Source: Nostoc sp. (GTDB lineage Bacteria; Cyanobacteriota; Cyanobacteriia; Cyanobacteriales; Nostocaceae). From it: a DNA stretch of 64,000 nucleotides. Positions 1 to 64,000 of the stretch are shown here, in pieces. Under the pieces are notes generated by a model. That model made no database searches and had not been told where the DNA came from. It saw nothing but the letters and a program-made list of their open reading frames with translations. A program made the translations under genes and the position numbers. Numbering within the stretch: position 1 is the stretch's first letter; every line of letters begins with the position of its first letter. The DNA is taken from positions 42 through 64,041 of the forward strand of contig NZ_JBALDL010000073.1 in the NCBI RefSeq assembly GCF_036917465.1, in the 5' to 3' direction.

Positions 1-1180
1 CGTTTGCATAGTTTGGGTCGATTTGCAAAGCTCTTTGGTAGGCGGCGATCGCTTCTTCTAGCCTACCTAGCTCATCCAGAACAAACCCTAAGTTATTGTG
101 AGCGATTATAGAGTTCGGGTCAAGACGGAGGGCTGCTTTGTACTTGACGGCTGCTTCCTCGAACTTTTTAGCTTCGCGCAAACGATCTGCTTCGTTTATC
201 AGGCATGTGACTTTATCTTCGCGCTTTTCTTGCTCTTGTGCAGTGACTTGCTCCTCAAGCAGGGTTACATCCTCATTTCTGAGTTTTAGCATCTGCTGAT
301 AATTCTTTAGTCCTTCACGGCTGTAGTCACTGAGTGGATATTCCAATTGAAGGACTTCGATTAATTCTTGTTCGTATCGTCGCAACTTTTGCTGATAGTC
401 CTCCAGTGATACCTCTACCTTTTGAACACTGATAACCTTGAGATACAAATCTCCCCATTTATTGGTTATCGAGTTAAGTTTACCTTTACCTCGAACCCGC
501 AGTTTCTTACCAGGACTAAAACCAGATGGAACAGTCACAGTAATTGAGCCATCCTCCAGCGCAATCTTCTTTTCTGTACCGTAGGTCAATTCAGCAATAC
601 TCAGAGGGAGTTCTAGCGTTAGGTCAGTTTGAATTTGATTATTAGGTTGAGATGGAGCATTATCTGTTGCGGGTTTGAGAGCAAGAGGCTTTTGGTTTGC
701 AGAACTGTCTTTGGGAGGTGAGTAATTCGAGCTATCAACTAATCGCTTCACCTCTTGCCGAATTCCCTTGACAACTTCTAAGAATGCTTCATCTTGATCA
801 TCCCAGCTTTTTATCGGTTTGCGATTACTAGGCAGGGGTGACAATTTATCAATGGGAGGATTGTCCCAATCTGCATGGCGTAGCAATACCGGAATCACAC
901 GAGCCTTACCTGCGGCATTTTGTTCTAAGGCTCGTGTAACTTCAACAGTCCAGTGATAGTCTGAATTAATAAAATCTGGACTCACCAACAGTAAAATTAG
1001 CCCAGCTTGTTTGAGGTGCTTATTAATTTCATCTTGAAACTCTTGCCCAGCGATAATTTCGCGCTTGTGCCAACTGGTAATAGTTTGTTCCCGCAGCAAA
1101 GTCGCTAGATGCTTCTCTAACTCTTCGCGCAGTTCTTCATCTTTTTGGTGATAGGAAATAAAAACTTCAATAGACTTCAT
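1..1180 (-). CDS. TIR domain + DnaJ C-terminal-like segment + coiled coil + TPR protein (3' end runs off the window; absent from ORF track)
   Basis: Hand translation from ATG at 1180: MKSIEVFISYHQKDEELREELEKHLATLLREQTITSWHKREIIAGQEF...LLLVSPDFINSDYHWTVEVTRALEQ (TIR_2 pattern with conserved Glu). Then DLTLELPLSIAELTYGTEKKIALEDGSITVTVPSGFSPGKKLRVRGKG...GDLYLKV (DnaJ_C-like, ~425-625), YQQKLRRYEQELIEVLQLEYPLS, and TPR-like AHNNLGFVLDELGRLEEAIAAYQRALQIDPNYA. No stop codon before position 1. Confidence 0.88.
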   Translation of the reverse strand, partial: MKSIEVFISYHQKDEELREELEKHLATLLREQTITSWHKREIIAGQEFQDEINKHLKQAGLILLLVSPDFINSDYHWTVEVTRALEQNAAGKARVIPVLLRHADWDNPPIDKLSPLPSNRKPIKSWDDQDEAFLEVVKGIRQEVKRLVDSSNYSPPKDSSANQKPLALKPATDNAPSQPNNQIQTDLTLELPLSIAELTYGTEKKIALEDGSITVTVPSGFSPGKKLRVRGKGKLNSITNKWGDLYLKVISVQKVEVSLEDYQQKLRRYEQELIEVLQLEYPLSDYSREGLKNYQQMLKLRNEDVTLLEEQVTAQEQEKREDKVTCLINEADRLREAKKFEEAAVKYKAALRLDPNSIIAHNNLGFVLDELGRLEEAIAAYQRALQIDPNYAN

Positions 1181-1218
1181 AGGAGATATGGCAAGACGCT
1201 AGCTGGTTTAAAAGAAAA

Positions 1219-1962
1219 CTACAAAAGCTTTTGCTCGATTTCCTCAAGCTGCCGATCTAATCTATTTTGTTCTGTTTCGGTATCCTGAATTTGCACCTCT
1301 AGCTTCAGCTTTGTAGATACATCTGTTTCAATGCCGTATGCTTGACGCAGCCGACCTAATTTTGTGCTAGCCAGGTCATACTGTTGTTGCAGTGAATCCC
1401 GTTCTTGCTCTAATCGGCGACGCTGGCGCTCAGTTAAACCCCCACTCGTTGAAGGAGGGCTGGAAGTAGCAGGTGTAGTAGTTGCAGAAGCAGTTGAGGA
1501 GGAGGGTTTTGATCTAGCAATATCTTCAACTACTCTGCGAATCCCTTGAGCGACATTTAAAAAAGCCTCATCTTGGTCTGGCCAGGTGGTGACAGGTTTA
1601 GCATTTTTAGGGAGTGCTTGCAATTTACCAAAAGGCGCACCATTCCAGTCCGTCGGCTTCAGAATAATGGGAATTACACGAGCTTCCCGCGTTTCGTGTC
1701 GCTCCATTGCTCGTATCATTTCTTTGTCATAGCAGTAATCTGAAGCCAGAAAGTTAGCACTTACGAGCAGCAGAATGATATCTGCAACTTCAAGATTGTC
1801 ATCGATCGCATTTGCCCATTCACTCCCAGCACTGATTTCACGGTCATGCCAAGCTTCAATAACTCCTTGACGTTTCATCATGCTAAGATGAGTTGCCAGT
1901 TCGTCTCGCAACACTTCATCTTTGTGGGAGTAGGAAAAAAATACTTTAACCGCATTAGACAT
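1219..1962 (-). CDS. TIR domain protein with Ser/Thr-rich linker and C-terminal coiled-coil (EAD9-like) domain
   Basis: VFFSYSHKDE...WHDREISAG...ASDYCYDKEM...VIPIIL is a typical TIR_2 sequence. The C-terminus RRRLEQERDSLQQQYDL...KLGRLRQAYGIETD...KLKLEVQI resembles effector-associated domain EAD9 as I recall it; needs an HMM check. Confidence 0.85.
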   Translation of the reverse strand: MSNAVKVFFSYSHKDEVLRDELATHLSMMKRQGVIEAWHDREISAGSEWANAIDDNLEVADIILLLVSANFLASDYCYDKEMIRAMERHETREARVIPIILKPTDWNGAPFGKLQALPKNAKPVTTWPDQDEAFLNVAQGIRRVVEDIARSKPSSSTASATTTPATSSPPSTSGGLTERQRRRLEQERDSLQQQYDLASTKLGRLRQAYGIETDVSTKLKLEVQIQDTETEQNRLDRQLEEIEQKLL

Positions 1963-2116
1963 ATTCTTAAATCTACTTGACTGAATAGCTGTATAGGACT
2001 ATATCAAGTTAATTTTCCCAGAATAAAAGCCCAAATGAAGAATATTTATTTAATGTGAGTTCAACGGGTTATATAGTGTCAGTCTAATCAGCCTAATAAA
2101 AAAGATTTTACTACGC

Positions 2117-2151
2117 AAAATCTGTCCCTCTTTGCGTCGGAGAAGGACAGA
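2117..2151 (-). terminator. Probable intrinsic terminator downstream of nadE
   Basis: On the minus strand TCTGTCCTTCT-loop-AGAGGGACAGA is followed by TTTT (short U tract). Confidence 0.5.
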
Positions 2152-2223
2152 CTTTAATAAAAGTTCAAGGTAGGGACAGGTTTGATAACTAATTACTTAA
2201 TTTGCGGATAAGCATTTTGTCCA

Positions 2224-3942
2224 TCACAACAAACTCAGGTTAGGTGTAGCTGTAGTTTTAGTCTGGTAAGCCTTTTTGACACCAACCCAGTTACTAGCAA
2301 TTGGCATTCGCCAACCAGTTCCGAAGGCGCGATCGGTGATTTTTAAACCGGGGGGTGCTTGTCGCCGTTTAAATTCAGCCCGCGCTACCATTTGAATTAC
2401 TCTGTCTACAATTACCGAATCGTGACCGGCTGCAACAATTTGCGCTGCTGATTGGTGGTTGTGAACTAGGCGTTGCAAAATATCGTCCAAAATTTCGTAA
2501 GGCGGTAGAGAGTCTTGATCCACTTGTCCTGGTTTGAGTTCGGCGCTTGGTGCTTTAGTCAAGACGTTTTGCGGGATGATTTCTTTATTACGATTTAACC
2601 ATTGGCAAAGTGAATACACACGGGTTTTCGGAACATCTGCAATTACTGCTAATCCGCCATTCATATCGCCGTAGAGGGTACAGTAACCAACTGCCATTTC
2701 TGACTTGTTACCTGTAGATAAAAGGAGATAGCCAAATTTATTAGCGATCGCCATTAATAAATTACCCCGAATCCGAGACTGGATATTCTCTTCAGCTAGT
2801 CCAAATTCAGTACCTGCAAACAAATCACCTAATGTTTGATCGAAGCCTTGCATTAACTCACCAATTGGTAAAAGATTAGTCTTAATCCCCAAATTGTCGG
2901 CTAATGCTACAGCATCACTGATGGAATGCTCCGAACTGTAAGGGGAAGGCATGAGAACACCGAGGACATTTTCTTTACCAAGTGCAGCAGCTGCGATCGC
3001 AGCTACGATTGCCGAGTCAATCCCACCACTTAAACCCAAGACTACTTTAGAAAAACGACACTTACGAGCATAATCTCGCACTCCCAAAACCAAAGCTTGC
3101 CAAATTTCTTGATCTTCTGACTCATAGATAGGTTCTACAGAACCCAACTGTAAATCCCGTTGTTCCTCATCAAATTCAACTACTACTAAATCGGTGTCAA
3201 AGCCACGGGCGCGACACATAATTTCACCTTGGCGATTCAAGGCAAAACTACGCCCATCAAAAATTAGATCGTCATTTCCGCCAACCTGATTAACATAAAT
3301 AATAGGTTGTTGAAAACGCACTGCACTATGCTTGAGCATTGTTTCTCGAAGTTGCTGCTTGCCGACCGTGTAAGGCGAAGCAGACAAATTGACAATCAAA
3401 TCTACACCCAAAATTGCTAAATCAGCAATCGGATTTACTGCATAAGTGCGCTTGCCCCAAAATTCCTCATCATTCCATAAATCTTCGCAAATAGTTACGC
3501 CAATATGGATATCATCTAAAGTGAAATAATTAGCTTGTAACCCTGCTTCAAAATAGCGACGTTCGTCAAAGACATCGTAAGTAGGCAAAAGGCGCTTGTG
3601 AAAAACTTGCTTTACCTTGCCATTCTCTAACAAAGCCATGCTGTTAAATAATGTTTTCCCGCCAGTAATAGAGGCTTCGAGATTTTGTTCAACAGTTCCT
3701 ACCAACACGGCCAGATTTGGCGGTAAATCTTGAGCCAAGTTTTGTAAAGTGATGCCCATCGCTTCCACAAAACTAGGATTTAGTAATAAATCTCTAGGTG
3801 GATAGCCACACAATGAAAGTTCTGGTGTTAGCACCAAACGCGCACCGCTAGATGCTGCGCGTTGTGCCGCCTCCAGGATTTTTTGGGCATTTAAAAGCAA
3901 ATCACCAATTGTCGGATTAATTTGAGCGATCGCTATTTTCAT
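2224..3942 (-). CDS. nadE: Glutamine-dependent NAD+ synthetase
   Basis: N-terminal nitrilase-fold glutaminase (PELSLCGY, ICEDLW) and C-terminal synthetase (GLSGGIDSA, ENIQSRIRG, TGNKSE). Likely start MKIAIAQ at 3942; the track start at 3954 lies in STRR sequence. Confidence 0.97.
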   Translation of the reverse strand: MKIAIAQINPTIGDLLLNAQKILEAAQRAASSGARLVLTPELSLCGYPPRDLLLNPSFVEAMGITLQNLAQDLPPNLAVLVGTVEQNLEASITGGKTLFNSMALLENGKVKQVFHKRLLPTYDVFDERRYFEAGLQANYFTLDDIHIGVTICEDLWNDEEFWGKRTYAVNPIADLAILGVDLIVNLSASPYTVGKQQLRETMLKHSAVRFQQPIIYVNQVGGNDDLIFDGRSFALNRQGEIMCRARGFDTDLVVVEFDEEQRDLQLGSVEPIYESEDQEIWQALVLGVRDYARKCRFSKVVLGLSGGIDSAIVAAIAAAALGKENVLGVLMPSPYSSEHSISDAVALADNLGIKTNLLPIGELMQGFDQTLGDLFAGTEFGLAEENIQSRIRGNLLMAIANKFGYLLLSTGNKSEMAVGYCTLYGDMNGGLAVIADVPKTRVYSLCQWLNRNKEIIPQNVLTKAPSAELKPGQVDQDSLPPYEILDDILQRLVHNHQSAAQIVAAGHDSVIVDRVIQMVARAEFKRRQAPPGLKITDRAFGTGWRMPIASNWVGVKKAYQTKTTATPNLSLL

Positions 3943-3945
3943 ATT

Positions 3946-3981
3946 ATTTGTCATTAGTCATTGGTCATTTGTCATTTGTCA
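3946..3981. repeat. STRR2-type heptamer tandem (TT[G/A]GTCA / TTTGTCA)
   Basis: tttgtcattagtcattggtcatttgtcatttgtca just upstream of nadE. Confidence 0.8.
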
Positions 3982-4007
3982 AGAGTCACTTATGACTTTT
4001 GACTTTG

Positions 4008-4141
4008 CAATACGGTTCGGTTAACGTTTTAATATTTTGAAGATCCCCCCAACCCCCTTAAAAAGAGAGGCTTATAACCCTCTTCTACCCCCTTTTTAAG
4101 GGGGTCGCCGCAGGCGGGGGGATCTTAACCGAAAGGTATTG
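4008..4141. mobile_element. 134-bp MITE-like element, copy 1
   Basis: Imperfect 17-bp terminal inverted repeats CAATACGGTTCGGTTAA / TTAACCGAAAGGTATTG around a GC-rich multi-hairpin core. Near-identical copy at 7523-7657. No clear TSD. Confidence 0.75.
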
Positions 4142-4170
4142 CAGGAATTTGGACTCTGTAAAGTGATTGG

Positions 4171-4917
4171 TTAAATAAATACCAAGGGTTTATCTTTTAA
4201 GGGAGCAAATGCTTCTGCGTCAAACTTATACAAACTAGCTGGACGGCCAGCACCTCGTGATACCTTAATTCCGGTATCGCATAAAAAACCTAACTTGAGT
4301 AGACGCGCCCGAAAATTAGAATAGTCGGAAAAGTTATCACCTAAAACTGTGGCGTATAACTGATATAAATCGTTTAAGGTAAACATTTCTGGTAAGACTT
4401 CAAAAGCCACCGGGCTATACTCTAATTTATTACGCAACCGCCTGTGGCCATAAGCCAGAATTTCATTATGGTCAAAAGCTAGTTGCGGCACTTGTTTTAC
4501 CGGATACCAAGCTATACCAGTCATGCGATCGGCAATCAATTCGGCTTCCTCAAATCGCACTAGGGCAAAGTAACTAACTGATAGATAACGCACACCATAA
4601 CTATCAGTTGCTTCCCGTGGATCGCGATTTGGCCCGCCAAATGTATAGAGTTGTTCTAAATAGAGATTGTTGACCTTAATTTTCTCCGCCATAATGCGAT
4701 AGGCGGCATCTTCTAAAGACTCTCCGGGACGTACTAAAGTACCGGGAAGACTCCAATGATTTAAAAATGGTTCTTGCTGTCGCATTACTAGTAGAACTAA
4801 CAGCCGATTTTGTACAGTATCTACAGAAAAAATTACATTATCCACACCAACCTTGAAATCGGCCAAAGGTTGTTGGTTTAACGGAGTTGATATCTTTTTT
4901 TGGGAACGTCCTGGCAT
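4171..4917 (-). CDS. nrtR: NrtR-family Nudix-domain/wHTH transcriptional regulator
   Basis: Nudix-like N-terminus (WSLPGTLVRPGESLEDAAYR; YTFGGPNRDPR) and C-terminal wHTH (FTLNDLYQLY...SNFRARLL...GRPASLY). Located inside an NAD operon. Confidence 0.9.
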   Translation of the reverse strand: MPGRSQKKISTPLNQQPLADFKVGVDNVIFSVDTVQNRLLVLLVMRQQEPFLNHWSLPGTLVRPGESLEDAAYRIMAEKIKVNNLYLEQLYTFGGPNRDPREATDSYGVRYLSVSYFALVRFEEAELIADRMTGIAWYPVKQVPQLAFDHNEILAYGHRRLRNKLEYSPVAFEVLPEMFTLNDLYQLYATVLGDNFSDYSNFRARLLKLGFLCDTGIKVSRGAGRPASLYKFDAEAFAPLKDKPLVFI

Positions 4918-5480
4918 TCGTACAAATGCTCTCGATTAATATAGGCAACTACAGGGGCAGTAAGGGCTTCAGAATCTCCATGTTCGCGGTATGCTGTTGA
5001 GGAAACATTTAGACCGGTCAGACTAGCGATCGCAATTTTCCCTCCCAGCTTCTGCACTACCTCTGAACTAGACTCATCTATTGCATATCCGGGTCGCGGT
5101 ACAATCAGTAGTTGCACTTGCTGTAACAAATCTTCAATGCGATACCAACGTGGTAGTTGACTCAGTAAATCTGAACCAATAATTATCGTTAATTCAGCGT
5201 CTTCACCCCAAGTAATCTTCGCTTTTTCAACTGTTTCCAGTGTTCTGAAGCTACTCAATTTTTGTTCCAAAGCAATATTGTGCCGTGGCGCGTCTATATC
5301 CGCAATCAGCAATCGTAACATTGCCGCCCGATGTTCTAGGAGTGTTTGATGGGACTTAAATGGATTATCCGCCGCCCAAACCGCTACCCAATCATAGCGT
5401 GCAGACAACCAACTCAGAATTTCTTGATGTCCCGCAGTTGGCGGATCGGCACTCGTTCCAAACAAAGCAACTCTCATCAT
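4878..5480 (-). CDS. nadD: Nicotinate-nucleotide adenylyltransferase
   Basis: FGTSADPPTAGH nucleotidyltransferase motif, NPFK, IIGSDL, SSTAYR. Overlaps the nrtR start by 40 nt. Confidence 0.92.
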   Translation of the reverse strand: MMRVALFGTSADPPTAGHQEILSWLSARYDWVAVWAADNPFKSHQTLLEHRAAMLRLLIADIDAPRHNIALEQKLSSFRTLETVEKAKITWGEDAELTIIIGSDLLSQLPRWYRIEDLLQQVQLLIVPRPGYAIDESSSEVVQKLGGKIAIASLTGLNVSSTAYREHGDSEALTAPVVAYINREHLYECQDVPKKRYQLR

Positions 5481-5481
5481 C

Positions 5482-6897
5482 TTACTTTGCGTCCTTTGCG
5501 TCCTTGGCGGTTCGTTTTTTGGTTTCTTCAGTCAACACCCGTAACCCTTCAGAAATTTCCACCTCTACAGCTACAGGAAGATCCAAACGCCGTGTCTCTT
5601 CTGACAAACTCGCAACTGAGGCGGCGGTACGTTGACGAATTGTTGCCAACGACTCTAACGGTTGCACCCGTTGACCCTCCTGCACTACCAATTGCAACAA
5701 AGGTTCTTCATCCAGAAAACTTTCACCTAAGAGTCCCAATCTGTCTGCTTTTACCTTACCTCCCGTAAACGAACGAAAAATCTGTTTGCGCCCTGGATAA
5801 GTAACCTTACCACTTGACTGCTTCATCACCGGGATACCATCAATGTCTACAAGTTTATAGACTCCATTTACAGGCGAACCTGTAACTAATCGGGTTCCTA
5901 GTCCGTAACCATCAATTTGCGCCCCAGCAGCTTTTAATCTGGCAATTTCCCACTCATCCAAATCGCCACTGGCAAAAATTGGTACACCGGGAAGGAGCGA
6001 TCGCACCTGTTTTGATAAGGTAACTAAATCTCCTGAGTCTAATCGCACTCCTGTCAATTGCATTTCCCCGGAATTTACTTTTTCGGCCAAGCGCTGGGCA
6101 GCAGCAACGGTATCGTAAGTATCAATCAGCAACGGCGCACCCGGAAAATATCGATGAAATGCACTAAAAGCTTGTTCTTCAGTGCCTTCTATTGCTGATA
6201 ACGCCATCACCAGGGCGTGCGCCATCGTACCACTCGGCTGTTGTCCCAGTTGTAGCGCTGCTAACACATTGGAGGTGGAATCTAACCCACCCGCCAAGGC
6301 CGCCCGCGCTGCCCACAAAGACCCTTGGGGACTAAATGCTCGTCTTGTGCCAAATTCTAAAAGTGTTGCTTCTTCCCCCGCTACATCCCGCAACCTTGCT
6401 GCTTTTGTGGCAATCAAAGTCTGGTAATTAATCGTATTCAGCAGGTAAGTTTCTACTAATTGTGCTTGCCAAAGTGGTGCTTCTATTCGCAAAAGTGGCT
6501 GATTGGCAAATACGGCTGTCCCTTCTGGTACTGCCCAAACATCACCCGTAAACTTTCCCTCAGCTAAAAGTGACCAAAAGCGTTCGCCTGCATGAGCGAA
6601 AATTCCCGTTGCCTGTAATGCCGCAATTTGTGCGGCACTAAAACGGATTTTGGCTAAATATTCCAATGCCTGTGTTAGCCCCATTGCAATTAAATAACCA
6701 AAACCCTCTGGCAATCGTCTGACAGACAATTCAAAGCTGGCCCGTCGTTGTTCAATACCTTCGCCTGTGTAACAAGCTACCATTGTCAATTGGTAAAGAT
6801 CCGTCAGCAAGCTGTAGTCATCAGCCGAGAGGTTTAATTCCTCGTTCTGCTGACTTTGTTGTTTATATACATAGTCCAAATCTGGCAAAGTTGTCAT
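5482..6897 (-). CDS. pncB: Nicotinate phosphoribosyltransferase
   Basis: LLTDLYQLTM, EFGTRRA, GTMAHA, LLIDTYD, GVRLDSGD, ASGDLDE motifs. Stop lies 1 nt from the nadD start. Confidence 0.96.
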   Translation of the reverse strand: MTTLPDLDYVYKQQSQQNEELNLSADDYSLLTDLYQLTMVACYTGEGIEQRRASFELSVRRLPEGFGYLIAMGLTQALEYLAKIRFSAAQIAALQATGIFAHAGERFWSLLAEGKFTGDVWAVPEGTAVFANQPLLRIEAPLWQAQLVETYLLNTINYQTLIATKAARLRDVAGEEATLLEFGTRRAFSPQGSLWAARAALAGGLDSTSNVLAALQLGQQPSGTMAHALVMALSAIEGTEEQAFSAFHRYFPGAPLLIDTYDTVAAAQRLAEKVNSGEMQLTGVRLDSGDLVTLSKQVRSLLPGVPIFASGDLDEWEIARLKAAGAQIDGYGLGTRLVTGSPVNGVYKLVDIDGIPVMKQSSGKVTYPGRKQIFRSFTGGKVKADRLGLLGESFLDEEPLLQLVVQEGQRVQPLESLATIRQRTAASVASLSEETRRLDLPVAVEVEISEGLRVLTEETKKRTAKDAKDAK

Positions 6898-6925
6898 GCA
6901 AGAGATTCCTTACAAGCTGCTTCTT

Positions 6926-6954
6926 TTATTTATGGTAATATTTACCATAAATAA
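6926..6954. promoter_or_regulatory. Perfect palindrome, probable NrtR operator
   Basis: TTATTTATGGTAA-TAT-TTACCATAAATAA (13-bp arms) 28 nt upstream of the pncB start of an nrtR-containing operon. Confidence 0.75.
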
Positions 6955-7350
6955 TGTCAACTATCGGCAAGTATATTTTCTGAGATTGCCGCATAACAGT
7001 AGATTAATAGGCAAATTAATACTAACTTCATAAAATACTTAACTTTGCTTAATAGTAATAGCTAGCAATAATGTTAATCAAATGAGGCGGCTAATGAAGG
7101 GAAACAATATCCTGTCAGAGAAAGTTTGTTTTGCTTTGCTCTTTTCCCAACTGGGGTTGAAGAAACAACTATGTTACAATTAGAATCAAAGAGAAAGCTT
7201 TGAGTTTTTAACAAGCTAAAGTATTGCGAAGTTATCTGAATAAACATTGCATATAGTCTCAATATATTGAGAATAAGAGCCAGCCTTGAATGTCAGTATT
7301 AGAGTATAGATAGCACAATTAAAGCGGCTCGAAAAAAGGAGTCCAATATT

Positions 7351-7503
7351 ATGGCTATTTCCAACATCATTGCGAACATAACCAAGTATATTTCTGAAGC
7401 TGCAATGCGGATTTTTGGGCCTAATGATGATGCTTATCCTGCTACAGGCGTACAACCTTTTACAGGTGAGCCTTATGATAAGCGTAAAGATGATAATAAT
7501 TAG
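7351..7503 (+). CDS. 50-aa small protein, below the ORF-track cutoff
   Basis: AAGGAG SD at 7336-7341, then MAISNIIANITKYISEAAMRIFGPNDDAYPATGVQPFTGEPYDKRKDDNN*. The RIFxPxDDxYPxxGVQPFxGEP motif resembles a small cyanobacterial family I recall. Confidence 0.75.
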   Translation: MAISNIIANITKYISEAAMRIFGPNDDAYPATGVQPFTGEPYDKRKDDNN

Positions 7504-7522
7504 GTGCTGAATATAGGAATTC

Positions 7523-7657
7523 CAATACAGCTCGGTTAACGTTTTAATATTTTGAAGATCCCCCCAACCCCCCTTAAAAAGGGGGGCTTCTAACTCTCTT
7601 TTACCCCCTTTTTAAGGGGATCGCCGCAGGCGGGGGGATCTTAACCGAACCATATTG
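7523..7657. mobile_element. 135-bp MITE-like element, copy 2
   Basis: CAATACAGCTCGGTTAA ... TTAACCGAACCATATTG; collinear with 4008-4141 and in the same orientation. Confidence 0.75.
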
Positions 7658-7798
7658 ATAAAAATCCACCTTGAATCTTTTTCAAAGCCTCGCTTGATCA
7701 GCAAAGCTCAAAAATTCTTGTTTAAAACCAAGCATAGAGAAAGAAGTATTTAATATTCTCTAGGCAGAGTAATAAGATAGCGTTATATAGCAATCCTC

Positions 7799-7831
7799 AG
7801 ATCCCCGACTTCTTAGAGAAGTCGGGGATCT
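7799..7831. repeat. Small dispersed palindrome
   Basis: AGATCCCCGACTTCT-tag-AGAAGTCGGGGATCT; a relative lies at 16965-16999. Confidence 0.75.
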
Positions 7832-8156
7832 CGTTTTTCACGAATCATATTCGCCCAATACTTTTAAAATATTCTCTGATAATATTTACTTGTGTTTTAT
7901 CGGGATTTTAATCTGAAAAAGTAAAGGTTTTAGCAACTCTCTCAGGCTAGTTTCGTAGTTTGGTAGAATGCATTTTTTACTTTTCAGACATCCTTTCCCC
8001 CCTTTCTAAGGGGGGTAATTCGACTTGTGTGACACCATAGCTTTGTAAGAGAGGGATTTTCCAGATACTGTGAAAAGTCAGAGCAATTTTAACTTGACAA
8101 ACTACTTAAAGCGATCGCATCTTATTCCATTTCAGATCGCCCAGCAGTAAAGATTT

Positions 8157-8183
8157 AAGGCGTGAAAAAAACTCACGCCTTTT
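8157..8183 (-). terminator. Hairpin terminator downstream of treH
   Basis: AAGGCGTGA-aaaaaac-TCACGCCTT hairpin immediately after the treH stop. Confidence 0.55.
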
Positions 8184-8186
8184 GAT

Positions 8187-9704
8187 TTAAACTTTTTTCC
8201 CAGAGGCTGCTAGGAGTTCTAGAATGACTCCATTTGTCCAGCCGAAGCCAACTTCGTTAGAACTATATCCAAAGGAGATGTCGTCGGAGACGTTTGCAGA
8301 ACAGCGTTCAACATCATATTTTTCAACTAGGGTGTTATGACGCTCGAATTCTTTAACTACCATCGCTAAAAATTTGTTGGCAATGCGATCGCCTTCTGTA
8401 TGAAACCCGTAACGGTGAAGTCCTTGCACAGCAATTAATGTCAATGGAGCCCAACCGAAGGGAGCATCCCATTGGTTTCCGGTGACACGAGTACTGGTAA
8501 AAATCCCGCCTGGGGCTTCAAACAAAGAGAGATTTTCCACGATGCGCTGGGCTTGGGCTTGAGAAGAAATTCCTAGCCACAGGGGATAAAATGTGGTAGC
8601 AAATTCGTAGCAACGGCGTTTTCCACTCTGGAAGTGATAGTCGCAATAGAGTCCTCGTTCTTCATTCCAGAGAAATTGATCGATCCGATCGCGCCGATAT
8701 TCACCGCGATCGCGCCATTGTTTTTCTAGTTGTTCGTTGCCCAAAATATTGTTAATTTGCGCCATATCTTGTTCTACCTGATATAGCAAACTGTTGAGGC
8801 ACACAGGAGCGTAGTGGAGGATATCAGCACTGAAGGGGCCAAATCGGTTGGTGATATCAAAACCGGACTCGCGCATGGTGCGATCGGCCTTGTAAAATAG
8901 GTATGTCAGTTTGTCATTTTCCCGATCGTAGTAAAGATTAACGTCGTAATCTTCAACCTCATTGGTTTGGTAATATTCCTTGACGCGATCGTAGTGGCTT
9001 TTTCCCTCCTCATCTCGCTCGGAGAACACAACTTCTGGCGCGGGGCCTTCGCCAAAGGCATAAAATCTGGATAAGCCGGTTCCGGGATTCAAATGGGGCG
9101 GTACTACCCAGTAATAGTAAAATTGTTCTAGCAGTGGTACGGTTGATCTCAACCACTCTTCATCCTGGGTGTGCTGGAATAATGCCAAAACCATCATGCT
9201 GAGGACGGGGGGTTGCGATCGCGACAGCATATAAGTCCGGTTGGCATTGAGGATAGTACCGTAATGCTTCACCTGGTACAATAATTGGTCAACCTGACTT
9301 TGCGCTAGCTCCCATTCTTCATCGTGCAGAAGTCCTAGTAATATAAAGTAGCTGTCCCAGCCATACATTTCGTTAAATCGACCACCTGGTACGACATAAG
9401 GGCCTGGTAGGTATAGTAAGCCATGCTGTTTAATAGCTTCGACTTCTGAGGGCAAAGTGCGAATTTCAATTCCTTGCATATCCTTGGAAGATAGCGATCG
9501 CTCCAACACGGCCTGAATATTGGGACAATCTTCTAAGGGGGAAATGTAGACGATCCAGGGAGTATCGGTTTTGTGGTCTAGTTTGGTATCTTTGGCGGAT
9601 TGTAATAAGTGTTCGTGCGATCGCGTTAAGGTTTTCCATGTTTTTTTGATATGGGCTTGCACGGTGTCAATCTGCGCGGTAGTCAGTTCTGGGGGAGTGG
9701 TCAT
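8187..9704 (-). CDS. treH: Alpha,alpha-trehalase (GH37)
   Basis: VVPGGRFNEMYGWDSYF, NANRTYMLSRSQPP, RESGFD, QWDAPFGWAP, EKYDV, GFGWTNG. Likely start MTTPPEL at 9704; the track start at 9818 runs through repeat DNA. Confidence 0.95.
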   Translation of the reverse strand: MTTPPELTTAQIDTVQAHIKKTWKTLTRSHEHLLQSAKDTKLDHKTDTPWIVYISPLEDCPNIQAVLERSLSSKDMQGIEIRTLPSEVEAIKQHGLLYLPGPYVVPGGRFNEMYGWDSYFILLGLLHDEEWELAQSQVDQLLYQVKHYGTILNANRTYMLSRSQPPVLSMMVLALFQHTQDEEWLRSTVPLLEQFYYYWVVPPHLNPGTGLSRFYAFGEGPAPEVVFSERDEEGKSHYDRVKEYYQTNEVEDYDVNLYYDRENDKLTYLFYKADRTMRESGFDITNRFGPFSADILHYAPVCLNSLLYQVEQDMAQINNILGNEQLEKQWRDRGEYRRDRIDQFLWNEERGLYCDYHFQSGKRRCYEFATTFYPLWLGISSQAQAQRIVENLSLFEAPGGIFTSTRVTGNQWDAPFGWAPLTLIAVQGLHRYGFHTEGDRIANKFLAMVVKEFERHNTLVEKYDVERCSANVSDDISFGYSSNEVGFGWTNGVILELLAASGKKV

Positions 9705-9910
9705 AATTTCAATTTGGCGGGGTGTTGAGGAGTCAAGAAAAGAATTTTTGAACGCAGAAAGAGTGCAGAGATACGCAGAGGCTTTATCCCAGATTTCTCT
9801 GCATAACTCTAGATACATCGTAATTCGTAATTACTAATCACGCCCACAGACTCGCAGGAGTGTAATTACGAATTACGTTAGCGTAGCGGGCGTAGCCCAT
9901 TACGAATTAT

Positions 9911-12709
9911 TTACTCGGCAGTACTAACTAATAGGGCGACTGGAAAATGGGCAAGGGCAGATCCGATAGATAGGATTTCTGTAGTCTGTAAAGGTTGGTG
10001 AGTCAGGAGGTTTGTCCAGGTGAGGGGAGTTCCAGAGGGTAATTGCAGGTGCGTATCTTGCCAAACTGACTCACCCAAGGGGTTGTCTCCGGGTTGGATG
10101 AGGCTGGTTAAAAAGCGTGGGGCGATCGCGATCGCTGTTTGATTCCCTTCCCGACGCGCAAAGGCGATAATGTGATTGGCGTAGGTTCCCTCAACTTCTA
10201 ACGGCAGATAGTCGCCATCCTGAAATAATGAAACATAGTTTGTTCTGGCTTGGAGTAATTGAGCCGTTAAAAACAGTTTGATTCTACCGTCTGTTTTGTC
10301 GTTTAGTAACTCCTGAATTAGTCTGAGAATATCTGTTTTCACCTCTTCGCGGATGGCGCTTAAGTAACTACGTCGCTGTTCAAAATCCACGGGACGGCGA
10401 TTATCTGGATCGACTAGACTTAGTTCCCAAAGTTCTGTTCCTTGGTATAAATCGGGTACGCCGGGTGCAGTAATCTTCAGGAGAGTTTGAGAAAGGGAAT
10501 TGAAAATCCCATACTCTGCAATTCGCTGCTGAAAAGGACGAAAGGCTTTTAGAAATTCCCCAGAGATGGAAGGATCGAGTATCTTCTCAATAAACGAAGT
10601 ACAGGCTTCTTCATACTCGCTATCAGGGCGCAACCAGGCTGTATGCACTTTCGCTTCTCGGATTGCTTTTATTATATAATCTTTCACCCGTTCCACGAAG
10701 GATGCGTGTTCTTGTTCGGCAAAGGGAAACGCCCCGACTAGGGTTTGATAGATAAAATACTCATCGTTACCATCGGGTATAGCAAAGCCGTGGCGATGAA
10801 TGCGACTTCCTCGATTAATGGCACTCCAGGTATTTACCTGCTGATCCCATTCTTCGGGGATTTCTGACAACACATTTAACCTAGCCCGCACATCTTCGCC
10901 GCGTTTGGTGTCGTGGGTAGCTGTGGTGTTCATTGTATGAGGCCAAGTAGCTTGGTGTTGTTTGTTAAAGCTATGAAATTTGGCTAAATCAATCCCAAAA
11001 TGACCCGGATTTCCTCCGACTTCATTCAGCGACAGCAAGCGATTGTAAACATATAAGGTGGTGTCTTCTACGCCTTTGGCCATTAGCGGGCCACTATATT
11101 GCTGCATCCGCAAGACAAAATATATCCACTGTTCGCGTTCTGTTTGAGTCAAAGAATTATCAAAATCTAGCACCATTAACTTCTCAATAAAGGTCAGTTC
11201 GTGCTGCAACAGGGGCGTTTGTTCTTTGGCTTGGTTAATTACTTCTTGGATGGTAGCGCGATCGCTCTCCCCAATTCCATCGGGGGTAATGTAGGTACGG
11301 TAAATCGGGAACAGAGTTAAAACTTCGGCGATCGCTCTTTTCAAGCCATTGAGGGTAAAATCATTGCCATAGCGATATTTGCTGGAAATGTTCTTTAACA
11401 AAAGAGCCAAATTGTCAATATCACCGGCTAAATTCTTTTCTAGGATCAAATGCTTTTTATCCTTCACTACTGATGAATAATCTACTCTTGAACCAATAAA
11501 GTTATGGTAAATTTTATCGAAAGATGATTCATTTTCAGTTTGACAAAACACACCATTTACATAGTTAAGAAAGTCATATCCTGATGTCCCTTCAATTTCC
11601 CAGTTTTCCGGCAGTTCTTCGGTGATTTCTAAAATCTTCTCGACTGTAATATAAATATCTCCCGTCTTTTCTCGCAGTCTTTGGAGATACTGGATTGGGT
11701 TATAAAGTCCATCAATATGATCGATGCGTAAGCCTGTAAATTTGCCTTCTTCAACTAGCTTATGAATCAGGCTGTGGGTATTATTAAAAACTCGCATTTC
11801 TTCAACTTTAACGGAAATAAGTTCGTTAACGGTAAAGAAGCGGCGGTAGTTCATTTCTTCCGCCCCAACTTTCCAGAAGGCGAGACGGTAAAATTGATCG
11901 TTTAGTAATTCATCTAGCAAGTTAAAGCTTTCTGAATTACCTGGTTCTCCGTTGAAGGTTTGGATATTTTCGTCAATGAACTCGTGGATGGCATCGTTTG
12001 TGGTGTAGAGTTCCCAAACCAATCCTTTAATAAATGCGATTTGGTCTTGTCGCTGTTTTCCCGCAACTTCTGAAGGCACACTTTTGAGAATATACAAAAT
12101 ACCCAATAGCTTAATAAAATCGGGATGATTGCGTCCGAGTGTGCGGGTGAGTCTGCCCAAGTTATGGGTAATAAATTTTGTATAAGATTCTAATCGTAGC
12201 GGCAGTTTTAAGCTGTAATAGTTTACGGTTAAACCGTTTTGTTCGTATTGGACTTGAATGTGTCCGTTTTCTAAGGATGCACCATAGAAATCTCCCAAGA
12301 GAGGAGCGAGAATTCGCTCTTGGCGATCGCCAAAGGGAGCATTCCAAGAAAGGTCGAAGTAGTCAGTATAACTGGAATCTGGCCCGTGTTCCAATATGTC
12401 CATCAAGTAATCGTTTTCGCTGCTATAGGCCATGTGGTTTGGCACTATATCTTGTAACCAGCCCATACCAAGGGATTGGACTTCACTAACTAATGCCTCA
12501 AAGGATTCAGTAGTTCCTAGTTCTGGGTTAAGTTGAGTGGCATCTACTATATCGTAGCCGTGGGTACTGCCAGATCGAGCTTTGAAAATAGGGGAAGCAT
12601 ACAAATCGGAAACACCTAAATCTGCTAGATAAGCTGCGATCGCTTTAGCGTTATCAAAGCCAAACTGGGGTGTAAACTGAATTCGATAAGTTGCGGTAGG
12701 AATTCGCAT
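9911..12709 (-). CDS. treY: Malto-oligosyltrehalose synthase
   Basis: MRIPTATYRIQF, HGYD, DIVPNHM, NYRRFF, GLRIDHIDGL, TATHDTKRGEDVRAR, LVDPDNRRPVD. Likely start 12709. Confidence 0.96.
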   Translation of the reverse strand: MRIPTATYRIQFTPQFGFDNAKAIAAYLADLGVSDLYASPIFKARSGSTHGYDIVDATQLNPELGTTESFEALVSEVQSLGMGWLQDIVPNHMAYSSENDYLMDILEHGPDSSYTDYFDLSWNAPFGDRQERILAPLLGDFYGASLENGHIQVQYEQNGLTVNYYSLKLPLRLESYTKFITHNLGRLTRTLGRNHPDFIKLLGILYILKSVPSEVAGKQRQDQIAFIKGLVWELYTTNDAIHEFIDENIQTFNGEPGNSESFNLLDELLNDQFYRLAFWKVGAEEMNYRRFFTVNELISVKVEEMRVFNNTHSLIHKLVEEGKFTGLRIDHIDGLYNPIQYLQRLREKTGDIYITVEKILEITEELPENWEIEGTSGYDFLNYVNGVFCQTENESSFDKIYHNFIGSRVDYSSVVKDKKHLILEKNLAGDIDNLALLLKNISSKYRYGNDFTLNGLKRAIAEVLTLFPIYRTYITPDGIGESDRATIQEVINQAKEQTPLLQHELTFIEKLMVLDFDNSLTQTEREQWIYFVLRMQQYSGPLMAKGVEDTTLYVYNRLLSLNEVGGNPGHFGIDLAKFHSFNKQHQATWPHTMNTTATHDTKRGEDVRARLNVLSEIPEEWDQQVNTWSAINRGSRIHRHGFAIPDGNDEYFIYQTLVGAFPFAEQEHASFVERVKDYIIKAIREAKVHTAWLRPDSEYEEACTSFIEKILDPSISGEFLKAFRPFQQRIAEYGIFNSLSQTLLKITAPGVPDLYQGTELWELSLVDPDNRRPVDFEQRRSYLSAIREEVKTDILRLIQELLNDKTDGRIKLFLTAQLLQARTNYVSLFQDGDYLPLEVEGTYANHIIAFARREGNQTAIAIAPRFLTSLIQPGDNPLGESVWQDTHLQLPSGTPLTWTNLLTHQPLQTTEILSIGSALAHFPVALLVSTAE

Positions 12710-12766
12710 GAGTTTGTTGTTATGAGAGATGGGGCGTATCGTTCGGAAAACAAGTTTGTCTCTCGG

Positions 12767-12855
12767 AGATCCCCCCAACCCCCCTTAAAAAGGGGGGCTT
12801 TTCCCGATCTTTACCCCCTTTTTAAGGTGGTCGCCGCAGGCGGGGGGATCTTATC
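12767..12855. repeat. GC-rich multi-hairpin dispersed repeat (same core as the MITEs at 4008 and 7523)
   Basis: AGATCCCCCCAACCCCCCTTAAAAAGGGGGG...CCCCCTTTTTAAGG...TCGCCGCAGGCGGGGGGATCT. Confidence 0.75.
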
Positions 12856-12881
12856 TGAAACCTATTTAGATGTGGGGGAAT

Positions 12882-13112
12882 TTGAGCCTTTGAGCCTGAA
12901 CGTTGAGCCTTTTTACTCTGACGTTGAGCCTTTGAGCCTGAACGTTGAGCTTTTTTACTCGAACGTTGAGCCTTTTAGCTCGAACGTTGAGCCTTTTTAC
13001 TCGAACGTTGAGCCTTTTAGCTCAAACGTTGAGCCTTTTTACTCGAACGTTGAGCCTTTTTACTCGAACGTTGAGCCTTTTTACTCGAACGTTGAGCCTT
13101 TTTACTCGAAAC
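12882..13112. repeat. 21-bp tandem repeat array, 11 units (array 1)
   Basis: Consensus TTGAGCCTTTTTACTCGAACG, head-to-tail with no spacers. Confidence 0.92.
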
Positions 13113-13170
13113 TCGATGTTAGTGAACACCAAAAAATAAATTATTTCATCTTGTGGGATGGGCATCTTGC

Positions 13171-13371
13171 CATTGGTGTCAACTTAACGTGAAAGCCTTG
13201 TAAAAACTGAATATTGAGTTCACTCACCACTCACTACGATCTGCATTACCCCACCCTAACCCTCCCCTTATAAAGGGGAGGGAACCGGATTTACTCTTTC
13301 CCCCCTTTATAAGGGGGGATTAAGGGGGGTAGGCTGTGGAACAAAGCTTCGAGCTTAAGTTGACACCAATG
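13171..13371. mobile_element. 201-bp MITE with 17-bp TIRs and 9-bp target-site duplication
   Basis: CATTGGTGTCAACTTAA ... TTAAGTTGACACCAATG flanked on both sides by GCATCTTGC (13162-13170 and 13372-13380). It is inserted into a GGGCATCTTGCCCG...CGGGCAAGATGCCC palindrome. Confidence 0.85.
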
Positions 13372-13490
13372 GCATCTTGCCCGTCCTTGGTGATTAGCGG
13401 GCAAGATGCCCGCACCACAAGAAATTTTTTGATGTTTTTTATTTGGAAGTCTCGTTATGAGGCTGAAACTTTAAGTTTTAACTCTCCCCC

Positions 13491-15338
13491 TCATCCTTTT
13501 TCATAGAGTACTAAACTAGTAGGTTGCAATTTCACTTCTTTTCCGGCAGACAGATGTTCAACAGCTTCTGAACCAGACCCAGACCATGAGGTATCAGCAG
13601 AGTCTAACAATTTCTTAGCATTTTGTTCAAATGGCAAAGTCACTGTCACTGGAGACGAATTGAAATTCATCACAAATATTAGTTCACTCGATTCGCACCA
13701 ACGACGCACGATGACCAAATCCTTTTCTTTATCGCTAGTCGCTTCGATGAAATTGCGGTCTTGATTCAAAAGGGCTGGATGCGTCTTGCGTAAATTAATT
13801 AACTGACGATACCAATCCCACAGAACTTTGTGCTTACCTTCATGGCGTAATTGCCAATTGAGTTTAGACTTTAGGAAAGTTTCTGCGGATTCAGGATCTG
13901 GGGGATCATCGGCGAAGTGAAATGCTTCAAATTCTTGTTTGCGTCCGGCTCGAACTGCTTGAATCAAATCTGGATCGGAGTGACTGACAAAGTAAATGAA
14001 GGGTGCAGTTTCGCCGTATTCCTCTCCCATAAATAACAGGGGTAAATTGGGCGATAGCAGCACAGCCCCAGCAGCTAACTTTAATCCTTCAAAAGAGATC
14101 CTCTGAGTGAGGCGTTCTCCTTTCATTTGATTGCCGATTTGATCGTGATTCTGAATGCAGACTGTAAACTGTGAGAAATTGCGATCGCGGCAACTTATGC
14201 CATGAAATCGCTTCCGGTGTGGTGCGTACTTCCAATCATAGACAAAACTATCATTGTAAGCTTTTGCCAGATCCGCACATTGTCCAAAGTCTTGATAATA
14301 TCCTTGGCGATCGCCTGTTAAAAGTGCGTATAATGCATGGTGAAAATCATCACTCCACTGAGCATCAAGACCATATCCACCCAATTCTGCCGGACGAATG
14401 ATTTGCGGATTATTCAAGTCACTTTCGGCAATTAAATGGCGCTTCCATTTTTGCCCTTGTTGTGAAAAATGATGAACTGCTTCCGCCAGTTCCCATAAAA
14501 AATGCTTTGCTCCCAAGTCGTAAATTGCTTGAATAGCATCAAGCCGCAATGCATCAATGTGGAACTCGCGCAACCAGTAAAGCGCATTTTCAATAAAATA
14601 ATTTCGCACACCCTGACTGTGGGCATCGTCAAAATTCAGCGCTTCGCCCCACGGTGTTTTATAGGTTTTAGTAAAGTAGGGCGCGAACTGCCCCATATAA
14701 TTGCCTTCTGGCCCAAAGTGGTTATACACCACATCCAACACCACAGCTATATTGTGTTGATGGCAAGCATTCACCAGTTGCTTTAGTTCTGCTGGACTAC
14801 CGTAGGAATTTTGAACAGCATAAGGATAAACGCCATCATAGCCCCAGTTGCGGTATGTTAGGGAAGCTTCAATATGAGTGTCTCCCGGAAACTGGGAGAT
14901 AGGCATGATTTCAATCGCATTAATTCCCAGTTCACTGAGTTCCGGTAGACGAGAAATAATGGCGGTGAAAGTTCCTTCAGGAGTGAAAGTACCAACATGG
15001 AGTTCGTAAAAAATCATCGACTCCAAAGGAATGCCAGCCCACCCTTCATCTGTCCACTCAAAATGTTGATCGACAATTTGAGACGGGCCATGCACTCCTT
15101 CAGGTTGATACTGTGACGCGGGATCGGCAAAAGCGTCTTGGCCATTCAAGACATACCGATAAAGCGTACCTGGATACATATCATTCACTTTCGCGTGCCA
15201 GTATCCCTCAGACTGAGGCTTGAGGGGAATAACCTGCTCATGCGGTGTTAAAGTTTTTACAGTGACGCTATCTTGTAGCGGCGACCAAACTGTAAATTCA
15301 CATTCTCCATTACCCAAGTAGTTAGCACCAATTCTCAC
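13491..15338 (-). CDS. treZ: Malto-oligosyltrehalose trehalohydrolase
   Basis: YELHVGTFT, NWGYDG, DVVYNHFGPEGNY, ALRLDAIQAI, IQNHDQIGN, LLFMGEEYGE. GTG start. Confidence 0.96.
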   Translation of the reverse strand: MRIGANYLGNGECEFTVWSPLQDSVTVKTLTPHEQVIPLKPQSEGYWHAKVNDMYPGTLYRYVLNGQDAFADPASQYQPEGVHGPSQIVDQHFEWTDEGWAGIPLESMIFYELHVGTFTPEGTFTAIISRLPELSELGINAIEIMPISQFPGDTHIEASLTYRNWGYDGVYPYAVQNSYGSPAELKQLVNACHQHNIAVVLDVVYNHFGPEGNYMGQFAPYFTKTYKTPWGEALNFDDAHSQGVRNYFIENALYWLREFHIDALRLDAIQAIYDLGAKHFLWELAEAVHHFSQQGQKWKRHLIAESDLNNPQIIRPAELGGYGLDAQWSDDFHHALYALLTGDRQGYYQDFGQCADLAKAYNDSFVYDWKYAPHRKRFHGISCRDRNFSQFTVCIQNHDQIGNQMKGERLTQRISFEGLKLAAGAVLLSPNLPLLFMGEEYGETAPFIYFVSHSDPDLIQAVRAGRKQEFEAFHFADDPPDPESAETFLKSKLNWQLRHEGKHKVLWDWYRQLINLRKTHPALLNQDRNFIEATSDKEKDLVIVRRWCESSELIFVMNFNSSPVTVTLPFEQNAKKLLDSADTSWSGSGSEAVEHLSAGKEVKLQPTSLVLYEKG

Positions 15339-15539
15339 GCAGTATCCCTCCCGCCAGTATGTTGTGCCGAATTATGGTGCGATGGCGTAACCGCCCGCCG
15401 TAGGCGATCGCAATGTCATTGATTGCACAATGTTTACAAACACACCAGATAGCATAATGGTTCCTCTACGAGACTTTTTGCTAGCACCTGGAGGCGGATT
15501 TTTTACCAGAACAAATTCTGTCTAACGATAAATCATCAC

Positions 15540-15606
15540 AAAGACGCAATAAATCGCCGTCTCTACAATAATCAGCCTTTTGTAGAGACGGCGATTTATC
15601 GCGTCT
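15540..15606. repeat. REP-like long palindrome
   Basis: AGACGCAATAAATCGCCGTCTCTACAA...TTGTAGAGACGGCGATTTATCGCGTCT inverted repeat between treZ and the DCC1-like gene. Confidence 0.75.
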
Positions 15607-15621
15607 TCTGCTTGCCGCAGT

Positions 15622-16029
15622 TTAAATTGGTTTGCAGCTACCATCAACACAGTAAGACGATTGATAAGTATTAGAACGCTTACCAAATATGGTGTAGCGG
15701 TTATCGCGGATTTGTTCGTAAAAGCGATCGCCTGCCCATTTCATCCCCGGTAAGGCTCGATAAGCATCTACAAATATGTTTCCTGCTGGTAATAAGCGCC
15801 CAATTTCTTCAGCTGCATTACTACCTTGCCAACGTCTCTGGGGTTCATTGCCATCAATTAAAATCACCCCCTGTTCGCAGTCTTGGGCTGTAATTCCCCA
15901 CCCTAAAAGTGTCTGCTCATCTTGCATGGGAGCGTAACGAAATAACTGTCCCTTGTCTAGGGTTTCTAGCGATCGCACTAGGGTAACGCAGAGATTACAA
16001 TTTCCGTCGTAGATTACGTAGTAGTTCAT
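15622..16029 (-). CDS. DCC1-like thiol-disulfide oxidoreductase (DUF393)
   Basis: VIYDGNCNLC (DxxCxxC motif); YxxIRDNRY near the C-terminus. Confidence 0.88.
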   Translation of the reverse strand: MNYYVIYDGNCNLCVTLVRSLETLDKGQLFRYAPMQDEQTLLGWGITAQDCEQGVILIDGNEPQRRWQGSNAAEEIGRLLPAGNIFVDAYRALPGMKWAGDRFYEQIRDNRYTIFGKRSNTYQSSYCVDGSCKPI

Positions 16030-16126
16030 AGAAATAATTATTCTAGCTTAGAAAACTGTAGCGATCGCTCTTGTCTCAGATCAGAGGTTGAATGAACAAG
16101 TATTTCACTGTGATTTTAGGCACTTT

Positions 16127-16251
16127 TAGATCCCCCCTAACCCCCCTTTTTAAGGGAGGAACCGGAATCAAAGTCCCCCTTTTTAAGGGGAGCCACTGCG
16201 GTCTTGGGGTCTCCCCAAGTGAAGCAAGTGGCGTGGATTTAGGGGGATCTA
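16127..16251. repeat. GC-rich multi-hairpin dispersed repeat with a nested small element
   Basis: TAGATCCCCCCTAA...TTAGGGGGATCTA outer stem; inner GCCACT...CTTGGGG..CCCCAAG...AGTGGC insert at ~16191-16234. Confidence 0.7.
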
Positions 16252-16316
16252 AAACTTTTGATACCCACAAGAGGACTTGTTCATTCATCCTCTCAGCCAA
16301 AACAACATTTTTTTTA

Positions 16317-16922
16317 TTAAATATGCATAATGTCATCTAGTTTAAGTTGTAGATTTGGCAATAGTTCTGAATAAATAGTATCTCCTAAGCGATATTGTTG
16401 CTGCTGGTAGACACCGTTGACTAAGTGACAAACGGTAAAGGTGGGTTGTTTGGGATTGCCGATAAATTGCAAGCCACCCAAGCCGCGAAAGTCCACAATC
16501 CAATATTCTGGGATGTTAAGAAACGCGTATTCTTCAACTTTTCTGGCATAATCATCTTGCCAATTTGTACTCACAACTTCAGCAACAAGTTTAATAGTAC
16601 TTCTATTACAAATAATCGGTTCTTTTTGCCAAAGCGGTTCTTTTCTAAGTTCGGCTTTATCTAAAACAATTACATCAGGACGCAGCGCTGTAGCTTCAGC
16701 AGCAGGTGGTTTAATCAGACAAGTTTTTGGGATTAGCCAGTTGAATTTATAACTCAAAATTTCGACATAGATTCTACCAGCAATACTACCTGCAACAGCT
16801 TCGTGTGGCCCTGTAGGTTCCATGTCTCTTAGTTGTCCGTCGATTAGTTCGTAGCGTGTATTATCACCATATTGAGTTATAAACTCTTCAAAGGTAATTA
16901 GTTTGGGTGAGGTGTAGGTCAT
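16317..16922 (-). CDS. Uma2 family (DUF820) putative endonuclease
   Basis: RYELIDGQL..MEPTGPHE, RPDVIVL, LVAEVVS, EYWIVD pattern. Confidence 0.92.
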   Translation of the reverse strand: MTYTSPKLITFEEFITQYGDNTRYELIDGQLRDMEPTGPHEAVAGSIAGRIYVEILSYKFNWLIPKTCLIKPPAAEATALRPDVIVLDKAELRKEPLWQKEPIICNRSTIKLVAEVVSTNWQDDYARKVEEYAFLNIPEYWIVDFRGLGGLQFIGNPKQPTFTVCHLVNGVYQQQQYRLGDTIYSELLPNLQLKLDDIMHI

Positions 16923-16964
16923 TATGTCTTATTTTGACTTGACGTAGACTTATTGTAGCGAAGC

Positions 16965-16999
16965 CAGATTGCCGACTTCTTTAAGAAGTCGGCAATCTG
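16965..16999. repeat. Small dispersed palindrome
   Basis: CAGATTGCCGACTTCT-tta-AGAAGTCGGCAATCTG; same family as 7799-7831 with compensatory changes. Confidence 0.75.
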
Positions 17000-17058
17000 A
17001 AGTATCATGCCTTTGGAATGGTAAACGCTGTAGTTTTTTCGTTAAAGAGAAAATATTC

Positions 17059-18111
17059 ATGAGATACAAACTCTTGGGCAAAAGCGGGTTAAGAGTTTCT
17101 GAACTCTCCTTGGGAACCATGACCTTTGGTGAAGATTGGGGTTGGGGTGCATCTGTTGACGAAAGTCGTAAAATCTTTGATAGCTATGTAGAAGCAGGGG
17201 GAAATTTCATTGACACCGCCAACGGTTATACCGATGGTAGCAGTGAAAAAATTGTCGGTGAGTTAATCGCTAAAGAACGGGAACGCTTTGTAGTTGCGAC
17301 AAAATATTCCTTTCCCTTACAGATGAATGAAAAGAAGGGCGACCCTAACGCCAGTGGAAACCATCGCAAGAATTTAATCCAGTCTTTAGAAGGTAGCCTG
17401 AAACGGCTGAATACCGATTACATTGATTTATTTTGGTTGCACGCTTGGGATTTCACAACACCGATTGAAGAAGTATTGCGATCGCTTGATGATCTAGTCC
17501 GTCAAGGTAAAGTTCTTTACATCGGCATTTCTGACACACCCGCATGGATCGTTTCTCAAGCAAATACAATTGCCCAGTTTCAAGGATGGACGCAGTTTGT
17601 TGCCCTGCAAGTTGAGTATAGTTTAATTCAGCGAACACCAGAACGTGATTTGCTACCAATGGCAAAAGCCTTTGATTTAGCAGTAACACCGTGGTCGCCC
17701 TTGGGTGGTGGTGTGCTGACAGGTAAGTATAATCAGCCTCCTCAAGCAGGCGATGAACAAGGACGATTAGCAAATGCAGCGTTAGGAACTATTTCAGAAA
17801 AGAGTTTAGCGATCGCTAAAGTTGTCAGTGAAGTTGCAGCCGAAATTGGACACACACCTTCACAGGTAGCATTAGCTTGGTTGCTAGCTCAAAGTGGTGT
17901 GATAATTCCCATCATTGGCGCACGTAAATTAACGCAGTTTCAAGATAACTTAGCTTCAATAGAAGTCAGCTTATCCCCAGAACATCTGCAACGCTTAGAT
18001 GAAGTTAGTAAAATTGAATTGGGTTTTCCCCATGACTTTTTGCACAATGATCTAATTCGCGATCGGCTTTTCGGTGGTACATTTAATACTATAGAAAACC
18101 ATCGTATTTAA
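17059..18111 (+). CDS. Aldo/keto reductase
   Basis: LGKSGLRVSELSLGTMTFG, FIDTANGY, ATKY, YIDLFWLH, WSPLGGGVLTGKY, QVALAW. Likely start MRYKLLG at 17059. Confidence 0.93.
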   Translation: MRYKLLGKSGLRVSELSLGTMTFGEDWGWGASVDESRKIFDSYVEAGGNFIDTANGYTDGSSEKIVGELIAKERERFVVATKYSFPLQMNEKKGDPNASGNHRKNLIQSLEGSLKRLNTDYIDLFWLHAWDFTTPIEEVLRSLDDLVRQGKVLYIGISDTPAWIVSQANTIAQFQGWTQFVALQVEYSLIQRTPERDLLPMAKAFDLAVTPWSPLGGGVLTGKYNQPPQAGDEQGRLANAALGTISEKSLAIAKVVSEVAAEIGHTPSQVALAWLLAQSGVIIPIIGARKLTQFQDNLASIEVSLSPEHLQRLDEVSKIELGFPHDFLHNDLIRDRLFGGTFNTIENHRI

Positions 18112-18301
18112 TATTATTTGTCATTTAACCCTTTCAAAGAAAAAAGTCTCAATCCCAAATCTAAAATTCCAAATTGTATAAACCATAGGCAGTAACACAT
18201 TCAGCCGTTAATACAATCCATCGTCAGAGAGTTTCGCACAACTAACTAACATCTGTAAAGTTGGATTTAAAAGGCATTAACAACGTAAACAACTTAGACT
18301 C

Positions 18302-18880
18302 ATGAGCGATAGCAGCATTACATCACGTCTGTACCCTACCCGCATTGACATTCCCGCCGAAGCGCGAGTACAAATAGTGGTACTTCTCAACCAAACCTTA
18401 GCGGCTACTTCGGATCTAAAAACCCAAGCAAAGCAAGCCCACTGGAATGTTAAAGGAACTGACTTCTACCAACTACACTTATTATTTGATGAACTTGCTG
18501 GGGAATTAGAAGAGTTCATCGATTTGGTAGCTGAACGTGTTACAGCTTTAGGCGGATACGCTTTTGGAACAGCCCGCGCCGCAGCTAGTAATTCAATTCT
18601 GCCAGAATATGCTTTAGATATTTTGGATGGTAAAGACCACGTAACAGCCTTATCAGATCGTTATGCACTCTATGCTAAACATCTGCGGGAAGCGATCGCT
18701 AAAACCGATGAATTAGACGATCTCGATACCGCCGATCTTTACACCGAAATTTCGCGCACCATTGACAAGCGACTCTGGTTCTTAGAAGCTCATCTGCAAG
18801 TAGCAGAAATTAAGGCAGAGAATGGCAATAGCAAAGCGGTGACTACTACAACTCAAAAGATCCCTGCTGGTGTAAAATAA
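18302..18880 (+). CDS. dps: Dps family DNA-protection/ferroxidase protein (canonical type)
   Basis: HWNVKG, LHLLFDE, D..AERV ferroxidase ligands, DKRLWFLEAH. Confidence 0.93.
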   Translation: MSDSSITSRLYPTRIDIPAEARVQIVVLLNQTLAATSDLKTQAKQAHWNVKGTDFYQLHLLFDELAGELEEFIDLVAERVTALGGYAFGTARAAASNSILPEYALDILDGKDHVTALSDRYALYAKHLREAIAKTDELDDLDTADLYTEISRTIDKRLWFLEAHLQVAEIKAENGNSKAVTTTTQKIPAGVK

Positions 18881-18930
18881 GCACTTCTGAGAAAAGTAGT
18901 TTTTCTTAAATCTAATAGTATCTTTTTGGT

Positions 18931-18960
18931 AAGTACGTCACTTTTAAGTGCGTACTTTTC
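18931..18960 (+). terminator. Terminator after dps
   Basis: AAGTACGtcac-ttttaa-gtgCGTACTTTT hairpin with T tract. Confidence 0.5.
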
Positions 18961-19164
18961 ATTTATATGTATATACTTTACTATTGAAATAGTTCAAAAC
19001 TAAGTCAAGAAATTCAAAAATATCTTCGACAAGCGATCCATCAAGATTAATACTTCAAGTTTAAGAAGTTATTTATTAGTGTGAATGAAAAAAGATGCTG
19101 CTTCCATTCTGATGTTTAACTCCTAACTTCTTAACTAGACACTCATTAACAAAGAGGTAAATTT

Positions 19165-19881
19165 ATGTCTCAAAATACAATTACCCACTTAATTCACGAT
19201 CGCAACGCCCGTGGTCACGCTAAAATAGGCTGGCTCGATAGTTATCACACATTTTCCTTCGGGAGTTTTTACGATCCCAACCGGATGGGATTTCGCTCTC
19301 TGCGCGTGATTAACGACGATCGCATCGCCCCAGGTGCTGGATTCCCTACCCATAGTCATCGTGACATGGAAATCCTCACTTATGTCTTAGAAGGTGCTGT
19401 AGAGCATAAAGACAGCTTGGGTACTGGTTCGGTAATTCGCCCTGGTGATGCACAGGTTATGAGCGCTGGAACTGGAATCAGCCACAGTGAATTTAATCCC
19501 TCGCCAACCGAACCACTACACTTACTACAAATCTGGATTCTTCCCGATCGAGAAGGAATAACGCCAAGATATGAACAAAAAGCTTTTCCTCTAGAAGAAA
19601 AGCGCGGCAAACTCTGCTTAATTGCTTCTAAAGATGGGCGCGATGGTGCTGTAACAATTCACCAAGATGTTGATTTATACACATCTGTTTTAGAAGATGG
19701 TGATGTTGTTAATTATCAAGTCAAAAGCGATCGCTATGCCTGGTTACAAGTAGCCCAAGGTATAGTCAATTTAAATGGTGAGGAACTCAGAGCAGGCGAT
19801 GGAGTGCAAATCAACGGCGAAGAACAGCTAGAAATTAGCACCAACATTGGCGGCGAAATCTTGCTTTTCGATTTGGGTTAA
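19165..19881 (+). CDS. Pirin family protein (YhhW-like)
   Basis: [54 protein letters not shown]. Confidence 0.95.
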
Positions 19882-19899
19882 TATCCCATTTATCTGCGT

Positions 19900-19925
19900 A
19901 AAAGGCTCGTTTAAATGAGCCTTTT
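19900..19925 (+). terminator. Terminator after pirin
   Basis: AAAAGGCTC-gtttaaat-GAGCCTTTT. Confidence 0.6.
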
Positions 19926-20233
19926 ACTCAGAACTTTGTATTTACTTATTCATCAGCCAGAGATTTAAATCTCTGGCTAATAGTGCAAATCCACTTAAGT
20001 CGATTGAAAAGTTTTTTAATTAATAGTTTCAATAACTGAATTTTTCGCTTGCAGTTTGGACAAGATGCCAAAATCAGGCATTACTGCTTGTAACATTACC
20101 ACTAGAACACTAAGGTAGTTAGAGACGAATGGTTTTTGGGAATTCTAAGAGAAAGAAAAAGTGAAGTTTCTGTTCACAATACAGTCAAACGCACTTTGTT
20201 CTATTTTCCTACCCATTAGTTTCTACTCCAGAG

Positions 20234-22078
20234 GTGGTTGTGGTTACGATAGCAACAGAGCAAACACTAAAACTTCCTGTTCAGTTAATTTGGACAATAT
20301 GGCTAATTTGCTTATTGCCATCAGCATTAAATTTTTTGGGAGTTAGTTTTGCTTCTAGTCAGGTATACCGGAATTTAGAGGTTGTTTGTAATCCGGCTAA
20401 TTCGGGTTCTTGTCAAGAAGTTATTTACCAAACATTGGCAGGAAGCTTCGTCCATACAATTTTAGAATGGAGTGCTGTCTGTACTGCCATTTTCACTATT
20501 ATTCTAGCTTTTGCTCACTTCTATATAAAAAGCGATATTATTACACCAATTATTGGGGTAACTTTGTTGTGTGCTGGGCTAATAGATGCTTTCCACACCC
20601 TAGCTGCCGATAGGTTAATTGAAGCTGTTGCTGATAACAGTAAGCTCATCCCTTTTACTTGGGCACTTTGCCGACTTTGCAATGCGTTAGTGACGATAAT
20701 TGGTGTCAGCATTTTTCTGATTAGCAAACCGAAAAGGTGGCAAGGCAGCATCAAGTTTATAGTTGCAGTGACTTTAGCTTTTGGGGTAGTTTGTTACGGC
20801 ATAATTGCTGTTTGCGCTACTAGTCAAACCTTGCCACAAACTATCTTCCCTAACTCAATTATTACTCGACCTTGGGATATCATACCTTTGATCCTTTTTT
20901 TAGTAGCTGGTATTCTGATTTATCCAAGCTTTTGGCGCAACTATCCTAGTTTATTCTCTCACGCTCTGATAGTTAGTACTATTCCCAATGTCGCTACCCA
21001 ATTTCACATGGTTTTTGGTTCAACGGCTCTGTTCGATAATCATTTTAACATTGCTCACTTTTTGAAAATTGTTGCCTATTTAGTACCCTTGGCTGGACTA
21101 ATTCTGGATTACATCTACGCTCATCGTCAACTGCTAATCGCTCTCAAACAAGCACAACTTTATACAGAAGCTTGTGAAAAGGCTCAACTTGCTCAACATA
21201 CACTTTCACAACTGCAACAAACCCAAGCACAAATCATTCAAACAGCAAAAATGTCTAGCTTAGGGCAACTGGTAGCAGGAATAGCCCACGAAATTAACAA
21301 CCCTGTCAACTTTATCTACGGCAACCTTAACTATATAGATCAATATACTCAAAACTTAGCGGAATTAGTGATAGCTTATCAGCAGCATTATCCCAACCCA
21401 CCACCATCACTTCAAAAACTACTTAACTCTATAGAAATCGACTTTATTGTACAAGACATGAGCAATATCCTTCAATCGATGCAAGTCGGTACAGAACGCA
21501 TTCGGGATATTATTGTGTCACTACGAAATTTCTCCCGCTTGGATGAAGCTTCTTTTAAGAAAGCAGATATTCATTCTGGTATCGATAATACCTTGATAAT
21601 TTTGCATCACCGCCTTCAGACAAAAGCAGATGCTACTGAAATTAAAATTATCAAAGAATATGGTCAATTGCCTTTGGTTCAGTGTCATGCACGAGAACTG
21701 AATCAGGTGTTTATGAATATCTTAACGAATGCGATAGATGTTTTAGAAGAGTCGATCGAAAAAATTAACGGACAACAGAAAACACCCAGCATCTGGATTC
21801 AAACTCAGTTAAAATCAGACAATCTAGTGTCTATCTCAATTGCCGATAATGGCGGGGGTATTCCCGAAGAAATTCGCTTGAAGTTGTTTGACCCATTTTT
21901 TACCACCAAGCCTGTAGGCAAAGGGACGGGACTGGGATTATTTATTAGTTATAAAATTGTTGTAGAAAAACACGGTGGCAATATTTGGTACAAATCTACA
22001 CCAGATGGTGCAAAGTTTGTGATTGAGATTCCAATATACCCTGGAGAGGATGTAGTTAAAAGTGGTGATTCCCATTAA
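20234..22078 (+). CDS. Membrane sensor histidine kinase with multi-TM (MASE3-like) input domain
   Basis: About 8 hydrophobic segments including LIDAFHTL, then H-box [10 protein letters not shown]-box [17 protein letters not shown]1 DNGGG, F-box FDPFFTTK, G2 GTGLGL. Start codon uncertain. Confidence 0.88.
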
Positions 22079-22682
22079 ACACTCTGCTGATTCTGGAGAA
22101 TTTGCCATGTCTGTTGACAAGCCACAACTCTTGGAGACGCTCCGCGTAGCTTGCTTCTCCGTAGGAGTACGTGTCTACGCCTCCGCCTCTTGTACCCAAT
22201 TCCCAATAATTATTTTGTATTCCTAATAAGTAAGTGGGTCAAATTAAATATAAAACCTCACCCTTGCCTCCGGTTTCCCTCTCGGATACTTTGGAGAGGG
22301 ATTGAGGGTGAGGTTTGATCTTATATTTTATTACGCCTACCTACCTACTTACTATTTAATTGTGATGATAAAATCTTTAAATCTTTTGCAAATTTTTACT
22401 ATTTAATTAAATAAGATTTTGCAATAACTGGTTATTTATTGTGCCATATATCTGTCTGCTTATTCGACAAAAATAAATTCCTTAGATATAAATATTTACT
22501 AACTAGCTAATTGCTAAATATTATCAACGTTAAATATTATGAGAATATATTTACTTAGATTAAAAATGGCAGAGAAATAAGGATACCATTCTCTGCCATT
22601 CTTTATAATATTTTCAGAGTTCGTGCTGACAACTTTTTCTTTCAGTCTAGGTAGACAAATCTAGATTATGAGAGTTTTAGCT

Positions 22683-23231
22683 TTAAGCTGCTTGGACAAA
22701 CCCTAAAGTTAAGCTGTCTTTAGCGAGGAAGTGAGACAAATGATAAGCACGTTCCTCAGTTTTCAACAAAATCTTTTCGTACAGATAGCGTGTACCCCGA
22801 TCGCCTAAACTCTCTGCCTGAGCCGCTTGACGACGAATTACGCCAATAATTGCTTGTTCGGCAGCTAGGTCATTTTCCACCATTTGGCGAGAGGAATATA
22901 CGCCTTCAGATTCTTGCTCAAAACAGGTTAATTCTGCTAATTTGCTAAAGGTAGCTACTGGTACACCACCTAGTCCATCCAAACGTTCTCCAATTTCATG
23001 AACGTGGTCTTGTACTTGGTTGTAGCTTTCGTTAAAAAACTCGTGCAGAGAGTAAAATTCTGAGCCTTCAACTACAAAATGATGCTTTTGGTACTGCAAG
23101 TACAGTGCCTGGAAACTAGCTAATACAACGTTAAATCCTTCTGTGACTGGAGCAGTTACACTGTGATCCAGCAAAACAGGATTGTCATATATATGACCAA
23201 AATTCCGTAACAAAGTTTGCGTTTCTGACAT
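22683..23231 (-). CDS. dps: Dps family protein, cyanobacterial DpsA-like type
   Basis: [20 protein letters not shown]...[10 protein letters not shown]: HF replaces HW, and His residues sit at positions that are normally acidic ferroxidase ligands. Confidence 0.9.
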
Positions 23232-23658
23232 TGTGTTCCTCTCTTTTTAACAGTTATAGATTTTAACTGCTTATTCTCAACATATTAACATTTTAATAAT
23301 AAGAGCAAGCCAATTCGCCATCACAATATTTTGTATTTTTGCTTACTAAAAATCCCAAGTTTATTGTTTGCTGAATGATGGCACGCTTATTAAGTTGCAT
23401 AAATCTCTCATTAGTATTGACATTGCAGCTTAAATATGCATATTTTGCAAGATGAGCAGGGAAAGAAAATTTTACCTTATCCTTTTTGTCTCTCTCATTC
23501 CGCTCTCAATATGGAATGGCTGTAAAACTTTGATTTTTTTTCCAAAATTAATGAGAATTCTTTGCACTTAAGGTATGCTGGTTTTAAGAGGTTACACTCC
23601 TAAAACTTTCAAAAAACAGAGAGTTAATTCGCGGTAGTTACTGCAAGTTTGTTGCACT

Positions 23659-23937
23659 TTGAGGGCAATTCTCTTGAAATCGTTTAGTTCAGAAATAGAA
23701 AGCAACCACCTTGTAGAGGTGAATTGGGCAGATCGCTGGCAAGTCTATCAACGCCTAAAGGAGTTAGACATTCCCTGTAGTTGTACGGCTAACCAGCCAT
23801 TGAAAGTTGAAATTGGCTCTCCGAGGACAGCTGTTCAACTTTGGAGTGTGATCCGGCGATTAACAGCCTCCCGTCAAGACCAGATTTGGACTCTTGAGTG
23901 CTGCTGGAAAATCGCTAACAACAGTTCTAATTTTTAG
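23659..23937 (+). CDS. Asr1405/Asl0597-like conserved cyanobacterial protein
   Basis: DRWQVYQRLKELDIPCSC...QLWSVIRRLTASRQ..LE.CW pattern. True start may be downstream of 23659. Confidence 0.75.
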   Translation: MRAILLKSFSSEIESNHLVEVNWADRWQVYQRLKELDIPCSCTANQPLKVEIGSPRTAVQLWSVIRRLTASRQDQIWTLECCWKIANNSSNF

Positions 23938-23992
23938 CTGCTGAGAATATCTCGCTTGATAGCTTGTAGTTAGTTAAGAGGAGTTAAAAAAA

Positions 23993-24658
23993 ATGGGTGC
24001 ATCTCACACTATGGAATCAGAATTTTGTCTTGAGGGTAGATTTATAAATTTTGTTATTAAAGATGGCTATAAGCTTAAAGGCTTAATGCTGGCGACTCAT
24101 GAGGGTGAGTCTTACATTAAATTAGCTAAACATTTACGGGCTGCTTTTGACTTGCGCTTACCACCAGGGACTTGGCTACAAGTTGCTGGTTACAGAAAGC
24201 ATGATTTGAAGGATGGCACAGTTACTCTGAAAGCTGAACGGGTGATGGCGGCGCGTTCTGAGATGGGGAAAGTTGGAACGATCGCACCAGTACAAGAACC
24301 CCCATCTATTGATAATGTGAAGGTAAAGCCAGCTAAGGCTAAAGCCACGATTTTGGTGTGTCAAAAGTCTGATTGTATGAAACGCGGTGGTAAAGAACTT
24401 TGTCAGGCGTTGGAGGCAGCTTTAAGCGATCGCGGTTTAGAAGACCAAGTTACAATCAAAGGCACTGGTTGTATGAAAAATTGCAAAGCTGGGCCAAATC
24501 TAGTTATGCCAGATAAAACTCGCCATAGCCGAATTCAAGCAGGACTTGTTCCCGCATTGATGGATAACCATTTTGGTGACAAGAATTTATCAGCACAGCC
24601 AGAGAATTTAAGGGAAGTGACGATATCTAATGGCAAGCTTTGGGGAAATAATTCATAA
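23993..24658 (+). CDS. Thioredoxin-like (2Fe-2S) ferredoxin domain protein
   Basis: ILVCQKSDCMKRGG ... TGCMKNCKAGPN (Cx4C...Cx3C). Confidence 0.88.
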   Translation: MGASHTMESEFCLEGRFINFVIKDGYKLKGLMLATHEGESYIKLAKHLRAAFDLRLPPGTWLQVAGYRKHDLKDGTVTLKAERVMAARSEMGKVGTIAPVQEPPSIDNVKVKPAKAKATILVCQKSDCMKRGGKELCQALEAALSDRGLEDQVTIKGTGCMKNCKAGPNLVMPDKTRHSRIQAGLVPALMDNHFGDKNLSAQPENLREVTISNGKLWGNNS

Positions 24659-24751
24659 AATCTTGACATTTCGATGAAAAAGCTTCACAATATCTTCTCA
24701 AGTGTGTTCTGTTAAGACTCGGCTGTAAAATCTACTAGAAGTTTGCAATAA

Positions 24752-24791
24752 AATCAAAAAACTGGCTTTCATTAAGGCCAGTTTTTTGATT
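24752..24791. terminator. Bidirectional terminator-like hairpin
   Basis: AATCAAAAAACTGGC...GCCAGTTTTTTGATT. Confidence 0.65.
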
Positions 24792-24949
24792 GAATAGGAT
24801 TTTTGTTAAGCAATTTTTAACCGGGATGCTCCGGTAATTTGCAAAAAGTCAAGGGAATGTGGTTGATTGGTGAGTACGTAGATGTAAAGAGACTTGTAGT
24901 TAGACATCGCTTACAGTTAAAGCGTTCATCATCAATCACTTAAAAATAA

Positions 24950-25520
24950 ATGCCACATATCCCTAATTGGGTATACATCGTTTTTTTTACACTTATTAAC
25001 ATAGTCATGATTTTTCTATTCCGTCATGACTGGAATCGCCTCGCTAAACTCTACTGCACCAAAGAAGCGCCACCACAAAACTTTTACCGGATGCAAAGCG
25101 GTTCTGTGGGTTTGGTTCACTATAAAGGGACTTTAAATATTGGTATAACTTCTGAAGGGATTTATCTAAGTATTTTCTTCTTGTTTCGCTTCGGACTTAC
25201 GCCATTGTTGATTCCCTGGAGTGCCATCAGGAAAATTGAGCCTGCTAACCAACTATTTTTTGAGCGTTTTCGTTTGTATCTTATAGGACTCATATTTGAT
25301 TTTTGAAATATACGTAGGGTGTGTTAGCGAAGCGTAACGCACCATCTGAAGGCTTTGGTACGTTACGCACTCCGTCCTAATGCACCCTACAGGTACTTAG
25401 ATTTTTTCAAGAATCAAATCAGACTCCTATAGTTCGCCAAAAGTCACTTTGATTTTAAGCAAAGATATTTTGGAATCAGGGAAAGAATTTTTAGCCACAC
25501 AGGGGTTTGAGTGGATTTAG
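24950..25520 (+). pseudogene. Small membrane protein gene interrupted by a MITE
   Basis: The track ORF 24950-25306 ends inside the MITE. Removing the element and one TA joins ...FRLYL to SSPKVTLILSKDILESGKEFLATQGFEWI* in frame (stop 25518-25520). Confidence 0.7.
25284..25429. mobile_element. 146-bp MITE with TA target duplication
   Basis: TA|TAGGACTCATATTTGATT ... AATCAAATCAGACTCCTA|TA, with an internal REP-like GTAGGGTG...CACCCTAC hairpin. Confidence 0.8.
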
Positions 25521-25672
25521 ATAATTCCCTTTTTTACCTGGCAAATGCCATTTTTGATTGTGTACATCCTAGAGATGAAGCAAGCTATGTGTAGTGTCTC
25601 ATTTAAATGCATATCTGTGCCAGAGGTTGAAATCTCAGGCTCATAATGCAAGTCCATTTGAGTGGACTTGCA

Positions 25673-27646
25673 TTATGAGAGAGGAAATTGATTAGCAGTT
25701 TGTTGTTGAGATTCTTGGGTTTTCTGGAGGGTAGGTTGAGAATTACATGATTTAGTTAGAGAAGACTGCAACAACTGGCGGATGGATGTAGCTTCCTTAT
25801 GGTCAGGCGAGACAGTTAAAAATTCATTTAGGTCTTGGATAGCTTCACCAATAGATTCTGAAGAAGCACCCTTTGATAAGGCATAGCGATATAAGTGGTC
25901 TGCTTGTTGAGTGTATTGAGCAGCCAAACAGTAAAGGGCTAAATTAAAGGCATTACGCCAGTCTTTAACATTTTTTTTGCAATGCTCTGTAGTAAGCTTG
26001 ATGGCAGGCACTAGTACAGTTCGTGCTTTGTCTGGTTGGTTAACAGCTAAGTATACTAAAGCGTGATTATACATAGCATCTTCATAACGTTTTTCCTCAT
26101 CAGCTTTTAACCCATTTGCTAATTGCTTACCCCAATACTTAACTTCAGCAGAATCCCCATCTTTACCAGCTTGAAGCATTGTTTTTGCATATTGTTGGGC
26201 AAAAATGGGTTGATTTTTGAGTAGAACCAGAAATTCCTTAAGAGCTACAAGTAAATTCCTTTGCGGTGACTGACATAACTTATGGTACAACACGTTTAAT
26301 GTGTGACTTTGCCAGCTAGGATCGCGCTGTTTGTTATCTTCCTCTAATTGCAAATCATTCCGTAAGTTGTCATAATATTTTGCCAACTTATTATGTATAT
26401 CAGCCCAACCTTGCGGGGATGAAAGGCGCTTGTGGCATAACATTTGGGTTTTGACGACATCATGATAAACCCAGCCGTTGCTATGTTCGTTGACAAAGGA
26501 TGTTTCTTTGAGCCAAGTAAATAGCTCATCAGCTTCTTCTTCTGTTCTTAACTGGGCTATAATATCCCGGTTCAAGCACCGAGGAATGGCAGCATCAAGC
26601 ACCACTTGTCGCCGTTTGGGATCGTCAATCCATCTTAAAAAGCTTTTTACAGCACTGCTGCTAGGCTCAATTACTTGGTTAGGGTCATTGGGATGAGCAT
26701 CTGCTAGCATTTCTATTAGCAGGGGTAAGTTTCCAGAAAGATTTAAAATCACTTCAATAATGTGCTTGTCTGTAATGCCTTTGCGAGTTAGATATTGTTG
26801 GGCTTCTTCTTCTGTAAAGGGTTCCAGATGCAAACGAATTATTGATCCTTCGTAAGATGCCCAGTCATTTTTATCTAATTCTTGCCGACTGGCAATAGTT
26901 ATCAATATATTGGGAGATACTTCACCGTGGCGACCCTCTAGAATCTCTCGCAGCCAGTTATCTAGAAATTCTCCGGTGCGTTCTGAGGTATCGAAAAACA
27001 GGACAACAGGAATTTTATCAGCAATTTTAGAAATATCTTGCAAAAATAGCGGGGTCAGAACTTCTTTAGGTTGTTTAACTAAATGTACCTCATCTTTATT
27101 GGTTATTTTCTTAGCAACATAAGATGCCCATTCTCCAGCTTGGTTAGCCAAAGCATCCCCATCTATAACATCAAATACAGCACCACCAACGGGAGCTAGA
27201 CGCGCCAGATGCACACCAGTTTTTACGATACTTTTCCCGACAAAAGCACTAAAGCCTTGAGGAGCATCTGGATCTGTTTCTAATTCTTGGCACTTTTGGC
27301 AGTAAACTTTGTAGCGATCGCTAAACTGCGTTAGTCTGTAACCTTGCTGTTCTAACTCCTCAGCTATACGCCCCATGACTTCTGGTATAGTTTTTTCAGC
27401 TTCATCAATGTAAGCCGAAATCATTTTTGCTTCGTCAGTAATTTTCCGAAACTGCCGCAGCAAGGTAGTTTTACCAACTCCGCCTTGACCACAAACATTA
27501 AACAGAAAACAATGGCGATTGTCTTCTAGGGATAAAGCTAAATTTTGGCTAAATCGGTTTATTTGGTCTTCACGTCCCACAAAATTTGATTGTTGACGTT
27601 GCTTAATAATATCTTGTAAACTTTTAGGCTTGTTTTGTGTATTCAT
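25673..27646 (-). CDS. STAND/AAA ATPase-TPR paralog with most TPRs deleted
   Basis: FVGRE, Walker A GQGGVGKTT, Walker B VVLFFDTSE, SGNLPLL. Collinear with 28110-30701 except for a ~230-aa internal gap and a frameshifted C-terminus. ATG of MNTQNK at ~27646 (track start TTG 27658). Confidence 0.85.
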   Translation of the reverse strand: MNTQNKPKSLQDIIKQRQQSNFVGREDQINRFSQNLALSLEDNRHCFLFNVCGQGGVGKTTLLRQFRKITDEAKMISAYIDEAEKTIPEVMGRIAEELEQQGYRLTQFSDRYKVYCQKCQELETDPDAPQGFSAFVGKSIVKTGVHLARLAPVGGAVFDVIDGDALANQAGEWASYVAKKITNKDEVHLVKQPKEVLTPLFLQDISKIADKIPVVLFFDTSERTGEFLDNWLREILEGRHGEVSPNILITIASRQELDKNDWASYEGSIIRLHLEPFTEEEAQQYLTRKGITDKHIIEVILNLSGNLPLLIEMLADAHPNDPNQVIEPSSSAVKSFLRWIDDPKRRQVVLDAAIPRCLNRDIIAQLRTEEEADELFTWLKETSFVNEHSNGWVYHDVVKTQMLCHKRLSSPQGWADIHNKLAKYYDNLRNDLQLEEDNKQRDPSWQSHTLNVLYHKLCQSPQRNLLVALKEFLVLLKNQPIFAQQYAKTMLQAGKDGDSAEVKYWGKQLANGLKADEEKRYEDAMYNHALVYLAVNQPDKARTVLVPAIKLTTEHCKKNVKDWRNAFNLALYCLAAQYTQQADHLYRYALSKGASSESIGEAIQDLNEFLTVSPDHKEATSIRQLLQSSLTKSCNSQPTLQKTQESQQQTANQFPLS

Positions 27647-27749
27647 AACAAGATTCAATTTTGAGGCGCTAATTTATCTAAAAAGAACTACTAAATAAAC
27701 AAGGTGTATTTCGGAATTTATTAAATTTTTTTTAAGTAATTTTTATGCA

Positions 27750-27980
27750 TTGAGCTTCTGAGGTTCGATGTTGACCTTCCGAGGCTCAATGTTGACCTTT
27801 CGAGGCTCGATGTTAACCTTCCGAGGTTCGATGTTGACCTTCTGAAGCTCGATGTTGACCTTCTGAGGCTCGACTTTGACCTTCTGAGGCTCGATGTTGA
27901 CCTTCTGAGGCTCGATGTTGATCTTCCGAGGCTCGACGTTGATCTTCCGAGGCTCGACGTTGATCTTCTGAAGTTTTAAC
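27750..27980. repeat. 21-bp tandem repeat array, 11 units (array 2)
   Basis: Consensus TTGACCTTCTGAGGCTCGATG; ends ~100 bp upstream of the distal ATPase start. Confidence 0.92.
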
Positions 27981-28109
27981 GAAAGTACCAGATATTGAAT
28001 CGGAATCTTACGATCGCTTACCTACAGCTTAATAACAAAGCGATCGCTTACAGTCTCTCATTAGAAGGGCAAAGTTGTAAAAGCGATCGCTTAATATTTG
28101 TAGTAGAAA

Positions 28110-30701
28110 TTACATAACCTCAGTTAGAGAAGACTGCAACAACTGTCGCATGGATGTAGCTTGCACATGGTCAGGGAAGACAGTTAAAAAGTCATTCAGG
28201 TCTTGGACTGCTATACGGATACGCTCTAAGGAAGCACCTTGAGATATGGTATGCCGATATAACTGCTCTGCTGGTTGATTATATTGAGCAGCCAAATAAT
28301 AAAGAGCTAAGTTAAAGCTATTACGCCAGTTTTTAGAATCTTTTTCGTAATACTCTTTAGCAAGCTTCATAGCAAGCGCCAAGTCAGCCCGTGCTTTGTC
28401 TGGTTGGTTAAGGGCTAGGTAAGTTAAAGCTCGCTCATACAAATACCAATCATCTTGGTAATTTCGGCTAAGTACAATAGTGTGGTCTAAATATTGCGGT
28501 GCTTCATGGTAGCGCTGCATTCGTTGGTAAATAAAACCCCTAAATCCCGTGGCTGGTGTCCATTGGAAATTACCGTCAAGTTCAATGGCACGGTTAAAGT
28601 CTTCCAATGCCTCATTATAGAGTTGCATATAGCGATAAGTATCACCTCTACTGCCAATCGCCCATTGATAATTCGGGTCAATTTTAATGGCGCGGTTTAA
28701 GTCTTGCAGTGATTCTGAGTAACGCTGCATAAAGCGGTAAGTTACACCTCTATGTGCTAGCGCCCATTGGTCATTAGGGTCAAGTTGAATGGCGCGGTTT
28801 AAGTCTTGCAGTGCTTCTTGGTAGCGTTTCATTAGGCGGTAAGCGATACCCCGAGTGGCGATCGCCCATTGATAATTTGGGTTAAGCTCAATAACACAGT
28901 TAAAGTCTAGTAGTGCTTCTTGGTAGCGCTGCATTTGGCAGTAAGTAATACCTCGAACTGTTAAATATTCAACTTCTTCAGGTACTAACTTTGTCGCCTG
29001 GGTTAAATCTTCCAAAGCTTTTGAGTATTGATTAGATTGAGAGTAAATATAACTACGCCAATCTAACGCTACTGCACGCCATTTGTCCTCAAGACTAGCA
29101 TCACTTAACAGTGTTGTGAGCATTTCAGCCGCAGCTTCATAACGTTTGTCTTCATAGGCTTTTAACCAATTGGCTAGTTGCTCACCCCAACGTTGAACTT
29201 CAGCAGAATCGACATCTTTACCAGCCTGAAGCATTGTTGCTGCCCAAAATTGGGCAAAAGTTAGTTGATTTTTGAGAGCAGCAAGGAATTCATTGAGAGC
29301 TATAGGTAAGTACTTTTGTGGTGATTGGCATAAGCGGTGATACAAAACGTTGAGCTTATGACTTTGCCAAGTTTGATCTCCCCAGGCTTTGATTTCATCC
29401 AATTGCAGATCATTTCGCAAGCTGTCATAATATTCTGCCAATTTGCTATGCAGATCAGCCCAACCTTGCGGCGATGAAAGACGCTTGTGGCGTAACATTT
29501 GCGTTTTAACCACATCATGATAAGCCCACCCGTCAGTACGTTCGTTAACAAAAGATGTTTCTTTTAACCAATTAAATAGCTCATCTGCTTCTTTTTCTCC
29601 TCTCAACTTGGCTATAACATCCCGATTCAAACACCGAGGAATGGCAGCATCAAGAGCAACTTGTCGCCGTTTGGGGTCATCAATCCATTTTAAAAAGCGT
29701 TCTACAGCACTGCTGCTAGGTTCAAATACTTGGTTTGGGTCATTGGGATGAGCATCTGCTAGCATTCCCACTAGCAGGGGTAAGTTTCCAGAAAGGCGCA
29801 AAATCACTTCAATAATGCGGTTGTCTGTAATGCCTTTGCGAGTTAGATATTGTTGGGCTTCTTCTTCTGTAAACGGTTCCAGAGGAAAACGAACTATTAA
29901 CCCTTCGTAAGGTGTCCAATGATTTTTATCTAATTCTTGGCGACCGGCGATAGTTATCAATATATTGAGAGATACTTCACCGTGGCGACCATCCAGAATC
30001 TCTCGCAGCCAGTTATCTAGAAATTCTCCAGTGCGTTCATAAGTATCAAAGAACAAAACAACAGCAGTTTTTTCGGCAATTTTAAAAATATCTTGCAAAA
30101 ATAACGGAGTCAGGACTTCTAGTGGTTCTTGAACTAAGCGCACCTCATCTTTATTTGTGATTTTCTTAGCAACATAAGATGCCCATTCTCCGGCTTGGGT
30201 AGCAAAAGCATCCTCATCTACAAAATCAAATACAGCACCACCAACGGGAACACGACGCGCTAAACGCACACCTGTTTTAAAGACGGTTTTGCCTACGAAA
30301 GCGGAAAAACCTTGGGGAGCATCTGGATCGGTTTCTAATTCTTGACGCTTTTGGCGGTAAACTTTGTAGCGTTCTGTAAACTGCGTTAGTTTGTGACCTT
30401 GCCGTTCTAACTCTTCAGCTAGACGACCCATGACTTCTGGTATAGTTTTTTCAGCTTCATCAATGTAAGCGGAGATAATTTTTGCTTCTTCAGCAATTTT
30501 CCGAAATTGTCGTAACAGAGTACTTTTGCCAACTCCACCTTGACCCCAAACGTTATACAAAAAACGACGGCGAGTGTCTTGTACATGCAATGCCAGATTT
30601 TGGCGAAATTGATTGGTTTGGTCTTCACGACCCACAAAACCTAATTGCTGTCGTTGCTTAATAATATCTTGTAGGTTCTTGGGCTTGTTTTGTGGGTTCA
30701 T
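28110..30701 (-). CDS. STAND/AAA ATPase with C-terminal TPR array (NLR-like architecture, no N-terminal effector)
   Basis: FVGRE, Walker A GQGGVGKST, Walker B VVLFFDTYE, GNLPLL, YHDVV, then about 6-7 TPRs (WAIATRGIAYRLMKRYQEALQDLNRAIQLDP). ATG at 30701 (track start TTG 30713). Confidence 0.9.
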   Translation of the reverse strand: MNPQNKPKNLQDIIKQRQQLGFVGREDQTNQFRQNLALHVQDTRRRFLYNVWGQGGVGKSTLLRQFRKIAEEAKIISAYIDEAEKTIPEVMGRLAEELERQGHKLTQFTERYKVYRQKRQELETDPDAPQGFSAFVGKTVFKTGVRLARRVPVGGAVFDFVDEDAFATQAGEWASYVAKKITNKDEVRLVQEPLEVLTPLFLQDIFKIAEKTAVVLFFDTYERTGEFLDNWLREILDGRHGEVSLNILITIAGRQELDKNHWTPYEGLIVRFPLEPFTEEEAQQYLTRKGITDNRIIEVILRLSGNLPLLVGMLADAHPNDPNQVFEPSSSAVERFLKWIDDPKRRQVALDAAIPRCLNRDVIAKLRGEKEADELFNWLKETSFVNERTDGWAYHDVVKTQMLRHKRLSSPQGWADLHSKLAEYYDSLRNDLQLDEIKAWGDQTWQSHKLNVLYHRLCQSPQKYLPIALNEFLAALKNQLTFAQFWAATMLQAGKDVDSAEVQRWGEQLANWLKAYEDKRYEAAAEMLTTLLSDASLEDKWRAVALDWRSYIYSQSNQYSKALEDLTQATKLVPEEVEYLTVRGITYCQMQRYQEALLDFNCVIELNPNYQWAIATRGIAYRLMKRYQEALQDLNRAIQLDPNDQWALAHRGVTYRFMQRYSESLQDLNRAIKIDPNYQWAIGSRGDTYRYMQLYNEALEDFNRAIELDGNFQWTPATGFRGFIYQRMQRYHEAPQYLDHTIVLSRNYQDDWYLYERALTYLALNQPDKARADLALAMKLAKEYYEKDSKNWRNSFNLALYYLAAQYNQPAEQLYRHTISQGASLERIRIAVQDLNDFLTVFPDHVQATSMRQLLQSSLTEVM

Positions 30702-30803
30702 TACAAGATTCAATTTTAAGATGCTAATGCTTACAGAATAACTACTAAATATACAAAGTGTATTTTGAAATTTATGAAATTTTTTGGGGTAATTTATTAT
30801 GAA

Positions 30804-31034
30804 TTGACCTTATGAGGCTCGATGTTGACCTTTTGAGGCTCAATGTTGACCTTCGGAGGCTCGACGTTGACCTTCTGAGGTTCAATGTTGACCTTCGGAG
30901 GGTCGACGTTGACCTTCTGAGGCTCGATGTTGACCTTCTGAGGCTCGATGTTGACCTTCTGAGGCTCGACGTTGACCTTTTGAGGCTTAACGTTGACCTT
31001 CTGAGGCTCGGCGTTGACCTTCTGAGGCTCAAAA
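30804..31034. repeat. 21-bp tandem repeat array, 11 units (array 3)
   Basis: Consensus TTGACCTTCTGAGGCTCGA(T/C)G; ~100 bp upstream of the full-length ATPase. Confidence 0.92.
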
Positions 31035-31077
31035 ATGCCTTGGCGACTTAGCGCTTATCGCTGGAGTCTAATATGGA

Positions 31078-31163
31078 TCTAACCCCCAGCCCCTTCCCTA
31101 CAAGGGAAGGGGAGTAAGATTTAAAGCCTCTCGCCTTGTAGGGGAGAGGTTTGGAGAGAGGTC
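31078..31163. repeat. GC-rich multi-hairpin dispersed repeat
   Basis: CCCCTTCCCTACAAGGGAAGGGG and CCTCTC...GAGAGG hairpins; architecture similar to 13247-13331 and 22254-22315. Confidence 0.6.
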
Positions 31164-31346
31164 AAAGTCTATTTTAGATAAACGAGATGCGCTATAGAAA
31201 TCGCGGCTACACTAGACTTTACCCGCCTACGCGGGTTTCAAGAATCTTTGGATATAAAACGCGAAAAGGGCATAACATTGTTATGCCCCTACAAATTATG
31301 TGTATTTTAGTAAGTTTACAAGTGGTATGATTACCTGTTTTAAACT

Positions 31347-31820
31347 TTAGCTAACTGGGACTTCGGGTTGCTTTTTCTTAGAACGGCGGTTAAACCTGCG
31401 TCCCATCTCATCTATGACTCCATCTAAACCAGTGACATCACCGCTAGCTTTGGCATAGCTATAAACTGCTAATGCTGCTGCATAAGCTTCGCTGGCAGAG
31501 GCTATACAGGTATCATCTACCAGTTCTTGCAGTTGGGTTAGAGACAAAAACACTGGATACAACGATTCAAATAGCGCTAAATCTCGGCGCATCTCTTCTA
31601 AATCAAAAGAACGGGGCAAAAAGTTAGGATTCTGTGTCGCCACTTCTAAGGCTTTGCTGACGAAAGCCCGACTTTTATCTCCCATCTTCAACATTGTTCG
31701 CCGTTCTTCGGGGGTCAAATCAACCAAAAACGGTAACTTTTCTTTAATTGTAGCGATCGCTTGCATGACTGCTTCTTTATCGGCTGGGGATAAGGTGGCA
31801 CTGATGCGATTATCTGCCAT
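31347..31820 (-). CDS. 157-aa alpha-helical hypothetical protein
   Basis: GGAG SD 8 nt before ATG. MADNRISATLS...LPFLVDLTPEERRTMLKMGDKSRAFV..ALE...SEAY.AAL..Y looks like a real conserved protein, but I cannot assign a function. Confidence 0.85.
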   Translation of the reverse strand: MADNRISATLSPADKEAVMQAIATIKEKLPFLVDLTPEERRTMLKMGDKSRAFVSKALEVATQNPNFLPRSFDLEEMRRDLALFESLYPVFLSLTQLQELVDDTCIASASEAYAAALAVYSYAKASGDVTGLDGVIDEMGRRFNRRSKKKQPEVPVS

Positions 31821-31892
31821 TTTTAATACTCCTTTAGGGTACTTAATTTCAGTATTCCCAAAGTTATAGAGGCGATCGCTATTGTTAACTGA

Positions 31893-33605
31893 TTAATAAT
31901 GAGTTGCTGACTTGCGATGATGCACGGCTGTAATGCCGTCATTATCTAACAATTTGCCATTCTCGATAGTTGCATAAACTAGCCAATGGTCGCCAGATTC
32001 CATCCGGTTTTGTACGGAACATTCCAGATATGCTAAGGCATCGGTAAGTATGGGAGAACCGTTTTCAGCAACTTCTGCGGCGATATCGGCAAATCGGTCT
32101 TGTCCTGGGCCGAAGGGTTTGAGGAAGTGCTTCATTAATCCCAAATGATTCCCTTCTTTAAGGATATTGAGGACAAATTTGTTTCCTGTGTGCGTCAGTG
32201 TTTCTACTGCCCGCTCTTTAGCGACGGCTATAGTTAAACCAGGGGGATTAAAGCTAGCTTGAGCTACCCAGGAGGCTAACATGGCACTGGAGCGATCGCC
32301 TTCTTTTGCTGTCATAACGCACAAAGAACCGACAATCCGACCAACTGCTTGTTCTACAGTAGTAGCAGGTTGACTTGGCAATCGAACTTTTCTAGCTTTT
32401 TTCAATGCTTGGGCAAAGTCAGTTCCGGCTTCTTCACACAATTGTAAAGTGGCATCGTCGGGTTTGAATTTTACGCGGATGGTATCAAAACCAAACCGAT
32501 AGCCAGCATCTTTTAATTTAGCTTCAATTAAATCAACCGCTTCCCCACTCCAGCCAAAGGAACCAAAAACACCAGTAAGTTTATTATTAGTCGCGGTAGA
32601 TAACACAATTCCTAAGGCTGTTTGCACGGGTGTAGGTGCATGACCGCCGAGAGTTGGAGAACCGATGATGAAACCACCGGCTTTTTCCACAGCCGCCCGG
32701 ATTTCTTCTGGTTCGGTAAATTCGCAGTTAATCGATTCTACAGCAACGCCAGCTTTGGTGATGCCACGAGCGATCGCTTGGGCTAATGTGGCTGTATTTC
32801 CATAAGCTGATGCATAAATTAACGCCACTGTCAAATCAGCAGATGTTTGCTGTTGACTCCATTCTCGGTAAGCTTTGGTCAATTCAATTAAGCCATAACG
32901 CACCAAAGGCCCGTGTCCAGTGGCATACATTCGCACGGGAAAATCGGCTAGTTTATCCAACGCTGTTTCTACTTGACGGGCGTGGGGAGCCATGAGGCAA
33001 TCAAAATAATAGCGCCGATCTTCGTTATATACTTCCCAACCTTCATCAAATACCTGATCTCCACAAACATGCGCCCCAAATAACTTATCTGTGTACAGAA
33101 CTTCTGTTTGCGGATCGTAGGTGCAAAGTTGATCTGCATAGCGCGGGTTAGGGGTGGGAATAAATTGTAAATTATGCCCGTTACCCAAATCTAGGATTTC
33201 TTCGCCCCGCATGACCAGAATTTGCAAATCTGGATTTTCCAGCGCACTACGTAAATTTATCGCCCCTGGATTAGAACAGACAAAGGTAATTTGCGGAGCA
33301 ATTTCTAATAAAGCTTTTAAAGTTGCAGCGCGGTTAGGATTTATGTGTCCCAAAATTACATAATCTAAGTCTTCCAGATGGAAACGCTGCTGTAAGGCTT
33401 CTAAATAAATGTCCGTAAACGTTTCCCCTGGAGGGTCAATGATGGCAGTTTTATCGCTTTCGATTAAATAAGAGTTAGCTGTTGTACCCTTAGCAAGAGC
33501 ATATTCAATTTCAAATCTGAGCCTTGACCAACTGCGCGATCGCAGTATTCTTGTATCTGTCGCTATTGGATAAACTTGAACATCACGGGGTTTATTTGTT
33601 GACAT
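31893..33605 (-). CDS. flv1: Flavodiiron protein Flv1 (non-canonical iron site)
   Basis: Beta-lactamase-like, flavodoxin (YASAYGNT) and flavin-reductase domains. GHINPNR replaces the canonical HTEPDH. A versus B paralog not certain. Confidence 0.9.
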   Translation of the reverse strand: MSTNKPRDVQVYPIATDTRILRSRSWSRLRFEIEYALAKGTTANSYLIESDKTAIIDPPGETFTDIYLEALQQRFHLEDLDYVILGHINPNRAATLKALLEIAPQITFVCSNPGAINLRSALENPDLQILVMRGEEILDLGNGHNLQFIPTPNPRYADQLCTYDPQTEVLYTDKLFGAHVCGDQVFDEGWEVYNEDRRYYFDCLMAPHARQVETALDKLADFPVRMYATGHGPLVRYGLIELTKAYREWSQQQTSADLTVALIYASAYGNTATLAQAIARGITKAGVAVESINCEFTEPEEIRAAVEKAGGFIIGSPTLGGHAPTPVQTALGIVLSTATNNKLTGVFGSFGWSGEAVDLIEAKLKDAGYRFGFDTIRVKFKPDDATLQLCEEAGTDFAQALKKARKVRLPSQPATTVEQAVGRIVGSLCVMTAKEGDRSSAMLASWVAQASFNPPGLTIAVAKERAVETLTHTGNKFVLNILKEGNHLGLMKHFLKPFGPGQDRFADIAAEVAENGSPILTDALAYLECSVQNRMESGDHWLVYATIENGKLLDNDGITAVHHRKSATHY

Positions 33606-33611
33606 AGCTTT

Positions 33612-33760
33612 ATGGGGGATTGGGTACTGGTGATTGGGGATTGGGGATTGGGTACTGGTGATTGGGGACTGGGGATTGGGTATTTAGAAAACTTTTCCCC
33701 AGTTCCTAGTCCTCAGTTCCTAGTCCCTAGTCCCCTCCCTAGTTCCTAGTCCCCCAGTCC
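33612..33760. repeat. Composite STRR1 element (two heptamer arms around a fixed core)
   Basis: (GGGGATT/TGGGTAC)n - GGGTATTTAGAAAACTTTTCCCC - (CCTAGTC)n. Confidence 0.8.
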
Positions 33761-35485
33761 CTAATAGTGGTTTCCAACTTTGCGATGATGTACAGCAGTT
33801 AAAGCATCGGGTTTAGAAACTCGTCCGGCGTAAACGGTGCTGTATACTGCCCAATGATCGCCGCAATCCATTCTACTGACGACTTCGCACTCCATGTAGG
33901 CGAGGGCATCGTTGAGGATCGGCGCACCATTTTCGGCTGGCTGGGTTCTCACACCTTGAAAGCGATCGGCACCAGGGGCGAATCGTTTCAAAAAGTGCTT
34001 CATAAGTGGTTGGAAATTGCCTTCTTCTAAGATGTTGAGAACAAAGCGATCGCCTACTTGCATGAGTGATTCAATTGCCCGATCTTTGGCGACTGCAATG
34101 GAAAATCCCAAGGGTTTGAAGCTGGATTGAGCAACCCAGGAGGCTAACATGGCACTGGATACATCACCTTTTTTGGCAGTAATAATATAGAGTCCGCCGC
34201 TAAGTCTACCAAGGGCTTTATCTAAGTCAGCACCAAGGGATTTCATCGCTTTGATGCTGCGATCGCGTGTTACCCATTGAGCTAAGTCTGTACCTGCTTC
34301 TTCACACAACTTGTAGGTATTTTCTGTAGGCGCTTCTTTAATCCGAATCGCTGGAAAAACTGTTGCCAAACCCAAATTACGGAATTTACTCACTAAAGGA
34401 TCTATCGGCTCATCATCGCCACCGCCACTTTCAAACACGCCGATGGCTTGCTTTTCTTTGGCAGATCCTAAAACTGTGCTGAGTGCAGATTGGATACTCG
34501 CAGCCCCAGAAGCCGGAGGTAGACCAACGATTAGTCCAGCACATCGGCTTACTAGTTCCCGCAGTTCTTGTAAATCGACTTCAGATCCCAAATCGACAAT
34601 TTCCACGGCGACACCGGTTTTACCGATACCGTTGGCAATTGCTTGGGCGAGGCGATCGCTATATCCGTATTCGGAAACGTAAAATATCCCAATTATGGTT
34701 TCTGGCTTGGCTTGGGCTTGACTCCAAGCGCGGTAACGTCCAACTAATTCCTGAACATTGTGAGATAATAATGGGCCGTGTCCTGTGGCAATCATACTGA
34801 TGGTTTTCAGTTCCGCCATGCGTTTAAGGGCAGACAAAACTGACCGAGCATTCGGCCCCATCAAGCAATCGTAGTAGTAATGAAAATCTTCTTCGATCGC
34901 TGCTAAGTCTTCATCAAAGGTGCTATCTGAGCAATAGTGCAACCCAAAAGCGTCGCAGGTGTAGAGAGTTTTGGTTTTGTGGTCGAAGCTGAAAATGGTA
35001 TCCGGCCAATGTAAATTTGGGGCAATCACGAATTCAAATTCATGACCATTGCCCAAATCTAAGCGATCGCCATTTTTCACAATCCGCCGTTTGAATGGCT
35101 GATGTACGAAATCCTCAAGAAACTGAATCGCCACCTTAGAACCGACAACAGTAATTTCTGGAGCTATTTGCAGCAAATCTTTAACTAAACCGCTATGGTC
35201 TGGCTCGGTATGGCTGATAATTAAATAATCAATATCTGTTGGCTTGATTAGTCCAGTGAGCGTATCAAAATATAGTTGACGAAACTTTTCGTGAGAGGTA
35301 TCAACTAAGGCTGTCTGCTCCCCACGAATAAGAAACGAGTTATAAGTAGTACCGTTTTGCAACCCAAACTCAATATCGAAGCGATCGCGATCCCAGTCCA
35401 AAGAGCGAATAGCCGTCGTCTCTTGACCGATTTCCACAGTCTGTATGGTGAGCCGTTTTTCAGTTTTTTCGGTGAGCGCTACCAT
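33761..35485 (-). CDS. flv3: Flavodiiron protein Flv3
   Basis: FGLQNGTTYNS, SHTEPDHSG, PNLHWPDT, CDAFGLH, GHGP canonical diiron ligands, plus flavodoxin and reductase domains. Confidence 0.92.
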   Translation of the reverse strand: MVALTEKTEKRLTIQTVEIGQETTAIRSLDWDRDRFDIEFGLQNGTTYNSFLIRGEQTALVDTSHEKFRQLYFDTLTGLIKPTDIDYLIISHTEPDHSGLVKDLLQIAPEITVVGSKVAIQFLEDFVHQPFKRRIVKNGDRLDLGNGHEFEFVIAPNLHWPDTIFSFDHKTKTLYTCDAFGLHYCSDSTFDEDLAAIEEDFHYYYDCLMGPNARSVLSALKRMAELKTISMIATGHGPLLSHNVQELVGRYRAWSQAQAKPETIIGIFYVSEYGYSDRLAQAIANGIGKTGVAVEIVDLGSEVDLQELRELVSRCAGLIVGLPPASGAASIQSALSTVLGSAKEKQAIGVFESGGGDDEPIDPLVSKFRNLGLATVFPAIRIKEAPTENTYKLCEEAGTDLAQWVTRDRSIKAMKSLGADLDKALGRLSGGLYIITAKKGDVSSAMLASWVAQSSFKPLGFSIAVAKDRAIESLMQVGDRFVLNILEEGNFQPLMKHFLKRFAPGADRFQGVRTQPAENGAPILNDALAYMECEVVSRMDCGDHWAVYSTVYAGRVSKPDALTAVHHRKVGNHY

Positions 35486-35594
35486 AACTCCCTCCTTGAT
35501 ACAATGAGTATTTGTTCCTCTAGGTTTATTGTTACACGGGATGAATGTTAATTTTTATTAAAAAACATATAACTAACTTAAAAAAGTTAAAAGT

Positions 35595-36404
35595 GTGAAA
35601 CCGCAGAGGCACAGAGAGGAAATTTGGCTAGGGTTGGAAATTGGTAATTCCCGACTGCATTGGGCGTTGTTTGTTGGCGAGACACTTTACTTAGCTTGGG
35701 ATACTGACTATCTTCCTGAGTCTGTTGTACAACAGTTGGCTGAATGTCAAACCCTGAATGATTTACTAGAGAAAATTTTTCCACAAGGTGAATTTTTCAC
35801 AAACACTCTGCCCCTTTGCCGTCTTTTCGTCGCCTCCGTAGTTCCTAGTCAAACTGCTATTTGGCAAACTTACCCAAATACTCATGTTATTACATTAGAC
35901 CAAGTACCACTAAAAGGTGTTTATCCCACACTAGGAATTGACCGCGCTTTAGCTTTGTGGGGTGCGGGGAAAATGTGGGGTTTTCCCATGTTGGTAATTG
36001 ATGCTGGCACAGCGTTAACTTTTACAGCTGCGGATGCTAATGAGTCTCTAGTTGGAGGGGCAATTTTGCCGGGGCTAGGCTTACAATTTACAACTCTCAA
36101 TCAACAAACAGGACAATTACCATTAGTAGAAACGCGAGATTTTGTGTCTCTACCACCGCGTTTTGCTCTTAATACTACAGAAGCTATTCAAAGTGGAGTT
36201 ATTTACACATTAATAGCTGGGATTAAAGATTTTATTGAAGCGTGGTTGCAATTATTTACTAATGGGAAAATTGCGATTAAAGGGGGCGATCGCACTTTAT
36301 TAATGAACTATCTGCAAGCCTTATATCCTGAAATTGCGGCACATTTAATTTTGGAAGCAAATTTAGTTTTCTGGGGAATGTGTAAATTAGTAAAACTGCT
36401 CTAA
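35595..36404 (+). CDS. coaX: Type III pantothenate kinase
   Basis: [44 protein letters not shown]. Confidence 0.9.
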
Positions 36405-36433
36405 GTTAGACCCAGAGCAGCTTAGATTTATTA

Positions 36434-37888
36434 TTAATTAGATGGTCGGAATTGAGCTTTGATTCTTTGTGCAATGGAAGTAGCTTCACGGCGAATCCTC
36501 TCAGGGTCAACCGTGAGCATCTTACGTTTTTCCATTAGAACTTGCCCTTTTACAATTACAGTATCAACATCTTGGGAATCTGCTGCATAAACCAGATGCG
36601 AGATGACATCGTAAAGCGGCAATAAGTGTGGTTCTTTAAGTTGGACTTGAATTAAGTCTGCTTGAAGTCCCACCTTAATCGCACCAATTTTATCTGATAA
36701 TCCAAGTGCTTCAGCACCACCAAGTGTTGCCATACGCAAAACTGTCTTAGCCGGTACAGCAGTAGGGTCTAGAGTAGTCCCTTTATGGATGAGGGCGGTG
36801 AGGCGAATTGCCTTCCACATATCAAGAGTGTTGTTCGATGCCGCTCCATCTGTACCTAGACCAATTTTAATTCCTGCTTTCAGCATCGCCGGAATCGGCG
36901 CAAAGCCAGAAGCTAGTTTCAAATTCGAGTCAGGATTGTGAATAACACCAACACCGCGTTTGGCCAACAGGGCAATTTCACTTTCGTCAGGCCAGACAAC
37001 GTGTGCGGCAAATACACGCGGCTCAAGAAAGCCGAGATTTTCTAGATGTTTTACTGGAGTTGCGTTATAGTGTTGCTGGACATCTTTAACTTCAGTTTGT
37101 GTCTCTGCTAGGTGAATCGTCAGTGGGACATCATAATGACGCGCAGCCTGAATAGCTTGGCTGAGATGCTCTGGCGAGACAGTGTAGGGAGCGTGCGGAG
37201 CAAGAGCTGGTATTATACGTTCATTCTTGCCTTTCCAACGTTTCAGAAAATCGATCGATAAGGCAAAGGCATCATCCCATCCTTGGAAGCCAGGGCTGGG
37301 AAAATCTATTGAGGAGGGCGCAATAATGGCGCGTAAGCCACATTCACTAACCACTTTGGCAGCGACATCTGGCTCAAAGTACATATCAACAAACGTTGTT
37401 GTACCACCGCGTATCATCTCCCAGCAAGCAAGTTGTTCGCCAACGCGGACAAAATTTTCATCAACGAACTTCCCTTCTGCTGGAAAGATATAATTCTGAA
37501 GCCAATCCTGTAATCCTAAGTCATCCGCAAGACCGCGAAACAGAACCATTGCTGAGTGAGAGTGACCATTAACAAGACCCGGCATAAGCACCAGACCGTC
37601 GCCTGGAAGCGTCTTGTCGGCTCTGTAAGATGTCATGATGTTGTATTGCGTGTCTACCGCAACAATTTTACCGTCCCGAATGGCGATCGCACCATTTTCA
37701 ATGACAGGTTGTGCTTCGTTCATCGTTACGATGAAATCGCCACCTACAATAAGTTGTACTCTTTGTTTGCCTTGAGTACCTAGATGATAGTTACTCTGAG
37801 CAATAACTATCTGACTGAAAAAGACTAACAAAGTGGTACAGACAAAAAGAACTAACAGCTTATAGTATTTTGTCAGATGATATTTCAC
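36434..37888 (-). CDS. Metal-dependent amidohydrolase (MTA/SAH deaminase-like) with N-terminal signal-peptide-like sequence
   Basis: PGLVNGHSH, APHAPY, IHLAE, AAHVV, HNPDSN, GTDGAASN metal ligands. Hydrophobic N-terminus LLVLFVCTTLLVFFSQIVIA-Q. Confidence 0.88.
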   Translation of the reverse strand: MKYHLTKYYKLLVLFVCTTLLVFFSQIVIAQSNYHLGTQGKQRVQLIVGGDFIVTMNEAQPVIENGAIAIRDGKIVAVDTQYNIMTSYRADKTLPGDGLVLMPGLVNGHSHSAMVLFRGLADDLGLQDWLQNYIFPAEGKFVDENFVRVGEQLACWEMIRGGTTTFVDMYFEPDVAAKVVSECGLRAIIAPSSIDFPSPGFQGWDDAFALSIDFLKRWKGKNERIIPALAPHAPYTVSPEHLSQAIQAARHYDVPLTIHLAETQTEVKDVQQHYNATPVKHLENLGFLEPRVFAAHVVWPDESEIALLAKRGVGVIHNPDSNLKLASGFAPIPAMLKAGIKIGLGTDGAASNNTLDMWKAIRLTALIHKGTTLDPTAVPAKTVLRMATLGGAEALGLSDKIGAIKVGLQADLIQVQLKEPHLLPLYDVISHLVYAADSQDVDTVIVKGQVLMEKRKMLTVDPERIRREATSIAQRIKAQFRPSN

Positions 37889-38201
37889 ACTAAAATATCC
37901 TTGTTGAATTTTTTTGTTACTTTATCATCCGTCTAATTGCTACCAATTTCATAATTAAAAATCAGGGTTTATACCAAATCATCTGTAAGCAATCTTCACA
38001 CATTGGTAGCCTTAAATACATCTAATTTATTACTTTACAAAAAGAAAAAATATTTATTTGTTAACTTTGTTCATAAATAAATCTACTTGCTCTAAAATTT
38101 TTTGGCAAACGGAATAATTTCTATCTTTTGCCGTAAATTAAAGGGAAAAAGACCCCAACCATATACATACGTAGCAGCAGATAAAGGGGAAGTCAAAATT
38201 A

Positions 38202-39014
38202 TCAATTCCCTTTAATAAAGTCCCGAATCTCAAGCGCCACAACCCCAGCACAAGATTCTGGTAAGTCATTTCCGGCATGGGAAATCATTTTCAATTCAAC
38301 TTTTGGCATCAGTTGAGTATAAACCCGGCTCTTGGCTAAAGCATCTGGTGTATCTTGGCCACCTTGTAGAATAAAAACTGGCACATCTATCATGTAAAGC
38401 CGCTTTTGCACTAATTCTGCATCAATTTCTACTTGTCGGCGTTTGAAAAGTAACTGGCAAGCTATGGGGTAACGCAACAATTCCTGACGTAACTGCAAGT
38501 CTTGGGCAATTTTTTCATGCCAACCCAGCATTTTAGTTAAGGGAATTAGCGATCGCAACAATTTAACTATTAGTGGTGGATAATTCAATAATCGCCGCAT
38601 TTTCCGACAATACTCTTCAAGTCCAGCTATCTCTACACCCTCTGGTGAAACCAGCACCAAACCAGCAACTTTCTCTGGATAATTTAAAGCATAGCTAGCA
38701 GCAATCCAACCCCCAAGAGAATGCCCTACTAAATATACTTTTTCTAGCTTTACAGCTTGCAAAAATTCTGCCAAACACTCCACTTGTAAATCTATCGAAT
38801 GATGGATATTTGGATTCTCCGACTCACCAAATCCTAACAAATCAAGTGCGAAGCAATGAAAATCTTGTGCAAGGGACTCCATAACAGACAACCATTGACT
38901 GCTCTCATTCCAAGCACCATGTAGAAAAATTATAGGAGTTTTTTCACCGACTTCACGCCAGAATATTAGCCCTTGAGAGAGCTTTATCCGGGAGTTACGG
39001 AATAGTGTATTCAT
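38202..39014 (-). CDS. Alpha/beta hydrolase
   Basis: IFLHG, DLLGFGES, GHSLGG nucleophile elbow. Confidence 0.9.
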   Translation of the reverse strand: MNTLFRNSRIKLSQGLIFWREVGEKTPIIFLHGAWNESSQWLSVMESLAQDFHCFALDLLGFGESENPNIHHSIDLQVECLAEFLQAVKLEKVYLVGHSLGGWIAASYALNYPEKVAGLVLVSPEGVEIAGLEEYCRKMRRLLNYPPLIVKLLRSLIPLTKMLGWHEKIAQDLQLRQELLRYPIACQLLFKRRQVEIDAELVQKRLYMIDVPVFILQGGQDTPDALAKSRVYTQLMPKVELKMISHAGNDLPESCAGVVALEIRDFIKGN

Positions 39015-39024
39015 TTTACTTTAG

Positions 39025-39201
39025 ATTAGTCATTGGTCATTGGTTATTGGTCATTAGTCATTAGTTTTGGACAAATTATAAACAGAGAAGTCTGAGCCAT
39101 TCGCGTAACATCTCGTTGGTGCAGCCTCTCGTAGAGAAGAGAGGCTTCCTTAGATCGGAACTTTGGCGGCAAATGACAAATGACAAATGACAAATGACAA
39201 A
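39025..39201. repeat. Two oppositely oriented STRR2 tracts (39025-39066 and 39169-39201)
   Basis: (TTGGTCA)n and (CAAATGA)n. Confidence 0.75.
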
Positions 39202-39207
39202 ATATTA

Positions 39208-39702
39208 TTATGCCAATGTTGTCAAGCCATTCAAGTAGTCTTGCAACTGCCGAGTATGGTCATGAGACATCTGTCCTGAAGGTAACAAATTGGGACAGAA
39301 AGCTTGGATTTCCATGACTTCTAAAGTATCCTGAATTTCCATTGTCCCATCTACGTCGGCTTCAACCACAATACAAATTGAGTGGATTCTAGGATCGCGG
39401 TCTGGTGCGGAGTAAACTCCTACCAAACGGTTAATTTTCAGCAATTCTAGCCCGGTTTCCTCCACCAATTCCCGGCGGACTGTGTTGGGAATATCTTCTC
39501 CCCAATCCACTATGCCTCCAGGCAATGCCCAAAGACCATCATCACGCCGTCGGATCAGTACTATTCGACCATCGGGTAAAATTGGGATGATACTAGTGCC
39601 AGTAATGGGATGACGAAATATAATACCCAATACTGTTTGTCCAATACGCCATAAGCTACGTGTGGACTGGACAGCTGCCGGAAAAAAAGCAATAACGTTC
39701 AA
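39208..39702 (-). CDS. NUDIX hydrolase
   Basis: Nudix box GGIVDWGEDIPNTVRRELVEETG; YSAPDRDPR. Start uncertain. Confidence 0.9.
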   Translation of the reverse strand: MNVIAFFPAAVQSTRSLWRIGQTVLGIIFRHPITGTSIIPILPDGRIVLIRRRDDGLWALPGGIVDWGEDIPNTVRRELVEETGLELLKINRLVGVYSAPDRDPRIHSICIVVEADVDGTMEIQDTLEVMEIQAFCPNLLPSGQMSHDHTRQLQDYLNGLTTLA

Positions 39703-40127
39703 TCTTCAAAATTTATATGTTGTATTCTATATTTCTCTACCACTTACATTAACTCAACTCATAAAATTTTTGTTGAGTTTTGTTTTATACAAAAATGTTT
39801 GTGGTTTGAGATTTTATTCTGACGATTTACGTAGAATATTATTAATCTTAACATCAAGTTTCAACAGAAGCACTGTATTCATATATACATGATATTTGTT
39901 AAGTCAAAAAACTTTTCAGTTTATAAATAACATTAGCCTTGCTCAAACCAGCTATCATTAATATTTTTTCAGGAAACTTTCAAAAATTTAACCTGAATAA
40001 GTTAAGTCTAAATTCTGAATTCTGAAGAGGTAATTAAGCGGCATTTGAGATTGCCAACAAATTCTTGATAATTAAGCTTAATATACAAAAATCCTTGGCA
40101 AAAACCGCGATCGCACAAACAAACCCT

Positions 40128-40733
40128 ATGAAAAATCTAGCTCTAATATCTGCCATAGCCCTTACTACCACATCTGGATTGGTTTTTGGTACAATGGAAG
40201 CCGCCTCCGCCTTAACTTGGAATTGGAATTATTCTGCTACTGGTATAGAGGCGATTGGTACTTTTACCACTGATAATACCCCTGACGATTTGGGTTTTTA
40301 TCAGATTTTGGGAATTACTGGTACACGAAATGGTGAAACAATTACTAGTCTGCAAGCTGTAGGGACTCCAATACCAGGAAACGAACCTTTTGATGTTGAC
40401 AATTTAATTAGTCTGAATACTCAGCAGTTAACAGGTGATGGTTTTGGTTATTCTACATCGGGGGGAAACTATTCCAGTCCCTTTTTCGCTAGTTTCTTGT
40501 CAATACCAAGTTATTTAGAGGTTTTTTCCGCGCCACCACTGACACCAGGTTCTGAAAATTTTGGCACGGAAGATAGTGAGTTACCGATTAGTTTTTCTGC
40601 AACCATAATCACTGTCCCTGAACCCACATCTATCCTTAGCTTACTTGCCCTCGCCACTCTGGGTGTCCCTTCAGCACTCAAATGTAATAAGCAATCCAAG
40701 TTAACTGAGAAGAAGCTTGAAAAAGTTTCCTAA
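40128..40733 (+). CDS. PEP-CTERM exported protein
   Basis: Signal peptide (MKNLALISAIAL...ASA-LTW) and C-terminal VPEPTSILSLLALATLGV followed by basic residues. Likely start 40128. Confidence 0.88.
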   Translation: MKNLALISAIALTTTSGLVFGTMEAASALTWNWNYSATGIEAIGTFTTDNTPDDLGFYQILGITGTRNGETITSLQAVGTPIPGNEPFDVDNLISLNTQQLTGDGFGYSTSGGNYSSPFFASFLSIPSYLEVFSAPPLTPGSENFGTEDSELPISFSATIITVPEPTSILSLLALATLGVPSALKCNKQSKLTEKKLEKVS

Positions 40734-40966
40734 AACCATCAATTCTTTGATGTATTTGAATCTCAGAAAAGGTACTTTTCATCTAGCCAGTGGGGACTAT
40801 TTAAAATTTTTATTGACAAAGTAAGGTAAAATGCGGTAGACTAGTACACTGTTTAAAGTGTATTGATTGCTGCACTAGGCTACAAGTATATCAATAATAT
40901 TGGTAGCTAATATTGCCTACGTGATGCCTAGTTGCTACTCTTTTGTTGTTTATTAATGAGGTGAAC

Positions 40967-41134
40967 ATGGCCAAGCGCCGTAACCCGAAAAAAGAAAAGG
41001 CGCTACGGAACCAGGCGTATGCCAGAAAGTTTCGTAAACGAACTACGACAGGAAGAATGCAGAGAAGGTTCCAACAAAGACCACCGAAGAGTGAAGAAGA
41101 AGAAGGCGCAGCAACAGCAGCAGACACTGACTAA
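40967..41134 (+). CDS. 55-aa highly basic small protein with acidic tail
   Basis: GAGGTG SD, then MAKRRNPKKEKALRNQAYARKFRKRTTTGR...SEEEEGAATAADTD; followed by a hairpin at 41177-41200. Confidence 0.8.
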   Translation: MAKRRNPKKEKALRNQAYARKFRKRTTTGRMQRRFQQRPPKSEEEEGAATAADTD

Positions 41135-41207
41135 GCTGACTGCTTAAATCCTTTTTATTTAGATTATTTATCTTTTAGGGCGTACAAATGTACGCCTTTA
41201 TTTATTT

Positions 41208-41261
41208 TTGGGCATTGGGCATTGGGCATTGGGCATTGGGCATTGGGCATTGGGCATTGGG
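41208..41261. repeat. STRR heptamer (TGGGCAT)n
   Basis: About 7 perfect units between convergent genes. Confidence 0.85.
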
Positions 41262-41304
41262 TTATTCTCGCTCATCCTCCCCATGCCCCTAATCCCCACT
41301 CCCT

Positions 41305-42690
41305 CTATCGATCGATTTGAGCGCGGGCGGCGATGAGTGCTTTACTAACCTGTAAAAAGCCAGTACCACCGTGACTGTTGCGGGCTGCAACAACTTGACG
41401 TGGGGATATTGCCTCGTAAATATCTGCTGCAAATGCCGGATGTAGTTGTTGCCATTCTTCTAATTTCAAATCTTTCAGGAGTTTACCTGCGGCAATACTA
41501 GTCTTTACTACCTTACCCACAAGGTTGTAGGCTTCCCGGAAAGGAACACCCCGCGCTGCAAGATAATCTGCTACATCGGTAGCGTTGGAAAAATCTTCGG
41601 TTACGGCTTCTGCTAAACGCTGGGTACGAAATTCTAAACCTTCGTTGAGCAAAATCGTCATTGCTTCTAGAGAGGCTTTGACTGTCTTAACGCTATCAAA
41701 TAGACCTTCTTTGTCTTCTTGCAGGTCTTTGTTATATGCCAAGGGTAGACCCTTCATAATTACTAGCATTGCCTGGAGATGACCAAATACACGTCCCGTT
41801 TTACCTCGCACGAGTTCTGGTACATCCGGGTTCTTCTTTTGGGGCATGATACTGGAACCTGTGGCACAGCTATCTTTAAGGGTGACAAAGCGGAATTCTT
41901 CAGATGACCAAAGAATGATTTCTTCTGCAAGGCGGCTGAGGTGAACCATAATCAAGCTAGCAGCACACAAGAATTCGATCGCAAAATCGCGATCGCTCAC
42001 TCCATCGAGGCTGTTAGCATAAATATCGTCAAAATCCAATAGTTTGGCTGTGTAGTGGCGATCGATGGGAAAAGTCGTTCCTGCCAAAGCACCGCACCCC
42101 AAAGGTGAGATATTGACGCGGCGAGAAACATCTCCTAAGCGTTCCCAGTCACGTTGCGCCATTTGGAAGTATGCCAAGAGATGGTGAGCTAAACTCACTG
42201 GTTGGGCGCGTTGTAGGTGTGTATAGCCAGGAATTAGGGTTTCAACGTGTTTTTCGGCTATATCCAGTAAAACTCCTTGGAATTCTCGCAATTCACTTTT
42301 GATTTGCTGGATTTGGTCACGGAGGTAGAGTCTAGTATCAGTACCAACTTGGTCATTACGCGATCGCGCCGTATGCAGTTTTTTACCCACATCGCCGACA
42401 ATTTCTGTCAGTCGTTTTTCAACTGCAAAATGCACATCTTCAGCATCGATACCAGGCTGAAATTTCCCCTGGTGGTACTCTTGGCGAATTTGTTCTAAAC
42501 CTGTAACCAGTTGCTCACCTTCCTCTGAGGAGATAATGCCGGTGTGAGCTAGCATTTTGGCATGAGCTTGAGAACCAGTCAGATCGTATTCTATTAATTC
42601 AATATCAAAACCTATACTGGCATTAAAACGAGCGATCGCTGGATGCAATGCCGATTCAAACCTCTGGCTCCAAGTTTGTTCTTTGGTCAT
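41305..42690 (-). CDS. argH: Argininosuccinate lyase
   Basis: [38 protein letters not shown]. Likely start MTKEQTW at 42690. Confidence 0.97.
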
Positions 42691-42765
42691 AAATATCAAG
42701 GGAGTGGGCATTAATTTTGGATTTTAGATTAATCATCAATCTAAAATCCAAAATCTAAAATTACT

Positions 42766-42918
42766 TTAACCGTAGCTAGTTAAATTCCGAATCATATAGC
42801 CAATGATTACACCAATCAACAATGCCCACACTTGACCTGTCTGTATAAAATGGCTCCAAGCTTTTTGCATCTGACCCATGACGTTTGGATCGGTAATTGT
42901 TTGTGCTAATGCCGTCAT
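42766..42918 (-). CDS. Small single-TM protein
   Basis: MTALAQTITDPNVMGQMQKAWSHFIQTGQVWALLIGVIIGYMIRNLTSYG; start could be upstream (track 42972). Confidence 0.65.
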   Translation of the reverse strand: MTALAQTITDPNVMGQMQKAWSHFIQTGQVWALLIGVIIGYMIRNLTSYG

Positions 42919-43078
42919 ATTTACAGGCAAGTGCCAATATAACTGAGATATAAAATCGCTGTAATGGGTCATATTTGGTGATTAAGAGGTTGGGGTGGCA
43001 AATTTCAGGATCGGTTTATTTTTCAGAAAAATTACTGATAATGTCCTGAAATCTTGGGTATAACTTTAATGTCTTAAC

Positions 43079-43867
43079 TCAAGATCCAGCCGATGCCAAC
43101 CGCAATTTCTCGGCAGTTCGCAAAATTTGCCCCGCCAACACTGCGGCACCAAAACCATTATCGATATTTACTACGCCTACTCCCGCAGCACAAGAGTTGA
43201 GCATTGTCAATAAAGGGGCTAAACCACCAAAACTTGCGCCATAACCGATGCTGGTGGGTACGGCAATTACAGGACAACTCGCTAAACCCGCAACAACGCT
43301 GGGTAAAGCGCCTTCCATCCCCGCTACGACAATTAACACCGATGCGGACTCTATCAGGTGGCGGTTACTCAGTAAACGGTGAATCCCCGCAACACCAACA
43401 TCCCAGAGGCGTTGTACCCGAAAAGCAGAAAGTTCAGCAGTGACAGCCGCTTCTTCAGCAACGGCTAAATCGGCAGTACCAGCAGAAAGAATGGCAATTT
43501 CACCCTGAAATTGTGGTTCGATGGTAGGGGGAGCGATCGCACAAATTCGCGCCGATTCGTAATATCGCAAACCGCTAACTTTTAATTCCAGTGCGGTATA
43601 AACTGCTGGTTCAATGCGAGTCGCCATTACCACCGGATTGCGGAGGCGCATCACCTCCATAATTTGAGCAATTTGTTCGGGAGTTTTACCAGGCCCCCAA
43701 ATCACCTCTGGGAAACCAGTTCTTAGCTGGCGATGATGGTCAATTTTGGCAAACTCACCCACAGACTCATAAGTTAAGTCTTTGAGTGAGTCTAATGCCG
43801 TATCTGGCGTAACTTTACCATTGGCAACCGCAACGAGTAGCGATCGCAAAGTTTTTTCATCGGTCAT
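43079..43867 (-). CDS. larB: LarB/CpmA family (PurE-like) protein
   Basis: AKIDHHRQLRTGFPEVIWGPGKT, SAGTAD, DVGVAGIHRL, AGMEGALPS, VPTSIGYG, VVNIDNGFGA. Likely start MTDEK. Confidence 0.92.
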   Translation of the reverse strand: MTDEKTLRSLLVAVANGKVTPDTALDSLKDLTYESVGEFAKIDHHRQLRTGFPEVIWGPGKTPEQIAQIMEVMRLRNPVVMATRIEPAVYTALELKVSGLRYYESARICAIAPPTIEPQFQGEIAILSAGTADLAVAEEAAVTAELSAFRVQRLWDVGVAGIHRLLSNRHLIESASVLIVVAGMEGALPSVVAGLASCPVIAVPTSIGYGASFGGLAPLLTMLNSCAAGVGVVNIDNGFGAAVLAGQILRTAEKLRLASAGS

Positions 43868-43951
43868 TGGTTTTTGTCCTTTGTCATTTGTCTTTCTTCC
43901 TGTGTAAATAACCAATGCCCTATGCCCTATGCCCCATGCCCCGCCCCATGC

Positions 43952-45733
43952 CTAATCCGTTACTTTGATTTGTTCAATATTCCAGAATGCACCACCGAGG
44001 GCAGAGAATTTGATGCCTTCAAAACGATTACGCACGGCTGACATTGCATAAGGATTAACCAGGAAAATAAAAGGTAAATTTTCTTGAGTAATTCTCTGTG
44101 TTTCGGCATAAATTGCTTTAACTTTAGCTTCGTCTAATTCTCGCGCAGCTTGAATATAAAGATTTCCAATTTTCGCTTCCCAAGGAGCAACCTCCCAACC
44201 CTGAATCGGCTTTTGTCCTGCTTGTGGTTTCTGATTAAACATGTGTAATCCACCTTCAGGTGCCCATACATTAGCACCATCATTCGGTTCTAATCCGCCA
44301 GTAAGACCCATCAAAGATCCTTCCCAATCTAAGGAGTTAGAAACTTTATCAGTAAAAGTATTCCATGCCAATGGGGTGAAATCAACTTGAATGCCGATTT
44401 TGCTCAAGTCTTGTTTAATCTGCGATCCCATTGCCTCACGGATTTTATTTCCAGCATTGGTAAGCAAAGAGAAACGGACACGATTTCCCTGAGCATCTAC
44501 TAACTGATTGTTGTTGTAGTTAAATCCTGCTTTTAGTAGTAATTCCTTCGCTTTTTGCTGATTATAATCGTAAACTTTTAACCCTTCTTTAGGGGAAAGG
44601 TAATAAGGGCTTTGCACGGAAATGGGTGAATCTTGTGCTACACCTAAGCCGCGAAAAGTGTTATTAATCATTGTTTGGCGGTCAATTCCATAAGCTACAG
44701 CCTGCCGAAATTGCACGTTATTGAACCACCGAGACTTAACCGGATCGACTAGTGGTTTTCCATCCCTTTTACCTTTGTTGAGATTGAACCAAACAAATGA
44801 TGTAGCGGATGTTGGCCCACCATTATAAATGGTGAAATTACTCTGCTTTTCTTGCACCTTGAGCAAAGAAAAGTAATCTGGCGATACTGCCACAGTATCT
44901 AATCCACCAGAACGAAATTGCAGCAAGGAAGTATCTGTAGATTCTACAATTTGCCAAATTACCCGTTCAATATAAGGTTGGGAATTGCCTTGAGCATCCT
45001 TACGCCAGTAGTAAGGGTTGCGCCGGAAGGATACACGCTGACTCGTGTCGTAGCGCTCTATTTTGTAAGGGCCGTTGACAATAATTTGGTCGGGAGGAGT
45101 ATCAACGCCCCATTGTGTCAGAAAAATCGGCTTCCCATCTTGGTCTTTCGTTTTTACCGATTTTTGCAACACATGAGCGGGCAAAATTGGATAACTTGTA
45201 CTCAGCAGGAAAGGTCTAAAAGGTTCTGGTACGCTAAACTCAACTCGACGTTCATCCACTTTTTGCACAGTGGGTAGCTTCCGACTTTCACCAACCCTCA
45301 AGCCGTCTCTCACATCTGTAGGAATGGCTTCGTTAAAGTAGATATCGTTGTAGGTAAACACCACATCATCTACTGTTAGCGGCTGACCATCAGACCATTT
45401 CAACCCTTGGCGTAGGGTAAAAACAATCTTTAATTTATCATCGGAAATTTGCCAGGATTCCGCTAAGGCTGGCTCAACTTTAGCAGTTATCGGGTTTTGG
45501 GTAATTAGCCCCTCGTAAATTAGAGGAAAAACATTTGGAGACTCTTGACTAAGAGGATAATTAAAAGTTTTGGGATCGCTGAGAATGGCGTTTACCAATT
45601 GCGGCACTTTAGCGGATGCACTTTTGAAGTTAGTGGGGTTACATGCAGTAAGTGTAAGTGCTGTTGCTGAAATCAAAATTATTGGCAACCAAAAACGTTT
45701 AATTTCCAGAAATATTTTTCTAAAAATTTTCAT
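43952..45733 (-). CDS. ABC transporter substrate-binding lipoprotein (peptide/nickel family 5)
   Basis: Lipobox LTAC, DPKTFN, PALAESW, WSDGQPLTVDDVVFT, NGPY, FRQAVAYGIDR. Confidence 0.92.
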   Translation of the reverse strand: MKIFRKIFLEIKRFWLPIILISATALTLTACNPTNFKSASAKVPQLVNAILSDPKTFNYPLSQESPNVFPLIYEGLITQNPITAKVEPALAESWQISDDKLKIVFTLRQGLKWSDGQPLTVDDVVFTYNDIYFNEAIPTDVRDGLRVGESRKLPTVQKVDERRVEFSVPEPFRPFLLSTSYPILPAHVLQKSVKTKDQDGKPIFLTQWGVDTPPDQIIVNGPYKIERYDTSQRVSFRRNPYYWRKDAQGNSQPYIERVIWQIVESTDTSLLQFRSGGLDTVAVSPDYFSLLKVQEKQSNFTIYNGGPTSATSFVWFNLNKGKRDGKPLVDPVKSRWFNNVQFRQAVAYGIDRQTMINNTFRGLGVAQDSPISVQSPYYLSPKEGLKVYDYNQQKAKELLLKAGFNYNNNQLVDAQGNRVRFSLLTNAGNKIREAMGSQIKQDLSKIGIQVDFTPLAWNTFTDKVSNSLDWEGSLMGLTGGLEPNDGANVWAPEGGLHMFNQKPQAGQKPIQGWEVAPWEAKIGNLYIQAARELDEAKVKAIYAETQRITQENLPFIFLVNPYAMSAVRNRFEGIKFSALGGAFWNIEQIKVTD

Positions 45734-45796
45734 AATTTCAAATTTATTTCCATTCTAATCAGTCTTGAATATCTTTATCAAAGGCTAAAACCAAAG

Positions 45797-46282
45797 TCAT
45801 TCTGAAGCAACCAGCAAGACAACAGCATAAGCACATATCCCTTCTTCACGTCCAACGGGGCCTAATTTTTCGTTGGTAGTAGCTTTGATGCCAATTTGAT
45901 TTGGTTCTAATTCTAAAACTGCGGCTAGTTTGTCGCGCATGTTGTTAATATGCGGCTTTAATTTGGGACGTTCTGCTACTACCACCGAGTCAATATTTCC
46001 TATCTCCCAACCTTGATCCCGAATTAGTTGATGTACTTGAGTTAATAGTACTAAACTATCTGCCCCCGCCCATTTAGCATCGCTAGGCGGAAAATAATGA
46101 CCAATATCCCCCAAAGATAATGCCCCAAGCATGGCATCCATAATCGCGTGCGTTAATACATCAGCGTCACTATGTCCCAATAAACCCAGTTCATGGGGAA
46201 TTTCAATTCCACCTAAAATCAAAGCGCGATCGCTCACCAGTTGATGAATATCGTAGCCGTTACCAATACGAATTTTTGTCAT
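45797..46282 (-). CDS. ispF: 2-C-methyl-D-erythritol 2,4-cyclodiphosphate synthase
   Basis: [41 protein letters not shown]. Confidence 0.97.
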
Positions 46283-46327
46283 TTGTCATTTGTCATTTGT
46301 CATTTGTCAGGAGTTAGAAATGATTAT

Positions 46328-47032
46328 TCATTCCCCTGCTCCCCCTGCCCCCTGCTCCCATTCGTCTAGGAGATCGGGGCGGCGATCGCGGGTTTTTTGA
46401 ATTTGTTGCTCGTAACGCCACTTGGCGATCGCGGCATGATTGCCACTGAGCAAAACATCAGGCACTTTCAAACCGCGAAAATTGGCAGGACGAGTATATT
46501 GGGGATAATCCAATAACCCTTCCTCAAAACTTTCTGCGGTGAGAGACTCTGTTTTGGCAACGGTTCCTGGTATTAGTCGGACTACACCATTAATCAAAGC
46601 CATTGCTGGAATTTCCCCACCAGTCAGAATAAAATCGCCTAAAGATACTTCCCTAGTTACCAAATGCAGCACCCTCTCATCCACTCCTTCGTAATGTCCG
46701 CAAATAACTACTAACTGGTCATAATTTGTCACCAATTCTTTCAAAAGAGGTTGATTAATTGTTTGCCCCTGTGGACTCATCAAAATTATTTCTCTTCGGG
46801 GCAGAATCGGCAGCGACTCCACAGCATTAAAAATCGGCTCTGGCTTCATTAACATCCCAACGCCGCCGCCGTAGGGTTCATCATCGACCTTCCGGTGCTT
46901 GTCAGTGGTAAAGTCCCGTGGATTAACCAGATGCACTTCGGCAATCTGTTTAGCTAAAGCTTTACCCAGTAATCCCGAATTGAGAACAGAGTTAAAACAG
47001 TCAGGAAAAAGTGTAACTATATCAAAGCGCAC
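46328..47032 (-). CDS. trmD: tRNA (guanine37-N1) methyltransferase
   Basis: VDDEPYGGGVGM, CGHYEGVDER, SLGDFILTGGE, ESF, YPQYTRP, LLSGNH. Confidence 0.97.
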   Translation of the reverse strand: MRFDIVTLFPDCFNSVLNSGLLGKALAKQIAEVHLVNPRDFTTDKHRKVDDEPYGGGVGMLMKPEPIFNAVESLPILPRREIILMSPQGQTINQPLLKELVTNYDQLVVICGHYEGVDERVLHLVTREVSLGDFILTGGEIPAMALINGVVRLIPGTVAKTESLTAESFEEGLLDYPQYTRPANFRGLKVPDVLLSGNHAAIAKWRYEQQIQKTRDRRPDLLDEWEQGAGGAGE

Positions 47033-47204
47033 AGTTATTCGTATTCAAGGACACTAATCTTAAATTTGGATGTTTAGCAAACATCGCCAAGCCAAGGTCG
47101 AGTCAAACTCCAGTTAAACTTTATCAATAGTATCTAAAACTACCAGACCTCTTGGATTTTAGATGGGATCAAAAGTTTTTCTAATTACTTAATTTATGTT
47201 TAAA

Positions 47205-47220
47205 TGTTGTCACAAGTACA
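47205..47220. promoter_or_regulatory. Possible NtcA site upstream of cphB
   Basis: TGTTGTCACAAGTACA has one mismatch to TGTA-N8-TACA. Cyanophycin genes are nitrogen-regulated in Anabaena, but no clear -10 box at the canonical spacing. Confidence 0.3.
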
Positions 47221-47569
47221 TTTAAATTAATAATCATATCAAGTTAACAACTTCCAGGATGCATCGAGCCAGCCTCAGAAACAAGCGTAGTCTTAACTGC
47301 TCGCCCCCAGCCCCAGAAGGGGAATCTAGCCCCAAAAAGACTATTTTGCCCTGCTGCAAGTGGACAGGTGAAAAACAAGTACCTGGCTTTGAGGAATGGG
47401 AACAAACACGTTTAAACTGAGGCAACGTGAGCGTTAAGCGAGAATTTCGAGAGTGGCTGCCCAGTTTCAAAACTTCCAAAAAGTGTCCTCTCGAAGAAGT
47501 AAAACGCAAAAATCACCAGGCTTCTAAACCTTGTTAAATTCACCTGAAGTTGTTGACAGGAGAAACAAA

Positions 47570-48433
47570 ATGCCGCAATTACAAGCTAAATCGCTAGAAA
47601 TGAGGACACCCCAAGCAACTAAAACCGCCGTTCTGGTTATCGGAGGCGCAGAAGACAAAGTTCATGGGCGCGAAATCCTACGAACTTTTTTTGGACGTGC
47701 CGGTGCTAGTAAGGCTTATATTACAATTATTCCATCTGCCTCTCGTGAACCAGCCATCATTGGTGGTCGGTACATTCGCATTTTTGAAGAAATGGGTGCC
47801 CAAAAGGTAGAGATTTTAGACATCCGCGAACGCGAACAGTGTGAAGCCTCTCAAATCAAAGCATCCTTAGAAGCCTGTAGTGGAGTATTTTTGACAGGAG
47901 GGGATCAGCTGCGTCTCTGTGGCGTATTAGCAGATACGCCAGCAATGGAAATTATTCGGCAGAGAGTAAGGGCAGGGCAACTGACGTTAGCAGGCACAAG
48001 TGCAGGAGCGGCAGTAATGGGGCATCACATGATTGCTGGTGGCGGGAGTGGAGAATCGCCAAATCGTTCCCTAGTCGATATGGCAACGGGTTTGGGATTT
48101 ATTCCTGAAGTAATCGTTGACCAACATTTTCACAATCGGAATCGGATGGGGCGGCTGATAAGTGCGATCGCAGCTCACCCCGATCGTTTAGGTATTGGCA
48201 TTGACGAAGATACTTGTGCAGTATTTGAACGGGATGGTTGGTTACAAGTTATGGGTAAAGGCAGTGTCACCATTGTCGATCCCACTGAAGCCACCCACAC
48301 CAACGAACCCCATGTTGGTGCTAATGAACCATTAACCGTACATAATTTACGTCTCCATATCCTCAGCTACGGCGATCGCTTTCACCTGTACCAGCGCACC
48401 GTATTGCCTGCCGTACACCGGATATCCAGCTGA
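47570..48433 (+). CDS. cphB: Cyanophycinase
   Basis: IIGGAED-like LVIGGAEDK, TGGDQLRL, GTSAGA (catalytic Ser), DQHF, GIDEDT. AGGAG SD before ATG 47570. Confidence 0.97.
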   Translation: MPQLQAKSLEMRTPQATKTAVLVIGGAEDKVHGREILRTFFGRAGASKAYITIIPSASREPAIIGGRYIRIFEEMGAQKVEILDIREREQCEASQIKASLEACSGVFLTGGDQLRLCGVLADTPAMEIIRQRVRAGQLTLAGTSAGAAVMGHHMIAGGGSGESPNRSLVDMATGLGFIPEVIVDQHFHNRNRMGRLISAIAAHPDRLGIGIDEDTCAVFERDGWLQVMGKGSVTIVDPTEATHTNEPHVGANEPLTVHNLRLHILSYGDRFHLYQRTVLPAVHRISS

Positions 48434-48803
48434 CGGGATGGAGTATCTGAGGTTACACTGACGTTGACCACAAATTTTAGATTTTGGATTTTGGATTTTA
48501 GAAAAAGAAGAGATTTTCGGCAGATGCTGCCAGAAAGTGGGCGAAACAAATCTAAAAAACCCTCGATGACTCGTTGACGCTACGCTATCGTAAATCTAAA
48601 ATTACCAGAGCTAAGTACCCTAATTGTCTCTTTTAATCCAAAATCATAAATCTAAAATCGGTTGACCGCACATTTATTTCTTGTTGTAGAAAAATGATGA
48701 GAATACTATGTAAAAAGAAAAAACTGTTTGCAACGAACAGTTTAGCGGTCAATTTCAGTAAGAAACTAGAATTTTAGTTCCGAATCTCCATCTACCTATT
48801 CCC

Positions 48804-51509
48804 ATGAGAATCCTCAAGATCCAGACCTTACGCGGCCCAAACTATTGGAGCATTCGACGCCACAAGCTGATCGTCATGCGCCTCGATTTAGAAACCCTTG
48901 CCGAGTCGCCCTCGAATGAAATCCCTGGCTTTTATGAAGGACTAGTTGAGGCGCTGCCGAGTCTGGAGGGTCATTATTGTTCGCCCGGCTGTCGTGGTGG
49001 TTTTCTGATGCGAGTCAAAGAAGGCACTATGATTGGCCACATCGTAGAACACGTAGCCCTAGAACTCCAGGAATTAGCTGGTATGCATGTTGGCTTTGGT
49101 CGCACCCGCGAAACTGCCACACCCGGAATTTATCAAGTAGTAATCGAGTACCAGAATGAGGAAGCGGGACGCTACGCTGGACGAGCCGCAGTCAGGCTAT
49201 GCCAGAGTATCGTCGATCGAGGCCGTTATCCCAAGGCAGAATTAGAGCAAGATATCCAAGACCTGAAAGACTTCACCCGTGATGCTTCATTAGGCCCTTC
49301 CACTGAAGCAATTATCAAAGAAGCAGAAAAAAGAGGTATTCCCTGGATGTCTCTGGAAGCCCGCTTTTTGATTCAGCTAGGCTACGGCGTGAACCAGAAG
49401 CGGATGCAAGCCACAATGACTGACAACACCAGCATTCTAGGCGTAGAACTAGCTTGCGACAAAGAAGCCACGAAACGTATCCTGGCTGCGGCTGGTGCGC
49501 CAGTACCCAGAGGTACGGTAATCAACTTCTTAGACGATTTAGAACAAGCTATTGAATACGTTGGCGGCTATCCCATCGTCCTTAAGCCAGTCGATGGTAA
49601 TCATGGACGCGGGATCACGATTGACATCAGAACTTGGGAAGAAGCGGAAGCCGGATATGAAGCTGCTAGACAGGTTTCCCGGTCAATTATCGTCGAAAGA
49701 TATTACCTTGGGCGCGACCACAGGGTGTTGGTAGTAAATGGCAAAGTAGTCGCAGTAGCTGAACGTGTCCCGGCTCACGTCATTGGCAATGGCAGATCCA
49801 CCATCTCCGAACTGATTGAGGAAACAAACCTCGACCCGAATCGCGGTGAAGGACATGATAACGTCCTGACCAAGATTGAACTAGACCGCACCAGCTACCA
49901 ACTTTTAGAAAGACAAGGTTATACCCTCAACAGTGTGCCACCCAAAGGAACCCTTTGTTATCTCAGAGCAACGGCAAACTTAAGCACCGGAGGTAGTGCC
50001 GTAGACCGTACTGATGAAATTCACCCAGAAAATCTGTGGTTAGCACAACGGGTAGTCAAGATTATCGGTTTGGATATCGCCGGACTAGATATTGTTACCA
50101 CAGATATTGGTCGTCCTCTGCGGGAAGTGGATGGCGTAATTGTCGAAGTTAACGCTGCTCCTGGCTTTCGGATGCACGTCGCCCCAAGCGTGGGTATTCC
50201 CCGCAACGTCGCCGGTGCGGTGATGGATATGCTGTTTCCCAACGAGCAATCTAACCAAATTCCCATCCTCAGTATTACTGGTACTAACGGGAAAACCACT
50301 ACTACACGACTACTAGCACATATTTATAAACAGACTGGGAAGGTAGTTGGATATACTACAACCGATGGAACATACATCGGTGAGTACTTAGTGGAAGCTG
50401 GCGACAACACAGGCCCCCAAAGCGCCCATGTTATTCTCCAAGATCCCACAGTGGAAGTAGCGGTACTAGAAACGGCTCGCGGTGGTATTCTCCGCTCTGG
50501 ATTGGGCTTTGAAGCCGCAAATGTCGGAGTGGTTTTAAATGTAGCCGCAGATCACTTAGGAATAGGCGATATAGAGACTATTGACCAGTTAGCTAACCTC
50601 AAAAGTGTAGTAGCGGAAGCCGTATTCCCTGATGGCTACGCCGTACTTAACGCCGACGATCGCCGCGTCGCCGCTATGTCAGAAAAAACTAAGGCTAATA
50701 TTGCTTACTTCACAATGAACCCCGACTCGGAATTGGTGCGAAAGCATATCCAAAAGGGTGGAGTGGCCGCAGTATATGAAAGTGGCTATTTGTCAATTGT
50801 TAAAGGTGATTGGACACATCGGATAGAAAGAGCGGAAAATATACCTTTAACAATGGGCGGACGTGCGCCGTTTATGATTGCCAACGCTTTAGCTGCAAGT
50901 TTGGCTGCATTCGTGCAGAACGTCACAATTGAGCAGATTCGTGCTGGTTTGAAGACTTTCCGGGCTTCAGTTAGTCAAACGCCGGGACGAATGAATTTAT
51001 TTAATTTAGGCAACTACCACGCTTTAGTAGATTATGCCCACAACGCAGCCAGTTACGAAGCTGTAGGTTCCTTTGTACAGAACTGGACTACAGGACAACG
51101 AATTGGTGTAATTGGTGGCCCTGGCGATCGCCGCGACGAAGACTTTGTTACTTTGGGCAAATTAGCAGCACAAATTTTTGATTACATCATTGTTAAAGAA
51201 GATGATGACACACGGGGACGTTTACGAGGTTCAGCCGCCCAGTTGATTATTCAAGGCATCACCCAGGTGAAGCCTGATAGCCGCTATGAATCAATTTTGG
51301 ATGAAACCCAAGCGATTAATAAAGGCTTAGATATGGCTCCTGATAACAGTCTGGTGGTTATTTTACCAGAAAGTGTGACTAGGGCTATTAAGTTAATTAA
51401 GCTGCGTGGTTTAGCGAAAGAAGAGACACATCAACAAAATACTGGCACAACTGCGATCGATTCCCAAAATGGGATCGCACCTTCTTCTGTAGTCAATACA
51501 CTACTGTAG
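48804..51509 (+). CDS. cphA: Cyanophycin synthetase
   Basis: LRGPNYWS N-terminus, ATP-grasp domain (KPVDGNHGRG, EVNAAPG), Mur-ligase domain (ITGTNGKTT, ETARGG, DYAHN). Confidence 0.98.
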   Translation: MRILKIQTLRGPNYWSIRRHKLIVMRLDLETLAESPSNEIPGFYEGLVEALPSLEGHYCSPGCRGGFLMRVKEGTMIGHIVEHVALELQELAGMHVGFGRTRETATPGIYQVVIEYQNEEAGRYAGRAAVRLCQSIVDRGRYPKAELEQDIQDLKDFTRDASLGPSTEAIIKEAEKRGIPWMSLEARFLIQLGYGVNQKRMQATMTDNTSILGVELACDKEATKRILAAAGAPVPRGTVINFLDDLEQAIEYVGGYPIVLKPVDGNHGRGITIDIRTWEEAEAGYEAARQVSRSIIVERYYLGRDHRVLVVNGKVVAVAERVPAHVIGNGRSTISELIEETNLDPNRGEGHDNVLTKIELDRTSYQLLERQGYTLNSVPPKGTLCYLRATANLSTGGSAVDRTDEIHPENLWLAQRVVKIIGLDIAGLDIVTTDIGRPLREVDGVIVEVNAAPGFRMHVAPSVGIPRNVAGAVMDMLFPNEQSNQIPILSITGTNGKTTTTRLLAHIYKQTGKVVGYTTTDGTYIGEYLVEAGDNTGPQSAHVILQDPTVEVAVLETARGGILRSGLGFEAANVGVVLNVAADHLGIGDIETIDQLANLKSVVAEAVFPDGYAVLNADDRRVAAMSEKTKANIAYFTMNPDSELVRKHIQKGGVAAVYESGYLSIVKGDWTHRIERAENIPLTMGGRAPFMIANALAASLAAFVQNVTIEQIRAGLKTFRASVSQTPGRMNLFNLGNYHALVDYAHNAASYEAVGSFVQNWTTGQRIGVIGGPGDRRDEDFVTLGKLAAQIFDYIIVKEDDDTRGRLRGSAAQLIIQGITQVKPDSRYESILDETQAINKGLDMAPDNSLVVILPESVTRAIKLIKLRGLAKEETHQQNTGTTAIDSQNGIAPSSVVNTLL

Positions 51510-51622
51510 TCAAAAGTCAAGAGTCAAAAATAAAAATAACCCAATAATCACTAATTCGTAATTGCAATGAGTGGGAGCTTGTGCGCTCTCAATTACGAAT
51601 TACGAATTCTTACGACTCTTGA

Positions 51623-51796
51623 CTATTGTTTTTCGTCTTCTGGATTAGTTTCATCACTGGGGGTTTTCATTTCCTCCTTAAAACCTCGTAGGGTTTTGCC
51701 CAGTGCAGTGCCGAGTTCGGGAATTTTTTTAGGGCCAAAAATTAGAATAGCGACTGTGGTAATTACAGCGATTTCTGGCCATCCTAGTCCAAACAT
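51623..51796 (-). CDS. tatA: Twin-arginine translocase TatA/E subunit
   Basis: MFGLGWPEIAVITTVAILIFGPKKIPELGTALGKTLRGFK; likely start 51796. Confidence 0.93.
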   Translation of the reverse strand: MFGLGWPEIAVITTVAILIFGPKKIPELGTALGKTLRGFKEEMKTPSDETNPEDEKQ

Positions 51797-51964
51797 AGAC
51801 ATTTCCTCTAACGCATCTGTAATTAAATATAAACATTGATGGCTCAAATCCGATGAGTTGGCCATTGATAAGCACTCGACCCTCTTGTATAATCAGGGTA
51901 TAAATAAAATGAATGCGTACCGCATTTTTACATATAGCAATACTAATATCGCCAAATAAATATC

Positions 51965-52230
51965 TCAACTTTTATCATCTATTTCATCTTCGATAGCTTC
52001 AGCCATCAAATCTTCTTGCTGTTCAATTTCATTTAACTCTTCGTCAGACACATCAAGTTCTTTCTTCGCAAAGACTCGCCTAGCCTTTCTGTCGAAAGGG
52101 CAATATTGGCTTCTAGTGTGTCCCGACTTGGTTGACACTCTTTACATAATTCCAGAATTTCAACTAAAGAGAATTTTGCTGGTTCAAACTGATGTCCATA
52201 AGTAAACCTTTTTAATTTATTAGACTCCAT
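51965..52230 (-). pseudogene. Collapsed (internally deleted, frameshifted) gene downstream of the methyltransferase; possibly its restriction endonuclease
   Basis: N-terminal piece MESNKLKRFTYGHQFEPAKFSLVEILELCKECQPSRDTLEANIA, plus in another frame a C-terminal-looking piece CPFDRKARRVFAKKELDVSDEELNEIEQQEDLMAEAIEDEIDDKS* (stop 51965-51967). Span 266 nt, not a multiple of 3. Confidence 0.55.
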
Positions 52231-52269
52231 TTTGCAATTTCCTTAAAATGATTAGTTAGAGCGACTTAT

Positions 52270-53352
52270 TTAAAATAGTCCTAACTGTACTGACTGGTTA
52301 TTATCAGCATTTTCTATGGCTATTGCTGGTAAATCTGCTGGAGGTTCAACAACCAAAGGTGAATTTTCTTCAAATCTCAGTTTTGAGCTTTTGATGTAGT
52401 TTTCATCAATCTCAAAAGCTAACCAGCGTCTTTGTAAAGTTTCTGCAACTCGACCTGTCATATTAGAACCAGCAAAAGGTTCTAAGATAATATCACCTGG
52501 TTCTGTACAAAGATTGATAACAAACTCTGGTAAAGCTTGAGGGAATCTTGCCGGGTGTGGCTTAAAACCTTTTTGTTTGCAACGCCTTTGGTAATAATCG
52601 TTGGAAGCAGTATTTGAGGCAGAAATCAAATTTACGGGCTGGACTAAATCTTCAAATAAAGTTTCTTTTATAAGAGTCTGTTGCCCTATTTCTTCTTTGT
52701 CTGTACTACAACGTCCATCAATAATATTTGGGGGAATAGCTCCCCCTCTGTCCTTGCCAAATTTATCAGAAATATCATGACCTGATGGCCTAATTTTGGG
52801 TTTATAGCCATTCTTCAAAAGGTTTTTCATTGCATCACTATAAGGCTTTAAAACTCTTCTATTATTAGCTTTAGGATGCGGTTCTTTTGACAGCCACCAA
52901 ATTGTATTTACCGAATCTTTAACTCTTTCCCTACGGACTGTTACCCATTCGGCAGGGGTGGGTAGTTTTGCTGGATTATACCAATATAATTCTTGTGCCA
53001 GATAAAATCCCAGTCCACCTTTTTCTTTTGCTTTGCACAAAGCAATAACCAGTTCAAAATGATAAAGAGAACGAACTGGCATTCCTTTAATCCAACTGCC
53101 ACCAATATCAATAACTAGTGAGCCTGTTGGTTTAAGAATACGGTAAAAATGTGCCGCATAATCTTTAAACCATTCAACATATTCATCAGCATCAACATTT
53201 CCGTATTCTTTTTTACGAACCAGTGCAAATGGTGGAGAAGTACAAATTAGGTCGATACTTTCGTCGGGAATATGTCTCATTAAATCTAGGCTGTTTCCCA
53301 AATAAGCAGCACCAAATTTTGTTTCGTAGTAGGGGTTACAGTTAAGTTTCAT
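52270..53352 (-). CDS. Site-specific DNA methyltransferase, beta class, M.PvuII-like (N4-cytosine likely)
   Basis: TSPPFAL..KKEYGN catalytic motif, KLPTPAEWV, RVKDSVNTIWW, RPSGHDI, HPARFP, EPFAGSN SAM motif. Motif order and content closely follow M.PvuII. Confidence 0.92.
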   Translation of the reverse strand: MKLNCNPYYETKFGAAYLGNSLDLMRHIPDESIDLICTSPPFALVRKKEYGNVDADEYVEWFKDYAAHFYRILKPTGSLVIDIGGSWIKGMPVRSLYHFELVIALCKAKEKGGLGFYLAQELYWYNPAKLPTPAEWVTVRRERVKDSVNTIWWLSKEPHPKANNRRVLKPYSDAMKNLLKNGYKPKIRPSGHDISDKFGKDRGGAIPPNIIDGRCSTDKEEIGQQTLIKETLFEDLVQPVNLISASNTASNDYYQRRCKQKGFKPHPARFPQALPEFVINLCTEPGDIILEPFAGSNMTGRVAETLQRRWLAFEIDENYIKSSKLRFEENSPLVVEPPADLPAIAIENADNNQSVQLGLF

Positions 53353-53562
53353 CTAAACTTGCTTAGTACAATTGTACGGTCGATGAAGACAGTATCATCC
53401 ATAAAAGCATAAGTTTTCCAACTGGAGCTATTTTTTTGCTCACTTTGCTGTATGAATAGAGAAATCTACCAAGTATCAGCCACAGTATTACATACGATGT
53501 ATATCGAGTCTGATTGATACAGAACTGGACACGTTGAGCAAAGAAAGCGATCGCTAGCTCAA

Positions 53563-54966
53563 CTAACTTCCCATTGGATTGGTAATTGGCAAACCTAACC
53601 ACTCACTTAATTCGTGAGCTAACCATTCAAGTTCTACTTCGGATTTAATACCGACATCGTTTCCACTAATCTGATATTTTTGTACTCCTGAGCAAATATA
53701 TAATTGTGCTGAAACATCAACTCTATTGCCTTCAGAGTCTTTAGTAAAGTATTTGGGAATGTAAACCAACTTATTAACACTTTTCCTTGGGGATGGGCGG
53801 GGACGCTCAAATTTCCAACTAAACAACTCCCTGCTTAGGGCAATTTGTTCTGCATTTAGGCGTAAACAGATGCGTCCAAACAAACTAAAGATAAATGTAT
53901 ACACCATCAGACAGCCAGCACTCCAAAAAGGAAGTGAGAACAAAGCAAAGGGGATATTGGCAGGAAAAGGGGCCGAAAGAGCGCCAATTGTCCAAACCAG
54001 GATAAATGAATTCCAGGCGATCGCAAATACACCTGTAAATAATATTGATGAATTCAAACCAGGCGGTGGGACAATAATTTCTAGAGAATCCCCATTTTTG
54101 GTTAGTTGAATCTTACTGCCGTCTGGTTTGCTTCCAACCAAAGCAGGTAAGTTTGTCGTTGCTGGTTTATCTAAAGCTGCGATTGCTTCGATAGCAGAAT
54201 TGAAACGCCGTTCTAAACTCGGTTCAGTCATTGACTTCAACCAGCGAGTCAATCCAGGACTCACATTAGCCGCTTGTTCAAACTGAATCCGAAAATCCTT
54301 TTGGGGTAAATCGGCTGGATGAGTACCCGTAACTAAATAAATTAAAGTTGCACCTAAGCTATAAAGATCAGAAGCTGGAACCGTGCGTCCGCCAAATTGC
54401 TCCTGTGGCATATAGCCGTAGCTTCCCACCACAGTCCTAGTTCCGCTTTCTGTGGCTAGGACAGTTTGCACCGAACCAAAATCTACCAGATAAACTTCAC
54501 CGACACGATTACCAGAGCGATCGCCCAATAAAATATTACTAGGCTTAATATCACGATGGATTACAGGTGGATGCAACCCATGTAAGTAAATCAGAATCTC
54601 TAAAAGAGCCTTGGCTATCTGTTTGATTTCGGCTTCCGTAAAAGTCCGCCCAGTTTTTAAGTATTGCTCTAGAGTTGGAGCTGGGATATAAGTTTGTACT
54701 AGGGCAAATCCTTTGATGGTTGGTGAATTTACCTCAAAATAGTCTAAATAGCGAGGTATTAAGGGATGTGACAAAGATTTTAGAGTTTCAGCTTCTCGCT
54801 CAAACAGCTTGAGCGAATCCCATTCAAAGTCACCACCAAAAGAGAGTAACTTGATGATGACTAATTGCTGAGTATTCAAATCACGAGCTACAAGTGTCCG
54901 CCGTCCTGCTTTTTTTCCTAATAGCTGCTGAACTTCATAGCGTTCGGCTAATATTTCGCCAATCAT
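53563..54966 (-). CDS. Hanks-type Ser/Thr protein kinase with C-terminal TM segments
   Basis: VIIKLL, HRDIKPSN, DFG, GSYGYMPQE, SDLYSLG; two hydrophobic helices near the C-terminus. Confidence 0.93.
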   Translation of the reverse strand: MIGEILAERYEVQQLLGKKAGRRTLVARDLNTQQLVIIKLLSFGGDFEWDSLKLFEREAETLKSLSHPLIPRYLDYFEVNSPTIKGFALVQTYIPAPTLEQYLKTGRTFTEAEIKQIAKALLEILIYLHGLHPPVIHRDIKPSNILLGDRSGNRVGEVYLVDFGSVQTVLATESGTRTVVGSYGYMPQEQFGGRTVPASDLYSLGATLIYLVTGTHPADLPQKDFRIQFEQAANVSPGLTRWLKSMTEPSLERRFNSAIEAIAALDKPATTNLPALVGSKPDGSKIQLTKNGDSLEIIVPPPGLNSSILFTGVFAIAWNSFILVWTIGALSAPFPANIPFALFSLPFWSAGCLMVYTFIFSLFGRICLRLNAEQIALSRELFSWKFERPRPSPRKSVNKLVYIPKYFTKDSEGNRVDVSAQLYICSGVQKYQISGNDVGIKSEVELEWLAHELSEWLGLPITNPMGS

Positions 54967-55062
54967 TATGGTTTCTTAATAATGCTACGTTTGAAAAGTT
55001 TTAATAGCTTATGACTTTTCAATTTCGGCAAATCGATATCTTTAGTATAATTGCGTAATTCT

Positions 55063-55665
55063 ATGCCCTCCCAACTTTGGCCTTATATTACTCCTGGTAT
55101 TCCTGATGAATTATTCGAGCATTTGCCAGGAATTCCCCTGAGTCAGCGAGAAGTTAGACTATTGTTAATTGCCCAACTACGACTAAAATCTGATTCTGTG
55201 TTGTGGGATATTGGTGCAGGGACAGGTACAATTCCTGTAGAGGTGGGGCTATTGTGTCCAAAGGGTCAGATTATCGCTATAGAAAGGGATGAAGAAGTAG
55301 CTAATCTGATCAAGCGTAACTGCGATCGCTTTGAAGTGAAAAACGTCGAAGTAATTGAAGGTAGCGCCCCAGAGTGTCTACATAACCTTAAGGTTGCTCC
55401 TCACCGTGTTTGTATTGAGGGAGGAAGACTCATCCAAGAAATTCTACAAGCAGCATGGCATTATTTGCCACCATCCGGTCGGGTTGTAGCTACAGCTGCT
55501 AATCTAGAGAGTCTGTATGCTATTTCTCAGAGCTTTTCTCTGTTAAGGGCTAGAAATATCGAAGTAGTGCAGTCTGCGGTTAACCGCTTAGAGACGCGCG
55601 GCTTTTCTCAAACCTTTACCGCCGTTGATCCAATTTTTATCCTCAGTGGTGAGAAACTGGATTAG
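55063..55665 (+). CDS. cbiT: Precorrin-6Y/cobalt-precorrin-6B C15-methyltransferase (decarboxylating)
   Basis: PGIPDELF, EVR.L....L, WDIGAGTG, VV.....LE, NPIF-like DPIFIL. Likely start MPSQL. Confidence 0.9.
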   Translation: MPSQLWPYITPGIPDELFEHLPGIPLSQREVRLLLIAQLRLKSDSVLWDIGAGTGTIPVEVGLLCPKGQIIAIERDEEVANLIKRNCDRFEVKNVEVIEGSAPECLHNLKVAPHRVCIEGGRLIQEILQAAWHYLPPSGRVVATAANLESLYAISQSFSLLRARNIEVVQSAVNRLETRGFSQTFTAVDPIFILSGEKLD

Positions 55666-55860
55666 GAACTGGGGAGTAGGGACTGGGGACTGGGGACTAG
55701 GGACTGGGGACTAGGGACTAGGGACTAGGGACTAGGGACTGGGAAAAAGTTTTCCAAATACTCAATACCCAATACCTAATACCCAATACCCAATACCCAA
55801 TACCCAATGCCCAATACCCAGTACCCAGTCCCCAATACCCAGTCCCCAGTACCCAATACT
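55666..55860. repeat. Composite STRR1 element, inverse orientation to 33612-33760
   Basis: (GGGGACT/AGGGACT)n - GGGAAAAAGTTTTCCAAATAC - (CCCAATA/CCCAGTC)n. Confidence 0.82.
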
Positions 55861-55863
55861 TCT

Positions 55864-56745
55864 ATGCCTTGGTCTCGGATTATTAGTGGAATTGTTGCGA
55901 TCGCTCTTGCTCTATCTGTTAGCCTTTTGGGTGGTTGGTATTTTACCATCATGTTTGCGGTTATCATCTTTTTGGGTCAACAGGAATATTTTAATTTGGT
56001 GCGAGCCAGAGGTATCGCTCCCGCCGCCAAAACCACTATGGCTGTCAGCCTAGTTTTGCTAGTAATTTCTACCATTGATGGCAGTTTAGCTGACGCTGTA
56101 ATGCCCTTAGCTGGCACGCTTATCTGTTTTTACCTATTATTTCAGCCCAAATTTGCCACGATCGCTGATGTTTCCGCTTCTATAATGGGGCTATTTTACG
56201 TAGGTTATTTGCCGAGTTACTGGGTGCGATTACGAGCAATTGATAGTGCCGTTTTTAGCAATCTCCCTTTAGGAGGTTACTGGCCTACAACCTGGGTAGA
56301 CTTCTGGGAAAAAGCAAGTTCTGCTTCCTTACCACAAGGTTTTACAGCAACAATGCTGACTTTTTTGTGTATTTGGGCAGCCGATATTGGCGCTTACACC
56401 ATTGGCAAATTCTTTGGTAAAACCCGTCTGTCTGAGATTAGCCCGAAAAAAACTGTAGAAGGTGCTGTTTTTGGCATTACTTCCAGTGTTGCTGTAGCCA
56501 TAGCAGGAGCCTATTATCTCCACTTGCCCAGATCCCTGTTTACTGGTTTAGCATTGGGTTTGCTGATTGGCATTGCTAGTCTTTTAGGGGATCTTACCGA
56601 GTCTATGCTCAAGCGCGATGCTGGAGTCAAAGATTCTGGACAATTAATTCCCGGTCATGGTGGTATTTTAGACCGGACTGATAGTTATATTTTCACAGCA
56701 CCTTTGGTTTATTATTTTGTGACACTACTGTTGCCGCTACTATAG
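55864..56745 (+). CDS. cdsA: Phosphatidate cytidylyltransferase
   Basis: [53 protein letters not shown]. Likely start MPWSR at 55864. Confidence 0.96.
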
Positions 56746-56831
56746 AAACGTGTAGCATCTTAACCACCTATCACAGTCAATTCATCCTGTGGAACTCACA
56801 TTAGGATAGGATATTTTTTTATTTTTCATCA

Positions 56832-57545
56832 TCAAGGATTAACGTTAATCCGCCCCCGACACACTAGCTTACCTGGGATCAGCGTTAGTTCTTGGATATC
56901 GACATCTGAGCCAAGATCCAGATTGTACTGGCGATCGCCCTCTAATATATCTCCTTGTTCGGGTTTAATTTCTATATGTGCTACTTGCAACTCATGCCCA
57001 CTGAGTAAATTTAAGCTCAGACGAATCTCTAAAGGTGTTATTTCACTGTTGGTTACTTTCGTACCTCGCAGTATAATTTGATTGTTGTCAAGGATAATTT
57101 CTTGCCAATTAATTGGTTGTGACTTTGGGAAATATGTGGGTAAAACCTTAACCAGCAAATCGCTCAAAGCAGTCGATAATAAGTCAGATGAGAGAGAAGC
57201 ATTCAGATCCTTCTCATCTACGATCAAATCGCCAACCACGGGTACTGTTTCTAACAGCTTTAAAGTCTTACCTTTAAGTATGGAACCAATGTTTATCTGA
57301 ATATTTTCTGCCGTTAATTGAAGTTGTGTAATCAGGAGACCTTGATAAACTGCATGAGTAGCAAAAATAGATACCAAAGGGATACGTCCAGAGAGAAGTT
57401 GGCGATCGCTGGCTTTAATCTCCACTTCTAATTTAGATATTTGGCTCACTTGCGCTCTCAACCAGAGCTTAAGGGCTTTTGTGAGTACCTGCGTAATTAT
57501 GCGGATTTTATTGGCACTTGTCGTTTGGGAATTTTGCTCTGGCAT
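56832..57545 (-). CDS. DUF2993/LmeA-like protein
   Basis: ALKLWLRAQVSQI..LEVEI....RQLLSGRIP.V pattern typical of the cyanobacterial family. Confidence 0.75.
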   Translation of the reverse strand: MPEQNSQTTSANKIRIITQVLTKALKLWLRAQVSQISKLEVEIKASDRQLLSGRIPLVSIFATHAVYQGLLITQLQLTAENIQINIGSILKGKTLKLLETVPVVGDLIVDEKDLNASLSSDLLSTALSDLLVKVLPTYFPKSQPINWQEIILDNNQIILRGTKVTNSEITPLEIRLSLNLLSGHELQVAHIEIKPEQGDILEGDRQYNLDLGSDVDIQELTLIPGKLVCRGRINVNP

Positions 57546-57803
57546 CTAACCAATCTGTTTATGAGTATTTGCTCAACAAGCGAACTTAAAAAAGAATTCA
57601 CGAGTCAGAATTAAGACGTTGCTGGACTCGCTACCGATGCTATCAGGCAGAAGCACAGAAAACATTGCTGAATTCTGACTTATGACTCCTGACTCCTGAA
57701 TTCTGTTTTAAGAAATTAAACAAGTCTTAAATGTAACATTTATGCCTACTCGCTACAAAATGCAAATATCATTTAATTGTTAACAGTAAATAAGCAATTC
57801 CAG

Positions 57804-58619
57804 ATGGAGGAAAGGGTACAAAAAATTCTCGCTCAATGGGGCATCGCCTCACGTCGTGAAGCAGAAGAAATGATTAGGCACTCACGGGTGCAAATCAATG
57901 GGGTATTAGCACATTTAGGTCAAAAAGTTGATCCCCAAAAAGATGCGATCGCAATTGATGGAAAAAGTGTATCCGAAAAGCAGCGTCCAGCTTTAATATA
58001 TCTATTGCTGCACAAACCTGCGGGAGTAGTTTCGACTTGCTACGACCCTCACCGAAGAACAACAGTCCTGGATTTACTACCGAAAGAATTACGCGAGGGT
58101 TCAGGGATTCACCCAGTTGGGCGTTTAGATGCAGATTCTACAGGAGCATTAATCCTGACAAATGACGGAAATCTGACATTTGGACTAACTCATCCCCGCC
58201 ACAGCATTTCCAAAACATATCGTGTTTTGGTCAAAGGACATCCCCCAGAAGCAGTACTGCAAATGTGGCGTGAGGGTGTGGTGTTAGAAGGAAGAAAAAC
58301 CAGGGCTGCTAAGGTACACCTAATAGAACATCGTGCCGAGCAAAGCTTTTTAGAAATAGTGTTACAGGAGGGAAGAAATCGCCAAATTCGCCGGATAGCT
58401 CAACAGTTAGGATACCCAGTAATCAAGCTGCATCGAACTGCTATTGGCCCTATTCAATTACAAACTCCAAAACAACCCTTATTGTCAGAGGGTAAATATC
58501 GTTCCCTCAATAATCGTGAGATTCGCTTTTTGCAAGATCAGATAACGCAACCTATTAAAGATTCAGCGGAGTTAAGGAGTGTCAGTAGGCATGAAATGGC
58601 TAAGAAAGAAGAAGAATAA
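57804..58619 (+). CDS. rRNA pseudouridine synthase (RsuA/RluB family)
   Basis: S4-like RVQKILAQWGIASRREAE, HKPAGVV, GRLD catalytic motif, EGRNRQIRR. Likely start MEERVQ. Confidence 0.95.
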   Translation: MEERVQKILAQWGIASRREAEEMIRHSRVQINGVLAHLGQKVDPQKDAIAIDGKSVSEKQRPALIYLLLHKPAGVVSTCYDPHRRTTVLDLLPKELREGSGIHPVGRLDADSTGALILTNDGNLTFGLTHPRHSISKTYRVLVKGHPPEAVLQMWREGVVLEGRKTRAAKVHLIEHRAEQSFLEIVLQEGRNRQIRRIAQQLGYPVIKLHRTAIGPIQLQTPKQPLLSEGKYRSLNNREIRFLQDQITQPIKDSAELRSVSRHEMAKKEEE

Positions 58620-59403
58620 TCATCAGCCATCACTTTCATTAGAGCAACAACGAACCGAAAAGCTGGCAGAATTGGGCGCTCAACTTTGGGCGTTGCGTCA
58701 AGAACAAGGACTATCTCTAGAGCAAGTGGTTGTATTAACCAGAATTCCCCAGCGATTATTGCAAGCGATCGAAGAAGGCAATTTAAACGATCTGCCAGAA
58801 CCAGTCTATATTCAGGGTTTGATTAGACAATTTGCCGATGCATTAGGCTTGAATGGAGTAGAATTTTCTGGCACTTTTCCGATCGGTTCTGCACAAGTGA
58901 ACCCCCAAGGGATGGGGAATACTTTACCCATTAATCAACTACGTCCGATTCATCTTTACTTTCTTTACATATTGCTAATTGTATGCTCTGTAAATGGCTT
59001 ATCTCAGTTATTAAATAACGCGGTACTACAAGCAAGTAATAGCCAAAACCAACCAATAAATCAAAAGTCTATTGTTAAACCAGAACCAATCCAACCAAAA
59101 GATTCACTAAAAGTTCAACCGGTGAGCGATCCCCCTAGCGGTGGACAACAGGGACAGGTTGTACAAATTGGTGTCACTTTGAAAGCCTCATCCTGGATTC
59201 GCGTAGTAGCCGATGGCAAAACCGAGTTTGAGGGTATTCTCCCAGAGGGAACTCACCGGATTTGGAAAGCTCAAGAGCAACTGACAGTGAAAACTGATAA
59301 TGCAGGCGGTGTATTGATGAGCGTCAATCAAGAGAAAGCCAAGGAGATGGGAGAACCCGGAAAAGAAGAAGAGGTTAGGATTGCTGCAAAACCTAAGTTT
59401 TGA
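58591..59403 (+). CDS. RodZ-like HTH / DUF4115 protein
   Basis: N-terminal HTH (LWALRQEQGLSLEQV...LQAIEEG...LPEPVYIQG), one TM, C-terminal SWIRVVADGK..FEG.L. Confidence 0.85.
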   Translation: MKWLRKKKNNHQPSLSLEQQRTEKLAELGAQLWALRQEQGLSLEQVVVLTRIPQRLLQAIEEGNLNDLPEPVYIQGLIRQFADALGLNGVEFSGTFPIGSAQVNPQGMGNTLPINQLRPIHLYFLYILLIVCSVNGLSQLLNNAVLQASNSQNQPINQKSIVKPEPIQPKDSLKVQPVSDPPSGGQQGQVVQIGVTLKASSWIRVVADGKTEFEGILPEGTHRIWKAQEQLTVKTDNAGGVLMSVNQEKAKEMGEPGKEEEVRIAAKPKF

Positions 59404-59540
59404 AATTGGGAATTGGGAATTGGGAATTGGGCATTGGGCATTGGGAAGAATGAAGAATGAAGAATATTGTCTAGTCCCTAGTCCCCAGTCCCCAGTCCCC
59501 AGTCCCCAGTCCCCAGTCCCCAGTCCCCAGTCCCCAGTCT
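59403..59540. repeat. Opposed STRR1 tracts between convergent genes
   Basis: (TGGGAAT/TGGGCAT)n followed by about 9 units of (CCCCAGT); could fold back on each other. Confidence 0.85.
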
Positions 59541-59548
59541 CCTAATCC

Positions 59549-61057
59549 TTACTGAGCTTCCGGGGCGCGTCCATTAAGTCTGGTAAGAACTTTTAAGCGA
59601 TCGCTAAATTCATGTCTCAACGCTTCTGGTTGATAGCGCCACTCCCAGTTCCCCTCAGCAACACTGGGAAAATTCATCCGCGCTTCGTTTCCTAATCCCA
59701 AAACATCTTGCAAGGGAATAATCGCTTGGTTGGCTATGGAACTCAAAGCAAGGCGAATTAAATCCCACTGGATGCCTTCAGGACTGATAGAACCTAAATA
59801 AAGCCATAAGTTATGCTTTTCGTTGTCGTTAGCTGAATTAAACCAGCCTACAGTTGTATCGTTATCGTGAGTGCCAGTATAAACTACAGCATTTCGCGGG
59901 TAATTGAATGGTAAAAACGGATTAGCGGGATCGGAACCAAAGGCAAACTGTAAAACCTTCATCCCAGGAAATTCAAACTTATCTCGCAGCGCTTCTACCT
60001 CTGCTGTAATTACTCCCAAATCTTCCGCCAAGACGGGTAGCTTGCCCAACTTCTGCCTAATCGCTTCAAAAAAAGCGTCTCCAGGTGCTTCCACCCATTT
60101 ACCATTCATCGCAGTTTCTTCGCCTTTGGGTACTGACCAATAAGCCTCGAAGCCTCGGAAGTGGTCAATGCGAATTATATCTACATAATCCAGCATTGCC
60201 TCAAAGCGCTGTACCCACCATTTAAAGTCTTGTTTTTGCAATTCCTCCCAGTTATAAACCGGGTTGCCCCACAATTGACCTGTGGCACTAAAGTAATCTG
60301 GTGGGACTCCCGCCATTTGAGCGGCTTCTCCAGTCTCTTCATCTAAACAAAAGATATCGGGATGCGCCCACACGTCGGCACTATCATGAGCTACATAGAT
60401 GGGGATATCGCCGATAATGTCAATACCGCGCATGTTGGCGTAGTCTTTCAGGTCTGACCACTGCCGGAAAAACTCAAATTGGACGAACTTGTAATAAAAA
60501 ATCTCCCCATTGAGCCGATGCTCTACCTGAGCTAATGCTTCGGGTTCGCGCTTGACAAATTCTGGCTCCCATGTATGCCAGCTTGCATTTTCGTGGGCAT
60601 CTTTCAGCGCCATAAATAAGGCGTAATTATCTAGCCAATAGGCTTTACTGTCACAAAAACCTGCGAACTCGTTTTTTTGGATGTCTGTAGCATTTGCTTT
60701 AAAGTTTTCACAGGCTTTTTTGAGTAGCCCAATCTTAATCGGCACAACCTGTTCAAAGTCTACCTTTTCTACCGGAAATCCTGGTAAATTAGCAAAGTCT
60801 TCTTCAGTTAGCAAACCCTCATCTCGCAGTTTGTCTGGGCTGATTAATAGAGGATTTCCTGCCATTGCTGAGTAGCACATATACGGGGAATTACCGTATC
60901 CAGTGGGGCCAAGGGGTAAAACTTGCCAATATTGTTGATGGGTCTCTTTAAGAAAATCGATGAAGCGATAGGCTTCTAAGCCTAAATCTCCAACGCCAAA
61001 TCGACTAGGAAAGGATGTAGGATGCAGCAAAATACCACTGGATCTAGGAAAAGGCAT
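59549..61057 (-). CDS. malQ: 4-alpha-glucanotransferase (amylomaltase)
   Basis: SGILLHPTS, WQVLPL, GDIPIYV..DSADVW, GVPPDYFS.TGQLWGNP, RIDHFRG, AEDLG, YTGTHDNDT. Confidence 0.97.
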   Translation of the reverse strand: MPFPRSSGILLHPTSFPSRFGVGDLGLEAYRFIDFLKETHQQYWQVLPLGPTGYGNSPYMCYSAMAGNPLLISPDKLRDEGLLTEEDFANLPGFPVEKVDFEQVVPIKIGLLKKACENFKANATDIQKNEFAGFCDSKAYWLDNYALFMALKDAHENASWHTWEPEFVKREPEALAQVEHRLNGEIFYYKFVQFEFFRQWSDLKDYANMRGIDIIGDIPIYVAHDSADVWAHPDIFCLDEETGEAAQMAGVPPDYFSATGQLWGNPVYNWEELQKQDFKWWVQRFEAMLDYVDIIRIDHFRGFEAYWSVPKGEETAMNGKWVEAPGDAFFEAIRQKLGKLPVLAEDLGVITAEVEALRDKFEFPGMKVLQFAFGSDPANPFLPFNYPRNAVVYTGTHDNDTTVGWFNSANDNEKHNLWLYLGSISPEGIQWDLIRLALSSIANQAIIPLQDVLGLGNEARMNFPSVAEGNWEWRYQPEALRHEFSDRLKVLTRLNGRAPEAQ

Positions 61058-61250
61058 AAGTAACCTGAATTATGAGAGGGAGCAATTGTCTGATGGAGAG
61101 ACGATGCGATCGCCCAAGGGGCAGTGGCAAAGTCAATCGCATCGAATTTATCACGGAACAGTATTTGCACGGTAAATCAAGTAAACTCGTTTTGATTGTC
61201 ATTTGTCCTTTGACTAATGACAAAGGATAAATGACCAATGACTAATAAAT

Positions 61251-61682
61251 ATGACTTACCGAAATCCTGCACCGACAGTTGATATCATCATTGAACTAGT
61301 AGATCGACCTCATCGGCCAATAGTGTTAATTGAAAGACATAATCTTCCTTTAGGTTGGGCTATTCCTGGTGGTTTTGTAGATTATGGGGAAGCTGTGGAA
61401 GTGGCGGCGCGGCGGGAAGCTGAGGAAGAAACGGGTTTGCAGGTGGAGTTGGTTGAACAATTACTGGTGTATTCTGACCCTAATCGCGATCCCCGTCAGC
61501 ATACGATTAGTATTGTGTTTTTAGCAACAGCGAAGGGGGAACCTGTAGCTGGGGATGATGCTAAGGGTGTAGGGATTTTTGAGTATTGGGGTGTGCCTGG
61601 TAATTTATGTTTTGACCACGATCGCATTCTGCGCGATTATTGGCAATATCGGCATTATGGGATACGTGCAAGGTTGGGGTAG
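61251..61682 (+). CDS. NUDIX hydrolase
   Basis: [23 protein letters not shown] Nudix box; [11 protein letters not shown]; GDDA. Confidence 0.93.
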
Positions 61683-61687
61683 GAAGG

Positions 61688-61770
61688 ACGAACCGCAGAG
61701 GCGCAGAGGGCGCGGAGAGAAGAGGGGAGAGGGACGGACGAACCGCAAAGGACGCAAAGGGCGCTAAGGA
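61688..61770. repeat. Two units of a CGAACCGC(A/C)(G/A)AGG.CGCA(G/A)AG dispersed repeat
   Basis: 61688-61720 and 61738-61770; related to repeats at 5485-5515 (inverted) and 35597-35618. Confidence 0.65.
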
Positions 61771-61842
61771 AGAAAAGAGAGGAATATCTGTGACACAAAG
61801 TTTTTGTGATTATACTGTGTCAGTGGTATTTAAAGGTGCATT

Positions 61843-63141
61843 ATGAATGCTGAGGAACTGTTGGAGAAATATGCCGCAGGACAACGGAACTTTCAGGGAG
61901 TAGTACTGAAAAATGTAGACCTCAGAAATACAGACCTGATTGAAATAGACTTATCGAATGCTGACTTGACTGGTGCAAATTTTAAAGGTGCAGATTTAAG
62001 TCAGGCAAATCTGACAAAGGCAATAATTAACGGAACCGACTTCAGTAAAGCATCCCTATCATTAGCAAATTTTAGTGAGGTGAATGGTACAGCAATTATT
62101 ACCGATCGCGGCCATGTAATACAGCCGTCAGCAAACTTCAGTGGTGCAAACTTAAGCAGTGTTAACTTAAGTGGAGCAAATCTAAGTAGTGCAAACTTGA
62201 GTCACGCCAACTTAGACAAGGCAAATTTGAGTAATGCAAATTTGAGTAATGCAAAACTGAGAGAAGTGTCCTTAGTAGGAGCAGATTTGAGTAATGCAAC
62301 ACTTAGTAGTGTAGATTTTAGTGAAATTTCCCTAGTAGGAGCGGATTTAAGTCGAGCTAACTTACAGGGCGCAAACTTTCAAAAGGCAAATCTACAGGGT
62401 GCTAAACTGCAAGCAGTAAATTTACAGAAATTTAATCTATCAGGCTTAAATCTGGCTGGTTCTGATCTGGCTGGAGCCAATCTTGCACAGGCAAACCTCA
62501 GACAATCTTGTCTCCAAAGGGCAAATCTGGAGAGAGTAGTTCTGCAAGGAGCAGATTTGAGAAAGGTAAATTTGAGGGAAACCAATTTGACTAGAGCAGA
62601 CTTGACTGATGCTGCTACTTATGGGTGGTTAATTGAAGATGCTGACTTCAGTCGTGCAATAATGCCAGATGGAGAAGTCTATAAACCGATCGCAGCTGAA
62701 GCAGAAATCGGTAAACAGGAAATATCGTTAAACAAACTAATATCTATGACCCGTAAAGTAATTCATACTGATAACGCACCTGCACCAGTCGGCCCTTATA
62801 ATCAAGCGATCGCAGCTTCAGGTCAATTTGTCTTCATAGCTGGACAAATTGCCATCGATCCCCGCCTTGGTGATGTCGTCTACACTGATGATGTCAAAAA
62901 ACAAACTGAGCAGGTATTAGCTAACCTTGAAGCCATCCTCACAGCAGCCGGAGCGACTTTTCAAGATGTGGTAAAAACCACCGTATTTTTAGCTGATATG
63001 AATGATTTCGCGGCGGTGAATGCCATTTATGCTAAATATTTCCCCGAAGATACAGCGCCAGCGCGGGCTTGTGTGCAGGTATCACGCTTACCTAAAGATG
63101 TGTTGGTAGAAATTGATGCGATCGCAGTAATTAGCGGTTAG
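61843..63141 (+). CDS. Pentapeptide-repeat / RidA (YjgF/YER057c/UK114) fusion protein
   Basis: MNAEELL..Y..G.RNF start, a long A(D/N)Lxx run ending in MPDG, a linker, then from 62746 a full RidA domain ([45 protein letters not shown]) in one frame. Confidence 0.9.
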
Positions 63142-63262
63142 TCTCAACATACATCTTCAGATTGAGAGTTTAAGGGAAGGTTAATCTAAAAGGTGGAGCC
63201 TTGAGCTATTGGAAATTGAACAACAATCGATGGAAAATGATTTTTCATCAGGCCACTCTGAT

Positions 63263-63296
63263 AAAAAAGGCTCAAGCATTCATGCCTGAGCCTTTT
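63263..63296. terminator. Bidirectional terminator between the ridA fusion and rbp
   Basis: AAAAAAGGCTCA...TGAGCCTTTT. Confidence 0.7.
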
Positions 63297-63320
63297 CTAG
63301 ATTAAACTAAATTATTTAGC

Positions 63321-63674
63321 TTAGTAGCGACCACCGCCACCGCCACCGCCACCGCTACCGCCACCACGGTTGTAGCCGCCGCCACCACCGCCGCGATTAC
63401 CCCCACCGAAAGAACCACCTCCACCTCTGTCTTCTCTGGGTTTGGCCTTATTCACTTTAAGGTCACGACCCAGCCATTCAGCACCATCAAGGGCTTCAAT
63501 GGCTTTGGCTTCTTCGTCTTCTGAACTCATTTCCACGAAAGCAAAGCCGCGTAAACGACCTGTTTCACGGTCAGTAGGTAACTGAACACGCTTTACAGAA
63601 CCATATTCTGCAAAAACAGTACTCAGCGCATCTTGTGTAACATCATAGGAGAGGTTACCAACGTAAATTGACAT
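63321..63674 (-). CDS. rbp: RRM RNA-binding protein with glycine-rich tail
   Basis: IYVGNL (RNP2), RGFAFVE (RNP1), GRDLKVNKA, Gly-rich C-terminus. Confidence 0.96.
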   Translation of the reverse strand: MSIYVGNLSYDVTQDALSTVFAEYGSVKRVQLPTDRETGRLRGFAFVEMSSEDEEAKAIEALDGAEWLGRDLKVNKAKPREDRGGGGSFGGGNRGGGGGGYNRGGGSGGGGGGGGRY

Positions 63675-63680
63675 TAAATG

Positions 63681-63721
63681 TCTCCAAAATCATAAGTTTG
63701 TAGAGATTTAGATTTCGGAGA
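63681..63721 (-). promoter_or_regulatory. 5'-UTR stem-loop pairing the rbp Shine-Dalgarno
   Basis: Minus strand TCTCCGAAATC...GATTTTGGAGA forms an 11-bp stem (one G-U) whose 3' arm holds the GGAG SD. Confidence 0.6.
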
Positions 63722-64000
63722 GAAGTCTGTAATACCAAAAGGGAAAAGCCTGTCAATACTAAAATCAAACACTGTCGCCGAATTAATTCTCATTTCACTC
63801 CCCATTGTTACATGACAACTTACTTTCTAGGGGAAAGCTTTAAAAACTGTTATAAAAAGTTATATTACAAGTTGATAGCTAGGTGCTGGGTAGTTCCAAA
63901 ACGGGTGAGGCTATAGCTGCTATCTACATCTACCCGATAAACTAGCTCTCTATTCTATTTTCTAAATATTGACCAATCATCAACTGCTCACCAGCACGAG

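What the first reader, a model, noticed from the sequence alone, without database searches (positions are those of the whole stretch)
25673..31820. Candidate undescribed cassette: small helical gene + (11x21-bp array - leader - STAND ATPase-TPR) x2
Seen: one co-oriented block in which a 157-aa helical gene is followed by an 11-unit 21-bp array, a ~100-bp AT-rich leader and an 863-aa ATPase-TPR gene, then a second 11-unit array, an alignable leader and a paralogous ATPase. The duplicated unit therefore includes the non-coding array and leader. Established: P-loop STAND ATPases with TPR sensors are the bacterial NLR-like architecture; known antiviral members (Avs) carry an N-terminal effector. 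These proteins have only about 20 aa before FVGRE, so any effector would act in trans. Inference: the small protein may be the effector or adaptor, and the arrays (21 bp is two helical turns, so sites lie on one face of the DNA) may be phased binding sites or a copy-number-tunable regulatory element. This array + adaptor + NTPase layout is formally like partition cassettes, though the ATPase is not ParA/ParM-like.
Basis: partly seen in the sequence, partly recalled or inferred. Interest (0 to 1): 0.78.

Follow-up and report, generated by a model that had tools for sequence, protein, structure and literature searches.

The report
Small gene's 21-bp array, STAND island
The two 21-bp repeat arrays are real, but they travel with the small upstream gene and belong to a Nostoc-wide family of intergenic repeat arrays, so they are not a dedicated part of the ATPase genes, which occur elsewhere without them.

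Summary
On the minus strand lie a 157-aa gene (p157), a 21-bp x 10.8 array, a 102-bp leader and an 863-aa AAA16-TPR STAND ATPase. A 21-bp x 10.6 array, a 103-bp leader and a 657-aa paralogue follow.

The proposed three-part cassette is only partly supported.
1. The arrays belong to a dispersed 21-bp family. I found 129 arrays at 28 or more conserved intergenic sites in Nostoc, with a median of 11 copies. A third array lies in this window between treZ and treY.
2. The array follows p157, not the ATPase. Of 33 p157 loci, 30 carry a 21-bp array within 700 bp downstream, including paralogues beside unrelated genes. About 45 ATPase orthologues without adjacent p157 have none.
3. Behind p157 lies a variable island of STAND genes, each with its own array. 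Restriction-modification genes sit there in other cyanobacteria.
4. Between genera the unit sequence is better conserved than the coding DNA around it, which points to sequence-specific function.

My best reading is phased protein-binding sites, with p157 the leading candidate binder. That is inferred, not shown. I found no description of this array family in the literature searched.

The parts
31347..31820 (-). p157: a 157-aa conserved cyanobacterial gene of unknown family, predicted all-helical. It is the feature the array actually travels with.
   Evidence: ORF. More than 1100 homologues, all unnamed. No Pfam, NCBIfam, PADLOC, PHROG or PDB match. AlphaFold2 model all-helical, pLDDT 62. 30 of 33 p157 loci have a downstream 21-bp array.
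31254..31290 (-). Intrinsic-terminator-like hairpin of p157: an 11-bp stem with a 3-nt loop, followed by UUUUCGCGUUUU.
   Evidence: RNA fold of 31235-31350, z = -3.47. Sequence.
31058..31235 (-). Inserted small hairpin repeats (ctctcccctacaaggcgagag, ccccttcccttgtagggaagggg) that split a stretch which is continuous in L019.
   Evidence: Sequence, compared with L019 and L002, where ...gccgcgatttctaatcgccaaggcattttt runs straight into the array.
30804..31030 (-). Array 1: 21 bp x 10.8, unit GAGCCTCAGAAGGTCAACGTC (type A).
   Evidence: TRF score 335. Sequence. Orthologous arrays of 3-15 copies in 20 or more Nostoc genomes.
30702..30803 (-). Leader 1. Its proximal ~75-95 bp (ATAAATTTCAAAATACA..TATTTAGTAGTT..TGTAAG..) is conserved across Nostocales even where the array is absent or distant, so it is the likely promoter and 5' UTR of the ATPase.
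28110..30701 (-). ATPase1: 863 aa with a P-loop (GQGGVGKS), a helical arm, about five canonical TPRs and a C-terminal cap. It has no N-terminal effector domain.
   Evidence: Pfam AAA_16 at 31.1 bits and strong TPR_1/TPR_2 hits. No PADLOC hit. 456 or more homologues, 50-93% identical across filamentous cyanobacteria.
27972..28109 (-). Spacer between the ATPase1 stop and array 2. It carries three HIP1-like GCGATCG sites and shows no homology to the region upstream of array 1.
   Evidence: Sequence. 45% identity.
27750..27971 (-). Array 2: 21 bp x 10.6, unit GAGCCTCAGAAGGTCAACATC.
   Evidence: TRF score 311. 86% identical to array 1.
27647..27749 (-). Leader 2, 78% identical to leader 1.
25673..27646 (-). 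ATPase2: a 657-aa paralogue, 68% identical to ATPase1. It lacks the canonical TPR block and keeps the C-terminal cap. It is an old paralogue with its own orthologues in many Nostoc genomes.
   Evidence: Orthologues P0049-P0062. L014 at 96% identity.
12882..13110 (+). Array 3: a related 21-bp x 10.9 array (type B, unit GAGCCTTTTAACTCGAACGTT) between treZ and treY. It shows that the family is not tied to the ATPase.
   Evidence: The same position is occupied in 14 other Nostoc genomes.

Best explanation
The block is two nested things, not one three-part machine.

1. **An old pairing of p157 with a 21-bp array (shown).** The array lies just beyond p157's terminator. It is kept behind p157 orthologues and paralogues throughout the Nostocales, whatever gene comes next. 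Outside the Nostocales the same position holds 1-5 degenerate units around a terminator-like hairpin.

2. **A variable island of STAND NTPase genes behind that pair (shown).** Each STAND gene has its own copy of the array. Here these are two old AAA16-type paralogues. In other genomes an NNH3-NACHT-pentapeptide gene is present as well or instead. The duplicated segment starts exactly at the array edge. That fits duplication or unequal recombination with the array as break-point, which is an inference.

3. **A wider family (shown).** The arrays belong to a Nostoc-wide family at 28 or more conserved intergenic sites.

4. **Most likely mechanism (inferred).** The arrays are sequence-specific protein-binding sites spaced two helical turns apart, acting on DNA independently of orientation. 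I suggest they form a landing pad that insulates or silences neighbouring genes. p157 is the best candidate for the binding protein, because each p157 lineage keeps its own unit type next to its own gene.

The ATPases do not need the array. Their own promoter and leader is the conserved proximal stretch of about 75-95 bp.
For: **The family is dispersed.**
- These loci and the window hold 129 arrays. The 108 complete arrays have a median of 11 copies, interquartile range 8-12.
- Flanking proteins define 28 or more distinct sites, including treZ-treY and kdpA-kdpB.

**The array follows p157.**
- 30 of 33 p157 loci have a 21-bp array within 700 bp downstream.
- This includes paralogues in unrelated contexts, L187 and L188, and genera from Scytonema to Chlorogloeopsis.
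- About 45 ATPase loci with no adjacent p157 have none.

**The island is variable, with arrays between its genes.** I saw at least 8 gene arrangements.

**The unit sequence is under selection.**
- The consensus is 18-19 of 21 identical in Tolypothrix and Spirirestis.
- In the same loci coding DNA is 78% identical and flanking non-coding DNA 42-46%, which is chance level.
- 657 type-A units are near-invariant at 15 of 21 positions.

**Unit type goes with p157 lineage across genera.**
- 157-aa p157 goes with GAGCCTCAGAAGGTCAAC.
- 155-aa p157 goes with TCAAGTGAGAACGTT.

**The duplication boundary lies at the array edge.**
Against: - Nothing shows that p157 binds DNA. It matches no family or fold, the model is of low confidence, and its net charge is about neutral.
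- Most arrays, including every type-B array, have no p157-like gene nearby, and I found no third paralogue that could match type B.
- L136 and L091 have type-1 p157 but variant units.
- The match between unit type and p157 lineage could simply reflect shared descent of a duplicated gene-plus-flank.
- My search pattern fixed 12 of the 21 positions, which inflates apparent conservation in the genome-scan sample. Only the loci retrieved through proteins are unbiased.
- Enrichment of STAND genes next to arrays is weak: 3 of 28 sites.
Confidence: 0.45

Rival explanations
1. The arrays are neutral or selfish minisatellites. They would be tandem amplifications of a motif from the p157 terminator region that persist by slippage and gene conversion, with no function for p157 or the ATPases. 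Array 2 would have been copied along with a gene duplication.
For: - Copy number varies from 3 to 18 between orthologous arrays.
- All intergenic contexts occur and there is no orientation bias, 14 versus 12 sites.
- ATPase orthologues work without arrays.
- Outside the Nostocales the site holds a terminator-like hairpin whose arm resembles the unit.
- Other 21-bp arrays of unrelated sequence exist in the same genomes.
Against: - The unit sequence is better conserved between genera than coding DNA, while flanking non-coding DNA is unalignable. Concerted evolution within a genome cannot explain conservation between genera.
- Positions are held across genera.
- Copy number peaks sharply at 11-12.
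Confidence: 0.27
2. p157 would be the trans-acting effector or adaptor of effector-less STAND ATPases, and the arrays their dedicated regulatory element.
For: - The order p157, array, STAND gene, all co-oriented, recurs with four different STAND architectures.
- A p157 paralogue is followed by a remnant of the ATPase C-terminus.
- Each STAND gene in the island has its own array.
Against: - About 45 ATPase orthologues have neither p157 nor an array nearby.
- 5 of 8 loci reached through p157 have no co-oriented STAND gene downstream.
- One partner, the caspase-nSTAND1-WD40 gene, already carries its own effector.
- p157 is far more conserved (70-96%) than is usual for conflict-system components.
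- PADLOC gives no hit above noise.
- Arrays lie at many housekeeping loci.
Confidence: 0.12
3. The arrays act as RNA, in 5' UTRs or between cistrons. Repeated Shine-Dalgarno-like AAGG motifs or small hairpins would modulate translation, processing or stability.
For: - Several arrays lie inside probable operons (treZ-treY, kdpA-kdpB) or end about 12 nt before a start codon at site 3.
- Each unit carries GAAGG.
Against: - p157 has its own terminator upstream of array 1.
- The fold z-score is only -1.8 and there is no Rfam match.
- Arrays occur in both orientations and between convergent genes.
Confidence: 0.08
4. The 21-bp period is selected for intrinsic DNA curvature, independent of any protein, because two helical turns per unit add bends in phase.
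For: - The period is kept while the sequence diverges, for example in Scytonema and Komarekiella.
- Unrelated 21-bp arrays exist.
- Type-B array 3 is predicted to be strongly curved, more compact than 99.7% of random window segments.
Against: - The type-A arrays of this finding are predicted to be no more curved than random DNA: end-to-end over contour length 0.87-0.91, against a median of 0.92.
- That calculation used wedge parameters recalled from memory, so it is crude.
- Curvature would not explain conservation of the unit sequence.
Confidence: 0.04
5. The array encodes a heptad-repeat peptide, (EPQKVNI)n.
For: - Variation among 657 units is highest at the third positions of that frame.
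- The frame is open, and at this locus it ends in a stop directly after the array.
Against: - A start codon is present in only 22 of 51 arrays, and the N-termini are not conserved.
- Four-fold degenerate sites are invariant, for example CCT in all 657 units.
- Arrays lie in both orientations and inside operons.
Confidence: 0.02

Closest known systems
REP/BIME elements with their cognate RAYT gene (enterobacteria, Pseudomonas)
   Same: - Short, imperfectly palindromic units (core CTCAACGTTGAG) are scattered over many intergenic sites, including inside operons, and often sit in clusters of about a dozen.
- A single small gene is flanked by the repeat class that matches its own lineage.
   Different: - The units here are strict head-to-tail direct repeats of 21 bp, not alternating inverted REPs.
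- p157 is predicted all-helical and has no Y1/HUH transposase match.
- No evidence of mobility was obtained, and flanks share no common termini across all sites.
Plasmid centromere and iteron arrays (F sopC 12 x 43 bp; R1 parC; R6K and pPS10 22-bp iterons)
   Same: About ten tandem units spaced an integral number of helical turns apart lie next to the gene of a small protein. In those plasmid systems that small protein binds the array.
   Different: - The sites are chromosomal and number 28 or more.
- There is no ParA, ParM, TubZ or Rep gene.
- Plasmid and viral collections gave no match.
- The neighbouring NTPase is a STAND protein and is dispensable for the array.
Bacterial NLR-like STAND NTPases (Avs, bNACHT; conflict systems of multicellular bacteria, PMC7159879, PMC13581612)
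   Same: - A P-loop NTPase with a TPR sensor-like C-terminus.
- It lies in a variable island with NNH3-NACHT-pentapeptide genes, and in other taxa with caspase-nSTAND1-WD40 genes.
   Different: - There is no effector domain.
- PADLOC gives no hit above noise.
- The family is conserved at 50-93% identity and sits at a syntenic chromosomal position across filamentous cyanobacteria. That looks more like a housekeeping regulator than a patchy defence gene.
Cyanobacterial STRR heptamer repeats and the NsiR1 tandem sRNA array
   Same: These are abundant tandem intergenic repeats in Nostocales genomes, and 21 is 3 x 7.
   Different: - The unit has no heptamer sub-periodicity.
- The units are too short to carry a promoter plus an sRNA.
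- There is no Rfam match.

Membership tests
STAND (AAA16/NACHT-type) NTPase with TPR sensor | Walker A P-loop followed by a Walker B acidic motif in an NTPase domain recognised by family models | tested here: inconclusive
   GQGGVGKS and VVLFFDTYE can be read in the sequence. Pfam AAA_16 scores 31.1 and 31.8 bits, below the 32.6-bit cut-off. NACHT, NB-ARC and nSTAND5 hits are faint only.
STAND (AAA16/NACHT-type) NTPase with TPR sensor | C-terminal superstructure-forming repeats | tested here: met
   ATPase1 hits TPR_1 at E = 6.5e-39 and TPR_2 at E = 6.8e-31. ATPase2 has no TPR model hit and keeps only the C-terminal cap.
Avs / known antiphage STAND systems | N-terminal or C-terminal effector domain fused to the NTPase | tested here: not met
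   Only 21 residues precede FVGRE, and no effector family was found.
Avs / known antiphage STAND systems | Match to curated defence-system models | tested here: not met
   PADLOC gives no hit for ATPase1 or p157. ATPase2 has one noise-level hit at E = 0.007.
Avs / known antiphage STAND systems | Protection against phage, triggered by a phage protein | not testable with these tools
   This needs a phage challenge experiment.
Plasmid partition cassette (ParA/ParM/TubZ + centromere-binding protein + centromere array) | A partition NTPase of the ParA, ParM or TubZ type | tested here: not met
   The NTPase is of the AAA16/STAND type.
Plasmid partition cassette (ParA/ParM/TubZ + centromere-binding protein + centromere array) | One or a few arrays per replicon, located on a plasmid or near an origin | tested here: not met
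   28 or more chromosomal sites. No match in PLSDB plasmids or viral contigs.
Plasmid partition cassette (ParA/ParM/TubZ + centromere-binding protein + centromere array) | A small adaptor protein with an RHH or HTH DNA-binding fold | tested here: inconclusive
   p157 matches no family. The AlphaFold2 model has pLDDT 62, and Foldseek gives nothing at E < 1.
REP/BIME-RAYT | Dispersed intergenic, imperfectly palindromic repeats, often clustered | tested here: met
   The core is CTCAACGTTGAG.
REP/BIME-RAYT | The cognate flanked gene is a Y1 (HUH) transposase | tested here: not met
   p157 has no Pfam hit even at E <= 10 and is predicted all-helical.
CRISPR array | Repeats separated by unique spacers | tested here: not met
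   The units are contiguous, with no spacers.
STRR heptamer repeats | A 7-bp unit | tested here: not met
   TRF reports period 21 only for these arrays. The three heptamers within a unit are dissimilar.
Described RNA families (Rfam 15) | Covariance-model match at or near the gathering score | tested here: not met
   Only chance miRNA-model hits, far below gathering scores.

The most novel reading that the evidence does not exclude
p157 founds an unrecognised family of small helical proteins that bind tandem 21-bp arrays. Under this reading each paralogue recognises its own unit type. One cognate array lies beside its own gene and further arrays are scattered through the chromosome. The protein-array complexes gate or insulate neighbouring genes, notably the NLR-like STAND genes that accumulate behind p157.
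Probability: 0.2. Interest if true: 0.8.

Novelty: new variant of a known kind. Interest (0 to 1): 0.55.

Why it matters
- **A possible new regulatory layer.** If the arrays are bound sites, Nostocales genomes carry a previously unnoticed layer of phased DNA elements at dozens of conserved intergenic positions. p157 would be their cognate small protein. Both can be tested directly in Nostoc punctiforme or Anabaena.
- **A concrete case of how NLR-like gene islands grow.** Islands of STAND genes may grow and shuffle in multicellular bacteria by recombination at repeat arrays that flank each gene.
- **A warning for annotation.** Spurious ORFs of 80-110 aa are readable in these arrays, such as SLRRSTS and EPQKVNI repeats. 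The arrays also break short-read assemblies: many loci ended in an array or in runs of N.

Tried and rejected
- **Coding reading, (EPQKVNI)n.** Rejected: no consistent start codon, N-termini not conserved, and four-fold degenerate sites invariant.
- **Intrinsic curvature as the shared property.** Rejected for type-A arrays with a wedge-model calculation. The parameters were recalled from memory, so the result is crude.
- **RNA element.** No Rfam match and a fold z-score of only -1.8.
- **Sigma-70 promoter in the leader.** The consensus scan found none, and the count for the region equals the shuffle expectation.
- **Orientation rule relative to the downstream gene.** None at the level of sites, 14 versus 12.
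- **Common termini that would mark a mobile element.** No flank is shared across all sites. Subsets do share motifs: AAACTTTAAGTTYTAAC at six sites and GTTTGGRRTTTGGTACT at three.
- **Identity of p157.** Pfam, NCBIfam, PADLOC, PHROGs, PDB sequence and profile searches, AlphaFold2 and Foldseek all gave nothing usable.
- **ATPase against the PDB by sequence.** No hit.
- **Plasmid and viral collections.** No array found.
- **Literature.** Four searches, including the unit sequences themselves, found no description of the family. Many subscription papers are not covered by the search.
- **Enrichment of STAND genes next to arrays.** 3 of 28 sites, against my rough estimate of 3-4% expected. This is suggestive, not significant.


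Full report
**1. What is in the window**

All parts lie on the minus strand.

- The 157-aa gene p157 is at 31347..31820.
- Array 1 is at 30804..31030: period 21, 10.8 copies, unit GAGCCTCAGAAGGTCAACGTC.
- An AT-rich leader of 102 bp follows.
- ATPase1 is at 28110..30701, 863 aa from the ATG.
- Array 2 is at 27750..27971, 10.6 copies.
- A 103-bp leader follows.
- ATPase2 is at 25673..27646, 657 aa.

The 12-mer core AACRTYGAGCCT, allowing one mismatch, occurs 32 times in the window. Shuffles predict 0.72.

Pfam gives ATPase1 a sub-threshold AAA_16 hit plus strong TPR hits. ATPase2 gets AAA_16 but no TPR hit. p157 matches nothing in Pfam, NCBIfam or PADLOC.

The two proteins are 68% identical. 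ATPase2 lacks the block of canonical TPRs.

At the DNA level the arrays are 86% identical, the leaders 78% and the first 1560 nt of coding sequence 84%. The 100 bp upstream of each array are 45% identical, which is chance level. The duplicated segment therefore begins at the array edge.

p157 is followed by a strong terminator-like hairpin at 31254..31290, with z = -3.5. About 180 bp of inserted small hairpin repeats then precede array 1.

**2. The arrays are members of a dispersed family**

TRF found a third 21-bp x 10.9 array at 12882..13110, between treZ and treY. It shares the core.

I scanned one genome per species for two adjacent cores. Nearly all are Nostoc, with Spirirestis and Heteroscytonema also present.

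These loci and the window hold 129 family arrays of two broad unit types:
- type A, GAGCCTCAGAAGGTCAAC[AG]T[CT];
- type B, GAGCCTTT..GAACGTT.

Both are built around the near-palindrome CTCAACGTTGAG. The 108 complete arrays have a median of 11 copies, an interquartile range of 8-12 and a mode of 11-12.

Clustering by flanking proteins gives 28 or more distinct genomic sites, each occupied in several species. From reading the flanking proteins, examples are:
- the p157 locus, 31 arrays;
- treZ-treY, 15 arrays;
- an FHA-protein and NB-ARC-TPR locus, 18 arrays;
- a glycosyltransferase and DedA locus, 15 arrays;
- kdpA-kdpB;
- a shikimate dehydrogenase locus.

At the level of sites there is no orientation rule relative to the downstream gene, 14 against 12. 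Arrays also lie between convergent genes.

No array was found in plasmid or viral collections. Four literature searches, including the unit sequences themselves, found no description of the family.

**3. The array goes with p157, not with the ATPase**

I retrieved 56 ATPase-related loci from metagenomes without reference to arrays. Combined with the ATPase loci from four direct look-ups, about 45 loci have the ATPase start, upstream sequence and no adjacent p157. None of them has an upstream array. They include three Nostoc loci whose ATPase is 87-89% identical to ATPase1. Every clear array was in a locus where p157 sits upstream.

In L131 the ATPase keeps only the proximal part of the leader. 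In place of the array there is a heptamer repeat and different upstream genes.

The converse also holds. p157 homologues reached through the protein itself carry a 21-bp-period array 60-490 bp downstream, whatever follows:

| Locus | Organism or type | Array |
|---|---|---|
| L124 | Scytonema | x10.2, unit GTTTCAAGTGAGAACGTTCCT |
| L130 | Nostoc NIES-3756 | x6 |
| L187 | 155-aa paralogue in Nostoc NMS9, beside kinase and Uma2 genes | x7.6 |
| L188 | 163-aa paralogue in Komarekiella, beside beta-helix genes | x9.2 |
| L190 | Chlorogloeopsis | x10.3 |
| L128 | Gloeocapsa | degenerate |
| L129 | unnamed cyanobacterium | degenerate |

Over all 33 p157 loci in hand, 30 have such an array.

Outside the Nostocales the position holds a long terminator-like hairpin. 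One of its arms resembles the array unit, so the arrays probably arose by amplification of that element.

**4. What lies behind p157 is variable and rich in STAND genes**

In Nostoc the stretch between p157 and the next conserved gene shows at least 8 gene arrangements:
- ATPase1 plus ATPase2;
- either ATPase alone;
- an NNH3-NACHT-pentapeptide gene plus an ATPase;
- that NACHT gene followed by a PIN-domain gene;
- a convergent multicopper oxidase and no STAND gene.

Every STAND gene in the island has its own array 70-120 bp upstream. Arrays therefore sit at most gene junctions in the island.

Pfam confirms the STAND architectures: NNH3-NACHT-pentapeptide, NB-ARC-TPR at a second site, and NNH5-NACHT at a third.

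Elsewhere p157 is followed by MmeI-like or Type ISP restriction genes, or by a caspase-nSTAND1-WD40 gene.

In Chlorogloeopsis an ATPase-family gene lies upstream of p157. One p157 paralogue is followed by a remnant of the ATPase C-terminus.

p157 therefore borders a hotspot for conflict-type genes. An occasional co-duplication of p157 with the ATPase is possible. A constant partnership is not seen.

**5. The unit sequence is under selection**

This comparison uses loci retrieved through proteins, so it carries no search bias. In Spirirestis (L137) and Tolypothrix (L134) the unit consensus is 19/21 and 18/21 identical to the window's.

In the same loci:
- p157 and ATPase coding DNA are 78-81% identical;
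- the non-coding DNA between p157 and the array is 42-46% identical, which is chance level;
- the array lies 285-552 bp from the ATPase start, not about 100 bp, because of inserted repeats.

Only the proximal ~95 bp of leader is conserved there. That stretch is the likely ATPase promoter and 5' UTR.

Among 657 type-A units, 15 of 21 positions are 95% or more invariant. My search pattern fixed 12 of those 21 positions, so this figure is partly circular.

Two p157 lineages each keep their own unit type across genera. The 157-aa form goes with GAGCCTCAGAAGGTCAAC and the 155-aa form with TCAAGTGAGAACGTT.

**6. Mechanism**

Four things are shown:
- the arrays are a dispersed, position-conserved, sequence-conserved family of period 21;
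- they are linked to p157;
- each STAND gene in the island has one;
- the ATPases can do without them.

The rest is inferred. A unit conserved at the nucleotide level and repeated every two helical turns is what a row of sites for a DNA-binding protein looks like. So is a function that does not depend on orientation or on a fixed distance to the neighbouring promoter.

p157 is the best candidate binder, because its gene always carries the cognate array and the unit type follows the paralogue. I have no evidence that p157 binds DNA. Its fold could not be assigned. Type-B arrays have no matching paralogue.

The (array-STAND)n layout is most simply explained by duplication or unequal recombination at the arrays.

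I put about 0.45 on the whole statement. I put about 0.2-0.3 on p157 being the binder.

**7. Rivals**

- **Neutral minisatellite (0.27).** It fits the copy-number variation and the dispensability of the arrays. It does not fit conservation of the unit between genera.
It fits the recurrence of p157, array and STAND gene. It fails on the array-less ATPases and the p157 loci without a STAND gene.
- **RNA-level action (0.08).** No supporting structure or family was found.
- **Intrinsic curvature (0.04).** Type-A arrays are not predicted to be curved, although type-B array 3 is.
- **A coded heptad peptide (0.02).** Evidence against it is.

**8. Comparison with known systems**

The closest functional analogue is REP/BIME with RAYT. 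There too, intergenic repeats are dispersed and a gene is flanked by its cognate repeat class. p157 is not a Y1 transposase, however, and the units here are direct repeats.

Iterons and plasmid centromeres share the geometry but not the context.

The ATPases resemble bacterial NLR-like STAND proteins (PMC7159879, PMC13581612). They lack an effector domain and match no defence model. They are conserved and syntenic across filamentous cyanobacteria, which argues for a regulatory or housekeeping role.

**9. Verdict**

It is wrong about the partner: the array belongs to p157 and to a genome-wide family, not to the ATPase.

As far as I could search, the family is undescribed. I class it as a new variant of a known kind, dispersed intergenic repeats with a cognate gene. 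Interest is 0.55.

Noticed in passing
window 12882-13110: A third 21-bp x 10.9 array (type B, with a T-tract) lies between treZ and treY. The same position is occupied in 14 other Nostoc genomes, and a wedge model predicts the array to be strongly curved.
   Followed up: yes
window 31058-31235: Nested small hairpin repeats (ctctcccctacaaggcgagag; ccccttcccttgtagggaagggg) are inserted between the p157 terminator and array 1. The stretch is continuous in L019 and L002. They look like the small dispersed mobile repeats of the Nostocales.
   Followed up: partly
window 27972-28109: Three HIP1-like sites (GCGATCGC or GCGATCG) are packed into the 138-bp spacer between the ATPase1 stop and array 2.
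   Followed up: no
window 31893-35485: Two adjacent flavodiiron genes (570 and 574 aa) lie directly upstream of p157. With treZ and treY 17 kb away, this resembles the all0167-all0178 region of Anabaena PCC 7120, where flv1B and flv3B are the heterocyst-specific pair. That comparison is from memory.
   Followed up: no
window 33615-33763: Between the two flv genes lie two heptamer arrays of roughly complementary sequence (GGGGATT... and TCCCCAG...). Together they could pair into a long hairpin.
   Followed up: no
L056 5906-6035 and 7218-7379; L022 1411-1602; L035 5652-5750; L042 4800-5044; L006 1746-1943: Other 21-bp tandem arrays of unrelated sequence occur in the same Nostoc genomes, several with small palindromic cores such as GCATTGTGAATGC and GATGAATCATC. 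Period 21 dominates the non-coding minisatellites in these loci.
   Followed up: partly
L005, L010, L101, L102 (array flanks): Arrays at three sites share a flank motif, AAGTTTGGRRTTTGGTACTSAAAAC. All three have a STAND or STAND-like gene nearby (NB-ARC-TPR; NNH5-NACHT; a weak NACHT-like match in L101). Six other sites share AAACTTTAAGTTYTAAC. These are hints that an array plus its flank is copied as a unit.
   Followed up: partly
L009, L013, L017, L036, L041, L068, L086, L090, L110 (site 3): The array ends about 12 nt before the ATG of a DedA/TVP38-type membrane protein gene. The last degenerate unit supplies an AAGG(G)TGA Shine-Dalgarno-like motif there.
   Followed up: no
L129, L130, L187: A Uma2-family gene lies divergently 250-800 bp upstream of p157 in three unrelated loci. 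Uma2 genes are very numerous in cyanobacteria, so this may be chance.
   Followed up: no
L003, L021, L054, L065, L069 and many locus ends: Assemblies often break or carry runs of N inside these arrays, so published copy numbers are lower bounds and arrays are under-represented in draft genomes.
   Followed up: no
window 30772-31032 (-) and 30812-31051 (+); 12722-13192 (+): Mechanical ORFs of 79-156 aa run through the arrays, giving SLRRSTS, VDLLRLD and NVEPFYS heptad repeats. They are likely sources of spurious gene calls.
   Followed up: yes
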